Shown here: piece by piece, positions 1 through 64,000 of the stretch | Numbering within the stretch: the first letter of the stretch is position 1 | Layout: each line of letters starts with the position of its first letter | Assembly: GCA_965216395.1 (NCBI GenBank) | Contig: OZ244156.1 | Span: 648,765-712,764 of the forward strand | DNA length: 64,000 nucleotides | Direction: 5' to 3' | DNA from: Alphaproteobacteria bacterium | GTDB taxonomy: Bacteria > Pseudomonadota > Alphaproteobacteria > Micavibrionales > SZUA-601 | The notes under the pieces: generated by a model | Seen by the model: the letters and a program-made list of their open reading frames with translations, nothing else | Databases searched by the model: none | Told to the model about the DNA's origin: nothing | Position numbers and translations under genes: made by a program

Positions 1-575
1 AAGTCATGGATCATGTTCATGAAAGTCCATGGATCATGAATGCGCCACTCATCATTTTAATGATTGGAGCCATTTTTTCAGGTATGTGGGGCTATGACTA
101 TTTTGTTGGTCATGGTCGTTTTGAATTTTGGGGTGATACACTATCCATGTCGATCCGTGATATTTTAGAAGCGGCACATCATGTTCCATATTGGGTTAAA
201 AAATTGCCGATTGTGGCTGGTTTGTTGGGCATAGGTTTGGCTTATTGGATGTATCTTTTAAATCCACAAGCGCCAAAAACGTCAACTCAACTTTTTGCTC
301 CGCTATATAAACTGTTCAAAAACAAGTGGTTTTTTGACGTTACCTATGATTTTCTATTTGTACGCTTTTCTTTGTTTTTAGGGCGTATCTTTTCAAATTA
401 TGGTGACAAGGAAATTATTGATCGATATGGGCCTAATGGCGTGGCTTTGACCATACGCAAGGCGACAAGGAAAATAAGTCAAATTCAGACGGGTTATATC
501 TTTAATTACGCGACAACTATGTTAGCGGGGTTAGTTTTGATCTTAGGTTATCTTTTATATAAGGCGATGGGGTAG
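1..575 (+). CDS. nuoL: NADH-quinone oxidoreductase subunit L, C-terminal fragment (gene begins upstream of window)
   Basis: The frame is open from base 3 with no upstream stop. The C-terminal segment is hydrophobic. nuoM and nuoN follow directly in canonical nuo order. Confidence 0.8.
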   Translation, partial: VMDHVHESPWIMNAPLIILMIGAIFSGMWGYDYFVGHGRFEFWGDTLSMSIRDILEAAHHVPYWVKKLPIVAGLLGIGLAYWMYLLNPQAPKTSTQLFAPLYKLFKNKWFFDVTYDFLFVRFSLFLGRIFSNYGDKEIIDRYGPNGVALTIRKATRKISQIQTGYIFNYATTMLAGLVLILGYLLYKAMG

Positions 576-580
576 TAGAA

Positions 581-2110
581 ATGCTTGCAACAGGTTTGCC
601 AATTTTATCGACATTGATTTTATTACCCTTAGTTGGCGTTTTATTTATCCTTATGACGAAGGGTGAAGACCAAGAACGTGTCGCTATGAATAGTCGTATG
701 ATCGCACTTTGTACCTCAATGATTACTTTCTTAGTGTCTTTAACGCTTTGGTTTGGTTTTGAAATTGATGGATCACAGTTTCAATATGTTGAAAAATTTT
801 CATGGCTACCAACATTAAATATTCACTATCATATTGGTATTGACGGTTTGTCGTTATTATTTGTCTTGTTGTCCACTTTCCTGACACCGCTTTGCATTTT
901 GGCCAGTTGGAAAACTATCCAAAAGCGTGTTCCAGAATATATGATCGCTTTTCTTATACTTGAAACCATGATGATTGGTATGTTTGTCGCACTGGATACT
1001 TTTCTTTTTTATATTTTCTTCGAAGCTATACTCATTCCGATGTTTATTATCATTGGTGTATGGGGTGGCGAAAATAGGGTTTATGCCTCTTTCAAACTCT
1101 TTCTTTATACGCTTTTAGGCTCGGTTCTTATGTTGATTGCGTTGATTGCAGTATATTTACATACTGGCACGAGTGACTTGCCCAAGCTTTTTGAAATGAA
1201 TCTGCCAATAATGATGCAAACATGGATATGGTGGGCATTTTTTGCGTCTTTTGCTGTGAAAATTCCGATGTGGCCGATGCATACATGGTTACCTGACGCC
1301 CATGTTCAAGCACCAACAGCCGGCTCTGTGATTTTAGCGGGCGTTCTTCTTAAAATGGGTGGCTATGGATTCTTACGTTTTTCTTTACCTCTCGCCCCTG
1401 TGGCCAGCCAAGAATTTGCATGGGTTATCATGGTGTTAAGCGTGATTGCTATAATTTATACATCCTTGATCGCGCTTGTTCAAACGGATATGAAAAAATT
1501 AATTGCTTATTCTTCAGTGGCCCATATGGGATTTGTGACATTGGGGATTTTTTCTTTGAATAAACAAGGAATTGAGGGCGGTATTTTTCAAATGCTTTCT
1601 CACGGGATTGTTTCGTCGGCGCTTTTCCTCTGTGTTGGTGTCGTTTATGATCGATTACATACCCGTGACATTCATCGTTATGGTGGTTTGGTCAATAATA
1701 TGCCGAAATACGCGGTTGTCTTTATGGTCTTTATGTTGGCATCGGTCGGTTTACCAGGAACCAGTGGTTTTGTTGGGGAGTTTTTATCTATTTTAGGGGC
1801 GTATCAAGCCAATACTATTTTTGCCAGTTTGGCCACACTGGGTATTATTCTTGGGGCTGCTTATATGTTATATCTCTACCGTTATGTCATTTTTGGTGCA
1901 TCTGTTCACAAAGATGCAGCTAAAATGAAAGACCTTTCGTTACGTGAAGTTGTTATTCTCGTACCTTTAGTTATTCTCATTTTTTGGATGGGTGTTTATC
2001 CACAACCTATTTTAAATGTTATGGAGCCAGCGGTTGATAATTTGCTAAATATTTATCAAAACTCGATGCGTGATCCATCTCTCCCCAACGCTGTGGAGGG
2101 CGTAAATTAA
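581..2110 (+). CDS. nuoM: NADH-quinone oxidoreductase subunit M
   Basis: 509-aa polytopic membrane protein of the antiporter-like NuoM type (WLPDAHVQAPTAGSVILAGVLLKMGGYG). GGGG SD upstream. Position between nuoL and nuoN. Confidence 0.95.
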   Translation: MLATGLPILSTLILLPLVGVLFILMTKGEDQERVAMNSRMIALCTSMITFLVSLTLWFGFEIDGSQFQYVEKFSWLPTLNIHYHIGIDGLSLLFVLLSTFLTPLCILASWKTIQKRVPEYMIAFLILETMMIGMFVALDTFLFYIFFEAILIPMFIIIGVWGGENRVYASFKLFLYTLLGSVLMLIALIAVYLHTGTSDLPKLFEMNLPIMMQTWIWWAFFASFAVKIPMWPMHTWLPDAHVQAPTAGSVILAGVLLKMGGYGFLRFSLPLAPVASQEFAWVIMVLSVIAIIYTSLIALVQTDMKKLIAYSSVAHMGFVTLGIFSLNKQGIEGGIFQMLSHGIVSSALFLCVGVVYDRLHTRDIHRYGGLVNNMPKYAVVFMVFMLASVGLPGTSGFVGEFLSILGAYQANTIFASLATLGIILGAAYMLYLYRYVIFGASVHKDAAKMKDLSLREVVILVPLVILIFWMGVYPQPILNVMEPAVDNLLNIYQNSMRDPSLPNAVEGVN

Positions 2111-3543
2111 TGTTGCATTTGTCCTTTATATCTTCTGAAATTGTTTTGGCGTTAAGCGCTTTATTAACGCTTATGATAGGGGCTTTTAAGGGGGGGAGAT
2201 CGGCAAGATTTGTGACGTGGTTTGCAATGATGGCTCTATTTGTGACAGGGGCTGTACTTATATTAAGTTATGATGGTGTCCATAGCCTTTTTGACGGCAT
2301 GTTCATTGTTGATCCTTTTGCATTGATCATGAAAATTTTGATCCTTTTGAGTGCTTTGATCAGTTTATTTCTCTCTCTCCCTTTTTTCGAAAAACAAGGT
2401 GATCATCGTTTTGAATACCCTGTTCTCATTTTGCTTTCTACATTGGGTATGTTTGCCATGGTTTCGGCGCATGATATGCTTTCACTCTATATGGGGATAG
2501 AACTACAATCCTTAGCGCTTTATGTTCTAGCAACAATACGGCGCGATCATTTGCTTTCCAATGAGGCAGGACTGAAATATTTCATTTTGGGCGCTTTATC
2601 TTCAGGAATATTACTTTATGGCATTTCAATAATTTATGGATATGCAGGAACCATTAATTATCATGCTTTGGCCGATTTATTAAGTTTCGATCAAGAAATG
2701 TCTGTGGGTCTTATTGTTGGAATTGTCTTTCTTCTTTCAGGTTTAGCTTTTAAAATTTCAGCGGCACCTTTTCATATGTGGACACCCGATGTATATCAAG
2801 GCGCGCCAACATCTGTGACAATGCTTTTTTCAATGGCACCAAAACTGGCAGGATTTGCCGTGATTATACGGTTATTAAGTTATCCTTTTCTAGATATGGT
2901 TGATCAATGGCAACAAGTTGTTGTTGCTTTGTCGGCTCTTTCAATGATTGTCGGTGCTTTAGGAGGGATTGCGCAAACCAATATAAAACGCTTATTAGCC
3001 TATAGTTCAATTGGCCATATGGGGTATGCGCTAATGGGTTTGGCCTCTGGCCAAGTTTTTGGTGTCGAAGCGATTGTTTTTTATCTGACTGTTTATTTAA
3101 TTGCTAATATTGGTGTTTTTGCCATTGTTATGTTGATGCGCCATAAGGATCAACCAACAGAAAATATTGCTGATTTATCCGGTTTATCGAAAACCAACCC
3201 TATTATGGCTCTATCGATGACGGTTTTAATGTTTTCCATGGCTGGTATTCCTCCTATGGCTGGATTTTTAGGCAAGCTTTATGTGTTTAAAGCTACCATT
3301 GAAGGCGGATTGGTCTATTTAGCCGTTTTTGGTGTTGTGACCAGCGTGATTGGGGCTTATTATTATCTGCGTATTGTGAAATTAATGTATTTCGATGAAC
3401 CTATTCTTATACTTGATCAGCCTGAGCAAAAATCACTCACTTGGTCTATGGTGATATCAGCTATTTTATCGGTCATCCTGATTGCTATGCCAGGCTATGT
3501 TATGAATATTGCTCAGTTTGCAGCCAAAGCTTTTATGTTATAG
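2110..3543 (+). CDS. nuoN: NADH-quinone oxidoreductase subunit N
   Basis: 477-aa membrane protein with the PFHMWTPDVYQGAPT motif. TAATG overlap with nuoM. Confidence 0.95.
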   Translation: MLHLSFISSEIVLALSALLTLMIGAFKGGRSARFVTWFAMMALFVTGAVLILSYDGVHSLFDGMFIVDPFALIMKILILLSALISLFLSLPFFEKQGDHRFEYPVLILLSTLGMFAMVSAHDMLSLYMGIELQSLALYVLATIRRDHLLSNEAGLKYFILGALSSGILLYGISIIYGYAGTINYHALADLLSFDQEMSVGLIVGIVFLLSGLAFKISAAPFHMWTPDVYQGAPTSVTMLFSMAPKLAGFAVIIRLLSYPFLDMVDQWQQVVVALSALSMIVGALGGIAQTNIKRLLAYSSIGHMGYALMGLASGQVFGVEAIVFYLTVYLIANIGVFAIVMLMRHKDQPTENIADLSGLSKTNPIMALSMTVLMFSMAGIPPMAGFLGKLYVFKATIEGGLVYLAVFGVVTSVIGAYYYLRIVKLMYFDEPILILDQPEQKSLTWSMVISAILSVILIAMPGYVMNIAQFAAKAFML

Positions 3544-3554
3544 GTGCTGGTGTT

Positions 3555-4007
3555 ATGACTGTATCAATTCGCCCAGCAATAGTTGATGATTGTGGTATTA
3601 TTTATGACTTTATACAAAAAATTGGTCATGAAGGTGAATTTTCTGATTGGTATATTGGAAATATTCATGGCGTAGAAAAACAATTTTTTGGCTCTGATAA
3701 GATTGCACATGCTTTTATTGCCACAAAAAATAAAAAGCCAATTGGTTTTGTTGTTTTTACTTATATTTTCTTTGGACCAGAAACCTCGAAAATTATTTAC
3801 TTGCATTACTTATATGTTTTACCTGATGAAAGATTGAAAGGTGTTGGTAGCAGCTTGATCAATTATTTAAAAACTTATGCTAAAAAAAAGAACATTAAGA
3901 GAATTCGCTTTATTTGTGAAAATGATAATGTTAAGGCAAGAGAATTTTATCAAAAATTTAATTCAGAAGAATATCCGCAAGTATTAACAATTGATTTGCC
4001 CTTATAG
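3555..4007 (+). CDS. GNAT-family N-acetyltransferase (small, ~150 aa)
   Basis: Acetyl-CoA binding motif A-like stretch (VLPDERLKGVGSSLINYL). The ATG at 3555 is preferred over the tracked start at 3441, which overlaps the nuoN 3' end. More AT-rich than its neighbours. Confidence 0.65.
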   Translation: MTVSIRPAIVDDCGIIYDFIQKIGHEGEFSDWYIGNIHGVEKQFFGSDKIAHAFIATKNKKPIGFVVFTYIFFGPETSKIIYLHYLYVLPDERLKGVGSSLINYLKTYAKKKNIKRIRFICENDNVKAREFYQKFNSEEYPQVLTIDLPL

Positions 4008-4010
4008 AAC

Positions 4011-4721
4011 ATGGCTTGGAAACTGCATCACTTTTTAACAATTGATAGTACGAATTCGCATGCAAAGAGAGTTCTACAAGATGGTCAGGCGTCTAGTGGT
4101 GATGTCTTTTATGCGGATATCCAAACATCATCTTATGGGCGTCGTGGTCGTAATTGGCAATCGCCAAAGGGAAATTTATATGCAACATTATTGATTGAAA
4201 AACCCAATCAATTGGCACAAATTCCTTTTGTTTTTGGTTTGTCTTTGTTTGAAGTTCTTAGTAAATACGCCGATGAATCGCAAATTTTGAAACTCAAATG
4301 GCCAAATGATGTTTTGCTTAATGATGGGAAGCTCGCGGGTGTTTTGTTAGAAGTTGAAGGGGATTATTTACTTATTGGCTTCGGCGTTAATTTGATTGTT
4401 GCCCCTAAAACGGACCAAAATGTTGCCACTTTACGCAAACCGATCCATACCAAAGATGTATTAACTGCGGTTTTAAAACGCTTTGATGCCTATAAAACAA
4501 TATGGCAGAAATCTGGTTTTGCAGAAATTCATAAAAAATGGTTGGCAAATGCCCATGGTCTGAATAAAAAGATAGTGGCACGCTTTCCTGATGGATCAGA
4601 AAAAATAGGTATATTTAAAACAATCACCATGGATGGGGCGCTGATTCTTGAAACGGAAAATAATGATTTATTGGAAATATCCACTGCGGATATATTTTTT
4701 AAAGGTTTAAATGACGGATAA
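4011..4721 (+). CDS. birA: Biotin--[acetyl-CoA-carboxylase] ligase, group I (no N-terminal HTH)
   Basis: GRRGRNWQSPKGNLY biotin-ligase signature and KWPNDVLL motif. 236 aa. Usual alphaproteobacterial position after nuoN. Confidence 0.85.
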   Translation: MAWKLHHFLTIDSTNSHAKRVLQDGQASSGDVFYADIQTSSYGRRGRNWQSPKGNLYATLLIEKPNQLAQIPFVFGLSLFEVLSKYADESQILKLKWPNDVLLNDGKLAGVLLEVEGDYLLIGFGVNLIVAPKTDQNVATLRKPIHTKDVLTAVLKRFDAYKTIWQKSGFAEIHKKWLANAHGLNKKIVARFPDGSEKIGIFKTITMDGALILETENNDLLEISTADIFFKGLNDG

Positions 4722-6399
4722 AAATATTAAATTGAATGATGACAGGCTAACTTTTATCTCTTTTGGTGGTGCAGGGCGTTTTGAGGGTAATCTAAACGCT
4801 TATTGTTTTCAGGGAAAAATATTACTGATTGATTGTGGGCTTGGTTTTGCTGATGATTATCATCCAGGGGTGGATATTATTTTACCCGACCCACAATGGC
4901 TTGAGGCAAGACAAGAGGATATTGTAGGTTTGATAGTCACGCATGCGCATGAAGATCATGTTGGCGCAGTGGGGCATTTGTGGCATCATTTTGATTGCCC
5001 TATTTATGCAACCCCTTTCACCGCACAGGTTGTTAAACGCAAATTATCGGATCATGGAAAAAATAAATCAGGGATTATTTGCCAAATACCCCTTGAAGGT
5101 GAGGTTAACCTTGCGCCTTTTATGGTTAAATTAATCAATACATCTCACAGCACACCAGATGCTTCCATGGTTTTTATTCAAACGGATCACGCCAATGTTT
5201 TACATACAGGCGATTGGTGTCTTGATGATAACCCCGTTATGACAGAAAGGGTTAACCAGGAGTATTTACAGACATTAGGCAATCAAGGATTGGTCGATAT
5301 TTTAGTATCTGATTCGACGAATGCTGTAAAAAGAGGGCAAGGTGGATCTTTTTCTGATCTCTATCAATCCTTCGCAAAAGTTTTAGAACAGTCAGAACAT
5401 AGCATTGTTTTTGCTTGTCAGGGCTATTCAGCTCTTTCACGTATTCAGGTTCTTGGGGAAATTGCAGGCGAATATGGACGTAAAATTGCTATTTCCGGCG
5501 GTTCAATTAAACGTTCTTACGATATTGCAGTTGATCTGGGTATGATTGAAAGAAGTGCTAATATTATATCTGATAGAGAAATGATGCAATTGCCGCGCCA
5601 TGAACGTATTTTTGTCTGTACTGGTTCACAGGGTGAAAAGCGTGCCGCACTTACTCGGATTGCTTATGAAAATCATCATATTATTAAATTGTCAGCAGGA
5701 GATGTTGTTGTGTTTTCTGCGCGCATTATTCCAGGGCGTGAAAAAGCGATTGCGGATATGAAACGAGCCTTAGGCTTATCAGGGGTTGAAATTATCACGA
5801 ATAGTGAAATCCCAAACGTATATATCAGTGGTCATGCTTATGCGGATGAAATAAAGAAATTGTACCAATGGGTCAAACCCAAAGCTGTTTTACCTATCCA
5901 TGGTGATTTTGATCATCAAATCTGTCAAGCTGATTTAGCCTATGATGTAGGGGTCACAGAAAGTTATGTACCGCGCAATGGCGATGTGATTGAGATTGGT
6001 CACGATAAAATGCTTCAATTTATGGGGCAGGTTGACCATGGATATTTAGCGGTTGATGGCCACCGTATTATTTCTGCCCATGAATCTCGATCTATGCAAG
6101 AACGGCGTAAAATTGCACAAAATGGCGTGGTTTCTGTCACGCTTGTGTTGAACGTAAAACATAAAATGATACAAGAACCATTGATCAGTATTGTCGGGTT
6201 AACAGAAGAGGATGAGCAAGAAATCATCCTTAATCAAGCCTTATGTCAACAGGTTGAAAAATATTACAATAAAGTTGATAAGGCTGATTTGACGAAAGCC
6301 TCCGTTGTTTATGAGCAAATCCGCCTTGGTGTGATGCGCTATATCCGTGATAAATTAGGTAAAAAACCTTTTGTAACAACCCATATAATAAGAGTATAA
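4711..6399 (+). CDS. rnj: Ribonuclease J (metallo-beta-lactamase / beta-CASP family)
   Basis: THAHEDHVGA metallo-beta-lactamase motif. 562 aa. 11-nt overlap with birA. Confidence 0.85.
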   Translation: MTDKNIKLNDDRLTFISFGGAGRFEGNLNAYCFQGKILLIDCGLGFADDYHPGVDIILPDPQWLEARQEDIVGLIVTHAHEDHVGAVGHLWHHFDCPIYATPFTAQVVKRKLSDHGKNKSGIICQIPLEGEVNLAPFMVKLINTSHSTPDASMVFIQTDHANVLHTGDWCLDDNPVMTERVNQEYLQTLGNQGLVDILVSDSTNAVKRGQGGSFSDLYQSFAKVLEQSEHSIVFACQGYSALSRIQVLGEIAGEYGRKIAISGGSIKRSYDIAVDLGMIERSANIISDREMMQLPRHERIFVCTGSQGEKRAALTRIAYENHHIIKLSAGDVVVFSARIIPGREKAIADMKRALGLSGVEIITNSEIPNVYISGHAYADEIKKLYQWVKPKAVLPIHGDFDHQICQADLAYDVGVTESYVPRNGDVIEIGHDKMLQFMGQVDHGYLAVDGHRIISAHESRSMQERRKIAQNGVVSVTLVLNVKHKMIQEPLISIVGLTEEDEQEIILNQALCQQVEKYYNKVDKADLTKASVVYEQIRLGVMRYIRDKLGKKPFVTTHIIRV

Positions 6400-6407
6400 A
6401 TTTAAAA

Positions 6408-6650
6408 GTGACTTGGTTAACCGCAATTTTTACGTATTTTCTTATCTGGTGGACAGCTTTATTTATCGTTTTACCAATTGGCGTGAAACGTGATGAAAAT
6501 CCAGAAAAAGGGCATGATAGTGGCGCACCATTCAAAGCTAAACTTAAGCAAAAAATGATTATAACAACAATAATATCACTGTTTATTTGGGGGGTTATTG
6601 TTTTGTTGTTTGAAACAGGTTTTTTAAATTATCGACAGATTGTGAGTTAA
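6408..6650 (+). CDS. DUF1467-family small membrane protein
   Basis: 80 aa with a GTG start and two TM helices. The IWWTALFIVLPIGV...HDSGAP pattern is typical of the conserved alphaproteobacterial DUF1467 family. Confidence 0.65.
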   Translation: MTWLTAIFTYFLIWWTALFIVLPIGVKRDENPEKGHDSGAPFKAKLKQKMIITTIISLFIWGVIVLLFETGFLNYRQIVS

Positions 6651-6652
6651 TT

Positions 6653-6967
6653 ATGTTTTATATTAAGTTGTTTATTTTTATATGTTTATTATCTTTTGTT
6701 AATGTTAATTATAGTTATTCTTATGGTGATATAAATTTTAATGATGCGTGTAAATTTTACACCAAACATGTCGCTGATACGGATGTAGATTATTTAGATG
6801 GATATGATGTTTACGGTGAACCAGTTGTGCCTGCGGAAATAGAAACACATAAAGAACTTAGTTTTCCAAAAAAATTCTATGTTAATCTAAAATTTGAACA
6901 ATTGCGTCGACTTAAAGTATTAACGGATGAAAAAACTTTCAGCAGAGCTTTATGCGGGACAAATTGA
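6653..6967 (+). CDS. Hypothetical exported protein (possibly the 5' part of a frameshifted gene that continues to 7061)
   Basis: N-terminal signal-peptide-like segment (MFYIKLFIFICLLSFVNVNYSYS). A coherent 44-codon reading frame continues in the +1 frame from an A6 run at 6930-6935 to a stop at 7059-7061. Confidence 0.45.
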   Translation: MFYIKLFIFICLLSFVNVNYSYSYGDINFNDACKFYTKHVADTDVDYLDGYDVYGEPVVPAEIETHKELSFPKKFYVNLKFEQLRRLKVLTDEKTFSRALCGTN

Positions 6968-7057
6968 AATTGATCCGTTATTAGAGATTGTGAAATATAA
7001 TGGCCAAGAAATTAATCAAAGCGATTTTGAAGTTTTATGTATGCAATCGGGCCATTT

Positions 7058-8566
7058 TTAATAGGAACGTGCATAGATAACATCTAAGGTTGCGTCCCGT
7101 CCTGTCAATAAACATTTACCCAGTGATCCTGATTGATCTTGCGGGATAACACGAATGGTTAATTTCTTTTCTTTTAAAAGTGAGGTAGTGGCTTCAATAT
7201 CTTCACACCATTTACCACGCACAAATCCGGGATTTTTGTCATTATCAATAATATAACCATTATCTCTTTTAAAATGCGCATTGAGTTCATCGGGATGAGT
7301 CAGTGTTTTTAAATGTAGATCCCGATATTCTTTGGCTTGCTGAAATAATGCTTGATGGACATTATCTAAATAGGGCACAACATTCTCAATAAATTGACTA
7401 CGTGGTACAAAATCTGGTTTTGTTTCCATCTCATGACGTAATTTCATGGCTAGTTTTCCACTGTCAACATCGCGTTGGCCAATTTCTAAAACAATGGGAA
7501 CGCCTTTTTTTATCCAATCCCATTTTTTGTCTTTGGCGTCTCTATTACGATCATCGAGGTGAATTCTAATTTTTTCATCGCCATAAAATTGTTGCTTTAC
7601 GTCGTCTATAATATTCTTTGCATAATTGAATATAGCCTCTTTTGTATTCTCATCACGGATAATAGGGACAATCACAATTTGTTTCGGTGCAATTCTTGGC
7701 GGCAAACGCAGACCAATATCGTCACTATGCGTCATGATTAGGCCGCCAATTAAACGTGTGGAAACTCCCCATGATGTTGTATGAACATGTTGCATATCGC
7801 CTTGATCATCTTGATATTGAATATGCGCGGCTTTAGCAAATGTTTGACCCAAATAGTGCGACGTGCCCATCTGTAAGGCCTTGCCGTCTTGCATCATGGC
7901 TTCTAATGTATAGGTTTCCACGGCGCCTGGGAAACGTTCATCTGGTGATTTAGGGCCCGTGATTACAGGAATAGCCATATAATCTTCGATCAGAATACGG
8001 TAAATTTCTAACATTTGTAAGGTTTCAGACTCGGCTTCGGCCGCTGTCGCATGGGCTGTGTGTCCTTCTTGCCATAGAAATTCTGCTGTTCTAAGGAAAA
8101 GGCGGGTGCGCATTTCCCAACGCATAACATTGGCCCATTGGTTCAGTTTAAGCGGAAGATCACGATATGACTGAATCCATTTTGACATAGATTCCGCAAT
8201 CACCGTTTCCGAAGTAGGTCGGATGACCAAAGGTTCGTCTAATTGGCCATCAATTTTTAATTGGCCATTGTCGTTGGTTAATTTTGTATGGGTGACCATC
8301 GCCATTTCTTTGGCAAACCCGTCAATATGTTCAGCTTCTTTTTCAAACAAACGCAACGGGATTAAGAGTGGAAAATAACAGTTATCATGTCCAGTTTCTT
8401 TGATCATATCATCAAGCAAGCGCTGAATTCTTTCCCAAATGCCATAACCCCATGGTTTAATGACCATACATCCACGCACCATAGAATTTTCGGCCATATC
8501 GGCCGCTTGGATAACATCTTGATACCATTGTGGAAAATTTTTCTTACGTGTCGTTGACAAAGACAT
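7058..8566 (-). CDS. proS: Proline--tRNA ligase, Thermus/archaeal-eukaryotic-like type (no INS editing domain, C-terminal Tyr)
   Basis: 502 aa. Class II motifs (RPTSET, FLRTAEFLWQEGHTAH, GTSHYLG). N-terminal FPQWY...VRGC. The protein ends ...ARSY, as in Thermus-type ProRS. Confidence 0.92.
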   Translation of the reverse strand: MSLSTTRKKNFPQWYQDVIQAADMAENSMVRGCMVIKPWGYGIWERIQRLLDDMIKETGHDNCYFPLLIPLRLFEKEAEHIDGFAKEMAMVTHTKLTNDNGQLKIDGQLDEPLVIRPTSETVIAESMSKWIQSYRDLPLKLNQWANVMRWEMRTRLFLRTAEFLWQEGHTAHATAAEAESETLQMLEIYRILIEDYMAIPVITGPKSPDERFPGAVETYTLEAMMQDGKALQMGTSHYLGQTFAKAAHIQYQDDQGDMQHVHTTSWGVSTRLIGGLIMTHSDDIGLRLPPRIAPKQIVIVPIIRDENTKEAIFNYAKNIIDDVKQQFYGDEKIRIHLDDRNRDAKDKKWDWIKKGVPIVLEIGQRDVDSGKLAMKLRHEMETKPDFVPRSQFIENVVPYLDNVHQALFQQAKEYRDLHLKTLTHPDELNAHFKRDNGYIIDNDKNPGFVRGKWCEDIEATTSLLKEKKLTIRVIPQDQSGSLGKCLLTGRDATLDVIYARSY

Positions 8567-8708
8567 ATAAAACGCACTTTCATTTAAGTTGAAAATAAAT
8601 ATATGGCGTATTTTTTAAACGAAAAATATAAAAAGCGCAATAACCAAGCTAGACAGAATTGCAATATTACCTTAGTTTCTATCATGAAAAATAATAACAG
8701 GATTTTAA

Positions 8709-9953
8709 ATGATTTTTTCTGCTTTTGAACGAATGGTGGCATGGCGATATTTCCGCGCAAAACGGCGTGAGAGTTTTATTGCGGTGATTACTGGCTTCTC
8801 GCTGATTGGTATTGCTCTAGGTGTGGCGACTTTGATTATCGTGATGTCCGTGATGAACGGGTTTCGTCATGAATTGGTCAGCCGTATTTTAGGTTTAAAT
8901 GGTCATCTCAACGTCTATTCAACCACTGGCGCGATGACCGATTATATATATAATACGGATCTGATTAAAGGGGTATCGGGCGTTACGCGGGTCACACCAA
9001 CAGTAGAAGCACAAGCCTTAGTTACGGCGCGCGGTCTTAGTTCCGGCGCGGTTGTGCGTGGGATATCGGTTACAAGTTTTGCAGAAAAGAAACTGCTTTT
9101 TGACGCTGTTCCGGTAGAATATAGAAATAATTTCCGTGGCGATCAAATTTTAATTGGTCATGAGATGGCACGCCGCATGGGGGTAAAAGTTGGTGATCAT
9201 CTCACACTGGTTAGTCCTAAGGGAAAAACAACACCCTTTGGCACAGTACCGCGTAGTCGCGCTTACCCTATTGGGGGAATTTTTGATGTGGGTATGTTTG
9301 AATATGACAGCGGTTTTGTCTTTATGCCCCTTGAAACGGCACAGCAATTTTTTCAATTTCCAGAAACTGTTACAACATTAGAAATCATGATCGATAATCC
9401 GCAAAACTATGCTTCATTGGCACAACGGATTGCTACAGGAGTTGGGACAGGGTATTATGTGACGGATTGGCAAGAAATGAACAGCAGTTTTTTCAACGCA
9501 CTTCAGGTTGAACGTAATGTTATGTTTCTTATTTTAACCATGATTATATTGGTGGCCGCCTTTAACATTATATCCTCGCTCATAATGTTGGTAAAAGATA
9601 AGGGGCGTGATATTGCTATTTTACGAACAATGGGCGCAACAAAGGGCGCCGTGATGCGGATATTTTTCCTCACAGGTGCACGCATCGGTGTCATGGGGAC
9701 TGTTTTTGGCGCCTTTTTGGGCATTTTGATTGCGTTAAATATCGGTAAGTTACAAAATTTTATTGAGCAAACGACAGGGAGTTCTCTTTTCCCAGCAGAG
9801 GTTTATTTTTTAAGTAATTTACCGTCCATCGTTGAATGGGAAGAAGTGTTTGCAGTGGTCGCTATGGCGTTATTCTTATCTTTTGCAGCAACCATATATC
9901 CCAGTTGGCGCGCCGCCAAATTGGATCCCATTGCCGCCCTTCGTTACGAATAA
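8709..9953 (+). CDS. lolC: Lipoprotein-releasing system transmembrane subunit LolC/LolE
   Basis: 414 aa with the MacB/FtsX-like topology: N-terminal TM, periplasmic domain, then three C-terminal TMs. Adjacent lolD. Confidence 0.85.
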   Translation: MIFSAFERMVAWRYFRAKRRESFIAVITGFSLIGIALGVATLIIVMSVMNGFRHELVSRILGLNGHLNVYSTTGAMTDYIYNTDLIKGVSGVTRVTPTVEAQALVTARGLSSGAVVRGISVTSFAEKKLLFDAVPVEYRNNFRGDQILIGHEMARRMGVKVGDHLTLVSPKGKTTPFGTVPRSRAYPIGGIFDVGMFEYDSGFVFMPLETAQQFFQFPETVTTLEIMIDNPQNYASLAQRIATGVGTGYYVTDWQEMNSSFFNALQVERNVMFLILTMIILVAAFNIISSLIMLVKDKGRDIAILRTMGATKGAVMRIFFLTGARIGVMGTVFGAFLGILIALNIGKLQNFIEQTTGSSLFPAEVYFLSNLPSIVEWEEVFAVVAMALFLSFAATIYPSWRAAKLDPIAALRYE

Positions 9954-9979
9954 ATTGACTTTTAAGAAAGTAAAAATAA

Positions 9980-10405
9980 ATGACAACAAAAACAACACTC
10001 GATATGGTTCATGAATTTCACACAGTCTATAATTGCGTTTCATGTGAAAAGCCAAATTTGACCAATAAGGCTGTTAATGATTTTCGTGTTAATTTCTTAC
10101 AAGAAGAATTGGACGAATTAAAAGAAGCTTTAGCCAATAATGACCTTGTTGAAGTTTTAGATGCGCTCACTGATTTGCAATATGTATTGGATGGAACATA
10201 TTTGTCATTTGGTTTACAAGTGGCAAAACAACCTGCATTTGACGAAGTGCACCGCTCTAATATGAGTAAATTAGACGAAAATGGTCATCCCATCATTCGT
10301 GAAAGTGACGGCAAAGTGCTCAAAGGGCCAAATTATTCTAAACCCGATCTGGCCAAGGTTTTGCGCGAAACTTATCCTGAATTAAAGGATCAGTTATCAT
10401 CATGA
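9980..10405 (+). CDS. MazG-like all-alpha nucleoside triphosphate pyrophosphohydrolase family protein
   Basis: 141 aa. EExxE-type metal motif (FLQEELDELKEA) followed by DALTDLQYVLDGT and HRSNMSK, typical of small MazG/HisE-like NTP-PPases. Its stop overlaps the lolD start (ATGA). Confidence 0.6.
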   Translation: MTTKTTLDMVHEFHTVYNCVSCEKPNLTNKAVNDFRVNFLQEELDELKEALANNDLVEVLDALTDLQYVLDGTYLSFGLQVAKQPAFDEVHRSNMSKLDENGHPIIRESDGKVLKGPNYSKPDLAKVLRETYPELKDQLSS

Positions 10406-11088
10406 TGCATGTTTCACCCATCTTAAAACTGGATCATATTCACCATATTTATAACCGCGGTCAGGCTAATCAATTGACCGTTTTGGACGATATTAATTTA
10501 CATGTCAATCAAGGTGAAATTGTGGCCTTAGTGGGACAATCAGGAACAGGTAAATCAACATTATTGCATATTGCGGGTCTGCTTGATCGCGCGGCTTCTG
10601 GTCAGGTGATCATCAATCAAAAAGATACAACTGATTTAAATGATGATCGACGCACCGCAATACGTCGTGAATCAATTGGTTTTGTCTATCAATTTCATCA
10701 TCTTTTACCTGAATTTACCGCCCAAGAAAATGTGGTCTTACCACAGCTTAGCCACGGTATTTCAACTGAAAAAGCACAAAAAAGAGCAGCTGAATTACTG
10801 ATAGAAATGGGTTTAAAAGAACGTTTAAACCATCGCCCTAACCAGTTATCAGGTGGAGAGCAACAACGTGTTGCCATTGCGCGTGCCTTAGCAAATAAAC
10901 CAGATTTGATTTTGGCTGATGAACCAACAGGTAATTTAGATGTCAAAACCGCGGATCTTGTTTTTGATATGTTTTTAGATATTGTGCGTAGTCAAGGCAG
11001 TGGCGCTTTAATTGCTACACATAATCCACAACTCGCCAAACGTATGGATCGAATCCTTAAAATCGAAGGGGGACATATTATTGTCTGA
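10402..11088 (+). CDS. lolD: Lipoprotein-releasing system ATP-binding protein LolD
   Basis: Walker A (GQSGTGKST), ABC signature (LSGGEQQRV) and Walker B (LILADEPT). Confidence 0.92.
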
Positions 11089-14000
11089 TTTGATTGATCC
11101 AAAATTTATTCATCTGCATGTTCATTCGGCTTACTCTCTAGCTGAGGGGGCCATTAAGATTCCCAAATTGCTGGATTTGTGTATGGATAATCAAATGCCG
11201 GCTGTTGCGGTAACCGATACCAATAATATGTTTGGCGCGATGGATTTTGCGATGTCGGCCGTTAAAAAGGGTATTCAGCCGATATTAGGGACACAGTTGG
11301 ATATTTATTTGGAAGCATCGGACAATACTGATCCGAGACATGTTTTAAATAAAACTATTCAAACAGCACCGATCGTCTTACTCGCGCAAAGTGAGTTGGG
11401 CTATAAAAATTTGTGTAAACTGATCAGCCGTGCATATGTGGGTAAAAATGAAACAGGCGAACCCACAGGCCTTAATTTAAAAGAGTTTTCTGGTTTGACG
11501 GAGGGGCTGATTTGTTTAACAGGCGGCCCGGATGGGCCAATCGGGTATTATCTAAAAAATCAAAATAAGGATATATTGAATAAAACAATTAAACAGTTTG
11601 AAACTCTTTTTCCAAAGAGAGTTTATATCGAATTGATGCGTCATGGTGAAAATTGGGATCGTCAATTAGATAACCAAATGATTGAATTGGCGCATGAAAG
11701 AAATATTCCATTGGTCGCAACAAATAATTGTTATTTCCCCAATAAAGACATGTATCGTGCGCATGACGCTTTGCTTTGTATTGCCGCGGGCAGTTATGTG
11801 TCACAAACCGATCGACGCACCGAAACGCCCGATCATTACTTTAAATCACAAGATGAAATGGTGGCTTTATTTAGTGATGTTCCAGAAGCGATCATAAACA
11901 CAGTGCAAATTGCCAAACGGTGTCATTTTATTTTGAAACCGATTGATGTTCAGCTGCCTGAATCCGATACGTCAGAGGGTAGGGACGAAGCTCAAGAGTT
12001 ACGTTATCAATCTGAAAAAGGTTTGGATTGGCGTCTAGAGACCTATGTCTATACCGATGAAATGTCAGATACAGACAAAAAAGAAATTCGCAAAACATAT
12101 TTTGACCGCCTTGAGATGGAGCTTAATATTATCATTGAAATGGGTTTCCCAGGGTATTTTTTGATTGTTGCCGATTTTATCGAATGGTCAAAACAACAAA
12201 ATATCCCTGTGGGCCCTGGTCGTGGATCGGGTGGTGGTTCGGTTGTCGCATGGGCGATTAAAATCATTGATATTGACCCGATTGAATATAGTTTGCTTTT
12301 TGAACGTTTTTTGAATCCAGAACGTGTTTCTATGCCTGATTTTGATGTCGATTTCTGCCAATCGCGCCGCGATGAAGTGATCCAATATGTACAAAGAAAA
12401 TACGGTAAAGACCGTGTCGCTCAGATTATTACCTTTGGTAAATTACAAGCGCGCGCGGTTGTGCGCGATGTGGGACGTGTATTACAAATGCCGTATGGTC
12501 AGGTTAACCGAATTTCTAATATGATCCCTAATAATCCGGCCAAACCAACAACGTTGAAACAGGCTGTTGATGAGGATCCAGAATTTAAACGTCTCTGCGA
12601 TGAGGATGAGGTGGTAAAGCGGCTTATTACAATTGCATTGCAATTAGAGGGGCTCTATCGCCATGCATCCACTCATGCGGCGGGGATTGTGATCGGGAAT
12701 AAACCATTGGAAGAAATTGTCCCCCTTTATCAAGATGCACGTTCAGATATGCCGGCGACACAATATAATTTAAAATATGTCGAGCTTGTGTCATTGGTGA
12801 AATTTGACTTTCTGGGGCTCAAAACACTCACGGTTCTACAAAAAGCGGTTGAATATATCAAAGATTCAACGGGGGATGAGATTGACTTGCTTGCGCTCCC
12901 TATGGAAGATAAAAAGACTTATGATATGCTTTCAACGGGTAAATCAACGGGTGTTTTTCAGTTCGAAGCCAGTTTTATCCAAGATGTGCTACGCAAGGCA
13001 AAACCTAATCGTATTGGCGATTTGATTGCTTTAACATCTTTGAATCGTCCAGGGCCGATGGATAATATTCCCGATTATATTGCTTATAAAAACGGTGAAA
13101 AAGAAATTCAATATCCGCATAATGCTCTGCAAGATATGTTAGAAGAAACCTATGGTATTATGGTTTATCAAGAACAGGTTATGCAGGCGGCACAGGTTTT
13201 GGCCGGCTATACGCTTGGCGGTGCGGATTTGTTACGCCGTGCAATGGGTAAGAAAATTCAAGCAGAAATGGATAAACAAAGAGAGATTTTTGTTGAAGGC
13301 GCGGCGAAAATTTCAAACATCTCTTCAGAAAAAGCCAATGAAATTTTTGATTTGATCTCTAAATTTGCTGGCTATGGTTTTAACAAATCACATGCCGCCG
13401 CTTATTCGATTATCAGTTATCAATCCGCTTATTTAAAAACGTATTATCCGGTTGAGTTTATGGCCGCATTGATGACTTTGGATATGGGAAACACGGATAA
13501 AATTAATTTTTACCGTCAAGATTTACGCCGTATGGGGATTCAGCTTTTACCCCCTGATATTAATCATTCGATTGATTGTTTTAAAGTTGAAGAAACCGAT
13601 CAAGGAAAGGCGATACGTTATGCTTTTGCAGCTTTAAAGGGCGCGGGACAACAAGCCATGCAGAGTTTAGTATCAATACGTGAAGAAACGGGACAATTTA
13701 AAACGATTGATGATTTTATGCGCCGTATTGATATGAAATCTTTCAGTAAAAAGCAGTTTGAAGTTTTAACGTGCGCGGGTGCTTTTGACAGTCTCAACAT
13801 CCCACGATCGTGTTTATATAATGCGAGTGATTATTTAATGCGCCAAGCTAGTCAATGGGCCCAAGAAAAATCATCAGGCCAAGTCAGCTTGTTTGGCCAA
13901 TCACAAGAAGAGAATACATGGCAAGAAAAAGTCATGATTTCGGACGAAGATACTTGGGATCAATTGGAACAATTACAAAAAGAATTTTCAGCTATTGGGT

Positions 14001-14593
14001 TTTATCTTTCGGCGCATCCGCTTGATTCCCAAACCGATATTCTTGAAAAAAATTGTTTTAAATCTTTTTCTGAGGTGAAATCCTATCTCAAAAATTCTAA
14101 ACATCCATCAGCGCGTGTCAAAATGGCGGGTGTCGTTATTAAACGACAAGAAAAACGTTCAGAAAGGGGACGTTTTGCTTTCTTAACTTTGTCAGACCAG
14201 TCTGGGCTGTACGATGTCACGGTTTATACTGAACCTTTAATGACATTTCGTGATATCATGGAAACAGGTAAGATTTTAGCCATTTCAGCCGATGCCACGT
14301 TACGTGATGAAGAAGATATTCGTCTTATTTTGCGTACAGCATCAGTTCTTAACGAAGAACTCGCCGGAAAGATTAGCCATGTTGATATTAAGTTGGAAAA
14401 TGAAGATACGATTGATGAACTTATTCCGTTGATTTCTGATAAATCTAATGGTCCTGTTAAAATATCGCTTACGTTGCCGTTAAAAACCTTACAAAAAACT
14501 GTGACGATCAAATTTGATTATGGTTTTATGCTGCAAGCCGATGATCTTGATTACTTAAAAAGATTAAAAGAAGCACAGGTTTCGACGTCTTAA
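11081..14593 (+). CDS. dnaE: DNA polymerase III subunit alpha
   Basis: PHP domain start (FIHLHVHSAYSLAEGA), polymerase core, OB fold. The tracked ATG at 11012 lies inside lolD. The in-frame TTG at 11081, preceded by GAAGGGGG, is the more plausible start; the exact start is uncertain. Confidence 0.9.
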   Translation: MSDLIDPKFIHLHVHSAYSLAEGAIKIPKLLDLCMDNQMPAVAVTDTNNMFGAMDFAMSAVKKGIQPILGTQLDIYLEASDNTDPRHVLNKTIQTAPIVLLAQSELGYKNLCKLISRAYVGKNETGEPTGLNLKEFSGLTEGLICLTGGPDGPIGYYLKNQNKDILNKTIKQFETLFPKRVYIELMRHGENWDRQLDNQMIELAHERNIPLVATNNCYFPNKDMYRAHDALLCIAAGSYVSQTDRRTETPDHYFKSQDEMVALFSDVPEAIINTVQIAKRCHFILKPIDVQLPESDTSEGRDEAQELRYQSEKGLDWRLETYVYTDEMSDTDKKEIRKTYFDRLEMELNIIIEMGFPGYFLIVADFIEWSKQQNIPVGPGRGSGGGSVVAWAIKIIDIDPIEYSLLFERFLNPERVSMPDFDVDFCQSRRDEVIQYVQRKYGKDRVAQIITFGKLQARAVVRDVGRVLQMPYGQVNRISNMIPNNPAKPTTLKQAVDEDPEFKRLCDEDEVVKRLITIALQLEGLYRHASTHAAGIVIGNKPLEEIVPLYQDARSDMPATQYNLKYVELVSLVKFDFLGLKTLTVLQKAVEYIKDSTGDEIDLLALPMEDKKTYDMLSTGKSTGVFQFEASFIQDVLRKAKPNRIGDLIALTSLNRPGPMDNIPDYIAYKNGEKEIQYPHNALQDMLEETYGIMVYQEQVMQAAQVLAGYTLGGADLLRRAMGKKIQAEMDKQREIFVEGAAKISNISSEKANEIFDLISKFAGYGFNKSHAAAYSIISYQSAYLKTYYPVEFMAALMTLDMGNTDKINFYRQDLRRMGIQLLPPDINHSIDCFKVEETDQGKAIRYAFAALKGAGQQAMQSLVSIREETGQFKTIDDFMRRIDMKSFSKKQFEVLTCAGAFDSLNIPRSCLYNASDYLMRQASQWAQEKSSGQVSLFGQSQEENTWQEKVMISDEDTWDQLEQLQKEFSAIGFYLSAHPLDSQTDILEKNCFKSFSEVKSYLKNSKHPSARVKMAGVVIKRQEKRSERGRFAFLTLSDQSGLYDVTVYTEPLMTFRDIMETGKILAISADATLRDEEDIRLILRTASVLNEELAGKISHVDIKLENEDTIDELIPLISDKSNGPVKISLTLPLKTLQKTVTIKFDYGFMLQADDLDYLKRLKEAQVSTS

Positions 14594-14772
14594 TTTTTTA
14601 AATTAATCACAATAAATACTTGCAATTTATATTGTGAACGTGTAAAAGGCTTGAAACTATTAACTTCACACACGGTTTCGGGCTGATGAACTTGTTTCAG
14701 AATCCCTCCGGTGGCCTTAATACTGAGGCTCACAAGAAATCGTGGAGGACTAACCGGAAAAGGATATAAAAA

Positions 14773-15702
14773 ATGGCTATTCCTACTTTTACTATGCGTC
14801 AGCTTCTTGAGGCGGGCGTTCACTTTGGACACAACACACGTCGTTGGAACCCAAAAATGAAACCATTCATTTTTGGTGAGCGTAATAAGGTTCATATCAT
14901 TGATCTGCAACAGACGGTCCCGATGTTGTATAATGCCCTCAATGAAATTCGTGCTATTGCTGCAAAGGGTGGGCGCGTTCTTTTTGTGGGGACGAAACGT
15001 CAAGCACAGGACAAGGTTCGCGAAGCGGCAGAAAAATCAGGTCAATACTACGTGAATCATCGTTGGTTGGGTGGTATGATGACCAATTGGAAAACGATTT
15101 CCAATTCCATTAAACGTCTAAGTGATTTAGAAAAGATTCTTAATGATGAAAGCGCGTCTGGTTTGACAAAGAAAGAACTTTTAACGCTTGAGCGTGAAAG
15201 AAAGAAGCTTGAGTCAGCTATTGGTGGTATCCGTGAAATGGGTGGGGTGCCAGAAGCTGTTATTGTTATTGACACCAATAAGGAAGATATTGCTATTAAA
15301 GAAGCAAACAAATTGAATATTCCCGTTTTTGCTGTGATTGATACAAATTCTGATCCAGCAGGTATTGATTTCCCCATTCCAGGCAATGACGATTCTTTGC
15401 GCGCGATTGATCTTTACACAGAGCTTTTTACAGGCGCTATTCTTGATGGTATGGCTGAAGAAATGGCTTCTGCAGGTATTGATCTGGGTGCTATGGAACA
15501 GGTTAAAGAGGAAGCGCTAGAAGAAAAGCAAGCGGATAAATCCAAAGAAAAAGCTTCTGAAGAAGCGAAACAGGACGAAAAAAAATCTGCTGTTAAAGTT
15601 GAGAAAAAGACAACAAAACGCGCTACTAAAAAAGCTGAAGAGGATGATTCTGAAGCTGAGACAGTTGAAAAATCAGAGAATAAAAAACAAGCACAAGCTT
15701 AA
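14773..15702 (+). CDS. rpsB: 30S ribosomal protein S2 with long K/E-rich C-terminal extension
   Basis: [15 protein letters not shown]... S2 signature. AAAGGA SD. 309 aa with a ~65-aa charged low-complexity tail. Confidence 0.95.
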
Positions 15703-15718
15703 GAAAGGATAAATTAAG

Positions 15719-16612
15719 ATGGCAAATATTACAGCTGCACTCGTTAAAGAATTGCGCGAAAAATCAGGCGCAGGAATGATGGATTGTAAAAAAGCACTTT
15801 CTGAAACAAATGGTGATTTAGAAGCAGCGATGGATTGGTTGCGTAAAAAAGGGATTGCTTCTGCTGAGAAAAAGTCATCGCGCGTTGCTGCTGATGGTCT
15901 TGTGTCTGTTGCTGTTTCTGGAAATAAAGGGGCAATCATTGAATTAAACGCTGAGACTGATTTTGTTGCGCGTAATGAGCAATTCCAAACATTCCTTAGT
16001 GAATTAACACAACATGTTTTAGAAAATGGTGCTGATAATCTTGAGAATCAAGCGTTTAAAGGTAAGACAGTTTCAGAATCTGTAACGGATTTGATCGCAA
16101 CAATTGGTGAGAATATTTCACTACGTCGCGCAGAGGTTGTGATGGTCGATAATGGTGTTGTTGCTTCTTATGTTCATTCACCCGTTGCACCGAATATGGG
16201 TAAAATTGCTGTTTTAGTTGCTTTGGAAGGTTCTGATACAGAAAAGCTTAATGCTTTAGGGAAACAAGTTGCTATGCATATTGCCGCAGCAAAGCCAGAG
16301 TCACTGAATATTGCTGATTTAGATCAAGCAAAATTAGACCGTGAACGCGATGTATTGGTTGATCAAGCACGTGCCAGCGGTAAGCCAGAAGAGATCATTG
16401 GTAAAATGGTTGAAGGTCGTTTGCGCAAATATTATGAAGAAGTTGTTTTAAATGAACAAGTTTTTGTAATTGACGGTGAAAATAAAGTGGGTAAAGTTGT
16501 TGAGCAAGCTGGCGCTAAAATAAGTTCTTATACATGTTATGTTCTTGGTGAAGGTATCGAGAAAAAAGATGAGAATTTTGCAGAGGAAGTTGCCGCAGCG
16601 CTTGCAAGCTAG
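15719..16612 (+). CDS. tsf: Elongation factor Ts
   Basis: [27 protein letters not shown]-like N-terminus. Canonical rpsB-tsf pair. Confidence 0.95.
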
Positions 16613-16653
16613 TTTCAATAAATTATTACAAAAATAAAGGAGAGCCAGAAAGA

Positions 16654-17370
16654 ATGAGCAAGCCATTATATAAAAGGGTGTTGCTAAAGCTTTCTGGTGA
16701 AGCCTTGATGGGAGATCAATCTTTTGGTCTGTCTCCTGAAGTTGTTGAAAAGATTGCCCTTGATATAAAAGCTGTTTCTGAAACTGGTACTGAAATTTGT
16801 GTCGTTATCGGGGCAGGGAATATATTCCGTGGTGTTTCTGGTGCTGCGCAGGGGATGGATCGTGCTACGGCTGACTATATGGGGATGCTGGGTACAGTGA
16901 TCAATTGCTTGGCTTTGCAAAATGCTTTAGAGCAAATTGATGTTCAAACCCGTGTTTTAAGTGCCATTCCTATGAGTACTGTGTGTGAACCTTATATTCG
17001 CAGACGTGCCGTACGACATATGGAAAAAGGCCGGGTGGTTATCTTTGCTGCAGGTACTGGTAACCCATATTTTACAACAGATACAGCTTCAGCGTTAAGA
17101 GCGTCCGAAATGCATTGTGATGTTTTGTTTAAGGCCACAAAGGTTGATGGTATTTATTCAGATGACCCAAAAACAAACCCAAATGCAACCCGTTTTGATA
17201 CGATCACGTATATGGATGTTTTATCAAAAGATTTACGGGTTATGGACGCTTCAGCTATTTCTTTAGCGCGAGAAAAAAATATTCCAATAATTGTTTTCTC
17301 TCTTGAAGAAAAAAATGCTATTTTCAAAACATTGTGTGGTCAGGGGACTTTCACAACTGTTTCAAATTAA
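16654..17370 (+). CDS. pyrH: UMP kinase
   Basis: [12 protein letters not shown]...GGGNIFRG-like motif ([10 protein letters not shown]). 238 aa. Confidence 0.95.
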
Positions 17371-17391
17371 AGTAACGAGGAGTTTTAAGTT

Positions 17392-17940
17392 ATGAGTTTT
17401 GATGATATCAAAAAACGTATGGATGGTGCTATTGAAGCTCTTAAAAAAGAATTTGCTGGCCTTCGTACGGGGCGTGCAGCGGTGAGTATGTTAGAACCCG
17501 TTATTGTTGATGCGTATGGGGCTAAAATGCCAATATCGCAAGTAGGCAATATTTCAGCACCAGAGCCACGTTTATTAACGGTCAGTGTTTGGGACGCCAA
17601 TATGGTTACTAATGTTGAAAAGGCTATTCGTGAATCAGGTTTGGGGTTAAATCCACAGCCAGAGGGAACCTTGATCCGTATTCCCGTACCAGAATTAAAT
17701 GAAGAACGCCGTGTTGAATTGGCGAAAGTGGCTGGTAAATACGCCGAACAAGCAAAAATTGCTGTACGCAATGTGCGCCGTGATGGTTTGGATGCATTGA
17801 AACGTGAAGAAAAAGACGGCGATATTTCTGAAGATGAGATGCATTCGCAATCAGATGTTATTCAAAAAATAACGGATGAACATATTCAAAAAATTGATGA
17901 GATGTATTCAAATAAAGAAAAAGAAATCAAAGCGATATAG
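17392..17940 (+). CDS. frr: Ribosome recycling factor
   Basis: 182 aa. LRTGRA...VRNVRRD pattern. Position after pyrH. Confidence 0.95.
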
Positions 17941-17950
17941 TTAATTTTTA

Positions 17951-18694
17951 ATGTCATCTCTTAATATAAAAAATACGCATACACCACAGCATATTGCCAT
18001 CATTATGGATGGCAATGGCCGTTGGGCACAAAAACGTGGTTTACCTCGTTCTGCGGGTCATAAGGCTGGCGCGGAAGCAACAGAGGCGGTGATACGTGCG
18101 GCGGGTGAAATGGGTGTTCAATATCTTACGCTTTTTGGTTTTTCCACTGAAAATTGGCAAAGACCTGCGGAAGAAGTTTCTCATCTCATGGGATTGTTGC
18201 GATATTATCTTAAAAGTAAAACCGCTGAATTACACAAAAATAATGTTAAATTAACCGTAATAGGTGATCGATCACGTTTGGATAAAGATATTCTCATCAT
18301 GATCGAAAATGCTGAAAATTTAACATCACAAAATGATGCAATCCATGTACAAATCGCCCTTAGTTATAGTGGTCACTGGGATATTACACAGGCTGTAAAA
18401 ACATTAGGAAAAAAAATTGAAACAGGTGAAATGACAGCAGATCAAGTCACATCCCCTTTAATTGCGGATCATTTGTCTACATGCGGTATACCAGATCCTG
18501 ATTTGCTCATTCGTACCAGCGGTGAAGAACGTATTAGTAATTTTATGCTCTGGCAGTGTGCCTATGCTGAGTTCTTCTTCAGTCCAACTTACTGGCCTGA
18601 TTTTTCTAAAGATGATTTAGAGCAGGCGGTCATGACATATCAAAAAAGAAACAGACGATTTGGCGCCAATGTTGCACTTTCTGAACAGGCTTAA
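17951..18694 (+). CDS. uppS: Di-trans,poly-cis-undecaprenyl-diphosphate synthase
   Basis: HIAIIMDGNGRWA and IRTSGEERISNFMLWQ motifs. Confidence 0.93.
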   Translation: MSSLNIKNTHTPQHIAIIMDGNGRWAQKRGLPRSAGHKAGAEATEAVIRAAGEMGVQYLTLFGFSTENWQRPAEEVSHLMGLLRYYLKSKTAELHKNNVKLTVIGDRSRLDKDILIMIENAENLTSQNDAIHVQIALSYSGHWDITQAVKTLGKKIETGEMTADQVTSPLIADHLSTCGIPDPDLLIRTSGEERISNFMLWQCAYAEFFFSPTYWPDFSKDDLEQAVMTYQKRNRRFGANVALSEQA

Positions 18695-19502
18695 TTCTCT
18701 ACAAAAGCGAATTTTATCGGTAATTTTTGTTTTGCCGTTCTTCCTTTATGGGGTGTGGGCTGGTGGTTTTGTATTTTATATCCTTATGATGATAATTGCT
18801 ATGTTGTCTGGATTTGAATGGCTCGATCTCGTGACAAAGACGCGATCACAATCGGTTAATTATTTAATTTTTTGTGTGGTTTCTGTACCCATATCACTGA
18901 GTTTTATTCTTGGTTTTCAGATTGGTTTTCTGGCCTTAGTTTTGTCATGCGCTCTGACCTTTATCTTATCCTTTGTTTTTTTTAGTGATTTTCGGGCGAA
19001 TCCGCCCTTACATATCTTATTTGGTGTTTTTTATATTGGTCTTTCTTTCGCATGTCTTATTTGGCTTCGCAATGATGTTGCAATTTCTGATGATTTGCCA
19101 AACTGGTTTACTGTTTTGTTTTTATTTATTTTGGTTTGGACAACTGATACGGCCGCTTATTTTTCTGGCAAATTGATTGGTGGGGCAAAAATGGCTCCCA
19201 AAATAAGCCCAAATAAAACTTGGGCTGGTTTAATAGGGGCGATTATTGCGACGACATTTATATCTTTTTATGTGGCAAAAATGAATGAAATGCAGCCCTT
19301 GTGGCTTTTTATTCTCTTAGGCGTTGTTTTACCCGTTGTTGCACAAATGGGAGATATCTTTATTTCATTTTTAAAACGTCGTGCAGGTCTAAAAGATACA
19401 GGCCATATTTTACCTGGCCATGGCGGTATTCTTGATCGTTTTGATGGTGTTCTGTCCGCTAGTTTGTTTTATTCATTTATTATGATTTTAGTCACCAACT
19501 AG
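18660..19502 (+). CDS. cdsA: Phosphatidate cytidylyltransferase
   Basis: C-terminal signature KRRAGLKDTGHILPGHGGILDRFD. Polytopic membrane protein. The start is uncertain (18660 or 18669); both overlap the uppS 3' end. Confidence 0.88.
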   Translation: MAPMLHFLNRLNSLQKRILSVIFVLPFFLYGVWAGGFVFYILMMIIAMLSGFEWLDLVTKTRSQSVNYLIFCVVSVPISLSFILGFQIGFLALVLSCALTFILSFVFFSDFRANPPLHILFGVFYIGLSFACLIWLRNDVAISDDLPNWFTVLFLFILVWTTDTAAYFSGKLIGGAKMAPKISPNKTWAGLIGAIIATTFISFYVAKMNEMQPLWLFILLGVVLPVVAQMGDIFISFLKRRAGLKDTGHILPGHGGILDRFDGVLSASLFYSFIMILVTN

Positions 19503-19572
19503 TCTTGCAAATTTTTTTGTATAGCCATAGAATGGCGCAAATTAAAAAACCTTTACAGTTAGTTTTATTATT

Positions 19573-20715
19573 ATGGATTTTATCACCTCTATTCCCGCTT
19601 ATGCTATTCCGTTTCTGGTTGTCTTAAGTGTTCTCGTTTTTATTCATGAATTAGGCCACTATTTAGCCGCACGATGGTGTGGGGTTGTCGTTGAAAGTTT
19701 CTCAATCGGTTTCGGTAAAGAGCTTTTTGGTTTTAACGATAAACACGGCACACGGTGGAAGTTCAGTATGGTGCCTTTAGGTGGCTATGTTCAAATGTAT
19801 GGCGATATGGATCCGGCCAGTAGTGGTGTTGACCCCAAAAAAGTCAAAAAGATGACGAAAAAGCAAAAAGAAGGTGCTTTTTTTAATAAGACTGTAGGTC
19901 AGCGTGCTTTTATTGTGTTTGCCGGTCCAACGATTAATTTTATTTACGCTATTTTGGTGATTGCGGCGCTTTTTTGGGTGAATGGTGAATATTATGCACC
20001 AACAATTATTGGTGGTGTTGTCGAGGATAGTGCTGCAGAACAAGCTGGTTTTGAGCCAGATGACGTTGTTCTAGCCATTAACGACCATAAAATTTATCGT
20101 TTTTCAGATATGCAACGTATTGTCAGCATTAATTTAGATAAAGAAATGCGGTTTTTAATCCAAAGAGGTGATGAAGAATTAACCATCACTGCAAAACCAA
20201 CCTTATCCGAAAAAGTGGATCGGTTTGGCTTTACCCATTCAACAGGGGTATTAGGTATTGTGTCAGTCGGCGAAATTGAAAAAAAGGATCATTCGATTAT
20301 TAGTTCGGTTTACGCTGCCGGTCTTGAAACATGGGATATGTCGGTTTCAACATTAAAAGCTGTGGGGCAAATTTTTGTTGGTTCGCGTGATGTCAAAGAA
20401 TTAGGTGGTGTTATCCGCATTGGTGCCTATGCAAAACAATTTGCTGAAAGTGGTATGGCGTCTCTCATTATGTTTTCTGCCATTATTTCTATCAATTTGG
20501 GTCTAATCAACTTGTTTCCTATTCCCTTACTTGACGGTGGTCATTTGGTTTTTTATGCTTACGAAGCTTTATTGGGTAAGCCTATGAATCAAAAGGTTCG
20601 TGATATCAGTATGAATATCGGTTATTTTTTAATTATAGCGCTTATGATATTTGCGACATTAAACGATTTGGTTCAGCTTAATTTAATGAATTTCTTCTCA
20701 GGTGGTTCACGTTAA
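19573..20715 (+). CDS. rseP: RIP metalloprotease RseP (site-2 protease, M50)
   Basis: HELGHY zinc motif, PDZ-like middle region and C-terminal NLFPIPLLDGGH motif. Confidence 0.92.
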   Translation: MDFITSIPAYAIPFLVVLSVLVFIHELGHYLAARWCGVVVESFSIGFGKELFGFNDKHGTRWKFSMVPLGGYVQMYGDMDPASSGVDPKKVKKMTKKQKEGAFFNKTVGQRAFIVFAGPTINFIYAILVIAALFWVNGEYYAPTIIGGVVEDSAAEQAGFEPDDVVLAINDHKIYRFSDMQRIVSINLDKEMRFLIQRGDEELTITAKPTLSEKVDRFGFTHSTGVLGIVSVGEIEKKDHSIISSVYAAGLETWDMSVSTLKAVGQIFVGSRDVKELGGVIRIGAYAKQFAESGMASLIMFSAIISINLGLINLFPIPLLDGGHLVFYAYEALLGKPMNQKVRDISMNIGYFLIIALMIFATLNDLVQLNLMNFFSGGSR

Positions 20716-20751
20716 ATTGGCCTTAAAAATCACAAGAACAGGGAGTTTTAT

Positions 20752-23040
20752 GTGTTAAAACGAATTCTAAAAATGGCAAGCCTTGTGTGCTTGATTGGTT
20801 TTTCATCGATTATCTTTACGCATCCTGTTTCGGCACAATCAACTGAAGTGATTCAAGATATTCAAATTAATGGAATTAAGCGTATTGAACCCGAAACCGT
20901 GCTTTCCTACCTGACCTTACAAAGAGGCGAAGCTTTCGATGCTTATGAGGTCAATGAATCGCTTAAAAGTTTATTTGCCACGGGGTTATTTTCAGATATA
21001 TCTTTTTATAAACAAGCCCAAACTTTAGTGATTGATGCAGTAGAAAATCCGATCATTAACGAAGTTGCCTTTGAAGGTAATGAAACGGTGGATGATTCCT
21101 CTTTGAGATCAGAAATTAAAATGCGCCCCCGTTCAGTTTATTCACGTTCACGTGTACAAAATGACGTTGAACGTATTACGCAAATTTATCGTCGTCTTGG
21201 CCGTTTTTCGATAACGGTTGATCCTAAATTGATTGCTTTGGATCAAAATCGTGTCAATATCGTTTTTGAAATTAGCGAAGGTGCTAAAACTAAAATCCAA
21301 GCCATCAATTTTATTGGTAATAAGCGTTTTGATGATGACGTTTTACGTGGCGTTATCCAATCAAAAGAAGAGCGTTGGTATCGCTTTTTAACTGCGGATG
21401 ACAACTATGATGAGGATCGTATCGCTTATGATGAAGACTTATTGAGACGTTTTTACTTATCACAAGGATATGCGGATTTTAAAACAGATGCTTCTGTGGC
21501 TGAATTAAGCCCTGATAGAAAAGACTTTTTTGTGACATACACCATTACAGAAGGTGAACGTTACCGCTTTGGAGATATAAAATTTGATAATCGTCTATTA
21601 GATCTTGATGAAACCGTTTTAAAAGAAAGTTTGGTAACAGAAAAAGGGGATTGGTATAACGCAGAATTGGTCGAAGATATGACATTGGAATTAACCGATC
21701 GTGCTGCAAATTTACAATATGGTTTTGTAGAGGTCGAACCCAGTATTGAATTAGACAGTGTGAATAAAATTGTTAATTTGACCTATGTTATTAAGGAAAG
21801 TCCGCGCGTTTTTGTTGAACGTATTGAAATAAAAGGCAATGTCAGAACCTTGGATGAAGTTATTCGTCGTGAGATGGAATTATTAGAAGGGGATCCTTAT
21901 CATCGCCGTAAATTACAGAAATCTGAGCAACAAATTCGTGATTTAAACTTTTTTGAAAGTGTCAATGTTGAAACACTACGCGGTAGTCAGCCGGATCTAG
22001 CCGTCATTCAAGTCACAGTGAAAGAACAATCGACAGGTGAATTATCCGTTGGTGCAGGTTTTTCGACAACGGATGGTCCTTTGACGGATCTTAGTATTCG
22101 CGAACGTAACTTGCTTGGGCGAGGGCAGGATTTGTTACTATCAACAACAATTGCTGGGGATGCACAGGAATTTGACCTACGTTTCACTGAGCCTTATTTT
22201 CTTGATCGAGATATTCTTGCTGGAGTTGATATTTTTCACGTCACTCGAGATCTTCAAGATGAAAGTTCATATGACCAGCAATTAACCGGTGGACGCCTAC
22301 GCATGGGATATACATTGGGTCGAGATTTGCGTCACGAACTGCGTTACGGTTTAAAGACAAATGAAATTACAGATGTGGATCCAACAGCCTCTTTATTTAT
22401 TCAAAATCAAATCGGTGAACGTTCTACGTCAGAAATTGGCCATACAATAACCTACGATGTGCGTGACAGTCGCATCGAACCAACCCAAGGGCACCTCGTC
22501 AGCTTATCTAATGATTTAGCGGGTCTTGGTTTTGATGCACGATATTTTTCAACACGTGTTAAGGGAGCGAAATATTTTCCAGTCAAAGATCAGTGGGTTT
22601 TCCATGTCTTAGGTGAGGTTGGATATATATTCGGTTATGGTGACGAAGATGTTGAAATTGCTGAGCGTTATTTTATCGGTGATACCACTTTACGCGGCTT
22701 TGACCGTGCTGGTATTGGGCCACGCGATGCAGCAACAGGTGACGCGTTAGGCGGTAATAAATTTGTCCGATCTACTGCTGAATTAAGTTTTCCATTGGGT
22801 AAATTTGTTCGTGATGGTGGTTTAAAAGGCCATTTATTCACGGATGCTGGTACGCTTTATGATGTTGATGATACAGGTGCGGGGATTGAAGATGATAATT
22901 CAATCCGTTTGTCAACAGGTCTCGGGTTATCGTGGAAATCTCCACTAGGTCCACTTCGCGCTGATTTTGCATTCCCCATTATGAAAGAGGATTATGACGA
23001 TGATCAAGTATTTAGCTTTAGCTTCGGCACACGTTTCTAA
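20752..23040 (+). CDS. bamA: Outer membrane protein assembly factor BamA
   Basis: 762 aa with a GTG start and signal peptide. POTRA repeats followed by a beta-barrel ending ...FSFSFGTRF. Confidence 0.93.
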   Translation: MLKRILKMASLVCLIGFSSIIFTHPVSAQSTEVIQDIQINGIKRIEPETVLSYLTLQRGEAFDAYEVNESLKSLFATGLFSDISFYKQAQTLVIDAVENPIINEVAFEGNETVDDSSLRSEIKMRPRSVYSRSRVQNDVERITQIYRRLGRFSITVDPKLIALDQNRVNIVFEISEGAKTKIQAINFIGNKRFDDDVLRGVIQSKEERWYRFLTADDNYDEDRIAYDEDLLRRFYLSQGYADFKTDASVAELSPDRKDFFVTYTITEGERYRFGDIKFDNRLLDLDETVLKESLVTEKGDWYNAELVEDMTLELTDRAANLQYGFVEVEPSIELDSVNKIVNLTYVIKESPRVFVERIEIKGNVRTLDEVIRREMELLEGDPYHRRKLQKSEQQIRDLNFFESVNVETLRGSQPDLAVIQVTVKEQSTGELSVGAGFSTTDGPLTDLSIRERNLLGRGQDLLLSTTIAGDAQEFDLRFTEPYFLDRDILAGVDIFHVTRDLQDESSYDQQLTGGRLRMGYTLGRDLRHELRYGLKTNEITDVDPTASLFIQNQIGERSTSEIGHTITYDVRDSRIEPTQGHLVSLSNDLAGLGFDARYFSTRVKGAKYFPVKDQWVFHVLGEVGYIFGYGDEDVEIAERYFIGDTTLRGFDRAGIGPRDAATGDALGGNKFVRSTAELSFPLGKFVRDGGLKGHLFTDAGTLYDVDDTGAGIEDDNSIRLSTGLGLSWKSPLGPLRADFAFPIMKEDYDDDQVFSFSFGTRF

Positions 23041-23602
23041 GAAGTTTATTCTTCTATTATTTGCCGGTTTTTTAATTTTACCAATACATCCAAGTTTGTC
23101 AGCCGATGAAGGACAGGCCGTTGTCAGTGTTTCAGATGAACTATCTGAAGTTATTGCTATATTGGATATGCAACAATTACTCAATGAATCCAAAGCAGCA
23201 GAATCTATTCGTAAACAAATTGAATCTAAAAGAAACCAATTCCAAAAACAGATTGAAAAAGACGAAGAAAAATTAAAAAATGCTGAGAAAGAACTCATTA
23301 AACAGCGTGAAATTCTTTCAAAAGAATCTTTTCTTGAAAAAAATAAAGATTTCCAGACAGATGTTTTAAAAGCACAAAAAGAAATTGGTGAGAAAAAATA
23401 TAAACTGGATAAAGCTTATGCGAATGCAATGGCAAAATTACGTGAAGAAATTGTCAAGTTAACAGCAAAAATAGCTGCAAAAGAAAAATATGCGGTTGTT
23501 TTATCGCGTCAAAATGTAGTCATTGTTGATAAAAATATGGATATTACTGCAAAAGTCATGGGCGAATTGAATAAATCAGTTAAAAAGATATCTGTTGAAT
23601 AA
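22994..23602 (+). CDS. skp: OmpH/Skp-family periplasmic chaperone
   Basis: Signal peptide followed by a long K/E/Q-rich coiled-coil. Canonical position between bamA and lpxD. Overlaps the bamA 3' end by ~41-47 nt depending on start. Confidence 0.8.
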   Translation: MTMIKYLALASAHVSKKFILLLFAGFLILPIHPSLSADEGQAVVSVSDELSEVIAILDMQQLLNESKAAESIRKQIESKRNQFQKQIEKDEEKLKNAEKELIKQREILSKESFLEKNKDFQTDVLKAQKEIGEKKYKLDKAYANAMAKLREEIVKLTAKIAAKEKYAVVLSRQNVVIVDKNMDITAKVMGELNKSVKKISVE

Positions 23603-23608
23603 GGAAGT

Positions 23609-24646
23609 TTGATTGTGGCTGATACACGCTTTTATAGAAAACCAACACCATTATCCCTTCGTGAAGTTATTGAAATTTCCGGTGCTGAAGTTGTTTCTGG
23701 TGTTGATTTGGATAAAACAATATCTGATGTTGCACCTATTCACACAGCGCAAGGTGATGAACTTAGTTTTTTAGATAATAAAAAATATTTAGATATATTT
23801 ACTCAAAGTCAGGCGGGTTTCTGTTTTGTTCACCCAGATCAGGCTGATAAAGCGCCTAAAGGCATGATTTTACTATTATCTAAAGAGCCTTATAAGGCTT
23901 ATGCTCTATCGGCACAGGCTTTTTATCCAAAACCATCTTGGAATAAGACTTATATTGCTGAGAATGCTTTTGTTCATCCAAAGGCTAAAATTGGACGCCA
24001 CTGTATCATAGATCATAATGTCTACATTGGACGTGACGTAGAAATTGGTGATCAATGTTGGATCCGCCCAAATACGGTTATTGGACCAGGTTCTGTCATT
24101 GGTAATAACACGATTATTGGGTCTAATAGTAGTTTGAGTCACTGTATCATTGGACAGGGGTGTCAGTTTTTACCTGGTGTGCGTATTGGACAAGATGGGT
24201 TTGGTTTTGCCATAGACCCTGCGGGTCACGTTCCTGTGCCACAATTAGGACGTGTTATTATTGGTGACCGTGTGTATATCGGCGCCAATACCACGATTGA
24301 CCGTGGCGCGGGGCCAGATACCGAGATCGGTGATGGGACAATGATTGATAATTTGGTGCAAATTGCTCATAATGTGAAAATTGGTAAATTTTGTATTATT
24401 GTTTCCCAAGTGGGTATTTCGGGCAGTTCGATCATTGAGGATTATGCCGTATTAGCCGGGCAGGTCGGTGTCGCAGGACATATAACCATTGGTCGTGGTG
24501 CACGCATTGCTGCGCAATCTGGTTTGATGCGTGATATTCCCGCCGGTGCAGAAGTGATGGGTTCTCCAGCTGTGCCATTGCGTGATTATTTTAAACAGGT
24601 TGCAACCTTAGCAAATTTAACGAAAACTAAAAAAGCGAGATCATAA
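23609..24646 (+). CDS. lpxD: UDP-3-O-acylglucosamine N-acyltransferase
   Basis: 345 aa with left-handed beta-helix hexapeptide repeats. Starts at TTG (or GTG at 23615). Precedes fabZ. Confidence 0.92.
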
Positions 24647-25110
24647 TGAATGAAAATACAGAGATTGTTTTAGATGTTAATCGAATTATGGATTTAATCC
24701 CGCATCGTTATCCATTTTTACTTGTGGATAAATTGACTAATATTGTTAAAGGTAAAAGTGCGGTTGGTATTAAAAATGTCACTATTAATGAAGGTTTGTT
24801 CCAAGGACATTTCCCTGGTCATCCAATTTTTCCAGGTGTTTTGATTGTTGAGGCCATGGCACAAACAGCCGGTGCCCTCGTGGTACACAGTTTGGGTGAT
24901 GGTGCCAAAGATAAACTCGTCTATTTTATGACGATTGATGAAGCACGTTTTCGTAAACCCGTTGTCCCTGGTGATCAATTGCGTTTAGAAGTCGAAGTTA
25001 TTCGTTCACGTGGTGCCGTTTGGAAATTCAGTGGCAAAGCGTATGTGGGTGAAACACTTTGTTCACAAGCCACTTATTCAGCCATGATCATGGATAAAGA
25101 CGATCAATAA
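24646..25110 (+). CDS. fabZ: 3-hydroxyacyl-ACP dehydratase FabZ
   Basis: LPHRYPFLLVD...FQGHFPGHPIFPGVLIVEAMAQ hotdog-fold signature. 1-nt overlap with lpxD. Confidence 0.95.
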   Translation: MNENTEIVLDVNRIMDLIPHRYPFLLVDKLTNIVKGKSAVGIKNVTINEGLFQGHFPGHPIFPGVLIVEAMAQTAGALVVHSLGDGAKDKLVYFMTIDEARFRKPVVPGDQLRLEVEVIRSRGAVWKFSGKAYVGETLCSQATYSAMIMDKDDQ

Positions 25111-25150
25111 ACATTAAGTTATATATACCATAAAATAATATAAAATTTTA

Positions 25151-25179
25151 TTGACATTTTGAATAAATTTTGTTAATTT
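25151..25179 (+). promoter_or_regulatory. Putative sigma70 promoter of the 498-aa orphan gene (TTGACA-N17-TAATTT)
   Basis: Perfect -35 hexamer at 25151-25156, 17-nt spacer, AT-rich -10 at 25174-25179, in a 103-bp very AT-rich gap. GAGG SD lies 8 nt before the ATG at 25214. Confidence 0.5.
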
Positions 25180-25213
25180 GTTAAAAATTACTTAATTTGT
25201 TGAGGTTCTGACG

Positions 25214-26710
25214 ATGTCAAATACAAATGCAGCGGTAGAAAATGACCCAGAAATTAAAAAGAAAAAAGAAGCTATCGCAAAAATTGCAGAATTTGTGCCT
25301 AATATTAAAAATTCAGTTGAAAATGCTGCGAAATATTATCCGAGAATTTATCGGAACGCGCAAAAAGCGATCTATGAACTCATGCTTGAAACGATGGAAA
25401 ATCATTTTTCTGAGAGAATTGAAAGCTATTATAGAGAGTTAGAATGTAGAGATAAACATCTTGTTAAAGATGAAAATATTATAAATAAAATTTTTAAAAA
25501 GAAAAAAACAAAAGTAATTCCAAATCAAAAAAAATATCCGTCACAATATGAATGTTATATGCGTCACCAAAATACGGCAGAATTTCATAAAAAAACGATT
25601 CTTGAAAATTTAAAAATTTATGCACAAATTGATCATTCTTATGCAAATTTTTTAGATAAAGATAATTTACAATATAGAAATGTAAATCAGATTCCTGAAG
25701 AAATTGTATCAAAAGAAACACAAGCAGAGATTTATAATCAAAAAATTTCTGTAGAAAGTCTCGATATTTTTCTCAATGAAAGTTTTTATTTCTATCAAAA
25801 ACGAACATTTTTAGAGCAATTTGGCTCTTATACAAAAATACAGATTGATAACTCGACCATAGATTTCACCGGTCTGCTATATGTTTTGAAAGAGTTACCA
25901 AAGAAAATTGACCTTTCGGAGAAAGCACACGAAAGCCGGGATGAATTTATTAAAAATATGGAACATGATACCACGACTGAGGTTGGTGTTTCAGAATTAA
26001 TGCTATTGAATCTTGATCAACTGGAAGAAATGGCTTTAACTGCAAAAAGGCAGGTCGATTTTTTCTCTGGGCATTTAGATAGAATACAAAAATTAGATAT
26101 GGTCTTAGCGACCGACAAAAGAGATGATAAAAACAAATCATCACAGAAAAGCTTCTCTAAAATGACAATAGAAGAAAACTGTAAATACTTTTCATATAGT
26201 TTGTCCTCTATAGAAAAATCCGAATATGGCAGCATCCATGAACAAGAAGGATTTTCTCGTTTTATTCCAGAATATCGTGATACGATTAAAGACCCTATAA
26301 TGGCGCAAAAATTGATAAATAGGTTTAAAGATAATGGGCTTGATGCCTATTCTTTACCAAATAGTTGTGCTGTAGCGCTTGATTTAACAGGCCAGAAACC
26401 TGAAATAGACGATGGCACCATTGCTAATCAAATCAATGATATATTGAGTTCTGATTCTGATCTTTATTATAGTTCTAAACAAGTTGCTATGACACCAATA
26501 ACAGCAAGAAGCGGTGTTTTATCAAAAAAAGACGAACCAGTCTTTTTTAACGGTTGGACACAGCTGCTTTATAAAGAAGGAGGTGTAACAGACCTTCGTG
26601 ATAAAAAAGCCATCTTATTACGTGTTGATGAAAACCGTATTACTGCAACTGAAATTATCAAACAGGTAGATAAAATAGTTGCTGTGATTAAAAAATCGGT
26701 TATCCAATAA
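25214..26710 (+). CDS. Hypothetical protein, 498 aa, lineage-specific orphan (no recognisable domain)
   Basis: Long uninterrupted ORF with an SD, its own promoter and its own terminator. K/E/N/D-rich. No signal peptide, TM segment or catalytic motif recognised by eye. Much more AT-rich than the flanking fabZ and lpxA. Confidence 0.75.
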   Translation: MSNTNAAVENDPEIKKKKEAIAKIAEFVPNIKNSVENAAKYYPRIYRNAQKAIYELMLETMENHFSERIESYYRELECRDKHLVKDENIINKIFKKKKTKVIPNQKKYPSQYECYMRHQNTAEFHKKTILENLKIYAQIDHSYANFLDKDNLQYRNVNQIPEEIVSKETQAEIYNQKISVESLDIFLNESFYFYQKRTFLEQFGSYTKIQIDNSTIDFTGLLYVLKELPKKIDLSEKAHESRDEFIKNMEHDTTTEVGVSELMLLNLDQLEEMALTAKRQVDFFSGHLDRIQKLDMVLATDKRDDKNKSSQKSFSKMTIEENCKYFSYSLSSIEKSEYGSIHEQEGFSRFIPEYRDTIKDPIMAQKLINRFKDNGLDAYSLPNSCAVALDLTGQKPEIDDGTIANQINDILSSDSDLYYSSKQVAMTPITARSGVLSKKDEPVFFNGWTQLLYKEGGVTDLRDKKAILLRVDENRITATEIIKQVDKIVAVIKKSVIQ

Positions 26711-26730
26711 TAGTGATCATAAATCATTGT

Positions 26731-26766
26731 AACACCCTGTCATTTTTTGTGATGGGGTGTTTGTTT
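26731..26766 (+). terminator. Rho-independent terminator of the orphan gene
   Basis: AACACCCTGTCA / TGATGGGGTGTT form a 12-bp stem (two G-U pairs) with a 7-nt loop, followed by TGTTT. Lies 20 nt after the stop codon. Confidence 0.6.
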
Positions 26767-26798
26767 ACATCCAATAGATCACAGATTATAACCGTATT

Positions 26799-27608
26799 AT
26801 GACTGATAAATCTTACATCCATCCCACAGCTATTATTCATGATCAAGCGAAGATTGGTTGCCATGTTTATATTGGCCCTTATTGCATTATTGGAGAGAAT
26901 GTTGTTCTTTCTGATCATTGTCGGTTACATGCCCATGTCGTTGTTGACGGCTATACTGAAATCGGTGAGGGGACAGAAATTTTCCCATTCGCCAGTATTG
27001 GCACTGCACCACAAGATTTAAAATATAAAGGGGAAGCATCGCGCTTAATCATTGGTAAGCGGAATAAAATTCGTGAACATGTGACGATGAATCCAGGTAC
27101 ACAAGATGACAATATGGTGACACGCGTTGGCGATGATTGTCTTTTTATGATGGGCAGCCATGTCGCTCATGATTGTATCGTGGGTAATCATGTGATTTTG
27201 GCTAATAATGCGACCTTGGCTGGTCATGTTAAGGTGGGTGATCGTGTTATTATCGGGGGGCTCTCGGCTGTACGACAATTTGCCCGTATTGGCAAAGGGG
27301 CAATTATTGGGGGTATGACAGGCGTTGAAAATGATGTCATTCCCTATGGTTTAGTTATGGGCGAGCGTGGATCGTTAGCGGGGCTTAATTTGGTTGGTCT
27401 TCAGCGCTCTGGATTGACTTCACAACAAATTAATGATTTACGTGCAGTTTTTAAAACGCTTTTCCAAAGCGATGAAGGCGTTTTAAACCAACGTTTAGAA
27501 AAAGTAGCCAATGATTATCAAGACAATGATTTAGTCAATGAGATTGTCGAATTTGTAAAAAATAAAAATAAATTAGCGATTTGCCAACCTAAAACTCATC
27601 ATGCCTAA
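26799..27608 (+). CDS. lpxA: Acyl-ACP--UDP-N-acetylglucosamine O-acyltransferase
   Basis: 269 aa with hexapeptide-repeat beta-helix and a C-terminal helical domain. Followed by lpxI and lpxB. Confidence 0.93.
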   Translation: MTDKSYIHPTAIIHDQAKIGCHVYIGPYCIIGENVVLSDHCRLHAHVVVDGYTEIGEGTEIFPFASIGTAPQDLKYKGEASRLIIGKRNKIREHVTMNPGTQDDNMVTRVGDDCLFMMGSHVAHDCIVGNHVILANNATLAGHVKVGDRVIIGGLSAVRQFARIGKGAIIGGMTGVENDVIPYGLVMGERGSLAGLNLVGLQRSGLTSQQINDLRAVFKTLFQSDEGVLNQRLEKVANDYQDNDLVNEIVEFVKNKNKLAICQPKTHHA

Positions 27609-28431
27609 ATTTAAAAAACTTGCGATTTTATCTGGTGGCGGTGACTTACCTAAAAAGGTTGCCGAAAAATGCCATAAAGAAAATATTCCTTATTTTGTTA
27701 TTGGTCTTAAGGGGTTTGTCGATCATGGATGGATCGATCAGCACCCACATCAAATCATTCCGATAGGTTTTGCAGGTAAGATTTTTAAAACACTTAAAAG
27801 CCAACAAGCTGATCATGTTGTTTTAGCTGGAAATATTCGTCGTCCTTCTTGGAAAGAAATGATTCCCGATATTCGTGGTGCTTTGTTAATAAAAAAATTT
27901 AAAAAAGGCGTGCAAGGAGATAATAGTATTTTAACCGTGATTGCTGATGAAATAGAAAATGAAGGTTATAAAGTAATCGGTGCGCATGAAATATGTACAA
28001 ATCTTTTGGCCGTTGAAAAAAAATATACGAATAAGAATCCCACACAGGAAGATTTGTTGAATATAAAAAATGGCTTTAACATTTTGGCCGATATTGGCCG
28101 CGCCGATATTGGTCAATCTCTCGTGATTCAAGATGGTCTTATATTAGGTGTTGAAGCAATTGAAGGCACGGATGAATTGGTTAGACGTTGCGCGCAATAT
28201 AAAAGAAAAACGAAACATCCCCTTTTAATAAAAGGCAAAAAACCACATCAGGATGAGCGGATTGACTTACCAACGATCGGGTTAAAAACGGTTCAAAATG
28301 TTGTTCGTTCTGGTTTTTCTGGGATTGCTATTCAAGCAGAGAAAACGATTTTTCTTGAACAAGAACAAGCCATTGCTTTGGCTAATCAGCACAATGTCTT
28401 TATCATTGGTTTTAAGCCCAGTAGCGAATAA
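27601..28431 (+). CDS. lpxI: UDP-2,3-diacylglucosamine diphosphatase LpxI (DUF1009)
   Basis: LAILSGGGDLP N-terminus and DIGQSLVIQDGLILGVEAIEGTDELV motif. Sits between lpxA and lpxB as in other alphaproteobacteria. 8-nt overlap with lpxA. Confidence 0.85.
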   Translation: MPKFKKLAILSGGGDLPKKVAEKCHKENIPYFVIGLKGFVDHGWIDQHPHQIIPIGFAGKIFKTLKSQQADHVVLAGNIRRPSWKEMIPDIRGALLIKKFKKGVQGDNSILTVIADEIENEGYKVIGAHEICTNLLAVEKKYTNKNPTQEDLLNIKNGFNILADIGRADIGQSLVIQDGLILGVEAIEGTDELVRRCAQYKRKTKHPLLIKGKKPHQDERIDLPTIGLKTVQNVVRSGFSGIAIQAEKTIFLEQEQAIALANQHNVFIIGFKPSSE

Positions 28432-28443
28432 TAGAGAAATAAT

Positions 28444-29589
28444 ATGGCATATAGGTTTTTTATTATTGCTGGCGAAGCCTCTGGTGATTTAATAGGTGCC
28501 CAGTTAATCGGCGCTTTAAAAGAAAAATTTGGTACAAATATTGAAATTTTTGGTGTTGGCGGTTCATTCATGCAAGAACAGGGCCTCGATACAATTTTTC
28601 CTATGTCGGATCTTTCAATTATGGGGATTGCGGAAGTTTTGCCACAAATACCTAAAATATTGAAACGTATTCAAGAAACGGTGCATATGATCGGTATATC
28701 AAAACCAAACATTGTAATTACAATTGACTCACCTGATTTTTCTTTTCGTGTCGCCAAGAAAGTCAAAAAGCAATATCCTGATTTACCTGTTATTCATTAT
28801 GTTGCGCCGACGGTTTGGGCATGGCGCCCCAAAAGAGCCAAGAAAATTGCCCAATTTTTAGATGGTATTTTGTGCCTTTTCCCCTTTGAGCCTAAATATT
28901 TTGAAAAAGAAGGGTTAAAAGCATTTTTTGTTGGTCATCCACTGGCAACGTCAATCCCACAATTTTCAAGTAAAGATATAAATAATTTTGCTAAAAAATA
29001 TGGTTTAAATCGCAAAAATCCAGTGATTACGATCTTACCAGGCAGTCGGGGTGGTGAAATCAAACGTTTAACGCCTGTATTACAAGAAACAATCACACGG
29101 TTGAAAGCACAACGTCCAGAAGTGCAAATTATTATTCCAACCTTGCCATCTTGGACAAAATATATGCAAAAGCATTTTCCCAATACAGATCTCATCATTG
29201 ACCAAAAATCTGATAAATACTGTGCTTTTGCCATTAGTAGTTTGGCTATTCATGCTTCGGGTACGGTGGCCTTGGAATTAGCATTATCAGGCACACCCAT
29301 GATAACAATTTATAAAATATCTCCCTTAACAGCAATATTGGCTAAATTACTGATCAAAACGAAACATGTTAATTTGGTCAATATCTTGTTATCTAAACCA
29401 ATTATCCCAGAATTATTACAAAAAGAATGTAACACGTTAAATATCATTAATGCTGTTGATCGGATATTAGATGATCAACAAAATCTTCTAATGCAAAAAA
29501 GCGCCTTGGCATCTTTGAAAGAAATACTTTTAACAGAAACAAAAACACCAGCCGCAACGGCGGCTGATGCGATTGCTGAATATCTATAA
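28444..29589 (+). CDS. lpxB: Lipid-A-disaccharide synthase
   Basis: IIAGEASGDLIGAQL N-terminus. 381 aa with a GT-B fold pattern. Confidence 0.92.
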   Translation: MAYRFFIIAGEASGDLIGAQLIGALKEKFGTNIEIFGVGGSFMQEQGLDTIFPMSDLSIMGIAEVLPQIPKILKRIQETVHMIGISKPNIVITIDSPDFSFRVAKKVKKQYPDLPVIHYVAPTVWAWRPKRAKKIAQFLDGILCLFPFEPKYFEKEGLKAFFVGHPLATSIPQFSSKDINNFAKKYGLNRKNPVITILPGSRGGEIKRLTPVLQETITRLKAQRPEVQIIIPTLPSWTKYMQKHFPNTDLIIDQKSDKYCAFAISSLAIHASGTVALELALSGTPMITIYKISPLTAILAKLLIKTKHVNLVNILLSKPIIPELLQKECNTLNIINAVDRILDDQQNLLMQKSALASLKEILLTETKTPAATAADAIAEYL

Positions 29590-29594
29590 AAACT

Positions 29595-30890
29595 CTAGCG
29601 TTTAGAGAGCGGTTTAAATTTACGTGTTTGTTCACCTAAATAAAGTTGACGTGGACGCCCGATTTTGAATGTTGGATCTTCAATTAATTCTTTCCATTGG
29701 GCAATCCAGCCAACTGTCCTTGCTACAGCAAATAAAACAGTGAAAAATTGTGTTGGGAAACCCATTGCTTGGTAAATAATACCAGAATAAAAATCAACAT
29801 TGGGGAAGAGCTTACGATCAACAAAATAAGGATCATTCAACGCAATTTTTTCTAATTCCAAAGCCAGTTTTAATTTAGGGTTATCCTGCATTTTTAGTTC
29901 TTTAAGAACGTCATGGCAGGCTTTTTGAATGACCTTAGCGCGCGGGTCATAATTGCGATAAACGCGGTGACCAAAGCCCATAAGACGATATTTCTTTTTC
30001 TTAACGCCTTCAATAAATTCAGGGATATTTTCAACCGAACCAATGCCATCCAACATGGTTAATACGGCTTCATTTGCACCACCATGACTTGGCCCCCAAA
30101 GAGACGCAATCCCCGCAGAAATACACGCAAAAGGATTAGCCCCCGAAGAAGCAGCCAAACGCACAGTGGAAGTGGATGCGTTTTGTTCATGATCGGCGTG
30201 CAAAATAAAGAGTTTACGCATGGCATCAGAAATAACAGGATTGACCTTATATTGCTCGCTTGGGAGAGAGAAACACATATGTAAAAAGTTTTCAGAATAG
30301 CGTAAATCATTGCGCGGATAAACAAAGGGTTGACCCGCATTATATTTAAAGGTCATGGCCGCTAGAGTCGAGACTTTCGCAATAAGGCGATGGGTCGCTA
30401 AATTTCTTTCTTCGGGGGTATCGAAATTTATACTGTCATTATAAAAGGCTGAAAGACCGCCCATTGCACCACACATCACGGCCATGGGGTGTGCATCACG
30501 ACGAAACCCACGGTAAAAATATTGTACTTGTTCATGAACTAATGAATGATGAGTAATACTATGTTCAAATTGATCTTTTTCTTTTTTATTAGGCAATTCG
30601 CCATTGAGAAGAAGGTAAGCCACCTCCATAAACGTACACTTAGCCGCCAAATCTTCAATTTTATAACCCCGATGTGTCAAAATACCTTTATCACCATCAA
30701 TAAAACTAATATTTGAATGGCAAGAACCTGTGGATGTAAAACCAGGGTCGTAAGTAAAACGCCCCGTTTGTTTATAAAGCGAACGTAAATCAATGACCTC
30801 AGGCCCCATTGTTCCTTCTAAAATTGGGAATTCATAGCGCTCATCTGTGCCATTAATGGTTAAAGTCGCTGTTTTATCTTTGTTCGTCAT
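29595..30890 (-). CDS. gltA: Citrate synthase (type II)
   Basis: 431 aa. [15 protein letters not shown] and [14 protein letters not shown] motifs. Confidence 0.96.
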
Positions 30891-30965
30891 GAAAAACTTA
30901 CCTCACAATATTTTTAAAATAAATCTGCAGATACTATAGAACAAAAGGAATGAAAGAATAATGAA

Positions 30966-32369
30966 TCACGATAATTGATGTTGAATTCGCTTCATTACTT
31001 CCTCTTTACCAAGAACAGATAAAACTTGCTTTAAATCAGGTGCATTCATCGTACCACACACAGCCGCGCGTAAAACAGGACCAATTTTCCCCATCTTAAG
31101 ATCGAGTTCTGTCATAAGGTCTTGAAAGAGTTCTTGTGCTGCATCTTGGCTTAGAACATCCAAAGCGCATATCTTATCTAACGCAGTTTGCAAGACAAGT
31201 GTTGCATGGTCTTTTTTTAATGTGTTTTGTGCTTTTTCATCCATAGGAATGGGTAAATCATGAACATAGAATACAGCCGATTCAGCCAATTCTTTAAGTG
31301 TTTTCGCCCTTTCTTTTAATCCATTCATAGCGCTTTTTAAGACATGGATATCATGCTCAGTTAAAATTTTATCGAGCTGCTTTTCCAGTCTTGGAATAAT
31401 GTTATCAACTAATTCTTGATTATCAGATTGACGAATATAATGGCCATTCAGATTATCAAGTTTGGCAAAATCAAATTGCGCGGGTGATTTTTGAATATTT
31501 TCAAGGTTAAACCACGCAATAGCTTGCTCATCTGAAATAATTTCATCATCGCCATGCGACCAACCTAACCGCAGTAAATAATTGCGCAGTGCAACAGGCA
31601 AGTAGCCTATTTCTTCATATTCATGAACACCCATTGCACCGTGACGTTTAGAAAGCTTTTTGCCATCCGAACCATGGATAAGGGGAATATGACAGAAAAC
31701 AGGTGTGTCCCAATCACATGCCGTATACAAAACCTTTTGTCGAAACGCGTTGTTAAAATGTTCATTACCGCGAATAACATGGGTGATATTCATATCATGG
31801 TCATCGACAACAACGGATAACATATAAGTGGGTGTGCCATCACTACGTACTAAAATCATGTCATCAAGTTGGTTATTATCAATCGTAACAGTCCCTTGGA
31901 CGGCATCTTCAACCGTTGTTTCACCTGTTAATGGCGCTTTGATACGTATAACGGGGTCTATATCTTTAGGGGCATCTTCTGCTGTTTTGTCGCGCCATGG
32001 ACTGCGAAAATGAAAACCTTTCCCCAGTTTTTCAGCTTCTTCTCTCAAGCTTGCAAGTTCTTCCTTTGACGTATAGCAATAATAAGCTTTGCCTTGTTCC
32101 ACAAGTTTTTTGGCTACATCAACATGACGATCTTTGCGCGCAAACTGAAAAAATGGGTCATCATCCCAATCCAGACCGAGCCATTTTAATCCATTGATCA
32201 GTGCATCAACCGCCTGTTCAGTGGAACGATCGCGGTCTGTGTCTTCAATGCGTAACAAAAATTTTCCTTGATATTTTTTAGCGTATAAATAGCAAAAAAG
32301 TGCCGTACGTGCGGTTCCAATATGCATATATCCAGTGGGTGAGGGGGCAATACGTGTAATCACAGTCAT
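30966..32369 (-). CDS. gltX: Glutamate--tRNA ligase
   Basis: RIAPSPTGYMHIG (HIGH) and KLSKR (KMSKS) motifs. The start is placed at MTVITR (32369) rather than the 22-codon-longer tracked ORF. Confidence 0.93.
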   Translation of the reverse strand: MTVITRIAPSPTGYMHIGTARTALFCYLYAKKYQGKFLLRIEDTDRDRSTEQAVDALINGLKWLGLDWDDDPFFQFARKDRHVDVAKKLVEQGKAYYCYTSKEELASLREEAEKLGKGFHFRSPWRDKTAEDAPKDIDPVIRIKAPLTGETTVEDAVQGTVTIDNNQLDDMILVRSDGTPTYMLSVVVDDHDMNITHVIRGNEHFNNAFRQKVLYTACDWDTPVFCHIPLIHGSDGKKLSKRHGAMGVHEYEEIGYLPVALRNYLLRLGWSHGDDEIISDEQAIAWFNLENIQKSPAQFDFAKLDNLNGHYIRQSDNQELVDNIIPRLEKQLDKILTEHDIHVLKSAMNGLKERAKTLKELAESAVFYVHDLPIPMDEKAQNTLKKDHATLVLQTALDKICALDVLSQDAAQELFQDLMTELDLKMGKIGPVLRAAVCGTMNAPDLKQVLSVLGKEEVMKRIQHQLS

Positions 32370-32420
32370 AAATTTGTCTCTTGCGTTAATATTAAAAACA
32401 TTCCATACAATAAGCCTGAG

Positions 32421-34523
32421 ATGATAAAAGATCAACGTGATATCTTAAGTAAACTATGGTGGCTCTTTTTTGAAAAACAAAAGGGCAATATTTTGCTTTG
32501 GTATGTTGTTACTTTGTGTATAGGTATACTTATTTATTTTTCTCTAAGATTTGAGCCCAATCCACATATTTTATACTCACTGACACTTGTTTCAGCGGCA
32601 TTGATTGTAATTTTTCGCAAAAATCCAAGTATTAAAATCTGTACCATCAGTATTTTTATGATCAGTTTAGGGATGAGTGTTTCCGTCTGGCGCACACATA
32701 GCTTATCAACCCATTTACTTTACAAAGATTTGCGGGCTCAAATGATTACTGGAACAGTTCAATCCTTTGAACCCGCGGCTATTGGCTGGCGTATTATTTT
32801 ATCTGATCTTAAATTTGAAAAATTGAACAAGAATAAAAAACCGAGCAAAATCCGTGTAACTATTCGACAAAAAGATTATCAACCTCAATATCAACAACGT
32901 ATTAAAGTTTATGCACGTGTCATGGCGCCTTCCGCACCGATTGTCCCTGGTGTCTATGACTTTCAAAGACATGCGTATTTTCAAGGAATTGGTGGGTATG
33001 GATTTTCATTAGGAACACCGGAAATTATTAATTCTGGTTTCGAAAAAACCGGTCTTATTGTTATGATGCGTCATAAAATTGCCCAAAAAATATTACGACA
33101 TTTGTCACAACCCAATAGCGGCATTATTAATGCTCTACTCACAGGCCAGAAGAAAACCATTCACAATCGAGTAAGAAATGATTTACGGGATGCTGGCTTG
33201 GCGCATTTATTGGCTATATCTGGTCTCCATGTCGGTTTATTGGCTGGGATTATTTTTTATTTCAGTCGCATCCTATTGGTGATATTGACGAAACCAGATC
33301 ATAATATACCCATTAAAAAAATCAGTGCCTTTATCGCACTTATATCGTCCATTTTATATATGTTGTTGGTTGGTTCCCCTGTGTCAACACAGCGCGCTGT
33401 TATCATGACGGGTTTGGTTCTTATTGCTGTTATGACGGATCGCCGTGCTATTACACTGCGCTTAGTTGCGATTGCTGCTTTTATAATATTAATTTTGCAA
33501 CCAGAAAGTTTGATACAACCGGGGTTTCAAATGTCTTTTTCAGCGGTGATTGGCTTGGTTACTTTTTATCGTGGGACAGAACAATTTTGGCGTAAGTTTC
33601 GATATAGGGCAGGGCTCATTCGAAAAAGTTTAATTTATCCAACCGGTGCTATTGTAACGACCGTTATTGCAACCATATCTACGGCACCATTTGCGCTTTA
33701 TCATTTTCAACAAATATCTGTTTTTGGTTTTTTAGCCAATATGTTAGCGATGCCTATTATGGCTTTTTGGGTAATGCCCATGGGCGTCTTATCATATATA
33801 TCCATGCTGGCTGGGTTGGAATATTGGCCCTTAAATTTAATGACTTATGGTGTTTTCCTGATCCGTATTATTGCTGAATCGGTCGCGCATATGGATGGTG
33901 CAGTTAAACTTTTCCCCCTTATGTCTGCTTTGACATTATTTATTTTATCCAGTGGATTTTTAATCCTTTCTTTTGTTAAAGGGGTATGGCGTTTTATCGG
34001 TATACTGCCTTTGTTTATTGGTGCTGTGATGATTATGTTTCCAATTATTCCCATTGCAATGGTGAGTGGGTCTGGTCAATTAATGGTTTATGTCCCCAGC
34101 ACCCCGTCAAAAGAAATACTCATTTCACAAAAAGAAGATCGTTTTACAACAGATTTATTAAAACAACTCGCTGGTCGTGCAGAAATTAATATTTGGGAAA
34201 ATTCAATAAATAAAGATGAATTTTCCTGTGATGATTGGGGATGTATTGCAAAAAGGCAAGATAAAGTGATCGCTTTTTCAAAACATCCCGCTGCCTTAGA
34301 TGAAGATTGTAAAAAGGTGGATCTGTTAATAGCAACTTATCCGGTTGATTGGTGGTGCAAAACATGGGTGATTGATAAATTTGATACGTGGCGCAATGGC
34401 GGGTATATCATTTATCCCAAAGTCAAAGATGCTTTTAAAATTAAACATGTTTACCAAAATAGAGGGCATCGTCCATGGACAGAGCCACCAAAAGGCTCCA
34501 ATAAAAAACGTAACAGATATTAA
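32421..34523 (+). CDS. comEC: ComEC/Rec2-family inner-membrane protein
   Basis: 700 aa and polytopic. Competence-domain motif (GLAHLLAISGLHVG). No HxHxDH motif is visible in the C-terminal region. Confidence 0.8.
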   Translation: MIKDQRDILSKLWWLFFEKQKGNILLWYVVTLCIGILIYFSLRFEPNPHILYSLTLVSAALIVIFRKNPSIKICTISIFMISLGMSVSVWRTHSLSTHLLYKDLRAQMITGTVQSFEPAAIGWRIILSDLKFEKLNKNKKPSKIRVTIRQKDYQPQYQQRIKVYARVMAPSAPIVPGVYDFQRHAYFQGIGGYGFSLGTPEIINSGFEKTGLIVMMRHKIAQKILRHLSQPNSGIINALLTGQKKTIHNRVRNDLRDAGLAHLLAISGLHVGLLAGIIFYFSRILLVILTKPDHNIPIKKISAFIALISSILYMLLVGSPVSTQRAVIMTGLVLIAVMTDRRAITLRLVAIAAFIILILQPESLIQPGFQMSFSAVIGLVTFYRGTEQFWRKFRYRAGLIRKSLIYPTGAIVTTVIATISTAPFALYHFQQISVFGFLANMLAMPIMAFWVMPMGVLSYISMLAGLEYWPLNLMTYGVFLIRIIAESVAHMDGAVKLFPLMSALTLFILSSGFLILSFVKGVWRFIGILPLFIGAVMIMFPIIPIAMVSGSGQLMVYVPSTPSKEILISQKEDRFTTDLLKQLAGRAEINIWENSINKDEFSCDDWGCIAKRQDKVIAFSKHPAALDEDCKKVDLLIATYPVDWWCKTWVIDKFDTWRNGGYIIYPKVKDAFKIKHVYQNRGHRPWTEPPKGSNKKRNRY

Positions 34524-35176
34524 TATTGTCTAATTAATCCAGCAAGCTTTCCTTGTATTCTAACACGATCCGCAGAATAAGTTTGAACGGCATGATGGCG
34601 GTTTTCTGGATGTAGCTCAACAATATTATTAGAACGTTTTGCGAAACGTTTCAACGTCGCCTCTTCTTGGTCAATGAGGGCCACAACAATATCACCATTA
34701 TTAGCCGTTTCTGTGCGTTCAATAACAACGGTATCACCATCGTTAATTCCCGCTTCAACCATGGAATCACCATCAATAAGAAGTGCGTAATAATCACGGC
34801 CACGACTGATCATATCCGCGGGTGGTGAGATATGCCAACTGACATCTGTAATGGCTGAAATTGGTGTTCCAGCGGCAATTTTTCCATAGAGCGGGATAGT
34901 CAGAGATTCTGCAAAACCGGAAAGCATGCCTGCGGTTTTTGTTTTAATCGTATCCGTTTGATCATTCGGTAAGCGACACACTTCTATGGCGCGCGCTCTA
35001 TTCTTGATTCTTTTTAAAAAGCCACGTTCAACCAATGCTTTAACTAAGCGATCGACACCAGATTTAGATTTAAGACCAATCGCATGCATCATTTCTTCAA
35101 AAGATGGTGCCACGCCGTTTTCTTTGACGGTTTTATCAATAAATAAAAGTAAGTCGTGTTGTTTACGTGTTAACAT
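34520..35176 (-). CDS. lexA: LexA repressor
   Basis: MLTRKQ...wHTH N-terminus and S24 peptidase C-terminus (GDSM...KRF). Cognate GTTC-N7-GTTC box upstream. Confidence 0.95.
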   Translation of the reverse strand: MLTRKQHDLLLFIDKTVKENGVAPSFEEMMHAIGLKSKSGVDRLVKALVERGFLKRIKNRARAIEVCRLPNDQTDTIKTKTAGMLSGFAESLTIPLYGKIAAGTPISAITDVSWHISPPADMISRGRDYYALLIDGDSMVEAGINDGDTVVIERTETANNGDIVVALIDQEEATLKRFAKRSNNIVELHPENRHHAVQTYSADRVRIQGKLAGLIRQY

Positions 35177-35229
35177 GATATGCTTTCCTCTTTTATCAAT
35201 GTACTTGGTTTGTTCTATATTAAAAAAAA

Positions 35230-35244
35230 GAACATGTCAAGAAC
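35230..35244 (-). promoter_or_regulatory. Alphaproteobacterial-type LexA box (GTTC-N7-GTTC on the lexA strand)
   Basis: The plus strand reads GAACATGTCAAGAAC; the minus strand reads GTTCTTGACATGTTC. It lies 54-68 nt upstream of the lexA ATG and contains a TTGACA -35-like hexamer. Confidence 0.7.
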
Positions 35245-35304
35245 TTCTTTGATTTGCTATTCTATTAGTAGATTGTTCATTAATTCACCGTTGAATACGT
35301 AACC

Positions 35305-36525
35305 ATGTACCCATATCAAGAATATAAACCAAAAAAACCACGCCATTTAAAGTTGATTATTATCGCTAGTATTATGGGGGTGGTAATTCTTTTATCTTTA
35401 ATAGCTTATTTTAAAATATTAAATTCAAAACAAAATAAGACTATTGATTATCCAGAGAAAATATCCCGCTCTGCAGCACAAATTTACGATCTAGAATCTC
35501 GTTTTCAAATTGAAGAAAATATTGTTTCGCAAACAATTCAAAACATTGACCAAGGCACGTATTGGGACGAAGATATTTTATATAATCATGAAAAACCAGA
35601 GGAAGAAAAACGATCATATGCTGATGAAAATAAGCCGATTATAAAACATACCGCGCCCCTTGTTGAAAAGAATGAACGTGTGAAATACCAGCCAAAATCA
35701 GTAAAAGATTCAAAGAATTTAAAATGGCTTAATCATGCCATCTCTCATAAAAATATTGATTTTAATAAACCTATGATTGCAATTGTCATTGATGATTTAG
35801 GTATTGATAAGAAACGTACCCAAGCCGTTATTGATATTGATGTGCCATTAACATTGGCTTTTCTCCCTTATCCAACACAACTTTTAGAGCAAACTACACG
35901 TGCCAAAGAAGCGGGGCATGAATTAATCATTCATATGCCAATGGAACCGAGTAATCTTGAAGATAATAATCCTGGGCCGAATGCGTTGCTTGTTCATAAT
36001 GAGAATGATGTGAATATTAAAAATTTAACAGAAAGCTTGAATAAATTTGATGGCTATATTGGCATTAATAATCATATGGGTAGTCGCTTTACCGCAAATT
36101 ACGATGCAATGGGCCCTATTTTAGAGGTGATTAAGGAACGTGGATTGCTCTTTTTAGATTCGCGCACGGTTGGTGGAAACGTAACCAAAAAATTAGCCGG
36201 AGAATTAGCGCTTTCGATGGTAACGCGCGATGTTTTTCTCGATCATTATTCAGATCGTGCACGCATTGACGAAAGTTTAGAAAAAGCCACGCAACTAGCC
36301 CTTAAAAAGGGCACAGCCATTGCGATTGGACACCCAAAGACACATACAATTGCTGCCTTGAATGATTGGGTTTCTTCAGCAGAAGAGGCGGGGGTGCAAA
36401 TTGTCCCTTTAAGCGCTGTGGCTATTAAGAGACTGAATATAGCTTCAAGCAAAAATTTGCCACAAGAAACGGCTGGAACTTCACAAAAAACCAATTCAAA
36501 TCAAACGCCAATTATCTGGGAATAG
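35305..36525 (+). CDS. Divergent polysaccharide deacetylase family protein (YibQ-like) with N-terminal TM anchor and unique ~140-aa linker
   Basis: TM helix at residues ~15-38. C-terminal domain with IAIVIDDLG...LAFLPYP...HELIIHMPMEP, typical of the YibQ/PF04748 family. Confidence 0.7.
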   Translation: MYPYQEYKPKKPRHLKLIIIASIMGVVILLSLIAYFKILNSKQNKTIDYPEKISRSAAQIYDLESRFQIEENIVSQTIQNIDQGTYWDEDILYNHEKPEEEKRSYADENKPIIKHTAPLVEKNERVKYQPKSVKDSKNLKWLNHAISHKNIDFNKPMIAIVIDDLGIDKKRTQAVIDIDVPLTLAFLPYPTQLLEQTTRAKEAGHELIIHMPMEPSNLEDNNPGPNALLVHNENDVNIKNLTESLNKFDGYIGINNHMGSRFTANYDAMGPILEVIKERGLLFLDSRTVGGNVTKKLAGELALSMVTRDVFLDHYSDRARIDESLEKATQLALKKGTAIAIGHPKTHTIAALNDWVSSAEEAGVQIVPLSAVAIKRLNIASSKNLPQETAGTSQKTNSNQTPIIWE

Positions 36526-36528
36526 CCT

Positions 36529-36960
36529 CTAAACAGTATATTTCTTATTCCAAGTTTTAGGAAAATCAATATTTAATGCATAAAAGAAACGGATTAATTG
36601 TCCATGATGCTGTATTTCGTGTGTTAAAAGGTCAAATAAAATATTAATTTGGTCTTGTGTAAATAAATCAAAGTTCAATGTTTTTTCTTTTAATTTTTGT
36701 AATGTTTCTGTTAATTTTATCGAAAGTTTTTCAACGGTGATCGGTTTTTCAAGGTCACAAGAAAAACCGATCCATTTCTTATGCTCAATTGCTTTAATAT
36801 AGCTTTGACGTGCACCAATGATACACCAAAATTGTTCACCGATTGTGTTTGAACGTATTTTAGGAATCTTTTTCTCAAGTAAATCGTTGCTTAAATTTTC
36901 AATTAAATCAAATGTAAGGTTAAAAGACTCTTCAATACGATCTAATAATAAATTATTCAT
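36529..36960 (-). CDS. DinB-superfamily-like small protein
   Basis: 143 aa and AT-rich. The C-terminal LLTHEIQHHGQLIRF resembles the DinB_2/YfiT helix-bundle His motif. Begins 3 nt after ppiD on the same strand. Confidence 0.45.
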   Translation of the reverse strand: MNNLLLDRIEESFNLTFDLIENLSNDLLEKKIPKIRSNTIGEQFWCIIGARQSYIKAIEHKKWIGFSCDLEKPITVEKLSIKLTETLQKLKEKTLNFDLFTQDQINILFDLLTHEIQHHGQLIRFFYALNIDFPKTWNKKYTV

Positions 36961-36963
36961 TTC

Positions 36964-38853
36964 TTATTCCGTTTCTGGTGCTTGTAAAAAATTTTGCTGA
37001 AAAAGCGGTGTATTGATTTGGACACCTATATCATCCTTCCATGCATTAACAAACTGCTGTTGCATTTCGGCTTGAATATTCTGTTTTAAGGCTTTTTGGA
37101 TATTTTTGATTTCGTCACTGTTTTGTGGCACGCTTTCAACTGATTTGATGGCATTTAGGCGAATGATTTTGATATCCGACCCCACACGTAATGATGAAAG
37201 ATCATTGTCAGGCGTAAGAGAAAAAATCAGCTGTGCTTCATCTGTAGAAACAGCAACACCGTCTTTGGGTGTTCTATTGACCGCGCGTGTTTGTCTAAAG
37301 GGCAGATTATTATGATGTGCAAGCTCTGCAAGCGTTTTTTCGCCCTTATTATAGATCGTCATAATATCAGTCGCTTTGTTTTGAATAGCTATATTTTCTT
37401 TCTGGTTTTTAAGAATTTTCTTAATATCTGATTGAACGGCCTCAAAACTTTGTACGGATTCAGGTTTTATATTTGTTACTTGAATCAGCATAAAACTCCC
37501 ATCACTGAGTTCAAGAACAGGGCTGATTTCATCTTTTTCAATCATAAAAGCTGTTTCAAGAATATCTTGTCGATCCATTGCTTTTTCTGGTAATTCTTTA
37601 CGATTCGCATCATTCATGGTGAGATCTTGAATTGATTGAAGTGTCACATCATATTGTTTGGATAATTCACTCAAACGAATGCCGTCTGCGATCGCATTAT
37701 CTAAATCATCCGCCATATTGTATATTTGTTGATCAATTTCTTGGTCTCTAAGAATGTTTTTGATTTCCGCAGAAACTTCATTGAAGGGCTTATACTGATC
37801 TTTTTTTACATCTGTAATTTTTATAATATGGTGTCCTAAACTAGATTGAACAGGGCCAATAATATCAGACTGATCCGCATTTTTAAGAGCTATGGATATT
37901 TCTGAAGGTAAATCTTTGGCAATAAACCAATCATTTTTAATCCATCGGCCTTGATCTTTAAGTGTTTCAAAATCACGCTCACTAAGGCTGGAAAAGGCCT
38001 CTTCTGCTTGATCGAAGTCATTAAGAATGACCTGTGTCATTTGATATGAATTGGGCAAAAGATATTCTGATTTATTTCTTTCATAAAAATCAGTAACCAT
38101 TTCATCGTCAATCACAATATCGCGCCCAATTGAATCAGGAGTCATATGAAATATTTGTACAGAGCGTGTTTCTGGTGTGCTAAAGTTATTTTGATTTTGT
38201 TGGTAATAGTTTTGCATCTCATCTTCTGAGACTTGAACATTTTTACGAACATCTTTGGGTGAAATTGTAACAATTTCTGCGATCCGTTTTTCATTATTAA
38301 AACGGTATATCGATTCAACAATTTCTTGATTATCTTTACCTGTGTTTTCGGTCACATAACTCATTAATGAGGCCATGATATCCTCACGCGTGCCGCGGGT
38401 AAATTGTGCCTCTGACATATTCATTTGTCGCAAAGCAAAATCTAAATTCGCCGCATCATCATCGCCTGTAAGACCGGCTTGATCCAATTGAGTTTTTATA
38501 GATTTAGCGACAAAGGGGTCACCAATGCGAATTTGGCTTTCATATCCTGCTTGGACTAAGGTCAATCGGTTAATTTCTCGTGCTAATACCATTTGCGGGA
38601 TGCCGTAACTACGCGCAAGTTCTGGTGGAATATTGTTACGATTAATTTCTCGTGTAAAAATTTGATGAAAAAGCGGCAAAGAAAGTTCAACATCACCAAT
38701 TTTTGCAATTGTTTGACGGCCAATTCCGCCATTAAAAAATCCGCCCGCATCAGTTAAAACCAAGCCAAATGTTGCCAGCCCCATTAAGCCAAAGAAAATA
38801 AAGCGTAAAACCCCAGATTGGGCACCTTCGCGCATTGCATTTAACATGATCAA
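36964..38853 (-). CDS. ppiD: Periplasmic peptidyl-prolyl isomerase/chaperone PpiD-like (SurA N-terminal domain protein)
   Basis: 629 aa with an N-terminal TM anchor and long chaperone domains around a parvulin-like segment (GPVQSSLGHHIIKI). Confidence 0.8.
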   Translation of the reverse strand: MIMLNAMREGAQSGVLRFIFFGLMGLATFGLVLTDAGGFFNGGIGRQTIAKIGDVELSLPLFHQIFTREINRNNIPPELARSYGIPQMVLAREINRLTLVQAGYESQIRIGDPFVAKSIKTQLDQAGLTGDDDAANLDFALRQMNMSEAQFTRGTREDIMASLMSYVTENTGKDNQEIVESIYRFNNEKRIAEIVTISPKDVRKNVQVSEDEMQNYYQQNQNNFSTPETRSVQIFHMTPDSIGRDIVIDDEMVTDFYERNKSEYLLPNSYQMTQVILNDFDQAEEAFSSLSERDFETLKDQGRWIKNDWFIAKDLPSEISIALKNADQSDIIGPVQSSLGHHIIKITDVKKDQYKPFNEVSAEIKNILRDQEIDQQIYNMADDLDNAIADGIRLSELSKQYDVTLQSIQDLTMNDANRKELPEKAMDRQDILETAFMIEKDEISPVLELSDGSFMLIQVTNIKPESVQSFEAVQSDIKKILKNQKENIAIQNKATDIMTIYNKGEKTLAELAHHNNLPFRQTRAVNRTPKDGVAVSTDEAQLIFSLTPDNDLSSLRVGSDIKIIRLNAIKSVESVPQNSDEIKNIQKALKQNIQAEMQQQFVNAWKDDIGVQINTPLFQQNFLQAPETE

Positions 38854-39007
38854 TCCTCAATTAGATATGTGTTTCTTAAAAATTAGAGCCGTATCATAGC
38901 GTCCGATTGTGCCAAGAGCAATGATAGAATATTTTTCAATTATCCCTAGCCAATCTTTGGATATCTTGCTATTAAAAAAGACAGTTATAAAATAAGAGAA
39001 TTAAAAA

Positions 39008-39748
39008 ATGAAAAAACTCATTGCTGGTAATTGGAAAATGAATACTTCACGCCAAGAAGCGCGTGATTTAGCAAAGGGGTTGGTGGCACAATTCACACAA
39101 TCGAATGAAGGTTTCGAAATGTTACTTTGCCCTCCTTCTACATGGCTTGGCGATGTCGCGCGTGAAATTGAAAATTCAGCGATTAAATTAGGCGGTCAAG
39201 ATTGTCATTTTGAAGATAAAGGCGCTTTTACAGGTAATATTTCTCCCAAAATGCTCAAAGAAATTGATTGTGAATACGTGATCTTAGGACATTCGGAACG
39301 CCGCGCGCAAATGCACGAAACCAATGATTTGATTAAAGCAAAAGCAGAAAAAGCCCATCAAAATGGTTTGGTGACTATTATTTGTGTTGGTGAACAAGAA
39401 AGCGAACGTATGGCAGGGATACAAGAAGATATTGTTATGAAACAAATATTGGAATCTGTACCTGAATCCTCTAATGCAAAAAATACAGTTATTGCTTATG
39501 AACCTGTTTGGGCTATCGGTACTGGAAAAACGGCGACATTGGACGATATTCGTAACATGCATCAATTTATTCACAATGTTGTTTCTAAAAAGCTTGACGG
39601 TGGCAACCATATCCGTATTCTTTATGGCGGTTCAGTTAAACCAAACAACGCAAAAGATATCATGACTATTACCCATGTTGGTGGTGTTTTAGTTGGTGGT
39701 GCTTCACTTAAAGTTGATGATTTTTCAGGAATCGCTAACGCTTCTTAA
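39008..39748 (+). CDS. tpiA: Triose-phosphate isomerase
   Basis: IAGNWKMN, GHSERR and AYEPVWAIGTG motifs. Confidence 0.96.
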   Translation: MKKLIAGNWKMNTSRQEARDLAKGLVAQFTQSNEGFEMLLCPPSTWLGDVAREIENSAIKLGGQDCHFEDKGAFTGNISPKMLKEIDCEYVILGHSERRAQMHETNDLIKAKAEKAHQNGLVTIICVGEQESERMAGIQEDIVMKQILESVPESSNAKNTVIAYEPVWAIGTGKTATLDDIRNMHQFIHNVVSKKLDGGNHIRILYGGSVKPNNAKDIMTITHVGGVLVGGASLKVDDFSGIANAS

Positions 39749-39769
39749 TGTAAAGGTTTAAAAAATATC

Positions 39770-41783
<2,014 letters not shown>

Positions 41784-41784
41784 A

Positions 41785-42479
41785 ATGACACAGCGTCCCA
41801 TTCCACCATATTACGCTAATCCAGATGATGCCAGTTGTCATCAAGCTGTTACAAAAATGATTTTAGAACATTTTGAACCTAACAAAAAGCGTTCATGGGA
41901 TGAGATAAATACTTTTTGTGGTGCTGAAAAAGGTAAAGGCTGTTGGGATTTTAAATCCATAGTAGAGTTTAGCCGAAACAATTATGATGTAACATGGTTT
42001 GACCGTGTTGATCTCAATGCGTTCATTAATGATCCTGTTGGATATATTCATCAAACAAATGGGTCAGATCAAGCAGATTTTTGTATTGACGAAGGTCCAG
42101 ACTTAGAAAAAGTTGTTTTGCAAGTAAAAGAACTCGTTGAAAATTTAACTAACATAGATTGGAAAAATAGAAGTTTTACAATAGAAACAATGCAAGATTA
42201 CATTTCACAAGGTTATCTTTTGCAAGTTTTTGTAAACCCGTATTTATTATACGGTGGGGAGTATCAGCCAGGAGGACATGTTGTTTTAGTTTATGACATG
42301 GATGAAAGAAATGTATTCTTCCACGATCCTGGAACAACTTTTCAAGATGGGCGCACTATGGATCAAAATCCAAGGATGAAACTAAGTCATGCAGATTTTA
42401 TGCGTGCAACAGTTGATAAACCTGGCAATCTTCCAGATGCATTTAAAGCCATTAAACCGAAAAAGAATGGATTAAGTTT

Positions 42480-42483
<4 letters not shown>
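41785..42483 (+). CDS. Stand-alone cytoplasmic papain-fold cysteine peptidase, C39-like (Peptidase_C39_2-like)
   Basis: 232 aa with no signal peptide. N(-6)...SC(18)[12 protein letters not shown] resembles the C39 Q-x5-C-G-x-A-x-L-x-M-I-L motif. [21 protein letters not shown] resembles the C39 H-F-V-V-L...DP His/Asp motif. 1-nt gap after pyrG and ATGA overlap with kdsA. Confidence 0.6.
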
Positions 42484-44586
<2,103 letters not shown>

Positions 44587-44670
44587 GGTGTATTAAGGGC
44601 TTATTTACAATTTGATTATTATTGTATGACCGTTGTATGATTGCGTTTTTGACAATTAGGAAAAAGTAAA

Positions 44671-44964
44671 ATGAATAAGAAACTAAGACATTATGTGACG
44701 CCGTGTCTCGTTGTGTTAGTGATTATTTATTTTGCTTTTTATACCTTATTTGGCCAACGTGGTCTTTACCGCATGTTTGAATTACAAGATCATTTACAAG
44801 TAACCCAGATAGAATATCACGAAATTCTTAAGCAGCGCGCAGATTTAGAACGTAATGTAGCTCTTTTAAAACCTAATAATCTGGATATAGATATGTTAGA
44901 TCAACGCGCGCGTGAGGTCTTAGGCCTTGCGCATCCTGATGATATTGTTATAAAATTTCGATAG
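44671..44964 (+). CDS. ftsB: Septum formation initiator family protein (FtsB/DivIC-like)
   Basis: 97 aa with an N-terminal TM helix followed by a coiled-coil. Conserved position after eno. Confidence 0.75.
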   Translation: MNKKLRHYVTPCLVVLVIIYFAFYTLFGQRGLYRMFELQDHLQVTQIEYHEILKQRADLERNVALLKPNNLDIDMLDQRAREVLGLAHPDDIVIKFR

Positions 44965-45037
44965 ATCAAAAATTCCTTGTTTCAAATCCTAATTTCCTTT
45001 AAGTCTAAAGGGCATTTTTTATTGACCATTTACGGAG

Positions 45038-46042
45038 GTGTCTGTGTCAACTGCAAAAGAAAAAGTAAGCGTTTTGCCAAATAAGCAAGAAGCACTCAAA
45101 ATGTATAAAGATATGCTTGAAATTCGTCGTTTTGAAGAAAAGGCAGGGCAGCTTTACGGCATGGGTCAAATCGCTGGTTTCTGTCACCTTTATATTGGTC
45201 AAGAGGCTGTCGTTGTCGGTATGCAATCTGTTCAAGATAAAAATGACACGGTTATTACAACCTATCGTGACCATGGGCATATGTTGGCCTGTGATATGGA
45301 CCCTAAGGGTGTGATGGCGGAATTAACGGGACGCATTGACGGTTATTCCAAGGGTAAAGGCGGGTCGATGCATATGTTTTCGAAAGAGAAAAACTTTTAT
45401 GGTGGCCATGGGATCGTTGGCGCTTGTGTTCCCTTGGGAACGGGTTTAGCTTTCACGCATAAATATAATAATGATGGTCAAATTAATCTTTGTTACTTCG
45501 GTGATGGTGCCTCCAATCAGGGGCAGGTTTATGAGGCCTTTAACATGGCCAAGCTTTGGAATTTGCCAGTTCTTTATATTATTGAAAACAATAATTATGC
45601 GATGGGTACATCAACTAAACGTCACCGCGCGGGTGAGCTTTACAAGCGTGGCGAAGGGTATGATATTCCTGGCAAAAAAGTTGATGGTATGGATATTTTA
45701 AAAGTCCGAGAAGCGGCCATAGAAGCAATTGATTATGTGCGTTCAGGTAAGGGGCCTTATTTGTTAGAGGTTGAAACCTATCGTTATCGTGGCCACTCTA
45801 TGTCTGATCCGGCAAAATATCGTACTAAAGACGAAGTGAATGAGATGAAATCTCAACGTGATCCGATTAGCAATTTTCAAACATGGCTGATTGATAATAA
45901 TATGGCCAGCGAAGAAGAATTGAAACAAATTGATAAAGACATTAAGGCATTGATGAAAGATGTGGCCGAATTTGCTACGAATTCACCATTACCCGATGCG
46001 TCCGAACTTTGGACGGATGTTTTAATTGAGACGAAGGCTTAA
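45038..46042 (+). CDS. pdhA: Pyruvate dehydrogenase E1 component subunit alpha
   Basis: 334 aa with a GTG start after a GGAGG SD. TPP-binding GDGASNQG...NN motif and [11 protein letters not shown]. Confidence 0.94.
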
Positions 46043-46053
46043 GGAGAGAGAAA

Positions 46054-47442
46054 ATGACGATTAAAATTCTTATGCCAGCACTCAGCCCCACCATGACCGA
46101 AGGTAATCTTGCGCGCTGGGTTAAAAAAGAAGGTGATACCATTGAATCGGGTGATGTGATTGCTGAAATTGAAACGGATAAAGCCACAATGGAAGTTGAG
46201 GCTGTTGATGACGGTGTTTTAGGTAAAATCCTTATTCCAGAGGGAAGCGAAAACATCGCTGTGAATACGCCGATTGCGGTTTTACTGGAGGAGGGCGAAA
46301 CAGCCGATGATATTGGTGAGATTGACACCAATATTCAATCACAGTCCCGCCCATTGGAAAACCCGACCACGTCACAACCGATTGAAAATATTCCGTGTGT
46401 TCCGCCCGCTGTGGCGCCGACGACACAACCCGTTTCTATACCTGAACCCTCTTATGGTGAAACTCAATCCATGACGGTGCGTGAAGCTTTGCGGGACGCT
46501 ATGGCAGAAGAAATGCGTCAAGACGAAACCATTTACATTATGGGTGAAGAAGTTGCGGAATACCAAGGTGCGTATAAAGTCACTCAAGGGTTGCATGATG
46601 AATTTGGTGATAAACGTGTGATTGATACACCAATTACGGAACACGGTTTCGCTGGAATTGCCGTGGGATCAGCCTTTAACGGTTTGAAACCGATTTGTGA
46701 ATTTATGACCTTTAACTTTTCGATGCAAGCGATTGACCAAATCGTCAATTCTGCCGCCAAAACGCTTTATATGTCGGGTGGGCAATTGGGATGTCCGATT
46801 GTTTTCCGTGGCCCAAATGGCGCAGCATCCCGTGTCGGGGCACAACATTCCCAAGATTTCGCCAGTTGGTATGCTCATATTCCAGGCCTTAAAGTGATAT
46901 CACCATGGTCAGGTGCGGACTGTAAAGGGCTTTTAAAGGCTGCTATTCGTGACCCAAACCCCGTTGTCTTTTTAGAAAATGAATTGATGTATGGCCAAAG
47001 TTTTGAAGTGCCGGTCTCGCAAAATTTCGTTCTTCCTATTGGTAAGGCAAAAATTGAGCGCGCGGGCACGGATGTCACTATTACGGCTTATTCCATTATG
47101 GTAGGTAAAGCTTTACAAGCGGCTGAAAAATTAGCTGAGCAAGGGATCTCGGCGGAAGTGATTAACTTACGCACGATCCGCCCATTGGATGTCCATACAA
47201 TTGTTGAATCGGTTAAAAAGACTAATCGATGGGTCAATGCTGAAGAATGTTGGCCACAACATGGGATTGGTTCAGAAATGGCGGCGATTGCGATGGAACA
47301 TTGTTTTGATTATTTGGATGCACCAGTGAAACGCGTTCATCAGAAAAATGTGCCTTTGCCCTATGCTGAAAATTTAGAGAAAATAGCGTTGCCACAAGTC
47401 GATGATATAATCAATGCGTGTAAAGAAGTGTGTTATAAATAG
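46054..47442 (+). CDS. pdhB: Pyruvate dehydrogenase E1 component subunit beta with N-terminal lipoyl domain
   Basis: N-terminal lipoyl domain ([14 protein letters not shown]), Pro/Thr-rich linker, then the E1-beta transketolase-like core. 462 aa. Confidence 0.94.
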
Positions 47443-47940
47443 ATGAATTCCCTATCAAAAATTCAACATGATCCCAATACTCTGGCACAGCCATATTGTG
47501 CGGCTTATGTCTTTTTGAAAAAAGAAGATAAGTATTTTTTCTTGCGTAGAGTTAATACAGGATATCATGATGGACTTTATGGTGTTCCTGCGGGAAAACT
47601 AGATGTTGGTGAAACTATTTATGATTGTGCTATTCGTGAAGCAAAGGAAGAGGCTGGTGTAACTGTCAGCAGGGATGATTTAACGTTTCTAGGGACAGCT
47701 CAACGGTTTGACCCAACATCAAGTAAATATCCTCATTGGATAGATTTTTTCTTTTCTGCGGAAGTTTGGGAGGGAACAGCACAAAATATGGAGGCCGATA
47801 AAGCAGATGACTTTGGATGGTTTACGCTTGATGAATTGAAAGGAAAAGTTGCTCCTAATCAATATGATGCGATCTTAAACGTTGAAACAGAAAAAGTTCT
47901 TATTCAACATGAAAACGAAAATGGAATAAAACATGACTGA
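47443..47940 (+). CDS. Nudix hydrolase
   Basis: Perfect Nudix box G-x5-E-x7-REAKEEAGV (GKLDVGETIYDCAIREAKEEAGV). 165 aa. Its ATG directly abuts the pdhB stop. AT-rich. Confidence 0.85.
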   Translation: MNSLSKIQHDPNTLAQPYCAAYVFLKKEDKYFFLRRVNTGYHDGLYGVPAGKLDVGETIYDCAIREAKEEAGVTVSRDDLTFLGTAQRFDPTSSKYPHWIDFFFSAEVWEGTAQNMEADKADDFGWFTLDELKGKVAPNQYDAILNVETEKVLIQHENENGIKHD

Positions 47941-48241
47941 TGAAGGCTTTGATATAAAATTAACTGAGAGACAGCAGAACATTCTCCTTATTTTAAAAGA
48001 AGGAGACAAGACTGGTGCTGAAATTATAAAATCCTATAAACAGAATTATAATAAAGTAATATTATTAGGTAGTGTTTACTCAGACTGTAAGCATATGATG
48101 CAAAATGGCCTTGTTAAAAAACATACTCCATCGACAGAAAATAGAGAGAAATATACCCTAGATGAAAACGGTAAAAAGATAACTGATCAAATTCAATTAA
48201 ATATGCAAACTAATAATGGTTTAATCCAACTTGTTTTTTAA
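47933..48241 (+). CDS. Small winged-helix DNA-binding protein (PadR/MarR-like)
   Basis: 102 aa. LTERQQNILLILKEGDKTGAEII...GSVYSDCKHMMQNGLVKK...YTLDENGKK matches the helix-turn-helix plus wing pattern of PadR-like proteins. 8-nt overlap with the Nudix gene. Very AT-rich. Confidence 0.5.
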   Translation: MTDEGFDIKLTERQQNILLILKEGDKTGAEIIKSYKQNYNKVILLGSVYSDCKHMMQNGLVKKHTPSTENREKYTLDENGKKITDQIQLNMQTNNGLIQLVF

Positions 48242-48260
48242 AAAATTAGGTGAATAAAAC

Positions 48261-49568
48261 ATGCCAACAAAAATTTTAATGCCCGCTTTAAGCCCCACCA
48301 TGACCGAAGGCAACCTTGCCAAATGGTCCATTAAAGAGGGCGACACCATTACTTCTGGCGATGTGATTGCCGAAATTGAGACGGATAAGGCCACGATGGA
48401 ATTTGAAGCCGTGGATGAAGGGGTATTGGCCAAAATCATTATCCCAGAAGGTACCGAAAATGTGCCTGTAAACGCCATGATCGGTGTTTTGTTAGAAGAG
48501 GGTGAAGAAGACGCCGATATTGATTCTTTTATCGCTGCGAATAAGGACGAACCAAAGCCGCAAGCGAATAATCCTACTGCGACAGCGCCAACTCCAACGC
48601 CACCACCGACTACTGCGACACCTGCACCGATGGCAACACCAACACCTGTGGCGCAATCTGGTGGACATCAAGATCGTGTCTTTATTTCACCTTTGGCACG
48701 TCGTCTGGCCGCGCAACATGGTATACAAATTGTTATCCCAGGATCGGGGCCCAATGGCCGTATCATTAAGGCCGATATTGATCGGTTGATTGCTTCGGGT
48801 GACAATACGCAACTTATTAACGCACCACAGAAAAAGAAAGGCCCATCTGCTAGTGAATTGGCCGATATGTTGGGGATTAAGTATATTCGAGAGAAAGTGT
48901 CTAATGTTCGTAAGACCATTGCAGGGCGCCTGAGCGAATCAAAACAAGAAGTGCCACATTTCTATTTAACCGTTGCATGTAATATTGATGCCCTCTTAAG
49001 CGCACGTAAGGCACTTAACACCAAAGGGGATGGTGCTTATAAAGTATCCGTTAATGACTATATTATTAAAGCCTGCGCGCTTGCCTTGAAAAAAGTGCCA
49101 GAGGCGAATACGTCTTGGAATGAAGATAGTATACTCACCTATGAACATGCCGATATTTCTGTGGCCGTGGCAACCGATAACGGCCTGATCACGCCAATTG
49201 TCGCCAAGGCAGAAGAAAAAGATTTGGTCACAATTTCTGATGAAATGAAAGATTTGGCCACACGGGCTAAGGCTGGTAAATTAAAACCAACCGAATTCCA
49301 AGGGGGGAGTTTCTCGCTTTCTAATTTAGGGATGTTTGGGATTAAGGAATTTTCAGCAATTATTAATCCACCGCAATCGTGTATTTTGGCCGTTGGTGCC
49401 GGAACGCCAACGCCCATCGTCAAAGATGGAGAGATTGTTATCGGCACGATAATGCATTGTACGCTTTCTGTGGATCATCGCTCCGTTGATGGCGCTGTGG
49501 GTGCCCAATTCCTGGCTGCCTTTAAAGAATTTATTGAAAGCCCAGAATTGATGGACGCATCATCATGA
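48261..49568 (+). CDS. pdhC: Pyruvate dehydrogenase complex dihydrolipoamide acetyltransferase (E2)
   Basis: Lipoyl domain, P/T/A linker, E3-binding domain ([14 protein letters not shown]) and catalytic domain ([10 protein letters not shown]). Confidence 0.95.
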
Positions 49569-49882
49569 CAAAAACCGTTGATCGCTCACCCTTAGTTGAT
49601 TTCCGTGATCGTCTGGATGAAATTGATGATCAAATCATGGCACTTTTTGCCAAACGTTACCGTGTGCGCGATGAAACGATGCCGGTTAAACGTATGCATG
49701 ACATGCCTATTATTGTACAATCACGTGTGGATGAAGTGATTAACCGCGCTATTAAAAATGCTGAAGAATTGGACGTTCCAGCTGATTTTGCGCGTGCGTT
49801 ATATAAATTGGTTATTGATTACTCGCACCAATATGAAGAAGAATTTTATTCTCATCTAACCAAAAAAGAAGAGATTGTTTAG
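49565..49882 (+). CDS. Chorismate mutase-like (AroQ class) small protein
   Basis: 105 aa. [22 protein letters not shown] resembles the AroQ helix-1 motif (R..ID.ID..I..LL..R). ATGA overlap with pdhC. Confidence 0.5.
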
Positions 49883-50419
49883 ATGAAAATAGGGATTGTT
49901 TCAGATAGCCATGAACACACGGATAATATTAAGAAAACACTGTCTTACCTTGAAGAGTTTGGCTGTGAAGCTCTGATTTTCTGTGGTGATTTTTGTGCGC
50001 CTGGCACAGGCGCGCTTTTAGCAGAATTTAAAGGACCTAAACATTTTATTTTTGGCAATAATGATGGGGATCAATATAATTTGGCGCGTGTCGTTGCAGA
50101 AACGGCTACCGATGTTCATTGGTATGGTGAAAGTAAGGGGTCCGTTGAAATTGATGATATAAAGATCTTTATGACGCATTATCCGATTTATGCACGCCAT
50201 GCCGCTAAATCAGGCGAATATGACTTGGTATGTTTCGGTCACGACCATAAAGCACGTATTGAAGAATATGATACATGTTTGGCTGTAAACGCTGGATGTT
50301 TAAATCCGATGAAAATACGTGGTGATAAACCACCAAGCTATGCTATTTATGATACGAATACACGTAAAGCGACAATTTATGATTTAGAGAACACTATTTT
50401 AGCAGAAAAGAGTTTATAA
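49883..50419 (+). CDS. YfcE/MJ0936-family metallophosphoesterase
   Basis: IGIVSDSHEH, CGDF, GNNDGD and GHDH motifs of calcineurin-like phosphoesterases. 178 aa. Abuts neighbours on both sides. Confidence 0.8.
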   Translation: MKIGIVSDSHEHTDNIKKTLSYLEEFGCEALIFCGDFCAPGTGALLAEFKGPKHFIFGNNDGDQYNLARVVAETATDVHWYGESKGSVEIDDIKIFMTHYPIYARHAAKSGEYDLVCFGHDHKARIEEYDTCLAVNAGCLNPMKIRGDKPPSYAIYDTNTRKATIYDLENTILAEKSL

Positions 50420-50420
50420 A

Positions 50421-51821
50421 ATGAGTGAAACGCAATTTGATTTGATCGTTGTTGGTGGCGGGCCAGGAGGTTATGTTGCCGCCATTCGTGGTGCACAATT
50501 GGGTATGAATGTGGCCGTTGTAGAACGCGAGCATATGGGCGGTATTTGCCTCAATTGGGGATGTATACCAACCAAGGCTCTGCTTCGTTCTTCTGAAATT
50601 AATCACCTTATGCACAATGCGGAAGATTATGGATTTAAAATCAGTGAGATAGAGTTTGATTTTAACAAAATAATTGAACGTTCACGCGCGGTATCGAAAC
50701 AACTTTCTTCTGGTGTGACGCATCTGATGAAAAAAAATAAAATCCCCATATTTGATGCACATGCCGCCCTTGATGGGCCTGGTAAATTGGTTCTCTCAAA
50801 CGGCAAAGATGCGGGCAAAACACTCACCGCACCGCATATTATCTTGGCCACGGGTGCACGCGCCCGTCAACTTCCCGGTTTAGAGGCCGATGAAAAACTG
50901 ATCTGGACGTACAAAAAAGCGATGACACCTGATCAAATGCCAAAAAGTTTGTTGGTTGTTGGTTCAGGTGCGATTGGTTCTGAATTTGCGTCATTTTATC
51001 AAAATATGGGCGTTAATGTTACTTTGGTGGAAGTGGTTGACCGTATTTTACCCGTTGAAGACGCCGAAATATCGGCTTTTGTGCAAAAATCCTTTGAAAA
51101 AGACGGTATGACGGTTTTAACCAATGCCATGGTTAAAGCGCTTGATAAGGGCGAAGACGAAGTGACCGCCACGATTGAACAAAATGGCGAACAAACTCAA
51201 CATAGATTTGATCGCGTGATTATGGCCGTGGGTATTGTGGGCAATTCCGATAATATCGGCTTGGAAACCACAAAGGTACAAACAGATCGTGGGCATATTG
51301 TCACGGATGGCTATGGCCGAACAAATGAACCAGGGATATATGCGATTGGTGATGTCACTGGTGCGCCATGGTTGGCGCATAAAGCATCGCATGAAGGTGT
51401 CATTTGTGTTGAAAAAATTGCCAACCATCCGAATGTTCATCCGATGAAAAAAGAAAATATTCCCGGATGTACTTATTGCCGGCCACAGGTTGCCAGTGTT
51501 GGTTTAACAGCCGAAAAAGCCCAAGCGCTGGGTCATCGTGTTAAGGTGGGTAAATTCCCCTTTATGGCCAATGGAAAGGCGATTGCCTTGGGCGAACCGG
51601 AAGGATTTATTAAAACCGTTTTTGATGAAAAAACAGGTGAACTTTTGGGCGCCCATATGGTCGGCGCGGAAGTGACCGAACTCATCCAAGGCTATACGAT
51701 CGCCAAAACCAATGAATTAACCGAGTCCGAATTGATGCACACCGTCTTCCCACATCCGACACTGTCGGAAATGATGCACGAAGCCGTTCTCGATGCCTAT
51801 GGCAAAGTAATTCATTTTTAA
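50421..51821 (+). CDS. lpdA: Dihydrolipoyl dehydrogenase (E3)
   Basis: GGGPGGY FAD motif, redox-active CLNWGCIPTK and C-terminal HPTLSE. Confidence 0.96.
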   Translation: MSETQFDLIVVGGGPGGYVAAIRGAQLGMNVAVVEREHMGGICLNWGCIPTKALLRSSEINHLMHNAEDYGFKISEIEFDFNKIIERSRAVSKQLSSGVTHLMKKNKIPIFDAHAALDGPGKLVLSNGKDAGKTLTAPHIILATGARARQLPGLEADEKLIWTYKKAMTPDQMPKSLLVVGSGAIGSEFASFYQNMGVNVTLVEVVDRILPVEDAEISAFVQKSFEKDGMTVLTNAMVKALDKGEDEVTATIEQNGEQTQHRFDRVIMAVGIVGNSDNIGLETTKVQTDRGHIVTDGYGRTNEPGIYAIGDVTGAPWLAHKASHEGVICVEKIANHPNVHPMKKENIPGCTYCRPQVASVGLTAEKAQALGHRVKVGKFPFMANGKAIALGEPEGFIKTVFDEKTGELLGAHMVGAEVTELIQGYTIAKTNELTESELMHTVFPHPTLSEMMHEAVLDAYGKVIHF

Positions 51822-51841
51822 TATTAACTAATAAATATTAA

Positions 51842-51870
51842 TTGACATAGTACTAGATTATCTTTATTTA
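51842..51870 (+). promoter_or_regulatory. Putative sigma70 promoter of small orphan S1 (TTGACA-N17-TATTTA)
   Basis: Perfect -35 at 51842-51847, 17-nt spacer, -10 at 51865-51870. GGAG SD before the ATG at 51900. Confidence 0.5.
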
Positions 51871-51899
51871 TAACAATATAAGTTTATGGAGATAATAAT

Positions 51900-52202
51900 A
51901 TGTCAAATGAACAAACTGTTAAAGAATTTTATGTTTTAGCTTTATTAGCTGAAAACAAGGGGGATACATTATTCCTTAAAGAAAAATATGATTCTAGTTC
52001 AGGTCTATATTTTTGGTCTTTAAGCAAGTGGAGTGAAAAGAATTCTGTTAAAGAATTTACGACTAAATCTGAAGTAAATGATATGAAAAGACAGATGAAA
52101 AAAAACTTTACCTTGTTTGGTGAATGTGAACAATCCGAAGAAGAAAAGTTAAAACAAATTAGATCTTTAAAAATAAAAACTGTGACAATATCTGTTTCTT
52201 AA
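51900..52202 (+). CDS. Small orphan protein S1 (100 aa), paralog of the 53154..53438 ORF
   Basis: Has an SD and a consensus promoter. Shares MSN..., (Y/H)VLALL(A/N)ENK, L(F/Y)LK and the C-terminal I..L.(I/V)...(I/L)S(V/L) with the second ORF. AT-rich. Confidence 0.6.
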   Translation: MSNEQTVKEFYVLALLAENKGDTLFLKEKYDSSSGLYFWSLSKWSEKNSVKEFTTKSEVNDMKRQMKKNFTLFGECEQSEEEKLKQIRSLKIKTVTISVS

Positions 52203-52229
52203 GAACAAATACACATATTTTATAAATAT

Positions 52230-53027
52230 CTACCGAAACAGCACCAAACTAAGGGCGAGGGCGGCCATACCAAGGACGAGACCGTAAACAGGCTCATGCC
52301 CTTTGGAATAACGTTTGGCGGCGGGCAGGAGTTCATCCACGGCCAAAAACACCATCGCACCCGCAATCACGGCGAAAACAGCCCCATAAATAAAAGGTGA
52401 AAGGTAAGGTGCCAATACCAAATACCCAATCAAGGCGCCAACAGGTTCAGCCAAGGCTGATAATAGACAAGCAAAAAAAGCTTTTCTACGACTGCCCGTG
52501 GCATAATAAACCGGAATGGCGATCGAAACGCCTTCGGGGATATTATGAATTGCAATCGCGACGGCCAATGGCGCCCCAACAACCGGGTTATCTAAGGTGG
52601 CAAAAAATGTTGCCAAGCCTTCAGGGAAATTATGTGCGGTAATGGCGAGAGCCGCCATTAAACCAATGCGCCCAACATGTTTTTTATTGACTATTTCTTC
52701 TTCGGTTAAATTCGCGTGTGGATTGGGGATAAAACGATCTAAAACGACCAACAAGGTTACACCGATAAAAAAGAATAAAGTCGCATAACCATAGGCGAAT
52801 TGATCACCATAAATATCCAAAAACGCAATATGTGATTTATTAAATATTTCCACCAAAGACACATAAACCATGGCACCGCCTGCAAAAGCAAGACCGAATG
52901 ACAAAAGCCGCGCATTATCCCGGTTCACGGGATAAACAACCGCTAAGGCGCCTAATAATGTTGCCATCGCCGCTCCCATACAAACAGCAAAAGCCAATAA
53001 TACCTCATGTGAAAAAATCATATCCAT
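52230..53027 (-). CDS. zupT: ZIP-family zinc transporter ZupT
   Basis: 265 aa, polytopic. HNFPEGLA and HNIPEG motifs. Confidence 0.9.
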   Translation of the reverse strand: MDMIFSHEVLLAFAVCMGAAMATLLGALAVVYPVNRDNARLLSFGLAFAGGAMVYVSLVEIFNKSHIAFLDIYGDQFAYGYATLFFFIGVTLLVVLDRFIPNPHANLTEEEIVNKKHVGRIGLMAALAITAHNFPEGLATFFATLDNPVVGAPLAVAIAIHNIPEGVSIAIPVYYATGSRRKAFFACLLSALAEPVGALIGYLVLAPYLSPFIYGAVFAVIAGAMVFLAVDELLPAAKRYSKGHEPVYGLVLGMAALALSLVLFR

Positions 53028-53073
53028 AAAAATACTCTAACAGTGTTTCAAAAAAGCGCCAAGGGGTCAAATC

Positions 53074-53097
53074 ACATATTGACATATTGACATATTG
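53074..53097. repeat. Perfect 3 x 8-bp tandem repeat (ACATATTG)3 in the zupT / S2 divergent intergenic region
   Basis: Read directly: ACATATTG ACATATTG ACATATTG. It generates two overlapping TTGACA hexamers at 53079-53084 and 53087-53092. Confidence 0.9.
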
Positions 53098-53115
53098 CTA
53101 TATTTGCTTTATTCA
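53087..53115 (+). promoter_or_regulatory. Putative sigma70 promoter of small orphan S2 (TTGACA-N17-TATTCA)
   Basis: The second TTGACA of the tandem repeat, a 17-nt spacer, then TATTCA at 53110-53115. Confidence 0.4.
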
Positions 53116-53153
53116 GGGTATGAATAAAGTTTAATATATTGGTAAAAAAAACT

Positions 53154-53438
53154 ATGTCTAACACTCAAAAAAATCATGTTCTTGCTTTGCTAAATGAAAA
53201 TAAGCCATCACTGTATTTAAAAGCAGTCAATGCCGGACCAGATAACGATGCTTATGATTTAACTAAGGACAAAAATGATCAAAATATAGTTTATTTTGAG
53301 GATTACATGGAAGCGAGCAGTTTTAGGAAAAAAGTTTTAGAAAGCAAAACAATATTTTACAAGGGAATTTTAGATAGAGAAAGATATAGTGACGAAATTA
53401 TCGGCCTCAATGTAATAGATACTTCACTTTCTCTCTAA
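53154..53438 (+). CDS. Small orphan protein S2 (94 aa), paralog of 51900..52202
   Basis: The ATG at 53154 ([17 protein letters not shown]) is preferred over the tracked TTG at 53139 because it aligns with the S1 N-terminus. AT-rich. Confidence 0.55.
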
Positions 53439-53461
53439 AACATTCTAAGATACCGTCCATT

Positions 53462-54487
53462 ATGACGATTGATCAGCAAAGCCCACCAGAATTAAAAATT
53501 ATCCAACCCCAGGGTAAGGAGAATATGGACGTGTCCGCCCGTTTAAGCGGTTCAAAAGAACGCCATCCAGAAAAGGCGCATAAGCCAGACAACCCTGTAC
53601 AACGCAAAAAACCGTCATGGATTCGTGCAAAATCGCCAACCTCTGAAGGGTATTTTAAAACCAAAGGGATTTTAAAAAATTTGGGTTTAACAACCGTCTG
53701 TGAAGAAGCAGCATGTCCGAATATTGGCGAATGTTGGAAGCAACAACATGCCACAATGATGATTATGGGCGATACCTGTACCCGCGCGTGTTCTTTTTGT
53801 AACATCGCCACCGGTAAGCCGGAAGATTTAGACCCCTTTGAACCCCAACGTGTTGCCGTGGCCGTGATGGAGCTGGGCTTAAAACATGTGGTGATCACCT
53901 CTGTTGATCGCGATGATATCCCCGATGGTGGCGCGGCGCATTTTGTCAAAACCATTGAACGTATTAAAGCCATGGCGCCCAATACAACCGTGGAAATTCT
54001 GACCCCCGACTTTCTGCGTAAAGAAAGTTCGATTGATTTGGTGGCACGCGCTAAACCCGATGTTTTTAATCATAATTTAGAGACCGTACCACGCCTTTAT
54101 CCAACAATTCGTCCAGGATCACGTTATTTTTCTTCGCTGCGCCTCTTGCAACGTGTCAAAGAAGTTGAGCCAGAGACCTTTACTAAGTCAGGGATTATGG
54201 TCGGATTGGGCGAAAGCAAAGAAGAAGTCATTCAAGTCATGAATGATATGCGCGCGGCCGATATTGATTTTCTGACCATTGGACAGTATTTACAACCATC
54301 GCCTAAACATGCTGCGGTGGAACGTTTTGTTACTCCTGAAGAATTTGAAACCTATGAAAAAATTGCCCGTGGTAAGGGATTTCTTATGGTTTCGGCCACA
54401 CCGATGACCCGTTCTAGTTATCACGCAGGCGATGATTTTGAACGGTTGCGCGCTGCCCGTATGGCAAAATTTAATGCGGCTGAATAA
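53462..54487 (+). CDS. lipA: Lipoyl synthase
   Basis: [13 protein letters not shown] and radical-[12 protein letters not shown] cluster motifs. 341 aa. Confidence 0.96.
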
Positions 54488-54505
54488 TATTGATAAGAAA
54501 AAATT

Positions 54506-55324
54506 ATGAAATATTTTTTGAGCGTTTTAAGTCTTTTACTTTTAACGATAAATTTCGCTTATGCTGATATTGGACAAGTGGCACAGCGTGTTTTAGATAG
54601 TGGGACTATCCGTTGTGGTTATGCGATGTCTCCCCCAGCGATTGAAAAAGACCCATTAAGCGACGCAATGCTCGGCCCCATTCCCGAAGTTATGGAGGAA
54701 ATTGGCAAGACTTTGGGCCTAAAAATTGAATGGACGGAAGAAACCGGATGGGGCAACTTTATCGAAGGATTACGCGCCAACCGTTATGACGCTTTTTGCG
54801 CGGGCATGTGGCCCGATGGCCCCCGGATGAAATTTCTTTCACTCACCCAACCTTTTGTGTACAACGTCATGTATGGCTATGTCCGTATTGATGACAACCG
54901 CTTTGATGGCAATATTGACGCCATGAACAGTCCAGATGTCATATTTCCTGTGGTTGAAGGGGATGTTACCGTATCCATTGTCAATGATATGTTTCCCAAG
55001 GCAAAAAAACTACCCCTGCAACAAATTTCAACTGTGTCAGATATGATGTTATCTGTAGCCACGGGTAAAGCGGATGTGGCCACTTTAACGCCTGAGATTT
55101 TTAAAAGTTTTGATCAAAATAATCCCGGCAAGCTTCGCGTGGTTAAAAATATTCCACCTTTACAATATAAAGGAGCCACTATTGGCGTAAAAGCTGGGGA
55201 ATATCATCTGCGTGATATGTTAGATCAAGCCATTAATATCTTACGCGATGATGGGACATTAGCGCGGATTTTAGCAAAACATTCAAAAAGCTATATTGCG
55301 CCACGGCAGGGATTTATCAATTAG
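54506..55324 (+). CDS. Periplasmic substrate-binding protein, SBP family 3-like, orphan (no adjacent permease or ATPase)
   Basis: Signal peptide (MKYFLSVLSLLLLTINFAYA). Bilobed SBP_bac_3-like pattern (IRCGY..., RYDAFCAGMW...). 272 aa. Confidence 0.6.
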   Translation: MKYFLSVLSLLLLTINFAYADIGQVAQRVLDSGTIRCGYAMSPPAIEKDPLSDAMLGPIPEVMEEIGKTLGLKIEWTEETGWGNFIEGLRANRYDAFCAGMWPDGPRMKFLSLTQPFVYNVMYGYVRIDDNRFDGNIDAMNSPDVIFPVVEGDVTVSIVNDMFPKAKKLPLQQISTVSDMMLSVATGKADVATLTPEIFKSFDQNNPGKLRVVKNIPPLQYKGATIGVKAGEYHLRDMLDQAINILRDDGTLARILAKHSKSYIAPRQGFIN

Positions 55325-55383
55325 GATTGATTTCAGTTTTTTTGTAAAGAAAAAATAAAGAGAGTTTAGGCATATTTCTCCTT

Positions 55384-55824
55384 ATGCCCGTACATCACGA
55401 GAAAAAAATATTATCCTTTACGGCGATTCAAATGTTTGATTTGGTCGCCGATATTGATGCGTATGATCAATTTTTACCATGGTGCAAGGCCTCTCGAGTT
55501 TGGAAAGAAGAGGGGGTGTATGTTTATGCTGACTTGATTGTTGGCTATAAAATCTTTCGAGAAAAATTTACGTCAAAGGTAAAACTAGATAAAAAAAATA
55601 AAGTGATAGCGGTTGAGTATCTCTCTGGTCCGATGAAAAACCTCACGAATAAATGGCAGTTTGTTGATTTACAAAAAGGACAGTGCGAAATTGATTTTTA
55701 TGTCAGTTTTGAATTTAAATCACGCGTCCTGCAAAAATTGATTGATCGGTTTTTTGATATCGCCTTTAAACGCATGGTCAACGCCTTTGAAAAACGCGCT
55801 GAAGAAGTTTATTCTCAGATATAG
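55384..55824 (+). CDS. SRPBCC-family protein (RatA / COQ10-like polyketide cyclase-dehydrase fold)
   Basis: 146 aa. The F.LV.DI..Y..FLPWC pattern is typical of the RatA/COQ10 family, which is commonly linked to lipA in alphaproteobacteria. Confidence 0.7.
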   Translation: MPVHHEKKILSFTAIQMFDLVADIDAYDQFLPWCKASRVWKEEGVYVYADLIVGYKIFREKFTSKVKLDKKNKVIAVEYLSGPMKNLTNKWQFVDLQKGQCEIDFYVSFEFKSRVLQKLIDRFFDIAFKRMVNAFEKRAEEVYSQI

Positions 55825-56489
55825 TTTGTTTGAGAAATAACATAGTCGATTTGTTCTTTAATCTCTGGTGGATAGGCAATATCACCACGTTCACCATATT
55901 TTTTAATCCGCAAAAATTGGCCCCAAACGCGTTTTATCGCCCCTTGATCATGGAACCAATTATCTGCATTTAAATTTTCTAAATCAACATCAGAGTATTC
56001 AGGTGAATAAGGGATCGCGCGAAAAGTAACCCAGGGTAAAAAACGTTTCAAAGTGAGCATTTGTCGCGTTGCAGCATGGCTTTTGGCAATAAATGATACC
56101 GTTTTGAGAGAAGAAAAGTCATAAAGTAATAGAGATTTTTCAACTTCTTCTAATGTATTTTCTGCTGTATTTTCGACTATAAATTGTATATTTGGGTAAT
56201 CGCCCGTGTTAATGGCTGCCATGATACGATCCGCAGCACTTATATGGTCTTCACCTGTTTTTTCAAAAGCTGGAATACCGCCATTAATAAAAACCAAAGG
56301 TGCAATCTCTTTTTCGAGAGATTTAATAATCGTATCAATTAACACATGTTTGGAAGACCAGGTTCCAAAAACAAATAAAGCATCACTTTTTCGATCATCA
56401 AAAGGTTGAAAACAAACGGCACTGACCAAGGCAATGAGATCATCATTAAGTTCAGGCACAGCAGGGTTGAGGGAGATATCTCTTTTCAT
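55815..56489 (-). CDS. DUF218 (YdcF/ElyC-like) domain protein
   Basis: 224 aa with a GG...E...ENTAENT-type motif (FINGGIP...VENTAENTLEEV). Convergent 10-nt overlap with the SRPBCC gene. Confidence 0.55.
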   Translation of the reverse strand: MKRDISLNPAVPELNDDLIALVSAVCFQPFDDRKSDALFVFGTWSSKHVLIDTIIKSLEKEIAPLVFINGGIPAFEKTGEDHISAADRIMAAINTGDYPNIQFIVENTAENTLEEVEKSLLLYDFSSLKTVSFIAKSHAATRQMLTLKRFLPWVTFRAIPYSPEYSDVDLENLNADNWFHDQGAIKRVWGQFLRIKKYGERGDIAYPPEIKEQIDYVISQTNYI

Positions 56490-56491
56490 TA

Positions 56492-56986
56492 TTAAGTAAT
56501 CAAAAAACTTTTAATTAAAATCAGAATACAAATGGTCATGAAAGCCGCAACCACATCATCAATCATAACCCCCAATGCGCCTTTAACACGCCGGTCACAC
56601 CATCCCACAGGGCCGATTTTTACCGCATCAAAAATACGAAAACAAATAAAGGCCACACTCCACATGAGGGTATCAAACTCAACTAAAGGGATTAGGGCAA
56701 TAGTCATCCCCACGACTTCGTCAATAACGATGGCTGAAGAATCTTTCTCTCCTGTTTTCTCAGCATAATCTTGACAGGCTTTCAACCCAATAAAAAACAA
56801 GAACAGAGCCATTACGGTTAAACCAAACGCACCCGCATAACAATGCACAACATAAATAAACGGCAGAGCACCAAACGTCCCCCATGTCCCAGAAGCAGGT
56901 CGGAAACGACCAATATGAAACCATGTAGCCATTAAATACCAAGGTGAAAAACGAGAATATTTTTGAGGGATTGGATAAAATTGCAT
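56492..56986 (-). CDS. pgpA: Phosphatidylglycerophosphatase A
   Basis: GTWGTFGALP motif and IVIDEVVGM. 164-aa membrane protein. Confidence 0.85.
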   Translation of the reverse strand: MQFYPIPQKYSRFSPWYLMATWFHIGRFRPASGTWGTFGALPFIYVVHCYAGAFGLTVMALFLFFIGLKACQDYAEKTGEKDSSAIVIDEVVGMTIALIPLVEFDTLMWSVAFICFRIFDAVKIGPVGWCDRRVKGALGVMIDDVVAAFMTICILILIKSFLIT

Positions 56987-57041
56987 TTTAATTCATTTAA
57001 CTGATGGAAATATATCACAGTTGTGGTAAAACTGTAACAGT

Positions 57042-57335
57042 ATGAGAAATGATGATGAACCAAAAAAGATAAAAAAGCCAGTGGAAATTGGTCTTGCTGG
57101 GCTTATAGAGCAACATTTGTCGCGCTATATTCATGCGGATCGCGATGTTTTACCATCCTCTGGGCTTTATCAGCGTATTCTGGATGAGGTTGAAAGACCT
57201 TTGTTGCGCCTTGTTTTAGATGTATGTCAGGGGAATCAAATTAAAGCTTCACATGTGTTGGGCATTAACCGAAACACATTGCATAAAAAACTAAAAAAAC
57301 ATGATCTTCTTACTCCTAAAGGGAGGAAAAGATAA
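57042..57335 (+). CDS. Fis-family small DNA-binding protein (resembles the isolated C-terminal domain of NtrC)
   Basis: 97 aa. GLYQRILDEVERPLLRLVLDVCQGNQIKASHVLGINRNTLHKKLKKH closely parallels E. coli Fis ([46 protein letters not shown]) and the NtrC C-terminus. Ends 5 nt upstream of ntrY. Confidence 0.8.
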   Translation: MRNDDEPKKIKKPVEIGLAGLIEQHLSRYIHADRDVLPSSGLYQRILDEVERPLLRLVLDVCQGNQIKASHVLGINRNTLHKKLKKHDLLTPKGRKR

Positions 57336-57340
57336 AAAAT

Positions 57341-59581
57341 ATGTCCAAGCCAAAGCTTTCAGGATTTGTCCATAATATTGATTTTTCAAAAATATTTAGA
57401 TTTTTTGAAAAATATACGCCTTTAATGAATCGGCTTGTTTATGTTGTCAGTTTTCTAGCCCTTGTTTCTGGTTTGGCAACTTATGCCGCGCTGTCTGAAA
57501 CACCACCCTTTGGAACAATTCACCCTAACACAGTCTTTAATCTTTTGGTTTTAGACCTCATCTTTTTGCTCGTATTATTTTTTCTGATCGCTCAACGCGT
57601 TGTCTCTATATGGATTCGTCGAAAAAAGAAAATGGCGGGATCAACCTTACATGTTCGTTTGGTTATGGTTTTCTCACTCTTAGCAACATTACCAGCCATA
57701 TTTATGGCACTTTTTGCGGTAACTTTTTATCATTACGGTGTTGAATCTTGGTTTGGCGAACGTATCAGTACGGCTGTCACTGAATCCAGAGAAGTAGCCG
57801 AAGCGTATTTAAATGAGCATACACAAACAATACGCGCTGATATTTTGGCAATGGCTAATGACATGAATCGAGATTTTGATGTCATCACAACCAATCAAAG
57901 TGTATTACCAAAATTTATCAAGACACAGTCTTTATTGCGAAATTTTACCGAAGTAACCATATTTAAAAAAGATGGCACCATTATCGCCAGCGCGTTTCGT
58001 GGTGATAATATAACAAATATCACTGTGCCTAGTCTTGATATTGTTCAAAAATCAGATTCGGGTGAAGTTATTGTTATCACCAGTGTTGAACAGCGCGACA
58101 AAGTGTATGCATTGATCCGTTTAAGCGTTTATAATGATGTTTATTTATATGTTGGACGCAATATCGAAGAGGGTGTTTTAAAACACATCCGTCTTACGGA
58201 AAGAGCCGTTCAAGATTATTCAGACATAGAAGGCAAACAGCATGGTTTCAAAATAACCATGGCTTTTATTTTTATCATGGTCAGTATGCTTTTATTGCTT
58301 ATTGCGGTGACAATTGGTCTGGTTTTTGCTGAACATTTGGTCAAACCAATTGCGGCACTTGTAACCGCTACAGAGCGTATTCGCGCAGGAGACATGAAAG
58401 CGCGCGTTTCAGGTGAAGAACGTAATGATGAAAGTGGTTTACTTGCGCGCGCCTTTAACCGAATGACTGAACAGCTTGCTCAGCAAAGAATCGATCTTAT
58501 TAAAGCCAATCAACAAATTGATGACAGAAGACGATTTACCGAAGCGGTTTTATCGGGTATATCCGCAGGCATTTTAAGTATGGATGATAAGGGCAAGATT
58601 ACTCTTGTCAATGAATCGGCCGTTGATTTAATTGGCCAAGCTGCTCAGAATCTGATCGGCAGAAAGTTGAGTGACATTAGTCCAGAAATGGAAAAATTGA
58701 GACGTATTGCACGCCGTAAATCAGAAAGGTTTATTGAATCAGAAATTTCTTTTCACAACCCTAAGAGTGATCAAACCAGAATTTGGGTTGTCCGTATGAC
58801 GGTTGAAAAAACAGACGAGAAAATCAAAAAATATGTGGCGACATTTGACGATGTGACACCGTTGATTAAGGCACAACGCAAAGCCGCTTGGTCAGATGTG
58901 GCCAGACGAATTGCACATGAAATTAAAAATCCTTTGACACCAATTCAACTTTCAGCGGAAAGGTTACGAAAAAAATATCTGGACCAGATTGATCATGATC
59001 CCGAAACATTTGATATGTTTGTTAGCACAATTATTCGCCATGTTGAGGATATTGGGCGCATGGTCGATGAATTTTCATCATTTGCACGTATGCCAAGCGC
59101 AAAGAAGAGGAAAGAAAATATATCTGTAATCATACAGCAAGTATTATTTTTATTTCGTCAAGGGAGTACGACTATTGAATACAAATGTGCTCCTCTGCCT
59201 GATCAGCTTTATGCTGAATGTGATGGCCAACAAATATCACAGGCTGTGACCAATATTCTTAAAAATGCAACTGAATCGGTGACCAGTAAATATGATTCAG
59301 AGAATATAAAAAATGCTCATATTCATGTTTCTATGAAAGAAGATGATGAGAACATAATTATTATTGTTACAGATAATGGTTTGGGGCTACCTAAAAATTT
59401 ATCAGGCAACTTAACCGATCCTTATGTGACATCCCGTGAAAAGGGAACTGGGCTTGGCTTAGCTATTGTTGCTAAAATTATGGAAGACCATAAAGGTAAA
59501 ATTAACTTATCAGATAGAGAAAATAATAAAAGCGGTGCCATTGTTGAATTAATTTTTCCAAAGAAAGTGAGTAGGAATTAA
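57341..59581 (+). CDS. ntrY: Sensor histidine kinase NtrY
   Basis: 746 aa with N-terminal TM helices, HAMP and PAS regions, the H-box (ARRIAHEIKNPLTPI) and an ATPase domain (TDNGLGLP...GTGLGLAIV). Confidence 0.9.
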   Translation: MSKPKLSGFVHNIDFSKIFRFFEKYTPLMNRLVYVVSFLALVSGLATYAALSETPPFGTIHPNTVFNLLVLDLIFLLVLFFLIAQRVVSIWIRRKKKMAGSTLHVRLVMVFSLLATLPAIFMALFAVTFYHYGVESWFGERISTAVTESREVAEAYLNEHTQTIRADILAMANDMNRDFDVITTNQSVLPKFIKTQSLLRNFTEVTIFKKDGTIIASAFRGDNITNITVPSLDIVQKSDSGEVIVITSVEQRDKVYALIRLSVYNDVYLYVGRNIEEGVLKHIRLTERAVQDYSDIEGKQHGFKITMAFIFIMVSMLLLLIAVTIGLVFAEHLVKPIAALVTATERIRAGDMKARVSGEERNDESGLLARAFNRMTEQLAQQRIDLIKANQQIDDRRRFTEAVLSGISAGILSMDDKGKITLVNESAVDLIGQAAQNLIGRKLSDISPEMEKLRRIARRKSERFIESEISFHNPKSDQTRIWVVRMTVEKTDEKIKKYVATFDDVTPLIKAQRKAAWSDVARRIAHEIKNPLTPIQLSAERLRKKYLDQIDHDPETFDMFVSTIIRHVEDIGRMVDEFSSFARMPSAKKRKENISVIIQQVLFLFRQGSTTIEYKCAPLPDQLYAECDGQQISQAVTNILKNATESVTSKYDSENIKNAHIHVSMKEDDENIIIIVTDNGLGLPKNLSGNLTDPYVTSREKGTGLGLAIVAKIMEDHKGKINLSDRENNKSGAIVELIFPKKVSRN

Positions 59582-60987
59582 TGAGTAAAAAAGTGAATGA
59601 AAATATTCTTGTTGTGGATGATGAGTCGGATATACGAACACTGGTATCTGGCATTCTCAGTGATGAAGGATATACAACGCGGCAGGCTTCTGATTCAACG
59701 ACAGCATGGCAAGAAATCTCTAAACGGACGCCTCATCTTATTATTTTAGATATATGGTTAGAAGGCAGCCGTATGGACGGTATTGAACTGCTTAAAAAGA
59801 TAAAGCGCCATTATCAAAATATCCCTGTTTTAATGATCAGTGGTCACGGTAATATCGAAACAGCGATTGCTGCCATTAAGATTGGCGCTTATGATTTTAT
59901 TGAAAAACCATTTAAATCTGATCGATTATTATTAACAGTTAAAAGAGCTTTAGAAAAAGCCCGTTTACAAGATGAAAATGAAAATTTACGCCTCAAAACA
60001 ACCCAAGAAGTTCATTTAATAGGCAGTTCATCGGCAATTCATCACGTCAAAGAATCGATTGAAAAAGTCGCCCCAACAGGCAGCCGTGTTATGTTTACAG
60101 GGCCTGCAGGGGTCGGTAAAGAGGTGGCTGCACGTTATTTACACAACCAATCAAAGCGCGCAGATGGTCCTTTTGTTGTTTTAAATTGTGCCACACTTCA
60201 TTCAGAAAATCTGGAAAAAACACTTTTTGGATGGGAAGAAAGAAATAATAATGATGTTATTCAAAAGATTGGCTTATTAGAAAAAGCCCACGGAGGAACA
60301 CTCTTACTTGATGAAATATCTGATATGCCCTTGGATATTCAGGCAAAAATGGTTCGTATACTTCAAGAAAATCGATTTGAACGAATTAATGGCACACAAT
60401 CAATTGATATTGATGTACGATTTATCGCAAGTAGTAATAAAAACCTTGAAGAATTGATGGAGCAGGGGACACTTCGGCAAGATTTATTTTATCGCTTGAA
60501 TGTTGTGCCTATTCAATTACCCGCATTGTCTCAACGAATTGAAGATATTCCTGTTTTGTGTAAATATTTTATTGATAAAATATCGCAAGATTCTGGTATA
60601 CGAAAGCTTCAATTTGCCGAGGATACAATCGCAACTTTGCAAAACTACACATGGCCAGGTAATGTTCGACAATTGCGTAATATGATCGAATGGGTGCTTA
60701 TCATGGCCAATGAAAGTGCGAATGACCAATCGATCCATGCAGATATGTTGCCTCCTGAAATTAGTTCTACGGCACCGGCCGTTTTATCTATGGATAATGG
60801 TGAACAAATCATGTCTTTACCCTTACGCGAAGCACGGGAGGTATTTGAACGCGAATATTTAAATTCACAAATTACCCGTTTTTCTGGTAATATATCACGT
60901 ACAGCACATTTTATTGGTATGGAGCGCTCAGCACTTCATCGTAAGTTAAAAAGTTTGAACGTTAACCCACAAGAAAAGAGAGCTTAA
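59581..60987 (+). CDS. ntrX: Response regulator NtrX (REC + AAA+ + Fis-type HTH; no GAFTGA loop)
   Basis: REC domain (ILVVDDE...LDIWL), Walker A (GPAGVGKE), Walker B (GGTLLLDEI) and C-terminal HTH. The GAFTGA region is replaced by WEERNNNDVIQKIG. Confidence 0.9.
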   Translation: MSKKVNENILVVDDESDIRTLVSGILSDEGYTTRQASDSTTAWQEISKRTPHLIILDIWLEGSRMDGIELLKKIKRHYQNIPVLMISGHGNIETAIAAIKIGAYDFIEKPFKSDRLLLTVKRALEKARLQDENENLRLKTTQEVHLIGSSSAIHHVKESIEKVAPTGSRVMFTGPAGVGKEVAARYLHNQSKRADGPFVVLNCATLHSENLEKTLFGWEERNNNDVIQKIGLLEKAHGGTLLLDEISDMPLDIQAKMVRILQENRFERINGTQSIDIDVRFIASSNKNLEELMEQGTLRQDLFYRLNVVPIQLPALSQRIEDIPVLCKYFIDKISQDSGIRKLQFAEDTIATLQNYTWPGNVRQLRNMIEWVLIMANESANDQSIHADMLPPEISSTAPAVLSMDNGEQIMSLPLREAREVFEREYLNSQITRFSGNISRTAHFIGMERSALHRKLKSLNVNPQEKRA

Positions 60988-60993
60988 TTTATC

Positions 60994-62370
60994 ATGAAAG
61001 TTATTATTTGTGGTGCGGGTAAAGTTGGTGTCACCATAGCTCAATATTTAGCACAAGAGAATAACGATATCACAGTGATTGATAACTGTTTTGATGCATT
61101 GGCTGGTATTGAACAAACGCTTGATATACAAACAATTCATGGCAAAGCGTCACAACCAGATGTGCTTGAAGCGGCAGGCGCCAAAAATGTTGAAATGATT
61201 ATTGCCACCACAAGTTCAGATGAAATTAATATGATGGCGTGTCAAATTGCGCATACTTTATTCAATGTTCCTAAAAAGATCGCTCGTATTCGTGATCAAA
61301 CCTATATTTCTCCTATTTGGGCTAACCTTTTTAGCCAAAATCATATCCCCATTGATGCGGTCATCACGCCAGAAAAAGAAATTGCCACCAGTGTGATTAA
61401 TCGTTTAAAGATTCCCGGAACATTTAATATTTTCCCTGTTGCAGAAGAAATGGCCAAAATTGTTGGTGTTATATGCGGTGATGATTGTGATATTTTAAAC
61501 CAAACCATTGCGGAAACATTGGAAAACAATCCACACATTGTCCTTAAACCACTGGCTTATATTCGCGGGAATGAAAAAATAATTACCGATGAATTATATG
61601 AGCCACATATCGGCGATGAGTTTTATTTTATTACATCCAATGAAAACTTAGCCGCAACGATGAAATTATTTGGCCGTTCCACGAAACAAACGAGGCATGT
61701 GACCATTATGGGTGGTGGAAATATTGGTCTGGAAATTCTTTCTCGGATCAAACAAGAATTGCCTAATATTGCTGTTAAAATTATAGAATATGATAAAGAT
61801 CGAGCCCAAGAATTATCAGAAAATTTTCCTAACAAAACGATTATTCACGGTGATGCCCTTGAAAAAACCATTATGGAAGAATCGCAAATCCAAAATTGCG
61901 AAGCTTTTATTGCAGTGAGTAATGATGACGAGGCTAATATTTTGGCTTCATTACTTGCCAAACGGATGGGATGTAAACGCGCCATAACGCTTGCAACGCG
62001 CAGCCATTACCCCTCATTTTTAAGCGCTCTTGGCATTGATTCTGTTATTAATCCACGTGCAATAACTGTTTCTAGTATTATGCGACATATCCGTCGTGGG
62101 CCTATTCATCTTGATTATTCCTTGCGTGATGGCTTTGCCGAAATCATCGAAATGGAACCAGATCATACAGCACGTGTCATAAACACACCTATAGGTGATT
62201 TAGAATTACCTGATACTGTAAAAATTGTTGGAATTAAAAGAAAAAATACATTTATTTTACCGGATAAAGATACAGAAATTAAAGCAGAAGATCACGTGGT
62301 TATCTTTGTTGAACATCATGATGTTAAAAAGGTTGAGCGCCTTTTTTCACAACGTGCTGATTATTACTAA
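60994..62370 (+). CDS. trkA: Trk potassium uptake system protein TrkA
   Basis: Two tandem RCK/NAD-binding halves (MKVIICGAGKVG... and IMGGGNIGLE...). 458 aa. Confidence 0.92.
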   Translation: MKVIICGAGKVGVTIAQYLAQENNDITVIDNCFDALAGIEQTLDIQTIHGKASQPDVLEAAGAKNVEMIIATTSSDEINMMACQIAHTLFNVPKKIARIRDQTYISPIWANLFSQNHIPIDAVITPEKEIATSVINRLKIPGTFNIFPVAEEMAKIVGVICGDDCDILNQTIAETLENNPHIVLKPLAYIRGNEKIITDELYEPHIGDEFYFITSNENLAATMKLFGRSTKQTRHVTIMGGGNIGLEILSRIKQELPNIAVKIIEYDKDRAQELSENFPNKTIIHGDALEKTIMEESQIQNCEAFIAVSNDDEANILASLLAKRMGCKRAITLATRSHYPSFLSALGIDSVINPRAITVSSIMRHIRRGPIHLDYSLRDGFAEIIEMEPDHTARVINTPIGDLELPDTVKIVGIKRKNTFILPDKDTEIKAEDHVVIFVEHHDVKKVERLFSQRADYY

Positions 62371-62507
62371 AAAACACAAAAGGGTCGTTTTTATTTTGCA
62401 AAATCAATTTTATACGATACACTCTTGTTAGGATTACCACATAAGCCTAAAAAATATTTGAAAGAAGTTTCTTTCTATAAATAAAAAAACTAAAAAAGGT
62501 AACGTAT

Positions 62508-62765
62508 ATGTCTGAAAAATCACAAAATGTTCAAGATGTTTTTCTTAACACAATTAGAAAAAATAAAAATCCAGTCACGGTATTTTTAGTTAATGGCGTT
62601 AAACTTCAGGGGGTTGTCACTTGGTTTGATAATTTTTCTATTCTTTTACGTCGCGATTCACATTCACAGCTTGTATATAAACATGCAATCTCAACTATTA
62701 TGCCTTCTCAGCCAGTACAGCTTTTTGAACAGGAAAAAGATTTAGAGTCAAAAACATCTGAATAA
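62508..62765 (+). CDS. hfq: RNA chaperone Hfq
   Basis: [39 protein letters not shown]...[11 protein letters not shown]m1/Sm2 motifs. Confidence 0.97.
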
Positions 62766-62787
62766 AAGCTTGAGGAAGTATCTTTAA

Positions 62788-64000
62788 TTGCAAGAATTTG
62801 ATCATCAAACAGTCGTTGTTTCTTCGGCAAAATCAATTGTATTACACCCTAATACCCGTGACAATGGTGATCTGTTACGTTCCCCAGAAAGTCAATTAGA
62901 TGAGATAACATCACTGGCTTTAGCTATTCAACTGAATATAGTTTATGCTGATATAATTAATTTGAAGAAGATTAATGCAGGGTATTTTTTTGGTAAAGGT
63001 GTCATTGAAAATATAGGCGATCGTATCAAACAGGAATCTGTTGAATTGGTTGTTATCAATACCCAATTATCACCAGGCCAACAACGTAACCTAGAAAAAG
63101 CTTGGCATGCCAAGGTTATTGATCGAACGGGTCTTATACTAGAAATCTTTGGTGAACGCGCCCAAACAAAAGAAGGACGCATGCAGGTTGAACTGGCGGC
63201 TCTAACCTATCAAAAATCTAGATTGGTGCGGGCATGGACCCACCTTGAGCGTCAGCGTGGTGGCTTAGGATTTGCGGGTGGTCCTGGTGAAACCCAAATA
63301 GAGCTTGATCGCCGTATGTTATCCAAACGGATCAATGCCATTAAAAAAGACTTAGAAAAAGTCGTTAAAACACGCGCTCTACAACGTAAAAATCGACAAA
63401 AAACACCTTATCCTGTTGTTGCCTTGGTTGGGTATACTAATGCTGGAAAATCGACATTATTCAATCGTTTAACACAAGCGGATGTCTTTGCCAAAGATTT
63501 ATTATTTGCAACATTAGATCCAACTATGCGAATGTTAGAATTGCCTTCTGGTCGTAAGGTTATTTTATCTGACACGGTTGGTTTTATTTCCAACCTCCCC
63601 ACCGAATTAATCGCAGCATTTCGCGCCACATTAGAGGAAGTAATCCATGCGGATTTAATACTTCATATTCGTGATATATCCAGTCCAGCCCATGAAGCAG
63701 AAAAAGAAGATGTTGACCACGTGTTAACGACGCTTGATATTGACGAGCAAAATACTGGATATATTGATGTTTATAACAAAATTGATCTTTTAGATAATCA
63801 AGATAAAAAATCCTTAAACGAACAGTCAAAGCGCTACAAAGATAGGGTTGCTATTTCTGCTGAGAAAAACATTAATATTCCACAACTTATTCAAAAAATT
63901 GATGACTATTTTGCGGAACAAGAACATGTGATTGACCTTTCCATCAAACCAGATGAGGGGGCTGCTCTTGCATGGCTTTATCGCCATGCTGATATTCGCC
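62788..64000 (+). CDS. hflX: GTPase HflX, N-terminal ~404 codons (runs off the window end; absent from the supplied ORF track)
   Basis: My own translation gives ...ELAALTYQKSRLVRAWTHLERQRGGLGFAGGPGETQIELDRR...VALVGYTNAGKSTLFN...LSDTVGFI. The frame opens just after a TAA at 62785-62787, and TTG at 62788 is the only start-like codon; GAGGAAG lies 9 nt upstream. Confidence 0.85.
   Translation, partial: MQEFDHQTVVVSSAKSIVLHPNTRDNGDLLRSPESQLDEITSLALAIQLNIVYADIINLKKINAGYFFGKGVIENIGDRIKQESVELVVINTQLSPGQQRNLEKAWHAKVIDRTGLILEIFGERAQTKEGRMQVELAALTYQKSRLVRAWTHLERQRGGLGFAGGPGETQIELDRRMLSKRINAIKKDLEKVVKTRALQRKNRQKTPYPVVALVGYTNAGKSTLFNRLTQADVFAKDLLFATLDPTMRMLELPSGRKVILSDTVGFISNLPTELIAAFRATLEEVIHADLILHIRDISSPAHEAEKEDVDHVLTTLDIDEQNTGYIDVYNKIDLLDNQDKKSLNEQSKRYKDRVAISAEKNINIPQLIQKIDDYFAEQEHVIDLSIKPDEGAALAWLYRHADIR

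Follow-up and report, generated by a model that had tools for sequence, protein, structure and literature searches.

In the 64,000 nt of alphaproteobacterial DNA analyzed here (the window), the genes fabZ and lpxA are separated by 1,688 nt (25111-26798) holding a single open reading frame of 498 aa, ORF498 (25214-26710). How did this gene come to lie between two genes of a lipid A cluster, and what may it be doing there? An earlier note on this DNA described it as a self-contained transcription unit, recently acquired or lineage-specific, placed in the middle of an essential envelope operon. All the features given below are on the + strand.

The surroundings of the insert are regular. The identities of FabZ, LpxA and LpxI were confirmed by NCBIfam equivalog models. 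The left neighbour, fabZ (24646-25110; TIGR01750 and NF000582, above cut-off), encodes a protein with 77-83% identity to FabZ of close relatives, and its stop codon TAA (25108-25110) forms the left edge of the insert. The right neighbour, lpxA (26799-27608; NF003657 and TIGR01852, above cut-off), is the first gene of lpxA-lpxI-lpxB. The overlaps that had been read between lpxD (23609-24646) and fabZ (1 nt) and between lpxA and lpxI (27601-28431; 8 nt) both match the coordinates. Every gene of the cluster bamA-skp-lpxD-fabZ-lpxA-lpxI-lpxB is present, intact and in standard order. The window also carries ordinary genes of respiration, the pyruvate dehydrogenase complex and glycolysis, together with NtrYX and ComEC, and the source genome is small (1,649,955 bp, ~39% GC).

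ORF498 is a genuine protein-coding gene and not a chance ORF. Its open frame spans 504 codons, while 2,000 dinucleotide shuffles gave a mean of 85 (sd 18, maximum 181), and the remaining five frames across the same DNA hold 30-68 stops each. The coding score was computed with a three-periodic Markov model, leave-one-out, taking the genes of the window as reference: it is 0.070 bits/nt in frame against 0.077±0.024 for the 49 other window genes, i.e. at most 0.3 sd away. The best-scoring of the six frames is the annotated one. The signal holds along the whole gene: of its five 100-aa blocks, each has a positive score when read in frame and a negative one out of frame. The synonymous codon usage is typical for the host.

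The base composition calls for more caution. ORF498 has 31.1% GC and the leader upstream of it 17%, against 38.8% for the window, and 300-nt windows go down to 22%. The AT-richness pointed out in the earlier note is thus real, but its contrast with the neighbours was overstated: fabZ, said to be at ~50% GC, is at 39.1% overall and reaches 45% at its 3' end only. Ordinary genes of the window are equally AT-rich (skp 31.0% GC, a GNAT gene 30.9%), and since these match the lower GC of ORF498 it does not stand out as foreign; its composition looks native to the host. The GC3 of ORF498 is 22.7%, falling to 10% in residues 101-200, and its amino-acid composition is AT-driven.

Such a low GC3 is what relaxed constraint together with AT-biased mutation would produce, and could indicate that ORF498 is a functionless passenger with little or no transcription, heading for decay. 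The poor confidence of the structure predictions described below goes in the same direction, and with no homologues conservation cannot be shown. A decaying passenger is nevertheless difficult to reconcile with so many stop-free codons where the other frames are riddled with stops, with codon-phase statistics that are normal throughout, and with an intact start codon and Shine-Dalgarno site. A hairpin has moreover arisen 3' of the gene in this lineage (see below), and small genomes tend to delete useless DNA. We give this reading little credence.

ORF498 is an orphan. A word-index search of 5.8 billion proteins (E≤10) and a full phmmer search of 1.84 billion representative proteins returned only ORF498 itself. 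As the latter collection includes the proteins of the same genome, no paralogue is detectable there, nor is there one within the window. No family was matched in Pfam (E≤10), NCBIfam or PHROGs, no PDB sequence at E≤10, and none of the 5,027 PADLOC models at E≤1. tblastn against plasmid, phage, viral and metagenome DNA gave nothing, and at the nucleotide level the insert resembles nothing in the window, in 160 alphaproteobacterial loci or in close relatives.

The product has 498 residues (57.9 kDa, pI 6.1) and is soluble and hydrophilic (GRAVY -0.63). No TM segment was found (Kyte-Doolittle 19-residue mean, maximum 0.77) and, by a simple hydropathy test, no signal peptide, the N-terminus MSNTNAAVENDPEIKKKKE being polar. 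Catalytic motifs of common kinds, including those of nucleases, ATPases, TIR and SIR2, are absent, as are internal repeats. The reading of this protein as devoid of signal peptide, TM segment and catalytic motif is therefore upheld by the polar N-terminus, the low hydropathy maximum and the lack of any motif match. Its description as K/E/N/D-rich is correct in that these residues make up 32.7% of the protein, at the top of the range for the window, but this is not unique among the window proteins. AlphaFold2 run on the single sequence gave unusable models (pLDDT 32.5 for the full length, 47.7 for residues 340-498). Foldseek found nothing below E = 1 in the PDB for the C-terminal model; its top matches, C-terminal domains of PLP enzymes with TM ≤0.42, were regarded as noise. 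The protein is probably helical over its N-terminal two thirds, with a possible alpha/beta domain at the C-terminus. As the earlier note had anticipated, no known family emerges for ORF498 from sequence and fold searches (5.8 billion proteins, Pfam, PDB, Foldseek).

We then compared the fabZ-lpxA junction with that of other alphaproteobacteria. Of the 156 loci that were informative, 154 have fabZ directly next to lpxA, the gap being estimated at -23 to +120 nt. The other two are metagenome-assembled genomes (L005 and L074) in which the cluster is broken at fabZ-lpxA by rearrangement, with no orphan insert. Relative to this canonical envelope cluster, the window has the same genes in the same order and differs by its 1,688 nt between fabZ and lpxA, against at most 120 nt in the 154 loci. 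Scans of contigs with LpxA gave, among the matches listed, relatives at 64-70% identity at the closest; closer ones, with LpxA 72-81% identical, came from the word-index protein search. In all six of these closer relatives the fabZ-lpxA spacer is 90-108 nt long and ORF498 is missing. Two of them, L161 and L162, are fully syntenic with the window from uppS to lexA over about 15-16 kb, with spacers of 105 and 97 nt respectively; the syntenic block differs in length from that of the window by ~1.57 kb, which the insert explains. The other four (L163, L166, L170 and L171) also have spacers within 90-108 nt. In relatives at 70% identity (L165 and L167-169) the gap is -4 to +21 nt.

No match to ORF498 was found in the ~160 alphaproteobacterial loci, in the close relatives or in those at 70% identity, and the spacers of the relatives contain no remnant of it. 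The absence of an ortholog at this junction in ~160 loci indicates that ORF498 is not ancestral. The proposal that it is lineage-specific is likewise borne out: it has no homologue anywhere in the searches and is absent from the junction in these loci and in the six closer relatives. At this junction the six closer relatives have no more than a spacer of 90-108 nt, which places the gain of the gene on the branch of the window organism. "Recently acquired", on the other hand, is not supported: coding score and codon usage are native-like, and the gain cannot be dated as recent because the nearest genomes lacking ORF498 share only ~55-90% protein identity with the window. An assembly artefact was rejected in view of the seamless flanks and native codon usage.

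The same comparison bears on two other origins. If the six close relatives form a single sister clade, one loss explains their state as well as one gain does, and ORF498 could be ancestral to the clade and deleted in them; its native-like composition would fit such a long residence. But L165, L167-169 and the 154 loci with adjoining genes also lack it, so that a gain followed by a loss would be needed. No homologue exists among the 1.84 billion representative proteins and no remnant of the frame is left in the relatives' spacers, which makes this reading very improbable. De novo birth from the fabZ-lpxA intergenic spacer is one debated origin of bacterial ORFans (PMC12315717), and the lack of any homologue and the AT-driven amino-acid composition could be taken in its favour. 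However, the ancestral spacer of 90-108 nt is still intact 3' of ORF498, no relative has a 1.6-kb precursor, and a frame of 504 codons is not expected by chance in DNA of 31% GC. Birth in place is essentially refuted by the comparison with the empty site, and we consider it scarcely credible.

The spacer itself proved informative. The 88 nt that follow ORF498 (26711-26798) are the ancestral fabZ-lpxA spacer, as seen in alignment A3 with the spacers of the six relatives. The right edge of the insert falls within 26711-26727, a stretch over which the spacer lacks conservation. Relatives keep the ancestral site in its empty state, which rules out an origin in place and allows the edges of the insert to be placed within ~17 nt. 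Downstream of the junction stands a non-coding box, TGTAAC-N4-TGTCA (26728-26742), whose columns are invariant in A3. Outside the window the exact box occurs, among 169 loci, only in L161, L162, L163 and L166, at the same place, and the form TGTAAC-N4-KGTCA is exclusive to the clade of the window. The box probably serves lpxA as a regulatory or promoter element, and its AAC motif may be read as resembling the -35 element of ECF sigma factors. A wider role as a regulon motif found no support: with one mismatch allowed, the count of the box in the window is that expected by chance.

A candidate promoter of lpxA, TTTACA-N17-TATAAC (26764-26792), ends 6 nt before the lpxA ATG. Its equivalent in L162 is TTTACA-N17-TATAAA, likewise 6 nt 5' of the ATG. 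With such a promoter the lpxA mRNA would be leaderless or nearly so. Because the spacer carries these conserved promoter-like blocks for lpxA, two transcription units probably already met at the fabZ-lpxA junction in this clade. The picture of a gene dropped into the middle of an essential operon thus needs correction, the junction of the clade having already consisted of a spacer of ~100 nt with conserved promoter-like blocks before lpxA.

Between and partly overlapping these blocks, the window has a strong hairpin (26731-26761) with a 13-bp stem, G-U pairs included, and a 5-nt loop; its folding energy is -18.3 kcal/mol, with z-scores of -5.6 and -4.4. For the homologous stretches of L161, L162, L163 and L166 the energies are -1.7 to -6.2 kcal/mol and z is close to 0; the hairpin is derived in this lineage. 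Together with the UGUUU that follows it, a short and interrupted U-tract, it forms a putative intrinsic terminator (26731-26766) that would end the ORF498 transcript. The stem-loop reported earlier is therefore real, with a stem of 13 bp instead of 12, but it is not the insert's own. As the spacer survives intact 3' of ORF498, the supposed "own terminator" is ancestral spacer sequence in which the hairpin was derived in place, and the description as a self-contained unit is not supported.

The 5' side is different. The leader (25111-25213, 17% GC) is borne by the insert, has no counterpart in the spacers of the relatives, and contains a putative promoter and ribosome binding site. Alignment to relatives reveals no homology past the end of fabZ, and none was found in the window or in the fetched loci. 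The motifs claimed for it, TTGACA-N17-TAATTT and GAGG, are present as read. The first is a putative sigma-70-like promoter (25151-25179), with TTGACA at 25151-25156, a 17-nt spacer, a TGn extended -10 at 25171-25173 and TAATTT at 25174-25179; it would drive ORF498 from a predicted transcription start near 25186. The second is a Shine-Dalgarno sequence (25202-25205), 8 nt 5' of the ORF498 ATG. The site at 25151 was omitted by the consensus scan, its -10 matching at 3 of 6 positions. On the + strand of the 64 kb, TTGACA-N16-18-TAnnnT occurs three times, which equals the chance expectation, and the site at 25151 is the only intergenic copy.

These elements can be assembled into an account of the insertion to which, taken as a whole (horizontal cassette, retained spacer, derived hairpin and accessory-protein role), we assign a probability of roughly 70%. 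A cassette of ~1.6 kb (~25111-26710), in which an AT-rich leader bearing a putative sigma-70-type promoter and a Shine-Dalgarno sequence precedes one gene of 498 codons, would have inserted directly after the fabZ stop on the branch of the window organism. The site would have been permissive: unlike in most alphaproteobacteria, fabZ and lpxA of this clade were already ~100 nt apart. In the window lineage alone the spacer has acquired a strong hairpin, which would end the ORF498 transcript just 5' of the retained lpxA promoter candidate; selection would have kept the frame of ORF498 open. The DNA did not arise in place and must have had an outside source, for which horizontal transfer out of an unsampled gene pool is the most probable route. 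This horizontal origin is proposed by elimination, since no donor or homologue is known. The native look of the gene could reflect either a long residence or a donor of similar composition. The codon usage of ORF498 is unlike that of a fresh transfer.

No means of entry could be recognized. No meaningful direct or inverted repeats flank the insert, and its ends at 25111 and 26710 lack terminal inverted repeats. There is no integrase and no tRNA target, and nothing in the window reaches the gathering score of an Rfam family. A 9-nt microhomology, ATC(C)AATAA, is found at both edges and may be due to chance. Known kinds of inserts were rejected one after the other: an IS element or transposon (no Pfam or NCBIfam transposase, no terminal inverted repeats), a group II intron or retroelement (neither RVT nor another Pfam family matched, no Rfam family) and a prophage fragment (no PHROGs match, no phage or plasmid similarity by tblastn).

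As to function, the earlier note had suggested strong expression and either a secreted or an envelope-related role; the sequence favours none of these. Our best guess would be a dispensable, niche-specific accessory protein, for instance a defence or interaction factor, and not a lipid A enzyme. An enzyme of lipid A or fatty-acid metabolism (Lpx, Fab, Lap, acyltransferase) was rejected, there being no Pfam or NCBIfam family and no PDB match at E≤10.

An accessory factor for lipid A or the envelope, whose position would be functional, could for instance tune the sharing of R-3-hydroxyacyl-ACP between FabZ and LpxA, which use the same acyl-ACP pool in E. coli. The location inside the bamA-skp-lpxD-fabZ-lpxA-lpxI-lpxB cluster is the only evidence that speaks for it. 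But the putative promoter and the hairpin before lpxA would leave ORF498 uncoupled from its neighbours in both transcription and translation, unlike the lpx genes among themselves; no TM segment, signal peptide or match to an Lpx, Lap or acyl-ACP family was found; and L161 and L162 have the same pathway without ORF498. This role is quite improbable. A bolder version starts from the competition of lipid A and phospholipid synthesis for R-3-hydroxyacyl-ACP at the FabZ/LpxA branch point. ORF498 would then be a new family with a new fold, acting there as a lineage-specific regulator or adaptor, and selection for a retuned expression of lpxA-lpxI-lpxB would have favoured the rewiring of the spacer into terminator plus promoter; we regard it as highly improbable.

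A secreted effector interacting with a host or competitor and exported by a Sec-independent system, as hypothesized in the earlier note, seems decidedly unlikely. It agrees with a hydrophilic, lineage-specific and K/E/N-rich protein lacking a Sec signal, with two KKKK runs (residues 15-18 and 95-98) and with the small genome (1.65 Mb). The KKKK runs are however expected of A-rich DNA, the 64 kb show no secretion system, and ORF498 has no effector domain or repeat. Nor is there a sign of host association: the window genes are those of ordinary metabolism, NtrYX and ComEC, and a hydrothermal-vent metagenome is the source of one relative.

ORF498 could also be a new protein of single-gene anti-phage defence or abortive infection, or some other selfish accessory gene of the mobile pool. 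This would match a lone AT-rich orphan ORF with its own putative promoter, lying between conserved genes and absent in relatives. Lactococcal Abi genes and prophage morons show such an architecture. With Abi genes and other single-gene defence systems ORF498 shares being a lone AT-rich frame behind its own putative promoter, coding for a cytoplasmic protein of a few hundred residues that belongs to no family. That integrative elements can be a source of ORFans is documented (PMC2718499). ORF498 differs from the defence systems in fitting none of the 5,027 PADLOC models and in its chromosomal context without a mobile element. The lack of PHROGs matches, of phage or plasmid matches by tblastn, of nuclease, ATPase, TIR or SIR2 motifs and of defence or mobility genes nearby also counts against a defence role, which we consider unlikely.

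Placed among known systems, the insert is close to morons in several respects. Hendrix and colleagues reportedly defined these as independent promoter-gene-terminator units between conserved prophage genes. Like them, ORF498 is an extra gene with its own putative promoter and a 3' hairpin, of lower GC than its surroundings, between genes that are adjacent in relatives. Unlike them, it lies outside a prophage, with core housekeeping flanks and no phage homologue, and its terminator candidate is built from the ancestral spacer of the host and not imported: the promoter-like site is in insert-specific DNA, the hairpin in ancestral spacer DNA.

Bacterial ORFans and taxonomically restricted genes have been reviewed (PMC12315717) and those of E. 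coli described (PMC3514957). ORF498 resembles them in having no homologue, in being AT-richer than the genome average and missing in syntenic relatives, and in its untraceable origin. It departs from ORFans, typically short, by its 498 aa, full coding signal and host-like codon usage; by being a single gene with no foreign-gene cluster and no integrase or integrative-element marker; and by the empty site preserved in its relatives, which excludes an origin in place.

The locus reveals no new mechanism or function, and ORF498 is a clean but fairly ordinary lineage-specific orphan gene. To our knowledge, such orphan genes are a common find whenever a new lineage is sequenced. If the proposed account is true, it would nevertheless be a tidy, well-bounded case of an orphan gene entering a bacterial core operon, in which a host spacer can be seen becoming a terminator beside a retained downstream promoter. 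The locus would then be useful for the debate on the origin of ORFans (PMC12315717) and may serve as a test case for the tolerance of essential operons to insertion.

The window carries the standard envelope cluster bamA-skp/ompH-lpxD-fabZ-lpxA-lpxI-lpxB (bamA at 20752, skp/ompH at 22994, lpxD at 23609, fabZ at 24646-25110, lpxA at 26799-27608, lpxI at 27601 and lpxB at 28444), followed by gltA and gltX on the opposite strand. Gene coordinates reproduce what the earlier note had read: lpxD/fabZ and lpxA/lpxI overlap by 1 and 8 nt respectively, and the 1,688-nt gap between fabZ and lpxA holds one ORF, of 498 aa (ORF498, 25214-26710, + strand). The reading that we prefer, with a probability of about 0.7, is that an insertion would have landed at a permissive boundary between fabZ and lpxA, bringing a gene with its own promoter, for which a terminator would have been recruited, the lpxA promoter being retained 3' of the insert.

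ORF498 is a genuine gene. Its open frame spans 504 codons, against 85±18 (maximum 181) in 2,000 dinucleotide shuffles of the same 1.7 kb, while each of the five other frames holds 30-68 stops. A three-periodic Markov model trained on the 49 remaining window ORFs of 150 aa or more gives it an in-frame coding score of 0.070 bits/nt (leave-one-out mean 0.077±0.024), with all other frames negative, and the signal is present in each of five 100-aa blocks. That such a frame is a functionless passenger appears quite improbable. Its synonymous codon usage is typical for the window; the low GC is due mainly to the choice of amino acids, with K, Y, N and E enriched 1.45- to 1.7-fold over the window average and G (0.37-fold), W (0.21-fold) and A, V and P (~0.65-0.7-fold) depleted, and GC3 (22.7%) is somewhat lower too. 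The insert had been described as conspicuously AT-rich. This holds for ORF498 (31.1% GC) and its 103-nt leader (25111-25213, 17%) relative to the window (38.8%), but fabZ has 39.1% GC overall and not the ~50% assigned to it. Two ordinary genes of the window are equally AT-rich (skp 31.0%, a GNAT gene 30.9%). The corresponding loci of the relatives L161-L171 have 40.5-44.2% GC.

The protein (57.9 kDa, pI 6.1, GRAVY -0.63) carries two KKKK runs. As first read, its polar N-terminus indicates no signal peptide, its maximum 19-residue hydropathy (0.77) indicates no TM segment, and it has no Walker A, HExxH, CxxC, GxSxG, RTX or similar motif. A role as a secreted interaction factor is distinctly unlikely. 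Neither internal repeats nor a paralogue in the window were detected, and Pfam (E≤10), NCBIfam, PHROGs, PADLOC and PDB gave zero matches. The only match among 5.8 billion proteins, even at E≤10, and in a full phmmer over 1.84 billion representatives was ORF498 itself. As the searched collection includes this genome's proteome (P0001 and P0002 both lie on the 1,649,955-bp contig), no paralogue is detectable in the genome. Nothing was found by tblastn in metagenome, viral, plasmid or phage DNA. These searches bear out a lineage-specific protein. AlphaFold2 without alignment gave a pLDDT of 32.5, and 47.7 for the C-terminal 159 residues alone, weakly hinting at an alpha/beta domain there; Foldseek with the C-terminal model against PDB returned nothing below E = 1. 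All other ORFs of at least 150 aa match a family, that at 55815-56489 only weakly (DUF218, below cut-off), so that ORF498 is the single unknown of ~50 window genes.

Some shorter ORFs of the window also lack a Pfam family. Two of ~100 aa (51900-52202 and 53139-53438, both +), flanking a ZIP transporter gene (52230-53027, -), have the N-terminal motif MSN.Q...VLALL.ENK..L.LK in common (pairwise E = 6e-4) and could be small paralogues specific to this lineage. A further such ORF, of 104 aa and hydrophobic at its N-terminus (6653-6967, +), lies in the 658-nt gap at 6400-7057 and adjoins an 80-aa membrane-like ORF (6408-6650). The prolyl-tRNA synthetase (7058-8566, -) belongs to the archaeal/eukaryote-like type (TIGR00408 proS_fam_I, 490 bits, above cut-off), which is not the type expected in an alphaproteobacterium; an old transfer or replacement is possible. 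The listed dnaE ORF begins at a TTG and shares 77 nt (11012-11088) with the end of lolD, the true start being probably further downstream. Neither a tRNA nor an Rfam-recognised RNA occurs in the whole 64 kb.

Scans with LpxA across genome and metagenome contigs gave at least 160 loci, 156 with enough upstream sequence. Among the matches listed, 154 of the 156 have fabZ immediately 5' of lpxA, at an estimated gap of -23 to +120 nt (median about -8), and a relative of ORF498 is encoded at none of the listed loci. That ORF498, lying between these two genes, is a lipid A-linked factor seems very improbable. In two alphaproteobacterial MAGs the lpx cluster is broken exactly at this junction (L005, 2936-5011, with a methyl-accepting-chemotaxis-like gene 5' of lpxA; L074, 5013-5867, -, with unrelated genes), which is thus occasionally a breakpoint elsewhere too.

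The closest LpxA identity among the listed contig-scan matches was 64-70%, and a word-index search with LpxA gave closer relatives, at 72-81%. Synteny with the window extends from uppS to lexA in L161 (57-kb contig of Logan SRR33375167) and L162 (GCA_964496065.1), whose fabZ-lpxA spacers (105 and 97 nt respectively) hold no extra gene. In L163, L166, L170 (from a hydrothermal-vent metagenome) and L171 a spacer of 90-108 nt separates the fabZ 3' end from lpxA; in relatives at 70% identity the gap is +21 or -4 nt. Proteins of the window are 55-90% identical to those of L161/L162 (BamA 79/82, LpxD 81/82, GltA 89/90), roughly a genus-to-family distance. The 16-kb block that they share differs in length by ~1.57 kb, which leaves the insert as the only sizeable difference. 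The empty junction in relatives, in the listed loci as in these six, agrees with the view that ORF498 is not ancestral there and indicates, by parsimony, a single gain on the window's branch. In the 70%-identity relatives lpxB is followed not by gltA but by two to five small ORFs (74-243 aa, no Pfam matches; L165 9875-12526, L167 9581-10557, L168 8587-9275, L169 3451-4427), so that the cluster carries a different lineage-specific addition there.

The 88 nt 3' of ORF498 (26711-26798) align with the spacers of the six close relatives, with an invariant block TGTAAC-N4-(T/G)GTCA, then T-TGA. The match with L162 is close throughout (TGTAACAC..GTCATT.TTTGTGATGG.G...TTTGTTTACA...TTATAA). The leader neither aligns to these spacers nor resembles anything else compared. 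Since the downstream 88 nt are spacer and the leader is not, the insert is placed at ~25111-26710, its right edge within 26711-26727; it comprises leader and ORF498, without a 3' untranslated region of its own. The ORF498 stop lies 17 nt before the conserved box, as the fabZ stop lies 7-26 nt before it in relatives. Two further in-frame stops follow (TAA TAG TGA, 26708-26716). Both insert edges end in ATC(C)AATAA (25102-25110 and 26702-26710), a 9-nt microhomology that could mark a recombination junction or be chance in AT-rich DNA.

The box, at 26728-26742, was found as TGTAAC-N4-KGTCA in 4 of 169 loci, all close relatives and at the same position (L161 6908-6922, L162 6930-6944, L163 280-294, L166 402-416), and as a variant in L170 (about 38-52) and L171 (about 207-221). 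Its occurrence in the fabZ-lpxA spacer is confined to this clade, with ..TTTGAT and TTGCTATAG on its 3' side. The box probably serves lpxA as promoter or operator; the AAC presumably resembles an ECF sigma -35 element. TGTTAC-N16-TGAT (57039-57014, -) differs from the spacer motif by one mismatch and is located 28 nt 5' of the start of pgpA, a phospholipid gene. This site may be meaningless, since with one mismatch the motif occurs 9 times in the window against 8.1 by chance.

A strong hairpin follows ORF498 (26731-26761; 13-bp stem, -18.3 kcal/mol, z -5.6, then UGUUU). The homologous stretches fold at -6.2 (L162), -3.0 (L161), -1.7 (L163) and -5.3 (L166) kcal/mol with z near 0, against -18.3 kcal/mol and z -4.4 for the window in this comparison. 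Relative to L162, ACTTGG became ACCCTG and GGTGCA became GGGGTG, extending a short GTCA/TGA core to 13 pairs. The strong hairpin thus evolved from ancestral spacer DNA in this lineage, and its presence coincides with that of a new gene upstream. The terminator ascribed to the insert therefore exists as a structure but is made from the spacer, not from insert DNA. Close behind the hairpin comes TTTACA-N17-TATAAC, which stops 6 nt short of the lpxA ATG, and L162 has TTTACA-N17-TATAAA in the same geometry; this would be a retained lpxA promoter yielding a leaderless or near-leaderless mRNA. Taken together, these features suggest that in this clade the junction already separated two transcription units, which would explain a tolerated insertion; ORF498 probably does not sit in the middle of an operon.

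On the 5' side, the putative promoter is as read, TTGACA (25151-25156), 17 nt and TAATTT (25174-25179), with a TGT directly 5' of TAATTT (extended -10), and a GAGG SD lies 8 nt upstream of the ATG. TAATTT retains T1, A2 and T6 of the -10; with only 3/6 consensus positions the site was not listed by the consensus scan. TTGACA-N16-18-TAnnnT occurs three times in the window, as chance predicts, and this is the only intergenic + strand occurrence in 64 kb. Independent transcription of ORF498 is plausible from these elements.

As to origin, birth in place is excluded by the empty site preserved in relatives, divergence from a resident gene is unsupported in the absence of a paralogue, and a mobile-element explanation fails, there being no transposase, tRNA, Rfam intron, or terminal or flanking repeats beyond the 9-nt ATC(C)AATAA. 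Once these are eliminated, what is left is horizontal acquisition from an unsampled source. The low GC can be read in two ways, as fitting a foreign origin or fast evolution where mutation is AT-biased (PMC12315717). As for its role, a defence-like or otherwise selfish accessory gene of the mobile pool is unlikely, though it ranks above the other roles named here. Native codon statistics speak against a very recent arrival, and the "recently acquired" of the earlier note is not demonstrable; of its description of the insert, lineage specificity stands, but the insert is not fully self-contained. ORF498 is a long orphan gene unusually well bounded by comparative data.

What the first reader, a model, noticed from the sequence alone, without database searches (positions are those of the whole stretch)
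41785..42483. Stand-alone cytoplasmic C39-like cysteine peptidase translationally coupled inside pyrG-kdsA-eno
pyrG-kdsA-eno-ftsB is a widely conserved block. Here a 232-aa ORF sits 1 nt after the pyrG stop, and its stop overlaps the kdsA ATG (ATGA). The sequence carries the papain-fold/C39 hallmarks: a polar residue at -6 (N), then [14 protein letters not shown] (compare Q-x5-CG-x-A-C-L-x-MIL), and later [21 protein letters not shown] (compare HFVVL...DP). The Cys-His spacing is unusually long, about 147 residues. C39 domains normally sit on bacteriocin-exporting ABC transporters. This one has no transporter, no signal peptide and no visible double-glycine substrate gene nearby, so its substrate and role are open.
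Basis: partly seen in the sequence, partly recalled or inferred. Interest (0 to 1): 0.6.

Follow-up and report, generated by a model that had tools for sequence, protein, structure and literature searches.

The report
Stand-alone C39-like cysteine peptidase in pyrG–kdsA operon
A 232-residue gene wedged between the housekeeping genes pyrG and kdsA encodes a cytoplasmic papain-fold cysteine enzyme from a widespread but unstudied family of stand-alone "C39-like" peptidases; the gene call and fold are solid, its substrate is unknown, and it is a moderately interesting new member of a known kind.

Summary
ORF 41785..42483 (+, 232 aa) starts 1 nt after the pyrG stop, and its stop overlaps the kdsA ATG (ATGA).

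It is a real gene. An exhaustive HMMER search finds 336 representative clusters, mostly stand-alone proteins of 210-230 aa. In 256 aligned sequences His165 is invariant. Cys18 is present in every sequence that covers it. Position 181 is Asp/Asn/Glu in 254, and position 12 is Asn/Gln in 243.

AlphaFold2 gives a confident model (pLDDT 93.7). Cys18 caps a helix, and His165 and Asp181 sit on a beta-hairpin. All the leading fold matches are papain-fold cysteine enzymes (PeiR, PCAT1/ComA/LahT C39 domains, Alr0975, CtaG). The family profile aligns Asn/Cys/His/Asp onto ComA Gln11/Cys17/His96/Asp112.

The protein is not a canonical C39. It has no ABC transporter, no hit to PF03412 and no GG-leader gene. 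The roughly 147-residue Cys-His spacing is normal for its family (139-153).

The gene is a lineage-specific insertion. One relative (PyrG 81% identical) keeps it in the same slot at only 40% identity, and none of 80 other alphaproteobacterial pyrG loci has it. Close relatives sit tightly coupled in other housekeeping operons (pntAB, ffh, mur). There is no conserved partner gene, so the substrate remains open.

The parts
41785..42483 (+). CDS of the 232-aa stand-alone C39-like (papain-fold) cysteine enzyme 'X'
   Evidence: ORF. 336 homolog clusters. Pfam DUF3335 and C39_2 hits. AF2 pLDDT 93.7. Papain-fold matches in the PDB.
41818..41820 (+). Asn12 codon (AAT): predicted oxyanion-hole residue, 6 residues before the nucleophile
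   Evidence: N in 74/80 sequences and N/Q in 243/256. The profile position aligns with ComA Gln11.
41836..41838 (+). Cys18 codon (TGT): predicted catalytic nucleophile at the N-terminus of helix 18-30
   Evidence: Invariant in 80/80 and in 253/256, where the 3 exceptions are N-terminally truncated sequences. Helix 18-30 is in the AF2 model. The residue aligns with ComA Cys17.
42277..42279 (+). His165 codon (CAT): predicted general base, first residue of strand 165-172
   Evidence: Invariant in 256/256. Aligns with ComA His96. Strand assignment.
42322..42333 (+). H180-D181-P182-G183 motif. Asp181 is the predicted third triad residue, at the end of strand 176-181 and 16 residues after His165.
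   Evidence: Position 181 is D 224, N 28, E 2 of 256. The His-to-Asp spacing is 16 across the family, as in ComA His96-Asp112.
42013..42234 (+). Residues 77-150: a mainly helical insertion (helices 77-82, 84-92, 94-103, 107-119, then beta-alpha-beta) that lengthens the Cys-His spacing relative to transporter C39 domains
   Evidence: AF2 secondary structure. The profile alignment to ComA skips profile positions 77-159 against ComA residues 78-94.
42331..42384 (+). Residues 183-200: a loop directly after the catalytic Asp that is 8-12 residues longer in the close clade of X than in the core family, a possible specificity determinant
   Evidence: Alignments A1 and A2. pLDDT is about 82-83 here against more than 94 elsewhere.
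41781..41787 (+). pyrG stop (TAA), 1 nt, then the X start (ATG): tight coupling. An SD-like AGGTTGGTG lies at 41772-41780 inside the pyrG 3' end.
   Evidence: Sequence. The relative L001 has TAAATG with a 0-nt gap.
42480..42483 (+). ATGA overlap of the kdsA start and the X stop
   Evidence: Sequence. The kdsA start is consistent with the NCBIfam alignment from residue 4.
40149..41783 (+). pyrG (CTP synthase), upstream operon neighbour
   Evidence: NCBIfam NF003792, 833 bits.
42480..43310 (+). kdsA (KDO-8-phosphate synthase), downstream operon neighbour
   Evidence: NCBIfam NF003543, 433 bits.
43312..44586 (+). eno (enolase), next gene in the operon, 1 nt after kdsA
   Evidence: NCBIfam TIGR01060, 682 bits.

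Best explanation
X is an active, soluble, cytoplasmic papain-fold thiol enzyme. It belongs to a distinct family of stand-alone 'C39-like' proteins that has no Pfam model of its own. In sequence space the family lies between Peptidase_C39_2, DUF3335, Guanylate_cyc_2/GUCD1 and the transporter-borne C39 domain. Mechanism (inferred from homology): Cys18, at the N-cap of helix 18-30, is deprotonated by His165. His165 is oriented by Asp181 on the neighbouring strand of a beta-hairpin. Asn12 supplies the oxyanion hole. The enzyme forms a thioacyl intermediate on an amide (peptide or isopeptide) bond and, most likely, hydrolyses it. A helical insertion of about 70 residues and a clade-specific loop after Asp181 probably shape the substrate groove. 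The gene was inserted between pyrG and kdsA in the common ancestor of this genome and one metagenomic relative. It has no room for its own promoter or terminator, so it is expressed by read-through and translational coupling within tpiA-secG-pyrG-X-kdsA-eno. It is not a bacteriocin/double-glycine leader peptidase. Its substrate is an intracellular peptide, isopeptide or small amide that cannot be named from sequence. What is shown: the ORF, the coupling geometry, the family, residue conservation, the fold, and the synteny and insertion. What is inferred: catalytic activity, hydrolase rather than transferase, co-transcription, and cytoplasmic location.
For: ORF and junction geometry. A family of 336 clusters, mostly 210-230 aa. 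Cys18 and His165 are the only invariant columns in 80 sequences at 28% mean identity. In 256 sequences, His is 256/256, Cys is 253/256 (the rest are truncated), position 181 is D/N/E in 254, N/Q12 in 243 and W54 in 248. Pfam C39-like hits for X and for the family. AF2 gives pLDDT 93.7 and pTM 0.91, with the Cys at a helix N-terminus and His/Asp on consecutive strands. Foldseek against the PDB: PeiR E 1.4e-6, then PCAT1, ComA, LahT, Alr0975, CtaG, AziU3 and 3ERV, all papain-fold. The profile aligns N/C/H/D onto ComA Q11/C17/H96/D112 with the same His-Asp spacing of 16. There is no hydrophobic segment, and the Cys lies about 17 residues from the N-terminus family-wide. The same pyrG-X-kdsA slot is occupied in relative L001, with X 40% identical against 81-93% for the flanks. 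None of 80 other alphaproteobacterial pyrG loci has it, and 36 of the 47 loci with kdsA downstream have pyrG and kdsA directly adjacent. No plus-strand terminator-like site lies between pyrG and eno.
Against: No biochemical data exist for any member of the family. Model coordinates could not be inspected, so the triad distances are unverified. X scores only at threshold on Pfam models (27.8 vs 25; 22.8 vs 24), and the DUF3335 match covers only residues 122-208. The same fold and triad also support acyl-transfer or ligase chemistry (CtaG, AziU3 and the phytochelatin-synthase-like Alr0975 are among the matches). There is no conserved gene neighbour from which to infer a substrate. X evolves much faster than its neighbours and has the lowest GC3 in the operon, which is also compatible with weak constraint.
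Confidence: 0.7

Rival explanations
1. X is a cytoplasmic amidase acting on cell-envelope building blocks. It would trim or recycle murein peptides or isopeptides, or a peptide/amino-acid decoration on a nucleotide- or lipid-linked glycan precursor. This would be analogous to cytoplasmic papain-like murein-peptide hydrolases and to isopeptidases such as PeiR.
For: The best PDB match is the pseudomurein endoisopeptidase PeiR. The best viral matches are endolysin or LysA peptidase domains. X is coupled to kdsA, an LPS core sugar synthase. P0173 sits inside a polysaccharide cluster, Bac_transf-GT4-?-GT4-X-GT4...flippase, overlapping the next GT4. P0005 overlaps a Mur ligase downstream of mraY. 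P0217 lies next to a GDSL lipase, and an Amidase_2 gene lies about 1.7 kb upstream, two genes away.
Against: Other contexts have nothing to do with the envelope: ffh, pntAB, NUDIX, methionine aminopeptidase, GNAT. Structural similarity to PeiR is modest (TM 0.50, 11% identity). Only about 12 contexts were sampled, with no statistics.
Confidence: 0.2
2. X is not a hydrolase. It would be a Cys-dependent acyl- or aminoacyl-transferase or amide-bond-forming enzyme that uses the same thioacyl intermediate, as do CtaG, AziU3/U2, BtrH and phytochelatin synthase.
For: CtaG, AziU2-U3 and the glutathione acyl-enzyme of Alr0975 are among the top fold matches. Four family members hit BtrH_N. The related DUF3335 family is reported to be often fused to GNAT domains proposed to act as peptide ligases (PMC10318531). 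P0004 has a GNAT gene immediately upstream.
Against: Sequence profiles are closest to true peptidase families, C39/C39_2. No acyl-carrier, ATP-grasp or other biosynthetic partner lies near X.
Confidence: 0.12
3. X is a true double-glycine leader peptidase working in trans, like an excised C39 domain such as LahT150. It would process a peptide encoded elsewhere in the genome.
For: The catalytic motifs and His-Asp spacing align with ComA, and PCAT1 and LahT are among the fold matches.
Against: X does not hit PF03412 at all. It has a roughly 70-residue insertion absent from GG-peptidases. None of the ten largest other ORFs scanned is a bacteriocin ABC exporter, and the window holds no credible GG-leader ORF (the two regex hits lie inside unrelated frames). 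The family is common in CPR bacteria and DPANN archaea in unrelated contexts.
Confidence: 0.05
4. X is an exported effector or toxin (an AvrRpt2/C70-like or deubiquitinase-like protease) delivered to a host or competitor by a Sec-independent route, or a conflict-system component.
For: X evolves very fast relative to its neighbours, 40% against 81-93% identity. The source genome is small, an approximately 1.65-Mb contig. Five family members hit Peptidase_C70. One fusion is to an Imm5-like immunity domain. Remote fold matches include the bacterial DUB TssM.
Against: No hits in PADLOC or PHROGs. No relatives of X on plasmids or phages. The window shows no secretion-system or toxin context. The gene is embedded in a core metabolic operon. 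The family is widespread in free-living uncultured lineages.
Confidence: 0.06

Closest known systems
Peptidase C39 domain of bacteriocin/peptide-exporting ABC transporters (ComA PEP 3K8U, PCAT1 4RY2, LahT150 6MPZ; Pfam PF03412)
   Same: Papain fold. Cys/His/Asp triad with a polar oxyanion residue 6 residues before the Cys. The His-to-Asp spacing of 16 and the 'DP' motif align residue for residue with ComA Q11/C17/H96/D112.
   Different: X is stand-alone rather than fused to an ABC transporter. Asn replaces Gln. A roughly 70-residue helical insertion makes the Cys-His distance 147 instead of 79. X itself does not hit PF03412. No double-glycine substrate is in view.
Peptidase_C39_2 (PF13529), e.g. 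the Bacillus anthracis putative C39-like peptidase 3ERV and endolysin catalytic domains
   Same: Stand-alone C39-like domains with a longer Cys-His spacing. 57 of 80 family members hit this model, some over its full length (3-142 of 143). The profile hits 3ERV at E 1.4e-4.
   Different: X scores 22.8 bits, just under the 24-bit cutoff. From general knowledge, characterised PF13529 members are secreted or phage-borne cell-wall enzymes, whereas X has no export signal and sits in a metabolic operon.
DUF3335 (PF11814) and Guanylate_cyc_2 / GUCD1 (PF09778)
   Same: Architecture of about 210 residues. X passes the DUF3335 cutoff (27.8 vs 25). Some members align over nearly the whole Guanylate_cyc_2 model (12-201 of 212). 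Both are uncharacterised papain-like families described as closely related to each other (PMC10318531).
   Different: The DUF3335 match covers only residues 122-208 of X. Guanylate_cyc_2 scores stay below its 28.1-bit cutoff. DUF3335 is reported to be often fused to GNAT domains, and X is not.
Pseudomurein endoisopeptidase PeiR (C71; PDB 8Z4H)
   Same: Best structural match (E 1.4e-6, TM 0.50 over 221 columns). Similar size (228 aa). Cys-His-Asp isopeptidase. The profile hits it at E 5e-4.
   Different: Identity is 11% and the TM-score is modest. PeiR is a virus-encoded lytic enzyme acting on archaeal cell walls (PMC6189367). X is in a Gram-negative alphaproteobacterium with no lysis context.

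Membership tests
Peptidase C39 sensu stricto (PF03412 / MEROPS C39) | Papain-like fold with the Cys at a helix N-terminus and His/Asp on a beta-hairpin | tested here: met
   AF2 pLDDT 93.7: helix 18-30 and strands 165-172 / 176-181. Foldseek matches to PCAT1, ComA and LahT.
Peptidase C39 sensu stricto (PF03412 / MEROPS C39) | Conserved Gln(-6)/Cys/His/Asp catalytic set | tested here: met
   N12 (N/Q in 243/256), C18, H165 and D/N/E181 are conserved and align to ComA Q11/C17/H96/D112. Asn replaces Gln.
Peptidase C39 sensu stricto (PF03412 / MEROPS C39) | Significant match to the PF03412 model | tested here: not met
   X has no PF03412 hit even at E<=10. 43 of 80 relatives hit it at E<=0.01; in the 19 members scanned individually the scores ran from 16.7 to 31 bits around the 22-bit cutoff.
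Peptidase C39 sensu stricto (PF03412 / MEROPS C39) | N-terminal domain of an ABC exporter (PCAT) | tested here: not met
   X is a separate 232-aa ORF flanked by pyrG and kdsA. None of the ten largest other ORFs scanned is an ABC exporter.
Peptidase C39 sensu stricto (PF03412 / MEROPS C39) | Double-glycine leader peptide substrate encoded nearby | tested here: inconclusive
   A regex scan of all ORFs of 30 aa or more in the 64-kb window gave only two chance matches inside unrelated frames. The rest of the genome was not available.
Peptidase_C39_2 (PF13529) | Score at or above the gathering cutoff (24 bits) | tested here: not met
   22.8 bits, E 1.4e-4, residues 112-182 only. 57 of 80 relatives hit at E<=0.01.
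DUF3335 (PF11814) | Score at or above the gathering cutoff (25 bits) | tested here: met
   27.8 bits, E 2.1e-6, but only model positions 108-191 of 206. The collection's own precomputed annotation also lists PF11814 for this protein.
Guanylate_cyc_2 / GUCD1 (PF09778) | Score at or above the gathering cutoff (28.1 bits) | tested here: not met
   No hit for X. 39 of 80 relatives hit at E<=0.01. The ten members scanned individually all scored below 28.1 bits, although some covered the model over its full length.
Uncharacterised stand-alone C39-like family defined here (336 clusters at 50% identity) | About 210-230 aa; P-[FY]-x-x-N-x-D-x-x-x-C-x-Q-A near the N-terminus; GK-x-T-W; G-H...H-D-P-G; Cys-His 139-153; His-Asp 16 | tested here: met
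   phmmer E down to 4e-48. All motifs are present in X except the H17 preceding the Cys, which is Ser in X.
Any papain-fold thiol enzyme | Catalytic geometry (Cys Sγ-His Nδ1 about 3.5-4 Å, His-Asp hydrogen bond) and thiol-dependent activity | not testable with these tools

The most novel reading that the evidence does not exclude
The X clade may be a mobile 'operon hitch-hiker'. On this reading it is a fast-evolving cytoplasmic cysteine protease that repeatedly inserts, translationally coupled, directly behind highly expressed housekeeping genes (pyrG, ffh, pntA, a Mur ligase). It would act on a conserved intracellular target, for example removing a peptide or isopeptide tag or modification. 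The family would then be the prokaryotic counterpart of eukaryotic GUCD1, and a tractable handle on the unknown function of that papain-like family.
Probability: 0.1. Interest if true: 0.65.

Novelty: new member of a known kind. Interest (0 to 1): 0.35.

Why it matters
This is a well-founded gene and fold assignment for a protein that current profile libraries barely recognise. It also delineates a sizeable family with no dedicated Pfam model and no characterised member: 336 clusters at 50% identity, found in CPR bacteria, DPANN and other archaea, and scattered Proteobacteria. The family shows that C39-type catalytic machinery exists widely as a soluble cytoplasmic enzyme unconnected to peptide export. 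Finding the substrate would add a new intracellular proteolytic or amidase activity and could shed light on the related, equally obscure DUF3335 and GUCD1 families. The local genomics is a tidy example of how accessory genes can become embedded in core operons: a lineage-specific insertion, kept for a long time inside an otherwise contiguous pyrG-kdsA junction, evolving about four times faster than its neighbours. None of this overturns current understanding.

Tried and rejected
- The word-indexed homology search with X alone returned only X itself. The exhaustive phmmer search was needed to find the family.
- Exact look-ups for contigs and names gave nothing: no contig record for X and no source names for X or nine neighbour proteins. 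It is an alphaproteobacterium by PyrG/KdsA similarity (no more than 69% to any of the 80 reference loci kept), with a roughly 1.65-Mb contig and 38.8% GC.
- The genome-contig scan with X found no relative. Alignments A1 and A2 were too divergent for pattern scans. The metagenome-contig scan with the X+P0002 alignment found none.
- The PDB sequence search with X alone gave only noise. The family profile was needed.
- PADLOC gave no hit and PHROGs nothing meaningful (one E 0.009 partial match of one family member to a family of unknown function). There was no tblastn hit for X on plasmids or phages. A core member hit one Hymenobacter plasmid 'hypothetical protein' and, remotely, cyanophage endolysins.
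- Rfam found nothing in the window.
- No insertion scars or meaningful repeats lie at the gene borders.
- The GG-leader regex gave only two chance hits.
- dN/dS between the window and L001 was considered but rejected, because 40% amino-acid identity means synonymous sites are saturated.
- A conserved partner gene was sought in 12 contexts and none was found.
Full report
**Observation.** The pyrG stop codon TAA occupies 41781-41783. One base follows, then the ATG. The TGA stop of the ORF overlaps the kdsA ATG as ATGA at 42480-42483. No ORF of 60 aa or more lies on the opposite strand. NCBIfam confirms the neighbours as tpiA, secG, pyrG (833 bits), kdsA (433 bits), eno (682 bits), pdhA and pdhB. 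The small ftsB-like gene has no NCBIfam hit, but its counterpart in a related contig hits Pfam DivIC. No plus-strand terminator-like site lies between pyrG and eno, and promoter-like sites are no more frequent than in shuffled sequence. The block therefore reads as one compact operon. That is an inference, not a demonstration.

**Is it a real gene?** The word-indexed search found only the protein itself, on a 1,649,955-bp contig from NCBI/ENA. An exhaustive phmmer search of 1.84 billion cluster representatives found 336 proteins at E<=0.001 and 142 at E<=1e-10. Almost all are 205-235 aa and match over nearly their full length, and the best non-self hit has E 4e-48 and 40% identity. In an 80-sequence alignment with 28% mean column identity, the only invariant columns are Cys18 and His165, and P8, N12 and W54 are at least 90% conserved. 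I realigned all 256 near-full-length sequences retrieved:
- His165 is present in 256/256.
- Cys18 is present in 253/256. The three exceptions have a gap there because they are N-terminally truncated.
- Position 181 is Asp 224, Asn 28, Glu 2.
- Position 12 is Asn 229, Gln 14.
- Trp54 is present in 248.

This is the signature of a catalytic site under strong selection in an otherwise fast-diverging protein.

**Fold and catalytic apparatus.** Pfam places X at threshold level in two 'Peptidase_C39 like' families: DUF3335 at 27.8 bits (cutoff 25, residues 122-208) and Peptidase_C39_2 at 22.8 bits (cutoff 24). Of 80 family members, 57 hit C39_2, 52 DUF3335, 43 Peptidase_C39, 39 Guanylate_cyc_2, 5 Peptidase_C70 and 4 BtrH_N. 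Scores cluster around the cutoffs. Full-length coverage occurs only against C39_2 and Guanylate_cyc_2. The family is therefore a separate branch of the papain-like clan with no dedicated model.

AlphaFold2 with the 80-sequence alignment gives pLDDT 93.7 and pTM 0.91. Cys18 is the first residue of helix 18-30. His165 opens strand 165-172. Asp181 closes the next strand, 176-181. This is the canonical arrangement of papain-fold enzymes (established knowledge).

Foldseek against the PDB gives 11 matches with E<=0.001, all papain-fold cysteine enzymes: pseudomurein endoisopeptidase PeiR (E 1.4e-6, TM 0.50), the PCAT1 C39 domain, AziU2-U3 and the glutathione acyl-enzyme of Alr0975. Weaker matches include ComA, LahT150, CtaG and the B. 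anthracis C39-like protein 3ERV. The viral library returns endolysin or LysA peptidase domains and an AvrRpt2-like protein.

A profile of the family hits the ComA peptidase domain (E 3.5e-5). It aligns the family's Asn/Cys with ComA Gln11/Cys17, and His/Asp-Pro with ComA His96/Asp112-Pro113. The His-to-Asp spacing is 16 in both. I recall from the literature on 3K8U that these four ComA residues are its oxyanion and triad residues; this is my own knowledge, not checked here. I could not inspect the model's coordinates, so the triad distances remain untested.

The protein is stand-alone. It has no hydrophobic segment: the maximum 19-residue Kyte-Doolittle mean is 0.68. The nucleophile lies a median of 17 residues from the N-terminus family-wide, which leaves no room for a signal peptide. 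Cytoplasmic location is the reasonable inference.

The 'unusually long' Cys-His spacing (147) is long only relative to transporter C39 domains (79 in ComA). Within the family it ranges from 139 to 153 with median 143.5. It is explained by a mostly helical insertion at about residues 77-150. Being detached from a transporter is the rule in this family rather than an anomaly.

X fails several defining features of C39 proper. It has no PF03412 hit. None of the ten largest other ORFs in the window is an ABC exporter; they are nuo, RNase J, ProRS, DnaE, BamA, ComEC, GltX, NtrY/NtrX and one 498-aa ORF with no Pfam hit. There is no credible double-glycine leader ORF in the window. I therefore file it as C39-like and not as a C39 peptidase.

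**Genomic history.** The closest homolog, P0002 (40% identity), lies on a metagenomic contig with the same order: tpiA-secG-pyrG-X-kdsA-eno-ftsB-pdhA. It has a 0-nt gap after pyrG and a 3-nt gap before kdsA. Between the two genomes the identities are:
- PyrG 81%, KdsA 89%, Eno 93%, PdhA 90%
- TpiA 62%, SecG 66%, FtsB 67%
- X 40%

X also has the lowest GC3 of the operon in both genomes: 0.223 against 0.26-0.40 in the window, and 0.262 against 0.32-0.41 in L001.

I fetched 80 pyrG loci from species-representative alphaproteobacterial genomes, with PyrG identity of 69% or less. None encodes a family member within 5 kb. Of the 47 loci with kdsA downstream, 36 have it 7-194 nt after pyrG. The other 11 carry unrelated inserts: a VOC-like protein of about 290 aa, purC, or a small membrane protein. 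X is thus a lineage-specific insertion into a normally contiguous junction. It has been retained since the two genomes diverged, with its catalytic residues intact, while the rest of the sequence changed rapidly.

**Contexts of other family members.** There is no conserved partner.

Close clade:
- P0003 follows ffh by 6 nt.
- P0007 lies between pntA(alpha2) and pntB, with a 2-nt gap and an ATGA overlap.
- P0005 overlaps a Mur ligase by 8 nt, downstream of mraY and a ParE toxin pair.
- P0004 follows a GNAT gene.

Distant members:
- P0173 is embedded in a polysaccharide cluster: Bac_transf, three GT4 genes, DUF4012 and a flippase.
- P0217 follows a GDSL lipase, with an Amidase_2 gene about 1.7 kb upstream.
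- P0166, from a Nealsonbacteria genome, follows a NUDIX gene.
- P0232, in an archaeal context, sits between DUF192 and methionine aminopeptidase.
- P0176 and P0199 are solitary.

Source names indicate CPR bacteria, Binatia, Geobacteraceae and Aenigmarchaeota. NCBI already labels a few members 'C39 family peptidase'. Rare fusions add DUF6879 or an Imm5-like immunity domain. The family is essentially absent from PADLOC, PHROGs, plasmids and phages. Envelope-related neighbours recur (kdsA, Mur ligase, glycosyltransferases, a nearby amidase), but they are a minority of a small sample.

**Mechanism and rivals.** I consider it most likely (0.7) that X is an active cytoplasmic thiol hydrolase using Cys18/His165/Asp181 with Asn12 as the oxyanion residue. 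It would be expressed by read-through and translational coupling from the pyrG operon, and would cleave an intracellular peptide, isopeptide or small-amide substrate that cannot yet be named.

The rivals below are alternatives for the unresolved parts of that reading, namely substrate, chemistry and location. They are not independent alternatives to it:
- an envelope-precursor or murein-peptide amidase (0.2)
- a transferase or ligase rather than a hydrolase (0.12)
- a trans-acting double-glycine leader peptidase (0.05)
- an exported effector or conflict protein (0.06)

The literature search found only a classification paper. It notes that DUF3335 is close to Guanylate_cyc_2 and is often fused to GNAT domains (PMC10318531). 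No paper found in these searches addresses this family.

**Verdict.** The finding is a new member of a known kind, within an uncharacterised subfamily that has no dedicated Pfam model. The points of real interest are the stable, translationally coupled insertion into a core operon, the rapid divergence around a fixed catalytic site, and the tendency of close relatives to occupy analogous slots in other housekeeping operons. These justify moderate interest (0.35). The substrate remains the open question.

Noticed in passing
L095:220-927; L002:381-1055; L005:2532-3221; L001:6001-6675: Close relatives of X sit at a different place in each genome, but almost always within 0-8 nt of, or overlapping, a conserved housekeeping gene: between pntA and pntB, after ffh, after a Mur ligase, and after pyrG. 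This pattern of 'operon hitch-hiking' has no obvious explanation.
   Followed up: partly
L001:10235-10423: The closest related contig has a 62-aa tautomerase-family gene wedged between pdhA and pdhB. The window lacks it: there pdhA ends at 46042 and pdhB starts at 46054. This is another small lineage-specific insertion in the same gene block.
   Followed up: no
L005:695-1266: A 91-aa ORF plus a ParE-toxin gene are inserted between mraY and a Mur ligase in the contig that carries X homolog P0005.
   Followed up: no
window 25214-26710 (+): A 498-aa ORF with no Pfam hit at E<=1e-5, sitting among housekeeping genes.
   Followed up: no
L024, L040, L047, L063, L052, L068, L081 (pyrG-kdsA gap); L038:6869-7837; L048:6747-7019: In other Alphaproteobacteria the pyrG-kdsA junction is sometimes occupied by an unrelated VOC/glyoxalase-like gene of about 290 aa, by purC, or by a small membrane-protein ORF. 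The junction seems to tolerate insertions.
   Followed up: partly
P0210 (356 aa) and P0074 (363 aa): Rare fusions of the family domain: a C-terminal Imm5_like putative immunity domain (PF21805, E 2.8e-40) and an N-terminal DUF6879 (PF21806, E 5e-27). These hint at a conflict-system role for some members.
   Followed up: no
window 39770-40147 (+): SecG is 125 aa. The TIGR00810 model (73 positions) covers residues 3-74, leaving an acidic C-terminal tail of about 50 residues. The tail is also present in the L001 homolog (126 aa).
   Followed up: no
L100:5962-6624 (Hymenobacter volaticus plasmid NZ_CP095065.1): The only plasmid-borne family member found is annotated 'hypothetical protein'. Its start overlaps by 1 nt the end of an upstream 327-aa hypothetical gene, and a site-specific integrase gene lies about 2.3 kb upstream on the opposite strand.
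   Followed up: no

Follow-up and report, generated by a model that had tools for sequence, protein, structure and literature searches.

The pyruvate dehydrogenase (PDH) operon in the window, by which we mean the whole 64-kb stretch of DNA analysed, raises the question of why a Nudix hydrolase gene and a small winged-helix (wHTH) gene are encoded between pdhB and pdhC, and whether the two belong together. Genomic neighborhood analysis places both in a tightly packed unit running from pdhA to lpdA on the plus strand. The first gene, pdhA (E1 alpha, 45038..46042), is an ORF with 88% identity to its homologue in a related genome, L001. It is followed by pdhB (E1 beta with an N-terminal lipoyl domain, 46054..47442, NCBIfam PRK11892, E=5e-240), the Nudix gene (165 aa, 47443..47940, Pfam NUDIX PF00293, E=8e-21), the wHTH gene (102 aa, 47933..48241, Pfam PadR PF03551, E=2e-7), pdhC (E2 dihydrolipoamide acetyltransferase, 48261..49568, NCBIfam TIGR01349, E=1e-160), a chorismate mutase gene (49565-49882, Pfam CM_2, 1e-17), a YfcE-like metallophosphoesterase gene (49883-50419, Pfam Metallophos_2, 1e-29) and, as the last member, lpdA (E3, 50421..51821), an ORF with 89-91% identity to the homologues in L001 and a second relative, L002. 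Chorismate mutase and phosphoesterase genes are kept in both of these relatives. The locus further includes tpiA, secG, pyrG, kdsA, eno, ftsB, a ZIP transporter gene and lipA. The gene identities given in the original prediction, an active-looking Nudix protein and a PadR-like wHTH protein, are correct by Pfam and by sequence, as is their tight coupling: the pdhB stop codon (TAG, 47440-47442) is directly abutted by the Nudix ATG at 47443, and the wHTH gene begins with an ATG within ATGACTGA, where it overlaps the Nudix stop. In the window, Rfam found no RNA families, promoter and terminator scans returned no more sites than expected from shuffled sequence, and neither the Nudix nor the wHTH gene has a paralogue.

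Comparison with relatives suggests that the two genes are probably passengers with separate histories, a clade-conserved Nudix gene and a later wHTH insertion, rather than a functional pair. The order pdhB, Nudix, pdhC, tightly coupled, recurs in three other genomes, with Nudix identities of 73% (L001), 60% (L002) and 36-40% (L007), and the homologues are 161-165 residues long, without a C-terminal extension. Stop-start coupling to pdhB is maintained throughout: the window reads TAGATG, L001 and L002 both read TAATG, and L007 has TAA-aa-GTG; both slot and coupling persist from 86% down to 70% pdhB identity, and 70% was also the best pdhB identity among the GTDB representative loci returned. 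No winged-helix gene is present at the Nudix-pdhC junction of these genomes (3/3), where the spacers measure 6, 13 and 12 nt. The junction thus retains the Nudix gene in all three relatives and the wHTH gene in none, which does not support the earlier idea that the two genes form one unit. Pairwise comparison of the Nudix genes gave pN of 0.18-0.25, pS of 0.64-0.74 (saturated) and pN/pS of 0.24-0.40, values resembling those of the operon's other accessory genes; judged from this substitution pattern, the Nudix gene is under purifying selection. More distant homologues (39-41% identity) are encoded beside an HhH-GPD glycosylase and MazG, or near a dCTP deaminase. A metagenome scan with the Nudix alignment returned only two homologues (39-40%), both in unrelated contexts, and a search of viral contigs was negative.

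The wHTH gene is set apart by the DNA that carries it. A perfect 12-nt direct repeat (family D9, 328-nt spacing) brackets an AT-rich segment of 316 bp (47936..48251, 28.5% GC) that holds this gene alone. The left copy, GAATAAAACATG (47924..47935), encodes the last Nudix codons and ends in the wHTH start codon, and the right copy (48252..48263) comprises the pdhC leader, just after its AGGTGA Shine-Dalgarno sequence, plus the pdhC ATG. The repeat therefore duplicates the pdhC translation-start region, and among 1,770 gene-start pairs it is the only one with at least 7 nt in common directly before the ATG. A 12-nt duplication flanking a low-GC segment with the wHTH gene alone argues for a separate, later insertion. 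In the mechanism that we propose, a lineage-specific insertion of 316 bp of very AT-rich DNA just before pdhC would have copied 12 nt from the region where pdhC translation begins, so that the wHTH gene would now start from a copied pdhC leader and ATG and the Nudix gene would end within the insert, while pdhC would have retained its own Shine-Dalgarno sequence and leader. As envisaged, the insert-free Nudix-pdhC junction would read Nudix stop, short spacer, AGGTGAATAAAAC-ATG. When the insert and one repeat copy are removed in silico, a normal Nudix stop is not restored, so the event involved more than a simple target-site duplication. Against each of the three relatives synonymous sites have reached saturation, and none of these genomes is close enough to date the insertion, so ancestral presence of the wHTH gene followed by repeated loss is a formal possibility; we infer that the direction was gain, not loss.

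Three other accounts of the segment found no support. Local alignment of the 316-bp insert to both flanks was no better than that of shuffled sequences, and a tandem duplication was rejected on this basis. A MITE or transposon origin finds neither terminal inverted repeats at the insert ends, as read by eye, nor a transposase. An RNA structure hiding the pdhC ribosome-binding site was likewise rejected, with a predicted fold no better than that of shuffles (z=+1.6).

Base composition separates the two genes further. The original prediction held that both are far more AT-rich than the pdh genes, and both do fall below pdhB and pdhC (45-46% GC), the Nudix gene at 37.4% and the wHTH gene at 29.1%. 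Mean GC is 38.8% for the window and 40% for its long ORFs (range 31-46%), so the Nudix gene is close to average and it is the pdh genes that are rich in GC; the wHTH gene alone lies below the range of the long ORFs. Since the Nudix gene is also below the pdh genes in GC in L001 and L002, its composition is an enduring feature and no sign of recent import.

The Nudix protein retains its catalytic signature. In the Nudix box, GKLDVGETIYDCAIREAKEEAGV (residues 51-73, G51-V73, 47593..47661, located by regular expression), every catalytic Glu and Arg is present and the consensus GX5EX7REUXEEXGU is matched except at the first U position, which is Ala. The box had been called perfect; its catalytic residues are indeed complete, but a strict regular expression rejects it on account of this Ala. 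The Ala is invariant in the seven homologues of alignment A1, and the core residues of the box are invariant in all homologues of alignments A1 and A2. In a profile search of the PDB, the best solved relatives were the MutT/NUDIX protein 4dyw (8e-14), NUDX1, NUDT15, MutT and NUDT18. Scores against NCBIfam equivalogs were all far under their cut-offs, for MutT (PRK10776, 32.8 bits vs 148; TIGR00586, 30.6 vs 97.9) as for NudL (11.6 vs 134) and NudC (30.6 vs 158), so the protein is no orthologue of any named enzyme. CoA pyrophosphatases are marked by the NuCoA motif (PS01293) upstream of the box and NADH pyrophosphatases by SQPWPFPxS downstream of it; a regular-expression search of the Nudix protein found neither. 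The ADP-ribose Pro and ApnA Tyr markers, read by eye, do not fit either. The NrtR-family structure 2FML ranked only 19th in the PDB search (E=1e-7), through its Nudix domain alone and thus by generic Nudix similarity, and the NrtR structure 2FB1 was outside the best 60 matches. In sequence, then, the protein appears closer to the MutT/NUDT1 type of hydrolase than to NrtR. Most probably it is an active 'house-cleaning' diphosphatase of this type, with a single domain, that acts on nucleotide-pool or nucleotide-derivative substrates, an activity and a substrate class that we infer, as we do the translation of the wHTH gene.

With these properties, the Nudix gene would have passed by vertical descent within a small group of alphaproteobacteria, as a resident of the pdh operon confined to this clade. 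From the abutting or overlapping stop and start signals, it may be translated by coupling to E1 beta and, like the downstream chorismate mutase and phosphoesterase genes, it would ride on a strongly expressed, tightly packed operon. A closer tie to the host complex is conceivable but unlikely: the Nudix enzyme could be a dedicated sanitiser of a damaged or inhibitory PDH cofactor (thiamin diphosphate analogues, CoA or NADH derivatives, ADP-ribose), with the wHTH gene as an unrelated later insertion. The long-kept slot and E1-beta coupling and the purifying selection are compatible with such a role. The solved relatives include NudJ (E=2e-6), a phosphatase of thiamin/HMP diphosphate, and work by Goyer and co-workers from 2013 is reported to describe Nudix enzymes that forestall damage to thiamin. 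Oxythiamin diphosphate competitively inhibits PDH (PMC7671598). However, the operon also carries the chorismate mutase gene, the phosphoesterase gene and, in L001, a GNAT acetyltransferase gene, none with an obvious link to PDH, which favours hitch-hiking in a compact genome. The distant homologues likewise sit in nucleotide-sanitation or unrelated contexts and not with PDH, and the best solved matches are MutT/NUDT1-like, with the CoA and NADH subfamily motifs absent. If the substrate did prove to be a derivative of a PDH cofactor, the gene would represent a metabolite-repair enzyme added to the PDH system, and its retention in the pdh operon across a small clade is the only element of possible wider interest at this locus.

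The wHTH gene could also be an inert relic, foreign or decaying DNA left open by chance, untranslated and without function. We consider this improbable, although several features fit it. The gene is very AT-rich, its Shine-Dalgarno sequence is weak (GGA), no promoter of its own is recognisable (promoter-like sites stay within shuffle expectation), and several canonical PadR hydrophobic positions are substituted in the recognition-helix region (GSVYSDCKHMMQNGLV). The protein is, moreover, a singleton. A search among 5.8 billion proteins returned only the query itself, and among 1.84 billion representatives there was one marginal match, a 107-aa haloarchaeal-type PadR (E=9e-4). No relative was found in the L001, L002 and L007 genomes, nothing in phage genomes and viral contigs, and among plasmids only a Haloferax PadR (29% identity, E=0.07); on these searches the gene is a species-specific orphan with no real relative. 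Against decay stands the frame itself: when this 29% GC sequence was shuffled 20,000 times, an open frame of at least 102 codons arose only once, and the frame has the best codon-usage score of the six (z=4.0), which makes the ORF more than chance. Its start codon is positioned so that translation could be coupled to the Nudix stop, and the PadR core residues G46, Y49 and G59-L60-V61 are retained, together with the wing residue R71.

The Pfam PadR match also speaks against decay, since its score of 31.3 bits exceeds the gathering score (27). It extends over residues 17-82 and covers positions 1-71 of the 75 in the profile; scanning Pfam down to E=1 added FUR, HTH_45 and EarA, and no NrtR-type domain. 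RosR (PDB 6qfd) aligns in register with residues 10-88 (E=2e-3). An alignment-based AF2 model (pLDDT 85.4) has helices at residues 12-21, 28-39, 45-57 and 78-94 and strands at 61-64 and 73-76, that is, a wHTH topology plus a C-terminal helix; because it was built on a RosR-like PadR alignment chosen for similarity, it does not amount to independent confirmation of the Pfam assignment. Modelling from the sequence alone gave a poor result (pLDDT 43), and an hhalign comparison with alignment A4, which includes the query and is thus circular, was given no weight. Foldseek with the alignment-based model retrieved PadR/MarR folds, with TM scores of 0.70-0.77 to LmrR, RosR and CdPadR_0991, and no NrtR structure among the best 50. 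The PadR/MarR-like winged-helix protein of 102 residues that had been proposed is thus supported, and profile and model together identify it as a short PadR-family protein of RosR/LmrR-like type. PadR regulators bind inverted-repeat operators as dimers and usually regulate their own genes; the modelled shape would be expected to dimerise and bind DNA.

An attractive reading of the locus, and the one first proposed, joins the two genes as a split NrtR-like module, in which the Nudix protein would sense ADP-ribose, NAD or CoA derivatives and control a co-translated wHTH protein, tying nucleotide derivatives to pdh expression. The Nudix-then-wHTH order with overlapping stop and start would permit equimolar coupled synthesis, some NrtR proteins combine an intact Nudix signature with ADPR pyrophosphatase activity (PMC2330246), and a new pairing specific to one species is compatible with the sequence. 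The comparative evidence does not support it, and we regard it as very doubtful. Only one genome has the two genes together, in three others the Nudix gene stands in the slot without the wHTH gene, and the wHTH gene came on a separate AT-rich insert. Its product is of PadR type, with the NrtR-type domain and fold missing from the Pfam and Foldseek results above, and the Nudix protein appears closest to MutT/NUDT1-type enzymes. Nor are genes of NAD metabolism present among the Pfam-scanned neighbours, from 39.0 to 56.5 kb of the window. A slightly more probable variant, still a long shot, combines elements of several readings: the Nudix enzyme would guard PDH against a damaged cofactor (oxidised thiamin diphosphate, a CoA or NADH derivative, ADP-ribose), and a newly captured PadR protein wired behind it would make a young NrtR-analogous module of independent origin in one species.

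A further suggestion, that the two genes entered the pdh operon as a mobile cassette of a selfish or anti-phage defence kind, is scarcely credible. In its favour are a weak PADLOC match of the Nudix protein to the candidate system PDC-S07 (1.6e-9), its matches to PHROG Nudix families and the match of the wHTH protein to phrog_4278 (1.5e-6), but these reflect generic family similarity. The viral fold matches of the wHTH protein are generic and weaker than its cellular PadR matches, four genomes share the Nudix gene in synteny and by vertical descent, no homologues turned up in the phage, plasmid and viral collections searched, and the locus shows no recombinase or mobility gene and, by eye, no terminal inverted repeats.

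Two passengers with separate histories therefore remain the preferred reading, and both proteins are members of known families. A literature search returned nothing relevant on a Nudix-PadR pair or on Nudix genes in pdh operons. As it is, the locus illustrates how operons evolve and does not constitute a new system, and the signature of the insertion junction is still readable in it: a duplicated start region would let the newcomer be translated while leaving pdhC undisturbed.

Comparison with known systems places each component. NrtR is a single polypeptide in which an N-terminal Nudix domain is invariably fused to a characteristic C-terminal wHTH domain (PMC2330246). The window shares with it the succession of a Nudix module and a winged-helix module, and an intact Nudix signature is also found in a minority of NrtR proteins (described in 2008, PMC2330246; structures 2FB1 and 2FML, the latter an NrtR-family member by the same source). 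Unlike the fused regulator, the window has two ORFs, each with its own start and stop codon, a DNA-binding domain of PadR type instead of the NrtR/NadQ C-terminal type, and a Nudix protein that appears MutT/NUDT1-like and not ADPR-pyrophosphatase-like. NrtR is further characterised by association with NAD-metabolism genes, palindromic operators and release from DNA by ADP-ribose, whereas no NAD genes neighbour the pair in the window.

The MutT/NUDT1-type enzymes, such as Burkholderia pseudomallei 4dyw, Arabidopsis NUDX1, E. coli MutT and human NUDT15 and NUDT18, share with the window protein a single Nudix domain of about 150-165 residues with an intact box, and they are its best sequence matches among solved structures (E 8e-14 to 1e-7). 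Unlike them, it has its own family-specific motifs, QPYxAAYVFL, RxNTxYxDG and HW[IV]DFF, and a unique operon context. The wHTH protein in turn resembles the short (subfamily-2) PadR regulators, Halobacterium RosR (6qfd/6ez1), Lactococcus LmrR (3f8b) and C. difficile CdPadR_0991 (5dym), in length (about 100-116 aa) and, in its model, in the succession of alpha1-alpha2-alpha3, a beta-hairpin wing and a single C-terminal helix. It is only 21-33% identical to them and, unlike these regulators, is encoded inside a central-metabolism operon, without a promoter of its own and without a nearby partner such as an efflux pump or a phenolic-acid decarboxylase.

The position of the two genes has parallels as well. 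Embedding such a pair in the pdh operon had been considered unusual, but small foreign genes at this junction are not rare in Alphaproteobacteria: about 24 of the 79 loci sampled (roughly a quarter to a third) carry other small genes in the pdhB-pdhC slot, among them genes for DUF5076 proteins, lipoproteins and GFA. The DUF5076 (PF16826) and other slot genes of Bradyrhizobium, Methylorubrum, Henriciella and further genera belong to protein families unrelated to the Nudix and wHTH proteins of the window; they are nonetheless small (about 90-115 aa), lineage-specific and located in the identical operon slot, which marks the pdhB-pdhC junction of alphaproteobacterial pdh operons as a recurrent landing site for small lineage-specific genes.

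The genes from pdhA (45038) to lpdA (51821) form one tightly packed unit, and all gene identities in it are backed by Pfam and NCBIfam. After an 11-nt gap between pdhA and pdhB, the pdhB stop (47440-47442) abuts the start of the Nudix gene (47443-47940, + strand) with a 0-nt gap (TAG then ATG). The Nudix gene overlaps the winged-helix (wHTH) gene (47933-48241, + strand) by 8 nt (ATGACTGA), and a 19-nt gap containing an AGGTGA Shine-Dalgarno sequence leads to pdhC (start at 48261). Downstream, pdhC overlaps the chorismate mutase gene by 4 nt, with gaps of 0 and 1 nt flanking the phosphoesterase gene before lpdA. The Nudix protein (165 aa) matches PF00293 at 8e-21; its Nudix box, GKLDVGETIYDCAIREAKEEAGV, originally called perfect, retains all catalytic residues, but a regular-expression search finds Ala at the first 'U' position, making it near-perfect. 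The wHTH ORF (102 aa) scores 31.3 bits against PadR (PF03551; gathering score 27), an open frame as long occurred in 1 of 20,000 shuffles of 29% GC DNA, and codon scoring ranks the annotated frame first among the six. The observation of two real small genes is therefore confirmed.

Searched against 5.8 billion proteins, the Nudix sequence returned relatives at 73% and 60% identity, whose contigs (L001 and L002) encode pdhB, Nudix and pdhC, then chorismate mutase, phosphoesterase and lpdA. Between Nudix and pdhC, L001 has a 6-nt spacer and L002 one of 13 nt, with no intervening gene in either. A pdhB scan of species-representative genomes yielded 80 alphaproteobacterial loci, one more of which, L007 (pdhB 70% identical to that of the window, Nudix 36-40%), carries a homologous Nudix gene in the pdhB-pdhC slot and also lacks the wHTH gene. 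The original prediction treated the two genes as one pair; comparison of the junctions in L001, L002 and L007 instead reveals Nudix without wHTH and hence differing histories. The stop/start coupling of pdhB and Nudix is kept in all four genomes. Synonymous sites are saturated between the compared genomes (pS 0.64-0.80), which, together with a low Nudix pN (0.18-0.25 among the three closer genomes), indicates at the sequence level that Nudix evolves under purifying selection. Its substitution rate is similar to that of the chorismate mutase and phosphoesterase genes and 2 to 3 times faster than that of the pdh genes. Nudix in this slot is a trait specific to the window's small clade. The CM_2 chorismate mutase, which overlaps the pdhC stop, and the YfcE-like metallophosphoesterase together span 49565-50419 between pdhC and lpdA. 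Both are kept at the same place in L001 and L002 (64-77% identity), with an additional GNAT acetyltransferase between them in L001; this clade's pdh operon is a patchwork of unrelated passenger genes.

The location had been described as unusual, but is less so than proposed: about 24 of the 79 loci with pdhB then pdhC carry some other ORF in the slot. The gap is at most 120 nt in 51 of the 79, and in one more, L083, the seeming gap is an alignment artefact. The commonest occupant is DUF5076 (PF16826), recognised by visible similarity at about 14 loci, of which Pfam verified three; lipoprotein-like ORFs, GFA, Uma2 nuclease and unknowns also occur. The DUF5076 genes (about 90-115 aa; L036:6411-6716, L022:3884-4234, L027:6421-6744, L061:4785-5728, with three copies in tandem, and about 10 more) are hosted by Bradyrhizobium, Methylorubrum/Methylobacterium, Henriciella, Xanthobacteraceae and others, and their repeated association with the slot seems unexplained. 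In L007 (MAG CBDFFU010000003.1), the E2 following Nudix (6904-7836) opens directly with the E3/E1-binding domain, MSATANRIFISPLAKR..., without an N-terminal lipoyl domain and linker (tblastn begins at residue 138 of the window's pdhC); the E1-beta lipoyl domain would be the only one in that cluster.

Both genes were predicted to be far more AT-rich than the pdh genes, and both do lie under pdhB and pdhC (45-46% GC), at 37.4% for Nudix and 29.1% for wHTH. Nudix, however, is ordinary for the window (38.8% GC overall): long ORFs average 40% (range 31-46%), so that the pdh genes are the GC-rich ones, and wHTH alone falls under the genomic range. In two relatives, too, the Nudix homologue lies 9-11 GC points under its pdh neighbours, marking low GC as a stable property of the gene, not a sign of recent import. 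Two further small AT-rich ORFs occur at operon boundaries by the pdh cluster, at 51900-52202 (100 aa, 27% GC) and 53154-53438 (94 aa, surrounding DNA about 28% GC). Neither has a Pfam match, and the first has a 15-residue patch, and nothing more, in common with the same-position ORF in L002. In the window's lineage, AT-rich orphan genes seem to build up where genes meet.

The wHTH protein was its own sole match in the 5.8-billion-protein search. Exhaustive phmmer against 1.84 billion representatives gave a repeat-driven artefact and one marginal match (E=9e-4, 33% identity), a 107-aa protein labelled PadR with haloarchaeal-like acidic composition. Neither tblastn against all 87 fetched loci nor a search of phage genomes, plasmids or viral contigs found anything. 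A 12-nt perfect direct repeat, GAATAAAACATG, lies at 47924-47935 and 48252-48263, its copies ending in the wHTH ATG (left) and the pdhC ATG (right). Among 1,770 gene-start pairs in the window, wHTH/pdhC is the sole pair with at least 7 nt in common immediately upstream of the ATG (9 nt, against 6 for the runner-up pairs). The left copy encodes the last Nudix residues, the Nudix stop TGA lies inside the insert, and L001 Nudix homology extends through AATGGAAT and breaks after it. The 316 bp between the copies (28.5% GC) have no similarity to either flank, ruling out local tandem duplication as their source. The simplest reading, one gain of the wHTH segment in the window's lineage, fits the repeat, composition and orphan status; the alternative would invoke two or three independent wHTH losses. 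Under a single gain, AT-rich DNA, either foreign or evolving fast, would have inserted between Nudix and pdhC and doubled the region where pdhC translation initiates, the new wHTH gene starting from the copied pdhC leader and ATG and pdhC retaining its own Shine-Dalgarno. Deleting the insert and one repeat copy leaves Nudix without a normal stop, so the event would also have replaced the original few Nudix 3' codons and spacer. Towards the 5' end of the wHTH gene lies a 24-nt near-perfect palindrome, TCTCCTTATTTTAAAAGAAGGAGA (47983-48006, 93% complementary), which may have arisen by chance from the AT-rich composition or may be bound by a protein.

The PadR-like winged-helix identity proposed earlier is borne out by the Pfam score, alignment and model fold. 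Among solved structures, the short PadR-like regulator RosR of Halobacterium gives the best sequence match (E=2e-3, residues 10-88 to 10-88). The AlphaFold2 model (pLDDT 85.4) comprises helices 12-21, 28-39 and 45-57, a beta-hairpin wing (61-64 and 73-76) and a C-terminal helix (78-94); conditioned on an alignment of RosR-like PadR proteins, it corroborates the Pfam call and is no independent proof. Foldseek against the PDB retrieved LmrR, RosR, CdPadR_0991, further PadR proteins and the MarR-type ZitR/AdcR (TM 0.70-0.77). Viral structure matches were weaker, generic wHTH folds and do not point specifically to a phage origin. The protein resembles a short dimeric DNA binder of the PadR family. 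A promoter scan recognized no promoter of its own, and its synthesis would be coupled to the Nudix stop. Between eno and ftsB, the sequence TTGTATGA-ccg-TTGTATGA (44622-44640) forms a direct repeat that a regulator might bind; it overlaps the best promoter-like site (44612-44641) ahead of the ftsB-pdh cluster.

For Nudix, a profile built from four syntenic homologues ranked 4dyw, an uncharacterised Burkholderia MutT/NUDIX protein, first (8e-14), followed by 2pqv (MutT/nudix family), Arabidopsis NUDX1, the rose geranyl diphosphate phosphohydrolase 6ypb and a Rickettsia 'ADP-ribose pyrophosphatase MutT', with NUDT15, MutT, NUDT18 and NudJ lower. Every NCBIfam equivalog score is far under its cut-off, and regular expressions found no CoA or NADH subfamily motif. 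Distant homologues (39-41%) have other neighbours: the L087 gene follows an HhH-GPD glycosylase and a MazG pyrophosphohydrolase, that of L003 has a GNAT acetyltransferase and a dCTP deaminase nearby, and that of L086 comes after glyA. Taken together, these contexts point tentatively to a nucleotide-pool house-cleaning enzyme. Its retention in the pdh operon could reflect hitch-hiking, in favour of which the operon also holds chorismate mutase and phosphoesterase genes, plus one for a GNAT acetyltransferase in L001; a true tie to a PDH cofactor is rather unlikely. The L087 genes (metagenome contig Ga0265327_10025167, 581-2238; Nudix last, 40% identical) form a compact cluster with stop/start overlap, resembling a module for nucleotide-pool and base-excision sanitation.

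Two modest curiosities are the still readable insertion junction and the retention of Nudix within the pdh operon across the clade; a literature search found no report of either arrangement. The original prediction proposed a split NrtR-type regulator. NrtR is defined by a Nudix domain invariably fused to a characteristic C-terminal wHTH domain, is tied to NAD genes and operators, and has ADP-ribose as its effector (PMC2330246). Unlike NrtR, the present system comprises two genes whose pairing is not conserved, a PadR-type wHTH and no NAD genes nearby. In the PDB profile search, the NrtR-family structure 2FML was the 19th-best Nudix match, via the Nudix domain alone, and the Foldseek top 50 for the wHTH model contains no NrtR entry. 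The locus therefore departs from NrtR in its gene split, wHTH type and neighbouring genes, and the reading of the two genes as a pair is not supported; each protein is a new member of a known family.

Follow-up and report, generated by a model that had tools for sequence, protein, structure and literature searches.

Genes and signals between lpdA and lipA

The window, by which we mean the whole 64-kb stretch of DNA analysed (64,000 nucleotides; GC content 38.8%), carries two small open reading frames, ORF A and ORF B, which flank the transporter gene zupT in the segment between lpdA and lipA. The features of this segment are as follows; L083 denotes a related uncultured genome, whose LpdA is 89% identical to that of the window.

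50421-51821: lpdA, the upstream border of the segment.
51822..53461, no strand: accessory island A-zupT-B, which fills the lpdA-lipA junction (1.64 kb).
51842..51870, plus strand: promoter-like element of ORF A, TTGACATA-N15-TATTTA, with a TTGACA -35 box, a 17-nt spacer and a weak -10 box.
51888..51891, plus strand: Shine-Dalgarno sequence GGAG of ORF A, 8 nt 5' of the ATG, read from the sequence.
51900..52202, plus strand: ORF A, 100 aa, a family member whose positional counterpart is L083_135.
52230-53027, minus strand: zupT, a ZIP-family metal importer of 265 aa, convergent with A and divergent from B.
53074..53104, plus strand: three tandem copies of the 8-bp repeat ACATATTG, found by repeat search, which duplicate the -35 box of the B promoter.
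53087..53115, plus strand: promoter-like element of ORF B, TTGACATA-N15-TATTCA, identical to the A element at 23 of 28 positions.
53107..53129, plus strand: perfect 9-bp inverted repeat CTTTATTCA-N5-TGAATAAAG, which overlaps the B -10 box (RNA fold z = -2.7) and is missing in L083.
53154..53438, plus strand: ORF B, 94 aa from the ATG, a family member closest to L083_104b.
53462-54487: lipA, the downstream border of the segment.

A previous sequence-only reading had described A and B as two AT-rich ORFs bracketing zupT, of comparable length, with an MSN start, a common (Y/H)VLALL(A/N)ENK...L(F/Y)LK block and no signal or transmembrane motif. This description proved accurate throughout: both frames lie on the plus strand at the coordinates listed, the start, the block and the lengths agree, the GC contents of A and B are 0.27 and 0.31 as against 0.45-0.46 in the neighbouring genes, and hydropathy averaged over 19 residues nowhere exceeds 0.45. 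The intervening zupT has a GC content of 0.46 and host-like codon usage, and its orthologue in L083 contains the Pfam Zip domain.

The same reading had placed each ORF behind a consensus promoter. The perfect TTGACA -35 box and the 17-nt spacing stand, but the -10 boxes match the consensus at only three of six positions and lack its final T, and a consensus promoter scan called neither element. That each ORF is headed by a promoter-like element of its own is nevertheless well founded, as the element is conserved and non-random. The pattern TTGACATA-N15-TATyyA occurs twice in the window, where 0.03 matches are expected; across 168 loci it was found twice, both times in L083 at the equivalent positions, the 167 other loci having none. 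All four copies in about 2.2 Mb thus head small-ORF units. In their alignment, TTGACATA, a TTTAT stretch and the ATGTC start are invariant, and the -10 box reads TATTTA, TATTCA or TATCCA. The ATGTC start falls in register in four of the four units, and the TTG at 53139 is an unlikely start for ORF B. GGAG also precedes L083_135, L083_104a and L083_104b; inspection of the sequence upstream of ORF B revealed no Shine-Dalgarno sequence. DNA identity to L083 of about 78% extends from lpdA across the A element as far as position 51915.

Two interpretations of these signals were discarded. The TTGACATA element does not go back to a lipA promoter that predated the island and was copied when the island inserted, as it is absent from the island-free spacers of two relatives, L081 and L084. 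An operator function for the 8-bp tandem repeat was also set aside: only one copy is present in L083, and this lack of conservation makes slippage that duplicated the -35 box its most likely origin.

We found no terminator structure in the 27 nt between the stop codons of A and zupT, and none in the 23-nt gap between B and lipA (fold z-score -0.27). With no terminator in its path, transcription of A toward zupT could cause some transcriptional interference. At the other end of the island, the B promoter-like element probably serves lipA as well: it would restore transcription to a gene that the inverted zupT has cut off from the pdh-lpdA operon. The insertion of an inverted zupT may in this way have forced a new promoter on lipA.

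A clade-restricted family of small proteins

A and B are 27% identical. BLASTP aligned their N-terminal 27 residues with E = 5e-4, and the Smith-Waterman score of 58 compares with 27.3 +/- 5.0 for 5000 shuffled sequences (z = 6.1; one shuffle in 5000 as high). Semi-global alignment gave z = 7.1, with no shuffle of 5000 reaching the score. Beyond the N-terminal block, the rest of the two proteins forms a gap-free colinear alignment (z about 2.6, p about 0.02). In addition, the two are bridged by L083_104b, which matches A at 5e-7 and B at 5e-6 (alignment z = 8.3 with B). The proposal that A and B are divergent paralogues therefore withstood the shuffle test, and these alignments confirm them as true but very old paralogues.

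A family HMM run over 2.17 Mb recovered exactly five ORFs, all at E <= 1e-28 (1.5e-41 for A and 1e-33 for B), the next match having E = 7. The three further members lie around the zupT of L083. There the arrangement comprises 1 + 3 ORFs, as against one unit on each side of zupT in the window. One of the L083 ORFs, L083_104a, was rejected as a family member, since it has the promoter and an MSD start in common with the others but its body is not detectably related. The family signature consists of MS(N/D)..., the segment Y-V-L-A-L-L-x-E-N-K-turn-T-L-Y-L-K, a Y-x-L strand, an invariant Phe, two helices and a C-terminal strand. Only M1, L15, N19, L24, L41 and F53 are invariant in the five-member alignment, and L083_135 has 10 extra residues, located in the predicted hairpin turn.

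The members diverge rapidly. A is 34-36% identical to L083_135 and B 31-33% identical to L083_104b, whereas ZupT retains 86% identity between the two genomes. The corresponding dN values are 0.70-0.74 for the family and 0.08-0.10 for the neighbours (0.095 for zupT), a 7- to 9-fold difference; dS is saturated between the two genomes, which makes the dN/dS ratios (about 0.3-0.65) unreliable. The positional 'orthologues' compared here could instead be older paralogues.

We next consider whether these frames are genes. Their coding status rests on ORF length relative to shuffled sequences, codon usage, retention of the frame relative to a neutral simulation and colinear conservation of the core. 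The open frame of A has 106 codons and that of B 104, as against 50 +/- 12 (p = 0.002) and 55 +/- 14 (p = 0.006) in shuffles. In-frame codon usage of both is as host-like as that of lpdA and lipA, in ORF A in frame 0 alone. The alternative frames contain 6-14 stops in nearly all cases, a minus-strand frame of A with a single stop being the one departure. Five homologous ORFs have stayed intact in two genomes despite nucleotide divergence of about 50%, while in a simulation of neutral drift to the observed divergence, which ignores indels, the frame survived with a probability of 2e-4 (A) or 1e-3 (B).

These values bear on the alternative that A and B are non-functional: the insertion of zupT would have left AT-rich spacers in which the frames are open by chance or are remnants in decay, and only the promoters (for instance, one for lipA) would matter. 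The low GC content would suit such spacers, as would the lack of homologues at database scale, the loss of the dispensable island in L081, the missing Shine-Dalgarno sequence of ORF B and the lower conservation of the ORF bodies relative to the promoter and 5' end. However, frames of about 105 codons are improbable at this composition, stops crowd nearly all the other frames, codon usage equals that of housekeeping genes, the homologous ORFs have stayed intact against neutral expectation and the hydrophobic core positions are conserved colinearly. We consider the non-functional alternative highly unlikely. Taken together, the comparative analyses show A and B to be intact protein-coding genes that selection has maintained, members of a small-protein family restricted to one clade.

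At database scale the family stands by itself. In a word-indexed search of 5.8 billion proteins, A and B each matched only themselves, and when an A+B profile was run exhaustively with HMMER over 1.84 billion representatives, only A and B were recovered. Relatives at or below 35% identity, such as the L083 members of the family, fall beneath significance in libraries of this size, so it could extend further than these searches indicate. No known family rose above noise in Pfam, NCBIfam, PHROGs, PADLOC, Rfam or with a PDB sequence profile; PADLOC returned a sub-threshold PycTM for A alone (E = 0.0066, 14 bits) and nothing for the other four members. The sequence-only reading had ventured a small regulatory, immunity or effector-like family; searches of defence, phage and regulator libraries brought up no match. 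A metagenome scan anchored on ZupT yielded ZupT proteins of at most 69% identity with no family members nearby, and tblastn against phages and plasmids gave no match. Two matches in a motif scan of viral contigs, both within GC-rich ORFs (190 and 380 aa), were dismissed as chance. The label of orphan pair thus holds in that nothing matches at database scale, but not in confining the proteins to their source genome, given the three members that flank zupT in L083. By these searches, A and B belong to a clade-restricted orphan family without a sequence relative or structural match in the libraries searched; if expressed, its members would constitute a new small-protein family.

The junction in related genomes and the question of zinc

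Among distant alphaproteobacteria lpdA and lipA are direct neighbours separated by some 5-100 nt, and the flanking sequence inspected there, up to 10 kb, contained no match to ZupT. Comparison of the interval in closer relatives, which the sequence-only reading had suggested, was informative: L083 has the same layout as the window, whereas in the sister genome L081 no more than a 125-nt spacer separates lpdA from lipA, and in the basal L084 the junction holds an unrelated 174-aa ORF in place of the island. Each nested clade of the tree (((W,L081),L083),L084), where W is the window genome, has 95% bootstrap support. More distant relatives carry, at the same junction, a KAP NTPase (L165) or a PDDEXK_3 protein (L166). 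Contrary to what had been assumed, the pdh-lpdA-lipA neighbourhood is consequently not otherwise conserved; single-gene insertions vary throughout the clade, and this textbook cluster is an insertion hot spot in the lineage. No integrase, transposase or att-like repeat was found. These comparisons show A-zupT-B to be a dispensable accessory island in an ancestrally tight junction, with a single gain, in the common ancestor of W, L081 and L083, and a clean loss in L081.

The family in this island resembles the ORFan paralogous small-protein families known from flexible islets and hot spots. Those families, too, are restricted to a narrow clade, short, AT-rich relative to the core and fast-evolving; local duplication varies their copy number, the island that carries them is dispensable and relatives have different cargo at the junction. 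The A/B units differ in that each has a conserved promoter element, which has changed less than the protein, and in their placement to either side of a conserved housekeeping-type transporter gene instead of in a simple tandem array. Mobile-element genes are also absent around them.

The position of the family beside a metal importer raises the possibility that A and B are accessories of zinc homeostasis, responding to zinc or modulating ZupT in the manner of, for example, a regulator, a chaperone or a zinc-sparing factor. Members of the family flank zupT in both island-bearing genomes, B diverges from zupT over a common 126-bp region and A converges on it without a terminator. The arrangement recalls the accessories of Zur regulons (ZinT, COG0523 GTPases and the Cys-less L31/L33/L36/S14 paralogues), which are likewise small genes beside a zinc-uptake gene, one of them divergent. 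The proteins themselves tell otherwise. As the sequence-only reading noted, no metal-binding motif is present: the Cys/His counts are 1/0 in A and 0/1 in B, and each residue occurs 0-1 times in A, B and L083_104b. The five-member alignment contains no conserved Cys, His, Asp or Glu ligand, its invariant residues including Leu, Asn and Phe, and the family lacks similarity to the ribosomal-protein paralogues, ZinT, COG0523 or any Pfam or NCBIfam family.

The regulatory DNA points the same way. The E. coli-type Zur motif (PMC6103462), which is not an alphaproteobacterial logo, had no match in the zupT-B intergenic region (53028-53153) at up to three mismatches, and its matches window-wide are at chance level (31 as against 25.9 +/- 6.9). 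Nor do the window and L083 share a conserved palindrome. On this sequence evidence we rejected Zur regulation. Moreover, a dedicated partner of a transporter conserved at 86% would not be expected to vary nearly so much in copy number and sequence, the family changing far faster than the transporter does, and the linkage to zupT is explicable by common descent. A zinc accessory is thus very unlikely, and the linkage is best explained, judging from the comparative maps, by shared descent of one island rather than by zinc biology. As a practical caution, function should not be read from adjacency here.

Predicted structure and mode of action

AlphaFold2 (AF2) predicted for ORF A the order b-b-b-a-a(-a)-b with a pLDDT of 75.8, four of the five models having a pLDDT of 36-54. 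The prediction for ORF B (pLDDT 69.3) has the same topology, an agreement that is not independent, because both predictions came from the same two-sequence alignment. All but one of the five members have an acidic to neutral pI (4.8-6.1). Since only core hydrophobics and the hairpin turn are conserved, and none of the potential ligands, the proteins would be soluble, non-enzymatic alpha/beta proteins. They would act through binding of partners, with surfaces that change fast (dN about 0.7); from this pattern of conservation, partner binding is the most likely mode of action.

The account that we favour combines these elements. A maintained, clade-restricted family is carried in an accessory island as units on both sides of an inverted zupT, and each unit joins an ORF to a promoter-like element of its own and, in most cases, a GGAG ribosome-binding site. 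The products would be soluble partner-binding proteins, and one of the promoters would have rescued lipA. We put the probability of this account as a whole at about 60%. We infer that a dispensable adaptive or conflict-type accessory role fits A and B better than zinc handling does.

A more specific proposal makes the proteins components of a conflict system, that is, immunity-, anti-defence- or effector-like proteins under diversifying selection at a hot spot for defence and accessory cargo. It accords with the very high dN, the difference in copy number between genomes, the clean gain and loss of the island and the KAP NTPase and PDDEXK_3 genes at the same junction in distant relatives. The only structural resemblance, a weak one, also leads in this direction: the best matches in a BFVD structure search were uncharacterised small phage proteins (W5RV10 of Staphylococcus phage SEP9 and A0A8S5UFD7), which resemble the A/B proteins in size and in a predicted beta-meander-plus-helix structure (TM 0.5-0.65). 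These matches, however, are below significance (best E = 6e-3), share 11-17% identity, start from a query model of moderate confidence and find no echo in the PHROGs profiles; having no known function, the phage proteins offer nothing that could be transferred to A and B. Further against a conflict system, neither PADLOC nor PHROGs yielded a match, no cognate toxin, nuclease or secretion gene lies nearby (the sole companion being zupT), genes and repeats indicative of mobility are absent, and the dN/dS estimates are below 1, with the saturated dS already mentioned. We regard this proposal as unlikely.

The conserved block invites a different interpretation, in which A and B are degenerate winged-helix (PadR/HTH_36-like) DNA-binding proteins that act on the divergent zupT promoter, YVLALLxEN being helix 1. 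The motif is, as we take it, reminiscent of helix 1 in PadR or HTH_36-type domains. A protein from a viral contig (L168) carries RERYVLALLAENANDG in a seemingly PadR/HTH_36-like context, a PadR-like gene (orf102, 47933-48241) lies nearby, and B is divergent from zupT. Yet no HTH match appeared in Pfam, NCBIfam or PDB sequences even at E up to 10, and the family HMM scored L168 at just 9 bits, over the motif only. AF2 placed a beta-hairpin at the motif in both A and B, the residues after the turn (T-L-Y-L-K, Y-L-F-L-T) are strand-like, and the pI of four of the five members argues against DNA binding. These observations make a winged-helix protein extremely improbable.

A bolder version of the partner-binding account would see in A and B a previously unseen fold and family of fast-diversifying binders (for example, for immunity, anti-defence or host interaction) that spreads as a self-contained promoter-plus-ORF module, able to duplicate to either side of a resident gene, with the lpdA-lipA junction as a dedicated cargo hot spot. 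We hold this version to be quite unlikely; on the present comparisons, what A and B represent is an orphan family, if a well-documented one, and not a new mechanism. The close relatives nonetheless offer a natural experiment, with two copies of the family in one genome, three or four in another and zero in two.

Two related small genes on either side of zupT

Two small open reading frames, ORF A and ORF B, flank zupT, which encodes a zinc importer, in the segment between lpdA and lipA.

50421-51821, plus strand: lpdA
51900-52202, plus strand: ORF A, 100 aa
52230-53027, minus strand: zupT
53154-53438, plus strand: ORF B, 94 aa
53462-54487, plus strand: lipA

The two ORFs have in common an MSN start, the block (Y/H)VLALL(A/N)ENK...L(F/Y)LK, nearly equal lengths and a low GC content (0.27 for A and 0.31 for B, versus 0.45-0.46 for lpdA, zupT and lipA and 0.388 for the entire window). 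Each of the two AT-rich intervals has a long open frame, of 106 codons for A and 104 for B, as compared with 50 +/- 12 and 55 +/- 14 in shuffles of the same sequences (p = 0.002 and 0.006). Every remaining frame has 6-14 stops, except for one minus-strand frame of A with a single stop. The in-frame codon usage of A and B fits a model trained on the long genes of the window equally to that of lpdA and lipA, and their two shifted frames fit it much more poorly. ORF A is preceded by a ribosome-binding site (GGAG, 8 nt 5′ of the ATG), and ORF B merely by an A-rich leader. Frame length and codon usage thus indicate that A and B are genes. ORF A also contains a 14-nt exact direct repeat, CTGTTAAAGAATTT (51916-51929 and 52045-52058), which codes for (T/S)VKEF twice.

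The proposal, made from the sequence only, that A and B are paralogues was borne out. The BLASTP match between them is confined to the N-terminal 27 residues (56% identity, E = 5e-4). Their Smith-Waterman score was 58, versus 27.3 +/- 5.0 for 5000 shuffles (z = 6.1), and their semi-global alignment had a z of 7.1, a level reached by 0 of 5000 shuffles. Even without the N-terminal block, the rest of the two proteins aligned colinearly and gap-free (z ~2.6, p ~0.02). These values point to a similarity that is statistically real, but ancient. Three further members are in the lpdA-lipA interval of one relative, L083. L083_104b, named like the others by its length in amino acids, bridges A (E = 5e-7) and B (5e-6), L083_111 matches A (1e-4), and L083_135 has the N-terminal motif in common with them; on these matches we include all three in the family. 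Searched against 27,052 six-frame ORFs from the window and 164 other loci (2.17 Mb), an HMM of the five members finds exactly those five ORFs with E-values of 1e-28 or better, the next best being E = 7. The five sequences are colinear, with M1, L15, N19, L24, L41 and F53 invariant, and a 10-residue insertion in L083_135 falls exactly at a predicted hairpin turn.

Neither A nor B had a match above noise in Pfam, NCBIfam, PHROGs or PADLOC, or any match in a PDB sequence-profile search, and Rfam gave no RNA family on either strand. Their proposed orphan status also held at database scale: a word-indexed search of 5.8 billion proteins returned only A for A and only B for B, both on a single 1,649,955-bp contig, and an exhaustive HMMER scan of 1.84 billion representatives, run with an A+B profile, returned A and B alone. 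Searches at this scale miss relatives at 35% identity or less. With a two-sequence alignment as input for both proteins, AlphaFold2 gave best models with pLDDT values of 75.8 for A (36-54 for the four others) and 69.3 for B, each with a pTM of 0.62. These models, of moderate confidence, have one topology, in which a three-stranded beta-meander is followed by helices and a C-terminal strand. As an orphan family it is new, but its kind is well known: small genes that are restricted to one taxon and located in a flexible hot spot.

Promoter-like elements and possible transcription

The window contains two copies of TTGACATA-N15-TATyyA, at 51842 and 53087, directly 5′ of A and B; 0.03 copies are expected, and no shuffle reached two. 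L083 also has two copies, 5′ of L083_135 and L083_104a, and 167 other loci have none. When the four upstream regions are aligned, TTGACATA, TTTAT and an ATGTC start are invariant. By blastn, the window and L083 align from lpdA through the element of A, as far as 16 nt inside ORF A. These elements had been described as consensus promoters, which is an overstatement: the -10 hexamers (TATTTA, TATTCA and TATCCA) are missing the final T, so that a consensus promoter scan did not call them. The element is conserved nonetheless, which argues that it is functional. That it is an ancestral lipA promoter is ruled out by its absence from the island-free spacers of the relatives L081 and L084; it is thus part of the family unit.

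L083_104a (L083 6745-7116) begins as the family units do, with the element and an identical MSD start codon context, but its 104-aa body has no detectable similarity to the family (alignment z below 0). Either the gene is a member changed past recognition, or it is a chimera that took its 5′ end from the family.

An 8-bp tandem repeat, ACATATTG x3 (53074-53104), triplicates the -35 region of B and gives two overlapping TTGACA boxes 5′ of the ORF; as L083 has a single copy, the repeat looks like recent slippage. A perfect 9-bp inverted repeat, CTTTATTCA-N5-TGAATAAAG (53107-53129), overlaps the -10 hexamer of B and is absent in L083. It may act as an operator or form a 5′ hairpin (RNA fold z = -2.7).

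The inverted zupT cuts lipA off from the pdh-lpdA operon, and the 23 nt between B and lipA contain no terminator (fold z = -0.27), so that the promoter of B probably drives lipA by read-through. A TATACT box lies 10-13 nt 5′ of the lipA ATG in L081 (7905-7935) and L084 (9965-9987); the corresponding sequence is TATATAAC in L083 (7785-7810) and is degraded to AGATACCG in the short spacer of the window (53439-53461). The degraded box would fit a dependence of lipA on read-through from ORF B. On the other side of the island, A and zupT converge, their stop codons just 27 nt apart (12 nt apart in L083) with no terminator between them, making transcriptional interference possible.

The island, its history and its rate of change

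The pdh-lpdA-lipA neighbourhood, previously taken to be otherwise conserved, proved to be variable at its junctions. In distant alphaproteobacteria fetched via LipA (L002, L008, L011, L022, L025, L028, L039 and L042), lpdA directly adjoins lipA, and the fetched flanks of such loci (up to 10 kb) contain no ZupT match. An LpdA search gave three close relatives (91%, 89% and 88% identical), each with a different lpdA-lipA junction. The sister genome L081 (GCA_964496065.1) has a 125-nt spacer, and in L084 the two genes are separated by an unrelated 174-aa ORF that matches nothing in Pfam. L083 has the layout of the window: lpdA, a 135-aa ORF (+), Zip (-), ORFs of 104, 104 and 111 aa (+), and lipA. 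In further relatives (LpdA 73%), lpdA is followed by a KAP NTPase (L165) or by a PDDEXK_3 protein and other genes (L166). With such differing cargo, the junction is a variable hot spot, and the other junctions of the pdh cluster likewise hold genome-specific single genes.

A neighbour-joining tree of 1382 concatenated columns from PdhC, LpdA, NUDIX, CM_2 and Metallophos grouped the genomes, with W for that of the window, as (((W,L081),L083),L084), both nested clades having 95% bootstrap support. In the simplest history, the island was acquired once, ahead of the split between W, L081 and L083, and was later lost cleanly from L081. The island is dispensable, and so is its zupT.

Between the window and L083, LpdA, ZupT and the LipA N-terminus are 89%, 86% and 86% identical, respectively, versus 34-36% for A and L083_135 and 31-33% for B and L083_104b. 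The corresponding dN values are 0.08-0.10 for LpdA, ZupT and LipA, 0.16-0.31 for accessory neighbours and 0.70-0.74 for the family; the dN/dS values (about 0.3-0.65) are indicative only because dS is saturated (above 1.2). When unconstrained substitution was simulated to the observed nucleotide divergence, with indels ignored, 0.02% of trials left ORF A open and 0.1% left ORF B open. Thus, selection maintains both reading frames despite their fast change. These results, taken together, show a clade-restricted family of small soluble proteins that is maintained by selection and diverges fast; each gene has its own promoter-like element, and in the dispensable island the genes surround an inverted zupT.

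Possible role, zinc and other insertions

As conservation is limited to the hydrophobic core and the hairpin turn, the proteins (pI 4.8-8.6) are probably non-enzymatic binders with quickly changing surfaces. An adaptive or conflict-type accessory role would suit such proteins, but no known system matches, and nothing points to a new mechanism. The observation made in the sequence-only reading was confirmed, and its interpretation was supported in part only. We found nothing in the sequence that ties the family to zinc: metal ligands, Cys and His included, are conserved nowhere, and the proteins resemble none of the known Zur-regulon accessory proteins. The zupT-B intergenic region contains no Zur-type motif (E. 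coli motif from PMC6103462); this motif has 31 matches in the window versus 25.9 +/- 6.9 expected. No palindromes are conserved between the window and L083. Shared descent of one island suffices to explain the conserved adjacency to zupT.

Comparison with L081, L083, L084, L165 and L166 revealed genome-specific single-gene insertions at junctions of the pdhA-pdhB-pdhC-lpdA cluster of this clade (window 45038-51821). In L084, a tautomerase gene separates pdhA from pdhB, and pdhC is followed by a 135-aa ORF that matches nothing in Pfam; L081 has a GNAT acetyltransferase gene between CM_2 and Metallophos. Such same-strand insertions inside the operon look like a lineage-wide pattern. In the window, the NUDIX gene and pdhC flank a PadR-like winged-helix ORF (47933-48241, plus strand; 102 aa, GC 0.29), which matches PadR with E = 2e-7 and the FUR family with 23.0 bits against a cut-off of 23.1, and is found only in this genome and not in L081, L083, L084 or L165. 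Downstream of lipA, an SBP_bac_3-type solute-binding protein gene (54506-55324, plus strand), also present in L081, precedes an SRPBCC/polyketide-cyclase-like gene. In most of the distant relatives the SRPBCC gene directly follows lipA, and the SBP_bac_3-type gene is another clade-specific insertion.
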